A stretch of DNA of 10,851 bases. Source: Candidatus Hermodarchaeota archaeon (GTDB lineage Archaea > Asgardarchaeota > Thorarchaeia > Thorarchaeales > Thorarchaeaceae). Positions within the stretch are counted from its first letter, which is position 1. Each line of letters starts with the position of its first letter. The stretch is taken from contig JBHLLF010000014.1 of assembly GCA_048885865.1 (NCBI GenBank), positions 66,502 to 77,352 on the forward strand. Direction: 5' to 3'. Of this stretch, positions 1-10,851 are shown piece after piece. A model generated the notes under the pieces. It saw nothing but the letters and a program-made list of their open reading frames with translations, was not told the origin of the DNA and ran no database searches. Position numbers and translations under genes: made by a program.

Positions 1-353
1 AGGACTGCTGAACCCAGAAGGAGAATCATGACTCCAATTGTTGCCACCAGATCAATGAACCCTGACAGAATTGTCTGTGTGAGGTAAATGAACTCAAGGT
101 GAGGCAATGCCACCATCAGTGGCAGGAGCAAGAAGGCAACAGCCACGAGAACTCTGTTGAACTGGTCAGACTTCGCTGATACAGGCCTAATTGCAATGTC
201 TATGCAGATGAATATAGAGAGCAAGATGATAGGGAATAGAGTCCTTGGGGATGCAAAGACCTCACGCGCATAGATGATGAATATGCTATTCATGTATAGG
301 AGGACTATTGCAACGCCAATGACTTTCTTTGCTGCCATCTGATAGTCTACCAT
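1..353 (-). CDS. Partial (runs off left edge) polytopic membrane protein, possibly the N-terminal half of an ICMT/Ste14-like methyltransferase
   Basis: Not in the ORF track. Manual translation from ATG at 353 is open for 117 codons to the edge: MVDYQMAAKKVIGVAIVLLYMNSIFIIYAREVFASPRTLFPIILLSIFICIDIAIRPVSAKSDQFNRVLVAVAFLLLPLMVALPHLEFIYLTQTILSGFIDLVATIGVMILLLGSAV. About 4 hydrophobic segments; an in-frame TGA lies upstream of the ATG. The family guess rests only on TM pattern (any RHPxY motif would be outside the window). Confidence 0.7.
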   Translation of the reverse strand, partial: MVDYQMAAKKVIGVAIVLLYMNSIFIIYAREVFASPRTLFPIILLSIFICIDIAIRPVSAKSDQFNRVLVAVAFLLLPLMVALPHLEFIYLTQTILSGFIDLVATIGVMILLLGSAV

Positions 354-542
354 TGTGTGCTTCAAGAGAGAGTTGGCTCATATCATTATCGACACCACTA
401 TTGTAGTATGACCGATTGTGGTATGGCCATTTGTTAAGTCGACGGTTCTACGGAGTAAGAATCCTCCTCGTTTTTCATAGACGCTGTGGTGAGTTTTTCC
501 AAATTCATGCGTTCCATGGCTTCTAGTCTACATCTACGAACG

Positions 543-569
543 TTATCCCATAATGGGATAATATATTAG
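543..569 (+). promoter_or_regulatory. Palindromic operator-like site followed by TATA-like box (unit 1)
   Basis: TTATCCCAT-A-ATGGGATAA (543-561, perfect 9-bp arms) directly followed by TATATTAG (562-569); core conserved in unit 2. Confidence 0.7.
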
Positions 570-630
570 GAAATATGAGGGTAAATTAGTATAGATTAGA
601 CCAGATTACGGACTACTGTTGGTTTGAAAA

Positions 631-1260
631 ATGAATCCAGTTGAGAAAGCATCCGTATCAGCTAACACATTGACAGAAACTTTCACGGCAACTACTAGCA
701 ATGGAATAACCATCCGAAAAGTCCTCATTGCAGGCTCCGGAGCAGTAGGCAAGACAAGCCTTGTCAAGGTCATGAAACACAATCTACCCCTCTGCGGAAT
801 CGAGGAGGACACCACTGCGTATCACAGAACACCCTTTGTTGAACTGGAAACCGTGAGGATCAAACGGTCTGCGAAGGAAGGTGTGTTTCAGATGGTGGAT
901 GTGTCTGGGCAGCTCGACTCGGTCATTCACCCGCTCAGAGACATCTCAAGGGTTGCGATGGGGAGTGTCAGTGTGGTCCTGCTCATGTTCTCGAGCAACA
1001 ACATCCAGTCATTGCTGGATCTCTCTCAATGGATTGTAACGTTGACGGATTATTACTCGAATATTCGTTCTAAGAACATGCCGGACTTTGTGCTTCTGAA
1101 GAACAAGGCAGACCTGAGCGACGACATTGACCAGACGCTCATAGATGCGGTGATGAATTGCAATCCGAGGATCTGTAAGTACCATGAACTCAGCTGTCTA
1201 ACGGGAGAAGGAGTGAAGGAGATGATAGAATGGCTGGTCACCAGATACATGATGATGTAA
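631..1260 (+). CDS. Ras/Rab-superfamily small GTPase, copy 1 (209 aa)
   Basis: G1 KVLIAGSGAVGKTS, G2 YHRT, G3 DVSGQ, G4 NKAD, G5 ELSCLTGEGV; Ras-like size and motif order; no C-terminal Cys lipidation motif. Confidence 0.92.
   Translation: MNPVEKASVSANTLTETFTATTSNGITIRKVLIAGSGAVGKTSLVKVMKHNLPLCGIEEDTTAYHRTPFVELETVRIKRSAKEGVFQMVDVSGQLDSVIHPLRDISRVAMGSVSVVLLMFSSNNIQSLLDLSQWIVTLTDYYSNIRSKNMPDFVLLKNKADLSDDIDQTLIDAVMNCNPRICKYHELSCLTGEGVKEMIEWLVTRYMMM
1218..1226 (+). promoter_or_regulatory. Shine-Dalgarno-like site inside the GTPase coding sequence, serving partner gene 1
   Basis: GGAGATGAT (8/9 match to GGAGGTGAT) ends 3 nt before ATG 1230; identical at 2851-2859. Confidence 0.65.
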
Positions 1261-1976
1261 GAAGCAGGCTAGAAAAGCAGACGACTCTGCTCAGAGGACA
1301 GTTTCGATGTCAAATATGCAATGATACCCTTTCTGTTGACCCCGAGGATGAGAAGACCTATCTCTCAAAGACCGAACATGAAGAGGTCTTTGGCATGCAG
1401 CTTGTGACCTATCGCGTCGAACACGCAACAGAAGACGAACGCCACTTCAACACCGTAATCCTCGATCATGAGGGCTACTATCGTGGACATCGTGACTCCT
1501 ACGCTGAACAGATCCGACCCAAGGCCCAGCCCCGCATAGACCAATACACCACTATATTTCGGGAAGTTCCCACTCTTTCTGAGCATCAACTTGTCAACTT
1601 GGCATTCATTACTGATAGGCGTGAGGAATGGGTCTTAGAGGTAGTGAATCCCGGAGGAGTCAATATTCGTGAGTTATCATTTATGGCTGTTGGCCTACTT
1701 GAAGAAGCAGAGAAGGTCTGCGAGTCTTTGCCTGGGCCACTAACAGAAAAAATAGCAGACCGCGAGATTGCAATCTGGTCAATCGACTCGAAACTCCTCT
1801 GTGTAGAAGCTAAGTCTAGTAGGGCAATTGCACTGATGGACAGATTTGCTACCTTGTTGCAGGACTCGCAACAATACTCGCGCGTTCCCAGCAAACACAT
1901 GATCACTCTTGCAATGAAGTTGATTGATGAGAACCCAGACTTTCTATTCACCCCTGATCTGGTATTTCACTTCTGA
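1230..1976 (+). CDS. GTPase-partner protein copy 1 (248 aa): putative Zn-binding N-domain + predicted longin-like domain
   Basis: Paralog at 2863-3606 (~73% identical by manual alignment) supports coding. CQIC (C27/C30), H65 and H72 are conserved. Residues ~122-236 show a beta-beta-alpha-beta-beta-beta-alpha-alpha pattern. CDS is secure; domain calls are inference. Confidence 0.85.
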   Translation: MAGHQIHDDVRSRLEKQTTLLRGQFRCQICNDTLSVDPEDEKTYLSKTEHEEVFGMQLVTYRVEHATEDERHFNTVILDHEGYYRGHRDSYAEQIRPKAQPRIDQYTTIFREVPTLSEHQLVNLAFITDRREEWVLEVVNPGGVNIRELSFMAVGLLEEAEKVCESLPGPLTEKIADREIAIWSIDSKLLCVEAKSSRAIALMDRFATLLQDSQQYSRVPSKHMITLAMKLIDENPDFLFTPDLVFHF

Positions 1977-2173
1977 GTCATCCATTAAGTAGGGACCTCT
2001 TGCACTGATGATTCTCAACATAGTGACACAATTCTTCCGTCCATCTTTGAGCATGACCATTTGTTAAGGCCGCCTTTTTGTAGGGCAGCTCGTCTTCCTC
2101 GACTTCTTTGGCCATCATACTAGCTGCTCCAAACGTATGCGTTCTATGGCTGCAAGAAGGCGTCTGTATGCAC

Positions 2174-2198
2174 ATCCCAATTTGGGATAGTATATTAG
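2174..2198 (+). promoter_or_regulatory. Palindromic operator-like site followed by TATA-like box (unit 2)
   Basis: ATCCCAA-T-TTGGGAT (2174-2188), then TATATTAG (2191-2198); same centre-to-TATA spacing (+10) as unit 1. Confidence 0.7.
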
Positions 2199-2263
2199 TA
2201 GATATGAGGATATCTGAGCATAGATTAAGCCCACGATGGGGACTGGTCATAGGTGAAGAAGAA

Positions 2264-2893
2264 ATGAATCCTGTGGAAAAGGCATCCCTCTCCGAAAACC
2301 CTTACGTACAGACCTACCCCGTGCACATTAAAGAGAAACTCGCTATCCGGAAAGTCCTCATCGCGGGCACCGGAGCAGTGGGGAAGACAAGTTTTGTCAG
2401 GGTCATGAAAAACAGGCTTCCCCTCTCCGTAATTGAGGATGACACAACCGCATATCGCAGAACACCCTTTGTTGAATTGGAGACCCTGAGAATCAAACGT
2501 TCTGATATGGACGGAGTGTTTCAGATGGTAGATGTGTCTGGGCAGCTCGACTCAGCAATTCACCCACTCAGAGACATCCCGAGGGTTGCCATGGGAGGTG
2601 TCAGTGTAGTCTTGCTCATGTTCTCAGGAGACAATGTTCAGTCATTGCTTGATCTCTCCGAATGGATAGAAACGCTGACTGACTACTACTCGAAGATTCG
2701 TTCTAAGAACATGCCGGACTTTGTGCTGTTGAAAAACAAGGCAGACCTGAGCGACGATATTGACCAGATGCTCATAGATGCAGTGATGAATTGCAATCCG
2801 AGAATCTGCAAGTACCATGAACTCAGCTGTCTGACAGGTGAAGGAGTCAAGGAGATGATGGAATGGCTGGTCGCCAGATACATGATGATATGA
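2264..2893 (+). CDS. Ras/Rab-superfamily small GTPase, copy 2 (209 aa; start corrected from 2108)
   Basis: MNPVEKAS start matches copy 1 and gives the same 630-bp length; AGGTGA RBS at 2251-2256; G1 GTGAVGKTS, G3 DVSGQ, G4 NKAD, G5 ELSCL. Confidence 0.92.
   Translation: MNPVEKASLSENPYVQTYPVHIKEKLAIRKVLIAGTGAVGKTSFVRVMKNRLPLSVIEDDTTAYRRTPFVELETLRIKRSDMDGVFQMVDVSGQLDSAIHPLRDIPRVAMGGVSVVLLMFSGDNVQSLLDLSEWIETLTDYYSKIRSKNMPDFVLLKNKADLSDDIDQMLIDAVMNCNPRICKYHELSCLTGEGVKEMMEWLVARYMMI
2851..2859 (+). promoter_or_regulatory. Embedded Shine-Dalgarno-like site for partner gene 2
   Basis: GGAGATGAT ends 3 nt before ATG 2863. Confidence 0.6.
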
Positions 2894-3606
2894 GAAGACT
2901 AAGAAAAGAAATGAGCCTGCTCAGAGGCCAGTTTCAGTGTCAGCTATGCAATGAAGCGCTGTCCGTGGACCCTGAGGATAAGAAGACCTTTCTCTCTAGG
3001 ACTGAACATGACGAAGTCTTTGGCATGCAGCTTGTGACCTATCGCGTGGCTCACACAGCAGGCGACGAACGCCACGTCAACACTATAATCCTCGACCATG
3101 ATGGCTTCTATCGTGGGCATCGTGACTCCTATTCTGAGAGGATACGACATGAGGACCATCCTGGCATAAACCACTACTTCACAATATTTCGAGAGGTCGC
3201 ACCCCTTTCCAAGCATAGACTTGTCAACCTGGCATTCATTGCTGACAGGCAAGAAAGATGGGTGTTGGAGATAGTGAATCCAGGAAGAGTCAAGATGCGT
3301 GATTTAGCACTCATGGCCGTTAACGTTGTTGAAGAAGCAGAGAGTGTCTGTGAGTCCTTGCCGGGCCCACTGACAGGGAAGATGTGGGACCGCGAGCTTG
3401 CAATCTGGTCTATTGGCTCGAGACTCCTTTGTGTGGAAGCAAAGTCTAGTAGGTCGATTGCACTGATGGATAGATTTGCCGACCTGTTGGAGAACTCTCA
3501 GCAATATTCCAGACTCCCCAATAAACACATGATCATTCTAGCAATGAGGTTGATCGATAGAGACCCAGACTTTCTATTTACACCTGATCTTGTATTTCAC
3601 TTCTGA
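2863..3606 (+). CDS. GTPase-partner protein copy 2 (247 aa): putative Zn-binding N-domain + predicted longin-like domain
   Basis: Paralog of 1230-1976; CQLC and His pair conserved. Alternative ATGs at 2890 and 2911 exist only in this copy. Confidence 0.85.
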   Translation: MAGRQIHDDMRRLRKEMSLLRGQFQCQLCNEALSVDPEDKKTFLSRTEHDEVFGMQLVTYRVAHTAGDERHVNTIILDHDGFYRGHRDSYSERIRHEDHPGINHYFTIFREVAPLSKHRLVNLAFIADRQERWVLEIVNPGRVKMRDLALMAVNVVEEAESVCESLPGPLTGKMWDRELAIWSIGSRLLCVEAKSSRSIALMDRFADLLENSQQYSRLPNKHMIILAMRLIDRDPDFLFTPDLVFHF

Positions 3607-3774
3607 ACCATGCAATACTTGTACCCACAATTCCGACCGAATGATTTTTGAAAAAGAAAGCTCAGCTACTTTGAGATTATTGATTTCAACAGACAATAGC
3701 TGATACGCCCTCAGCCTATGAACGCGCCACTTCTTGCATTTTTGATCAATCTCAACTTTGGAGGAGAGAAACAA

Positions 3775-5373
3775 ATGAATAAGAATGGAATACTAGTGGG
3801 TTTCTTGGTTCTAGTGCTTTTCTTGGGGACAACCATGCCCTTTGCAATCGCTACAGAAACACAAGAACAGGAAATAGAAGATGCGATTGTGGCCGGATTA
3901 AATTGGCTGGCGAATCACCAAGATGATGAAGGATACTGGGGATTTCCAGATAGAGTCGGGAAGACAGGTCTCGCTCTGTTGAAGTTTGAAGAGCGTGCAA
4001 AAGAGCTTGGCTATGATAGCCCATTTAATCCTGAATACATCTACTCAGAAAATGTCGAGAAGGGATTCCAATACATCTTCAGGAATGTGTACATGATGGA
4101 CACCGATGACCCTGACACAGAACCTGATGCTCTTTATATAATAGATTTCGAGGGATGGGCTAACTATGTGCACTATGTCTACGAGCATAGTATTGCAATG
4201 ATGGCAATAGCTGCAAGCGGCACCCCTGATCGTGTTGTGGATGTCACTGAGAGCCCTGTTTATGGGTGGACCTTTGAGGAGGTCATGCAGTTTGCCATCA
4301 ACTATCTGTTGTATTGCCAGAAGGATGAGGGCGGCTGGTCCTACTCAGCACCTGGTCAAAACATGAATTGGATGCCATCTGACAACTCCAATACCGGATA
4401 CGCTGTGCTTGCGATGACATATGCTCAGACAAGATTTGGGCTTTCTATTCCAGAGGGAGTCAAGGTAGCTCTTAGTGAGTTCATAGACTACATCCAGACT
4501 GATCCGGATGACGAATACTATGATGTGGGTGAAGAAGGCGGCTCTGGTTACAGAGATCCAGGGTTATGGGTGAACATCCTGAAAACGGGAAATCTGCTTT
4601 ATGAGATGGCTTTTGTGGGGGATACGATGGATTCAGAACGTGCCCAAGCTGCTTTAGATTTCATAGAGCGGTACTGGGATGATCCGAACTGGAGTCCTGG
4701 CTGGAGAGGCCCGGGATGGGAGGGAGAACAGAATCCTGACTACCAAACGATGTACACTGCAATGAAAGGATTTCTGGCAATGGGGATAGAAGCAATCCTG
4801 GTGGGTGACATTGAGGTTGATTGGTTTGATGACTTCGTGACCGCAATCCTCGACACGCAGAATGAAGACGGCAGTTGGCCGTGGGATGAATGGGGAGATC
4901 CGTTTATCACTACATCTTGGGCACTACTCACACTAGAGAAGGCAGTCGAGATTCCCACCATTGAGGTCTCTATTGACATCAAGCCCGAGTCTTGGCCGAA
5001 TCCAATCAACATCTTGAGCCAAGGCAAGTTTGCAGTTGCCATCTGTGGTACCGAGGACTTCGATGTGCATGAGATTGATCCAGCGTCAATTTCAATCAGC
5101 ATCGATGGTGTGGAAGATAGCGTATATCCGCTTTTCTGGAGCTATCAGGATGTTGCTACTCCATACATCCTGGGCGATGGTGGCGGACACGAGGAGGGCA
5201 GTGACGGTTACATCGACTTGGTGCTGCACTTCTGGATTCCTGAGGTAGTCATCACACTCGACCTTGAGGACCATGCAGGAGAAACCGTATCTCTAATTGC
5301 TAGCGGCTATCTCAAAGAAGACTATGGCGGAACGCCGATTCATGGTGAAGACCTCGCTTGGATATTGACGTAG
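3775..5373 (+). CDS. Secreted prenyltransferase/squalene-hopene-cyclase-like alpha-alpha barrel protein with C-terminal beta-rich domain (532 aa; start corrected from 3718)
   Basis: GGAGG RBS at 3760-3764; signal peptide MNKNGILVGFLVLVLFLGTTMPFAIA; QW-type repeats WLANHQDDEGYW, YLLYCQKDEGGW, ILDTQNEDGSW; very acidic; C-terminal IDIKPESWPNPIN...DGYIDLVLHF module. Confidence 0.85.
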   Translation: MNKNGILVGFLVLVLFLGTTMPFAIATETQEQEIEDAIVAGLNWLANHQDDEGYWGFPDRVGKTGLALLKFEERAKELGYDSPFNPEYIYSENVEKGFQYIFRNVYMMDTDDPDTEPDALYIIDFEGWANYVHYVYEHSIAMMAIAASGTPDRVVDVTESPVYGWTFEEVMQFAINYLLYCQKDEGGWSYSAPGQNMNWMPSDNSNTGYAVLAMTYAQTRFGLSIPEGVKVALSEFIDYIQTDPDDEYYDVGEEGGSGYRDPGLWVNILKTGNLLYEMAFVGDTMDSERAQAALDFIERYWDDPNWSPGWRGPGWEGEQNPDYQTMYTAMKGFLAMGIEAILVGDIEVDWFDDFVTAILDTQNEDGSWPWDEWGDPFITTSWALLTLEKAVEIPTIEVSIDIKPESWPNPINILSQGKFAVAICGTEDFDVHEIDPASISISIDGVEDSVYPLFWSYQDVATPYILGDGGGHEEGSDGYIDLVLHFWIPEVVITLDLEDHAGETVSLIASGYLKEDYGGTPIHGEDLAWILT

Positions 5374-5419
5374 AAAAGGCTAAACCATCTATGAAGCCAG
5401 CAAAACCATATCGTGGAAA

Positions 5420-5440
5420 GAGAGAGGCTAGCCCTCTCTC
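5420..5440 (+). terminator. Stem-loop downstream of 3775-5373
   Basis: GAGAGAGG-ctagc-CCTCTCTC, perfect 8-bp stem followed by a pyrimidine-rich tract, ~46 nt after the stop codon. Confidence 0.45.
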
Positions 5441-5474
5441 ATTCACTCTCTTTGAGGTTAGAGCCTAGTCATGA

Positions 5475-5744
5475 AAAAGGAGGACCGTGACTCTCTTCCA
5501 AGAACTCGACGAGTCTCGACACAAATCAGGTCGCTGGAGCGCTATCCACCACATCATGGTCGAGTGTCACGATCAGCTGAGGTCAGTAGTTAACATCTTG
5601 TGCAAAGATTCCTCGCATTCAGGAGTTGGCAGGGATTCAGGATACATTAATCCTCAGGCTGGATAATATACTGTCTTCAGAAAGAAAATAGGAGATGAGT
5701 TCCTAGCTCCTCTGTTCACACCTGATCTGGTATATCACTTCTGA
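5475..5744 (+). pseudogene. Probable decayed third copy of the GTPase-partner gene
   Basis: One frame reads ...VVNILCKDSSHSGVGRDSGYINPQAG*YTVFRKKIGDEFLAPLFTPDLVYHF*. The end matches partner LFTPDLVFHF*; RDS and YTVFR weakly echo RDSY and YxTIFR. Confidence 0.4.
5711..5744 (+). repeat. Third copy of the 34-bp partner-gene 3' end
   Basis: tctgttcacacctgatctggtatatcacttctga: 31/34 identical to 1943-1976 and 30/34 to 3573-3606. Confidence 0.9.
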
Positions 5745-5767
5745 GGATTTCTTCCCAACGTTAACCC

Positions 5768-6049
5768 TTACCACTCATCCATCTTCATTAGCTCGACGAA
5801 CTCGATTCCAACTCTGTGTTCTCCGTCGGGAAAGTCAAAGGTGTCAATCTCTACCAGTACCTTTCTTCCACACACTCCAACCATATACATCGTCAGATGC
5901 ACCGGATCAAAGACATGCAATACTTCTCGAAGTTTGTAGACCTTCTTATTTCCGACACTTTTGAGAGCGAATTTCTCCAGTTCTCTGAAACCGCCCCTTC
6001 CCTTCGTCGTTCCCAAGTCCTTCTCATCATATGCTTTTGGTTCTATCAC
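5768..6049 (-). CDS. Small hypothetical protein (93 aa)
   Basis: Fills an intergenic gap; GTG start with G-rich upstream (GGGGGCTGAGA); TTATAT on the minus strand at ~6100-6105; globular-looking composition; no family recognised. Confidence 0.6.
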   Translation of the reverse strand: MIEPKAYDEKDLGTTKGRGGFRELEKFALKSVGNKKVYKLREVLHVFDPVHLTMYMVGVCGRKVLVEIDTFDFPDGEHRVGIEFVELMKMDEW

Positions 6050-6185
6050 ACTCTCAGCCCCCGAATACTAGCGCTAGGTTAGCCAAATTCCACACCAGAA
6101 TATAAGCACTCGCGATTTGCACCGTTGCGCTGAAACCAGAGTTCAAAATATAATAATCGAATATACAAATTGAGATTGTAGGAAA

Positions 6186-7178
6186 TTGTGCAGCGACATC
6201 AATGAGAAAGACAATAGCGGCCTTCGCGTTGCTCTGGGACTGTCAATAGTGTTCGCGATTGCATTGACTTACCTGACACTGGAGATCTATCATCAGATCA
6301 ACATCATTCTGAAGGAGATAATACCCGACCATGGCGTCGGCGAAGCAGAAGCAGTCGCCCAGATAACAGAATCGTTGAGGCCCATTGGGTACATTGCGCT
6401 CACGCTAACTATGGCACTTATTCTCATAGGATTCATCCTGAAGAAACAGAAAGCAGTTCTAGCAGGCTCAATTGCATTATACTTGCCGGTCTTCGGACAC
6501 TTCGCACTCACAATGTTCTTTCTTGCAGGCATCGGGGTGGTCAGAGTTCTATGGCTTCCTTTGTTTGATATATCGGCAGGGCTCTTTGATCTGGGGGCTA
6601 TCGTCTGTCTGCCGATTCTTCCTCTGCGTCTGGCAGTAAGGGCCATCTGGATGCTGATGCCATTATTGTTCATTTTGCCCTTCATAATTCAGGGACTAGG
6701 ATTCATGATATTCCTCCTGAGTGCCATGAGTTGGTTCCAGGGGCGATTCAAAGACGTACGAATAGTTGACTTCTGGGCATATCGTTATTCTAGGCACCCT
6801 CAATACTTGGGCTTCATAGTTTGGAGCTATGGCCTTCTGATTCACGCCTTGGTGGCACCAATTCCTTTTGGAGGAATCTACTTCGTGCCGAGTCTGCCAT
6901 GGCTTCTCTCAATCATGTTGATTATTGGTGTTGCCCTGTATGAGGAGAGCAAAATGGTTCAGAAGAATGATGAGCAATATCTGGAATACCGCGCAAAGAC
7001 TCCTTTTCTAATACCACTTCCTGAATCCATATCTAACTTGATTACTGCCCCCATCAAGCTCGTCCTAAAGAAGGACTGGCCAGAAAATGGAAGAGAAATA
7101 GTGGTCACGGTGATTCTGTATTCGGTGATACTCATGCTTCTTTCAGTACCTCTGGCGCTACTTCCTCCTTTGATGTAG
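6186..7178 (+). CDS. Integral-membrane methyltransferase of the ICMT/PEMT/DUF1295 clan with N-terminal TM extension
   Basis: About 8 hydrophobic segments; signature AYRYSRHPQYLG, then EE..M and YLEYRAKTPFLIP. TTG start uncertain; AT-rich TATAAT at ~6148. Confidence 0.82.
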   Translation: MCSDINEKDNSGLRVALGLSIVFAIALTYLTLEIYHQINIILKEIIPDHGVGEAEAVAQITESLRPIGYIALTLTMALILIGFILKKQKAVLAGSIALYLPVFGHFALTMFFLAGIGVVRVLWLPLFDISAGLFDLGAIVCLPILPLRLAVRAIWMLMPLLFILPFIIQGLGFMIFLLSAMSWFQGRFKDVRIVDFWAYRYSRHPQYLGFIVWSYGLLIHALVAPIPFGGIYFVPSLPWLLSIMLIIGVALYEESKMVQKNDEQYLEYRAKTPFLIPLPESISNLITAPIKLVLKKDWPENGREIVVTVILYSVILMLLSVPLALLPPLM

Positions 7179-7283
7179 GTAACGTCAAATTCGTCATGAC
7201 TCGATGAGTATACTGAAATCGCGTTCTGGAGTAGGAGGATAATACCGACATTTTGTGACCCGGCTCAGCAAAGAAGCCTAATA

Positions 7284-7853
7284 TCATTCAATCCAGTGGA
7301 CAGCATTTTGCATGATGATGGTAAAGAGCACTGCTATGAGCACAAGGGCTGTTACTCTCTTCCCTAGGCTTCTCAAAGAAGCAGCTGAAATCCCAGCTCC
7401 AAGAACTGCTCCCATTGCAGTGACCTCGATTAGTTGTCCCACCCCCCACAGAATCAAAAGACCCAATTCGAGTGCGAGTATGGAATACTGCCCCAAAATT
7501 GATGCAATCCCCGCTAGACTTCCAAATATGAATCCAATTTTCAGTCCTTTCCGCCATTCATCGACTCCAGTCAATGAGAAGAACCAGTAAAAGAGCACTA
7601 CTTGAATTAGAAGAGCCCCATACCCAAATGGAATGCGGAGAAACGCCTGCATTGGGTCGAGCAGTGCTGGATTTGGCTGAGTATATATCTCTGAAAGAAA
7701 CCCACCATGCCAAAGGAAATCTATGCCGAGGGCGGCCATCCAAGCAACCAAGATGAGTTTCAACTTCCAGGGCTGTCGAGTCTTCGTTGCTGCTTGCGGT
7801 GTGGTCATGAGAATCGACTGCTGCGATGAAACATGGGGAGCCCCTTCATTCAT
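7284..7853 (-). CDS. Hypothetical membrane protein (about 5 TM), co-transcribed with the upstream regulator
   Basis: Hydrophobic Gly-rich helices (KGLKIGFIFGSLAG); GGAGAGGAG RBS; 8-nt overlap (ATGAATGA) with the upstream gene. Confidence 0.8.
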   Translation of the reverse strand: MNEGAPHVSSQQSILMTTPQAATKTRQPWKLKLILVAWMAALGIDFLWHGGFLSEIYTQPNPALLDPMQAFLRIPFGYGALLIQVVLFYWFFSLTGVDEWRKGLKIGFIFGSLAGIASILGQYSILALELGLLILWGVGQLIEVTAMGAVLGAGISAASLRSLGKRVTALVLIAVLFTIIMQNAVHWIE

Positions 7854-8385
7854 AGAATCTCCTCTCCAGATGCTTCAGATATCCCGGTCCCACTCTCACC
7901 ATGTATCCAATCCACACAAAGACGGCTATTCCTATAGCCATCGCAACAATGTGCGCGATAATATCAATCAACGAACCGCCTACGGCAATCAAATCATAGA
8001 GTTGCATTCCAATGAAGATGACAGGAATTGATACCACCACCATTAGAAGAAACGCCATGAATTTCACAGCAGGCATCAATGAAGGAGGCTTGCGAATCTT
8101 GACATATCGCTCGGCATTCTCTGGCAGGTCTTCGCGGAGTGAAAACATGAGGTCTGCTGCGGCTCTTCCCAGCGGGGTCAGAGTATATCGTAGACGATCG
8201 TTCTTCTGAATGAAGCCCTCCATTTGCTTGAGGTGATAGTTTAGCCTCCCCGTTGAAGAACCGAATTCACCAAGCATTTCTGTGTACGATGCTCCGTCTT
8301 CCCCATGATACACAAGTTTCAAGATGTCGCGTCTTATTGTGTGAGCAAGCACTTCGAACACAGTGGCTTCGACTTCTTCATTCAT
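7846..8385 (-). CDS. ArsR-like winged-helix regulator with two C-terminal TM helices (179 aa; start corrected from 8394)
   Basis: FEVLAHTIRRDILKLV...SYTEMLGEFGSSTGRLNYHLKQMEGFIQK...YTLTPLG is an ArsR-type wHTH pattern, followed by two hydrophobic helices; GGGTGA RBS ends 5 nt before ATG 8385. Confidence 0.87.
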   Translation of the reverse strand: MNEEVEATVFEVLAHTIRRDILKLVYHGEDGASYTEMLGEFGSSTGRLNYHLKQMEGFIQKNDRLRYTLTPLGRAAADLMFSLREDLPENAERYVKIRKPPSLMPAVKFMAFLLMVVVSIPVIFIGMQLYDLIAVGGSLIDIIAHIVAMAIGIAVFVWIGYMVRVGPGYLKHLERRFYE

Positions 8386-8407
8386 CGATTTCACCCTAAT
8401 TTAGAAC

Positions 8408-8430
8408 AGGCATTATTTAGTAAAATGCCT
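8408..8430. promoter_or_regulatory. Inverted repeat over the wHTH promoter region (candidate operator)
   Basis: AGGCATT-N9-AATGCCT with AT-rich spacer, 23-45 nt upstream of ATG 8385, in the divergent intergenic region. Confidence 0.55.
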
Positions 8431-8549
8431 TTCTGACTAAAATTCCTTGACAGCTCTGGTTGTCATAGAAATCATCAGGAATATCAAAGATGGGACACTC
8501 AGATGCTGAGATTGGACACGTTATATTCTAGATGCGCATTAGAACAAAC

Positions 8550-9371
8550 ATGCATCTTTCGAAATCGCAAAAGGTCGTTCTCGTCATAGCAGTTGGTGCC
8601 ATCCTAGTCGCGACTCCCTTTATTCTAATGATGTCACTCGAACCCGAGCAACCAAATGATGCGCCACCTCCTGAAGAGGTCAAGATCACCCTGCTCAATA
8701 TCGCGGGAGTCATGATCGAGGCAAAGGGAATGCGAATCTACATAGACCCCTATGCCATTCCTGACAATTACACCGAACTTCCCGCGGACATCATATTGGT
8801 CACCCACCCCCATTTTGACCACTACGCATTGCTGGACATTCGAGATATAGAGAAGAACGATACGGTCTTCATCTTTCCTAGAAATATGACTGAGGAGATT
8901 GAACGCCACGAGGGCATTGGTCTTGACCCTGGGGAATCGCATCAGGTTGGTGATATCAGTATCACTGCGTTCTACATGTACACGCTGGATAGACCTAGCT
9001 TGCCCTCAAGCCATCCGAAGGATGTGAATTGGACAAGCTATATCATTGACATTGATGGGTTCAAGATCTTCCATGCAGGCGATGCGAAATATATGGTGGA
9101 GTATGAGGCGTTCACGGAGGTAATTGATATTGCATTTCTCCCCATCTACTGGGACAGTGCCATGGGAGCCATTGACGTCAGCCTCAGCCCCATTGTAGAG
9201 GTTGTTGAGAAAATTCACCCGACGAACATGGTCCCAACACACTACAATTCTTTCAGCAATGATACATTCATCTCAGACTACAGTTCGCAGATTGAGGAAG
9301 CGGGCTGTGTGATACTGAATCTGGCATTCTTTGAATCGGTCACATTTACCGTAGATGACAATGAATCATAG
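8550..9371 (+). CDS. Membrane-anchored/exported metallo-beta-lactamase-fold hydrolase (UlaG-like)
   Basis: IYIDP, DIILVTHPHFDH (HxHxDH), SSH, FHAGD, DIAFLPI and VPTHY motifs; N-terminal TM helix plus Pro-rich linker. TTATAT at 8521-8526 favours a start at 8550 over 8532. Confidence 0.9.
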   Translation: MHLSKSQKVVLVIAVGAILVATPFILMMSLEPEQPNDAPPPEEVKITLLNIAGVMIEAKGMRIYIDPYAIPDNYTELPADIILVTHPHFDHYALLDIRDIEKNDTVFIFPRNMTEEIERHEGIGLDPGESHQVGDISITAFYMYTLDRPSLPSSHPKDVNWTSYIIDIDGFKIFHAGDAKYMVEYEAFTEVIDIAFLPIYWDSAMGAIDVSLSPIVEVVEKIHPTNMVPTHYNSFSNDTFISDYSSQIEEAGCVILNLAFFESVTFTVDDNES

Positions 9372-9518
9372 CATCGGATCTGATTCTGAAGATGGAATGC
9401 CATGACTCTCCTCTAGGAACTCAACAAGTCCTGTTGCAAACCATGTCTTAGGACCACCGTCTACAACCTCCCTATTGGGGCATAGATTGATTAGAAATTT
9501 CAGACCCCTGAGGGCGTA

Positions 9519-10331
9519 ATGGTCGATATCCAGAAAGCCTTGGAGTTTGTCAGGACAAGCAGTGACAATATACAGCAGGCCCGTCTTGATTCAATTTTGG
9601 AGAATACCCGCCCTGACAAAGATGTGCTAGATGCAATCGAGAGAATGAGAAAGTCGGGTGGAGGGTTTGCTTTCTGGGATAATGATGTGAGCAGCATAAC
9701 GACAACACTGAATGTTTTGGGATGGCTTGATGACCTTTCTATTCTGAACGGCCCCATTGTCGACAGGACCTTTGACTTTCTCTTGGACCATCAACGTGAA
9801 GATGGTGGGTGGGATGAGATTGAAGAGGTGGGAGAATTTGACCCGCCGCCCTTCATGATGCCGGGTGAAGTCAATACTCAGACCTGGCTGACTGCATGCT
9901 GTGCTCATTGGTTCATACGTTTTGGCCGCGCAGAACCACCAGGGTCAAAGGGTTGCCCCGCAGAGTTTCTGATGCAGCACATTCAACCTTCTGGACTAGT
10001 CAGAGGCTATCTCTACGCCAGCTGGGACGCCTTGGTGATGTTCAACTATCATCCAGGCACTGAGTCAGAGGTCTTCAAGAGGCTTTTAGAGGGAGTGGAA
10101 AAGAGATTCACGCCCGACGAACTTGATGGGACGGATCTGGCATGGTTGCTCCGATGCCTTAGGGATGCAAATCTCAGTGTTGATCATAAACTCGTGATCG
10201 GTGCCCTTGATGCTCTTGAGGAGAAACAAGGATTGGACGGTAGTTGGAGCTCTGCAGATGGACCAGAGTACTCAGGCATGGCCACCATTGATGCCATAAG
10301 AGTTATGAAAGACTTTCGAAGACTCCCATAG
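9519..10331 (+). CDS. Cytoplasmic prenyltransferase/squalene-cyclase-repeat protein (270 aa)
   Basis: QW-like repeats MRKSGGGF, FLLDHQREDGGW, FLMQHIQPSG, LEEKQGLDGSW; no signal peptide; GAGGG upstream. Confidence 0.82.
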   Translation: MVDIQKALEFVRTSSDNIQQARLDSILENTRPDKDVLDAIERMRKSGGGFAFWDNDVSSITTTLNVLGWLDDLSILNGPIVDRTFDFLLDHQREDGGWDEIEEVGEFDPPPFMMPGEVNTQTWLTACCAHWFIRFGRAEPPGSKGCPAEFLMQHIQPSGLVRGYLYASWDALVMFNYHPGTESEVFKRLLEGVEKRFTPDELDGTDLAWLLRCLRDANLSVDHKLVIGALDALEEKQGLDGSWSSADGPEYSGMATIDAIRVMKDFRRLP

Positions 10332-10421
10332 AAGGAATACCTTGCAGCATCGAGGTTCGCTAGCAATCGACCAAGTTCCTTATCTTGAATCGTGACTGTG
10401 AACCATGAATTTGAATCCTTT

Positions 10422-10851
10422 CTACGAGGATGGATGTCCACGACTCTCCTCCAGGAACTCTGCAAGTCGTGCCACAAAACGGGTTGCTGGAGCACCATCG
10501 ACGACATCACATGGTTATGTCTACAATAGGTGTCAGACTGGAGTTGGGCTTCTTGCAGAGATATGTCAGATTCTTAGTGGAATCGCTCACATCGTGCTCG
10601 ATCACCTGATCATCCAAACTCCTGATTTTGCGGGCGATATCAAGAACCTCTTGAATTGTCAGACCTAGCCGTTCAGCTACAAGGGTCAGGTCGGTCTGGG
10701 GTCTCTTCTTCACAATATTGCGGACCATCTGCTCCCAATGATTCTTGAAAGACAGACGCAGACTGGATAGAACCACAAAGTCAAGCAACCATCTATTTGA
10801 CGGATTGCCCGGAGGGGTCGGTGGTCCTTTCGGCTCGCCATCAACGGTAGG
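10422..10851 (-). pseudogene. Disrupted 2-oxoacid dehydrogenase E2 (acyltransferase catalytic domain)-like gene, 5' part outside window
   Basis: The 10507 frame is open to the window edge and ends ...KKPNSSLTPIVD. A different frame from 10508 reads DVVDGAPATRFVARLAEFLEESRG (stop 10422-10424), matching the E2 C-terminal DHxxxDGA..RF...L...LE signature. Confidence 0.65.

Follow-up and report, generated by a model that had tools for sequence, protein, structure and literature searches.

What kind of protein is encoded directly behind a Ras-like small GTPase gene in this Thorarchaeota (Asgard) DNA, and could the two gene products work as a pair? The longin fold is used by eukaryotes in GTPase regulators and coat adaptors, and both membrane traffic and nutrient signalling in eukaryotes depend centrally on longin and roadblock platforms that act with small GTPases. 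Asgard versions of these domains have been used in arguments on the origin of the corresponding eukaryotic machinery. An earlier sequence-only reading had proposed, from hydrophobic periodicity judged by eye, that the C-terminal domain of the partner protein has longin-fold topology. Here we follow up this proposal by structure prediction and by comparison of homologues and their gene neighbourhoods.

The window (the whole stretch of 10,851 nucleotides that was analysed) carries the GTPase gene and its partner gene as a two-gene unit that is present twice in tandem, together with a relic further downstream:

631 to 1260, + strand: Ras-like small GTPase, copy 1 (P0002, 209 aa; Pfam Ras, 43.7 bits)
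1230 to 1976, + strand: partner gene, copy 1 (P0001, 248 aa), an open reading frame with homologues
1296 to 1511, + strand: N-terminal all-beta domain, residues 23-94 of P0001, with a putative Cys2His2 zinc site (C27, C30, H65, H72)
1593 to 1973, + strand: longin-fold domain, residues 122-248 of P0001, from predicted structure
2264 to 2893, + strand: Ras-like small GTPase, copy 2 (P0114, 209 aa; 80% identity with copy 1)
2863 to 3606, + strand: partner gene, copy 2 (P0003, 247 aa; 73% identity with copy 1)
3223 to 3603, + strand: putative longin-fold domain of P0003, residues 121-247, by homology to copy 1 (76% domain identity)
5694 to 5745, + strand: relic of a partner-gene end (last 16 codons and stop, 81%), with no open frame upstream

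P0001 is a genuine gene, with homologues at 22-94% identity across Asgard genomes and an N-terminus that is conserved among them. It overlaps the 3' end of the P0002 gene by 31 nt, and its paralogue P0003, which starts 1.6 kb downstream, overlaps its own GTPase gene by the identical 31 nt. The GTPase P0002 has intact G1, G3 (with Gln at the catalytic position) and G4 motifs. It belongs to an Asgard-specific family, and its closest sequence relatives in the PDB are Rab27 and Rab9 (E about 1e-4). The segment at 5694-5745 is a third copy of the partner-gene end, lying after an unrelated 551-residue gene; given the in-frame stops upstream of it, we regard it as the relic of a third unit or as a recombination scar.

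To obtain a structure for P0001, 1.84 billion representatives were searched exhaustively with HMMER. Of the 77 relatives returned, 53 (22-94% identity) formed the alignment given to AlphaFold2 (AF2). The model has a mean pLDDT of 88, and in the C-terminal half most blocks of 10 residues reach 90-97. In this half, DSSP assigns strands b1 (residues 122-129) and b2 (134-139), helix a1 (146-163), strands b3 (171-175), b4 (178-185) and b5 (188-194), and helices a2 (197-213) and a3 (222-234), which gives the longin order b-b-a-b-b-b-a-a over residues 122-234. Two short helices (236-240 and 242-245) follow a3, and no helix precedes b1 in residues 95-121. All eight elements picked out by eye are thus reproduced in the order originally proposed, and the proposed segments (123-129, 134-139, 146-163, 171-176, 179-185, 189-194, 198-212 and 222-234) lie within 1-2 residues of the DSSP boundaries. 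The domain had been placed at bases 1593-1937 (+), which encode residues 122-236; its start holds, while the short helices and a conserved terminal motif push its end to residue 248, at base 1973.

Residues 122-248 of P0001 are predicted with high confidence to have a longin fold. A Foldseek search against the PDB gave weak E-values, with the Sec22b longin domain first (4.8e-3) and almost exclusively longin and roadblock domains behind it. In a search against 48,161 chains, the six best matches were longin domains, not roadblock, PAS or unrelated folds, and the best 50 rows, classified by reading the entry titles, contained about 37 longin domains, 12 roadblock domains and one GAF domain. When the top 1000 Foldseek chains were re-examined, the ranking kept the same order and the top 13 were all longin domains. 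The longin alignments in the 48,161-chain search cover residues 120/121 to 237-248 with both C-terminal helices included, and the domain of P0001 superposes along its full length on experimentally determined longin structures, for example on AP-3 sigma with 124 residues at 2.7 Å. From this superposition, we infer that the predicted five-stranded antiparallel sheet is sandwiched by a1 on one face and by a2/a3 on the other. An ESM Atlas search returned clusters with Clat_adaptor_s, Sybindin/Sedlin_N and Fuz_longin_1 that match residues 119-248 (TM 0.59-0.65, normalised by hit). The Z gap between longin and roadblock matches is small, and the shared b-b-a-b-b-b-a core suits both classes equally. 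The two classes are told apart by connectivity, an N-terminal helix versus a second C-terminal helix (PMC10933270), and our longin call therefore rests on the absence of an N-terminal helix and the presence of two C-terminal ones. Together, the ranking of the structure matches and the connectivity support the longin reading of the partner's C-terminal domain.

The sequence of this domain is too diverged for detection by any family profile. No Pfam family matched full-length P0001 or P0003, and neither residues 116-248 alone nor 53 family members gave a Pfam match even at E up to 10. P0001 did not reach the curated cut-offs of Longin (PF13774), Fuz_longin_1 (PF19036), Clat_adaptor_s (PF01217), Sybindin (PF04099) or Sedlin_N (PF04628). 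A PDB sequence search with P0001 and P0003 gave no match, and searching PDB sequences with the family profile returned only designed repeat proteins and other noise. The C-domain profile was further compared by hhalign with a profile built ad hoc from 17 Asgard Fuz_longin_1 proteins (probability about 1%) and with 8 roadblock proteins of P0001's genome (not significant); since these profiles are shallow, the results are uninformative rather than negative. Protein-language-model look-alikes of P0001 were unnamed Asgard clusters and proteins with CpXC-like names, all scoring below 0.85, and serve as leads only.

In P0001's genome, the Longin and Fuz_longin_1 profiles have no match over cut-off, and Fuz_longin_1 matches occur in 4 of 26 sampled genomes of the same taxonomic family versus 17 of 25 in another Asgard family. 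The best sub-threshold Longin/Fuz_longin_1 match in P0001's genome is a 301-residue protein on contig 26 (21737-22642), which has sub-threshold Longin, Fuz_longin_1 and Intu_longin_1 matches together with TrmB-type and HTH_NPRL3-like winged-helix matches. It probably represents the NPRL2/3-like family reported for Thorarchaeota (preprint 10.1101/2020.10.19.343400). We considered whether the P0001 family could itself be the published Thor NPRL2-like family of a longin domain with a small C-terminal domain, and rejected this identification, as it is the contig 26 protein that carries those weak matches.

We then asked how the partner family is distributed and what accompanies it. A profile search found it in 58 of 301 sampled Asgard genomes. 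The family is Asgard-only. Its members combine an invariant Cys2His2 beta domain with a longin domain, and in most of them a tail of about 75 residues extends the C-terminus. Most members, owing to this extra segment, have 305-323 residues; the 248-residue form occurs in P0001's genome and two related genomes. Some relatives of about 610 aa (P0040, P0042, P0044, P0047, P0053 and others) carry about 300 extra N-terminal residues without a Pfam match. For locus L004, noted together with these long relatives, the gene next door encodes a 387-residue Arf/Rag-like GTPase in divergent orientation, in place of a Ras-like GTPase upstream.

In a sample that spans 12 loci and 29-75% partner identity, 14 of 14 partner genes directly follow a co-oriented Ras-like GTPase gene, in many cases with an overlap. 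The regulator gene is therefore conserved beside, and co-oriented with, a small GTPase gene, as in a cognate pair. One homologue, P0025 (534 aa), is a fusion of GTPase and partner. The gene overlap, the conserved order and the fusion make binding likely, and we take the pair as cognate. A two-chain complex prediction for GTPase and partner lends weak support, scoring 0.37 versus 0.00 for the best of three controls, on a scale where the pass mark is reached by 58 of the 80 solved complexes tried and by 2 of the 110 mismatched pairs, and where passes at 0.60 or under comprise 7 of the 80 solved complexes and both passing mismatches. The runs had a contact agreement of at least 49% and a partner pLDDT of at least 74, and the prediction came with no reported interface.

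Between the two copies in the window, helix a1 (1668-1721 versus 3298-3351) is the least conserved longin element, with 10 of 18 residues identical compared with 76% over the whole domain. This divergence between P0001 and P0003 fits a specificity surface, although the numbers are small and give no proof.

Full-length partners have a further neighbour. A gene for a class I SAM methyltransferase of about 350 residues follows 8 of the 10 full-length partners with downstream DNA, and is found on one further contig (full-length partners followed by this gene: L003, L018-L020, L022, L055, L056). None of the four truncated partners (the two in the window, L053 and L054) is followed by it, and a search for an orthologue across P0001's genome, which is 87% complete, gave only a generic 26-bit match. 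In P0001's genus, the tail is gone, and so is the methyltransferase gene that would normally follow. This pattern suggests that the missing C-terminal tail provides the connection to the methyltransferase; as the truncated partners form one clade, the loss counts as a single evolutionary event and not as a statistic.

Other genes in the window lie downstream of the tandem units. Among those at 3718-5373, 6186-7178 and 9519-10331, there are weak matches to alpha-alpha toroid families of the prenyltransferase/terpene-cyclase kind (SQHop_cyclase_C, 26.2 and 22 bits), and one membrane protein matches isoprenylcysteine carboxyl methyltransferase/DUF1295 families. Such matches beside GTPase genes are suggestive, yet both GTPases end without a cysteine.

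Taking structure and gene order together, we consider it probable that residues 122-248 form a longin domain which, with the N-terminal beta domain (Zn-beta), makes up the head of an Asgard-specific adaptor serving the upstream Ras-like GTPase. By analogy with known platforms, the head would bind the GTPase in a nucleotide-state-dependent manner, and the longin domain would supply the GTPase platform, a dimer interface or both. In most relatives, the output would run through the C-terminal tail and the adjacent SAM methyltransferase gene, or through a TPR scaffold; in P0001's genus, the tail and the methyltransferase have been lost and the two-gene unit is duplicated in tandem.

The TPR scaffold comes from a second set of relatives, and with it the question of which domain reads the GTPase. 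Zn-beta residues C27, C30, H65 and H72 are invariant in 55 sequences, which points to a putative zinc site. Folded alone, the domain reaches a pLDDT of 87, and a search with this model gave no convincing structural relatives. The same domain also heads TPR proteins of about 740 residues (relatives' loci: L058, L060-L071, L073), which looks like a second output architecture for the GTPase-reading head. A small GTPase gene directly precedes the Zn-beta-TPR gene in 14 of 17 loci. Longin sequence is undetectable in these proteins (hhalign of the C-domain profile against their middle region was not significant), and the GTPase adjacency thus raises the possibility that Zn-beta, rather than the longin domain, may be the GTPase-binding element.

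This alternative accepts the longin fold and holds that Zn-beta recognises the GTPase, with the longin domain only dimerising or recruiting a third component. It draws further strength from Zn-beta being the most conserved part of the protein, with long conserved motifs besides the four invariant metal ligands. However, a structural alignment places one Atlas TPR cluster on residues 119-237 of the model (117 residues at 3.8 Å), and one TPR homologue matches P0001 out to residue 178, so that a diverged longin domain may exist in the TPR architecture also. Moreover, the genus without tail and methyltransferase still keeps its longin domain, and the role of longin and roadblock domains as platforms for GTPases is established (PMC10933270). 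On balance, we regard recognition by Zn-beta as possible, though rather unlikely.

A roadblock/MglB-type identity for the domain is less probable still. Here the domain would be a roadblock, functionally and evolutionarily, that lacks its N-terminal helix, and would be the GAP of the GTPase encoded beside it, in the manner of MglB and MglA. The AF2 model disagrees with this explanation in connectivity, having no helix before b1 and two helices after b5. Roadblock alignments stop at residues 212-220 (about 217), whereas longin alignments take in residues 222-248, that is, a3 and the tail behind it. P0001 thus shows neither the N-terminal helix nor the profile match of roadblock/LC7 domains (PF03259): the Robl_LC7 profile misses it while finding at least 13 other proteins over cut-off in the same genome, and the hhalign comparison with the genome's roadblock proteins gave a probability of 0.1%. 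The remaining alternative, that the model misleads and the domain is another profilin-like alpha/beta fold of GAF or PAS type sensing a small molecule, is very improbable, since about 49 of the best 50 structure matches are longin or roadblock domains, the one GAF match spans far fewer residues, the five AF2 models agree (pLDDT 83.5-88.3) and the independent ESM Atlas search gives longin families.

For the preferred longin adaptor, the conserved residues bear on what it might do to its GTPase. Across the family, the longin residues conserved are W134 and E137 in b2, P141, then E148 and E159 at the two ends of a1, Y/C164, P168, A176-D177 in the b3-b4 turn, and W183 in b4. The alignment contains no family-wide conserved arginine in the longin domain: R130 is present in 11 of 12 close relatives and in only 30% of distant ones, and position 178 holds R, H, K or L. 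A GP motif before b2, together with an arginine, marks the GAP longins of folliculin, SMCR8 and NPRL2 (PMC12290439). No GP motif was found before or at the start of b2 in P0001, where the b1-b2 loop reads D-R-R-E-E-W and a Pro-Gly pair comes after b2 instead. A folliculin-type GAP reading was rejected, both marks being absent. Without an arginine finger and a GP motif, an effect on the nucleotide cycle, if any, would be of GEF type or MglB type and not of folliculin/GATOR1 type; an MglB-type effect would consist of reshaping the GTPase's own catalytic residues. P0001 would most likely act as an adaptor/effector or a GEF-like platform; an MglB-like GAP is possible, and an arginine-finger GAP is unlikely.

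Longin domains are already known from Asgard archaea, one of them solved (8yqg), so that the fold assignment adds to a known kind. What appears to be new is the P0001 family itself, nameless in every library searched, the Zn-beta plus longin architecture, the strict pairing of a longin family with a dedicated GTPase gene, and a longin family in Thorarchaeota, for which PMC10933270 gives no longin homologues. As modelled, P0001 and P0002 would be one of the rare cases in Asgard archaea where the genome itself defines a couple of GTPase and longin protein. It is tempting to speculate, as a tentative proposal that we hold with less confidence than the adaptor reading, that the Zn-beta and longin head is an undescribed, Asgard-specific module that reads or regulates one Ras-like GTPase and couples it to interchangeable outputs: the tail with the methyltransferase, a TPR scaffold, or, in P0001's genus, none.

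If true, Asgard archaea would have their first cognate pairs of GTPase and longin protein defined by the genome. The pairs would also be a prokaryotic counterpart to the longin platforms of eukaryotes, and one that reduces the system to two genes, with one longin domain to be studied together with its GTPase. Asgard GTPase genes generally lie outside longin/roadblock operons, which keeps the matching of regulators to GTPases obscure (PMC10933270); the P0001 family offers regulator and GTPase already matched, by gene overlap, a constant gene order and one fusion protein. The tandem paralogue pairs in the window could be used for testing how pair specificity is encoded. Sequence-based censuses would also undercount longin domains in Thorarchaeota, with no Pfam match over cut-off versus at least two copies in this genome.

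Among known systems, the closest to the P0001 domain include the coat-adaptor longin domains of sigma and N-terminal mu adaptin subunits and of zeta/delta-COP, and the longin-based Rab GEFs (Mon1-Ccz1, BLOC-3, CPLANE Fuzzy-Inturned, TRAPP Bet5/Trs23 and the DENN upstream longin). The Rab GEFs are hetero-oligomers of several longin domains, whereas P0001 has one predicted longin domain, with a putative GEF or dimer role. The P0001-GTPase pair also resembles the SRX domain of SRP receptor alpha with the SR-beta GTPase. That system differs in serving eukaryotic membrane targeting, in having no Zn-beta domain, and in its Arf-like SR-beta, which is unrelated to the P0002 family. The operon logic resembles that of MglA-MglB in Myxococcus and Thermus; MglB, however, has roadblock connectivity, with an N-terminal helix and without a3, and is found by Pfam Robl_LC7, unlike P0001. 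From the folliculin/SMCR8/NPRL2 GAP longins and their Asgard look-alikes (PMC12290439; 10.1101/2020.10.19.343400), P0001 differs in lacking a GP motif before b2 and a conserved arginine, and the contig 26 protein, with its longin and winged-helix matches, fits the published Thor NPRL2-like family better than P0001 does (10.1101/2020.10.19.343400). The solved Asgard domains, a Lokiarchaeota longin (8yqg), a Thorarchaeota roadblock (7f8m) and the MK-D1 roadblocks (9jue, 7yh1), have no detectable sequence relationship to the P0001 family. Longin homologues have been given for Loki and Odin, not for Thor, and in MK-D1, GTPase genes do not as a rule share operons with longin or roadblock genes (PMC10933270); in contrast, the P0001 family is paired with a GTPase gene in all 14 cases.
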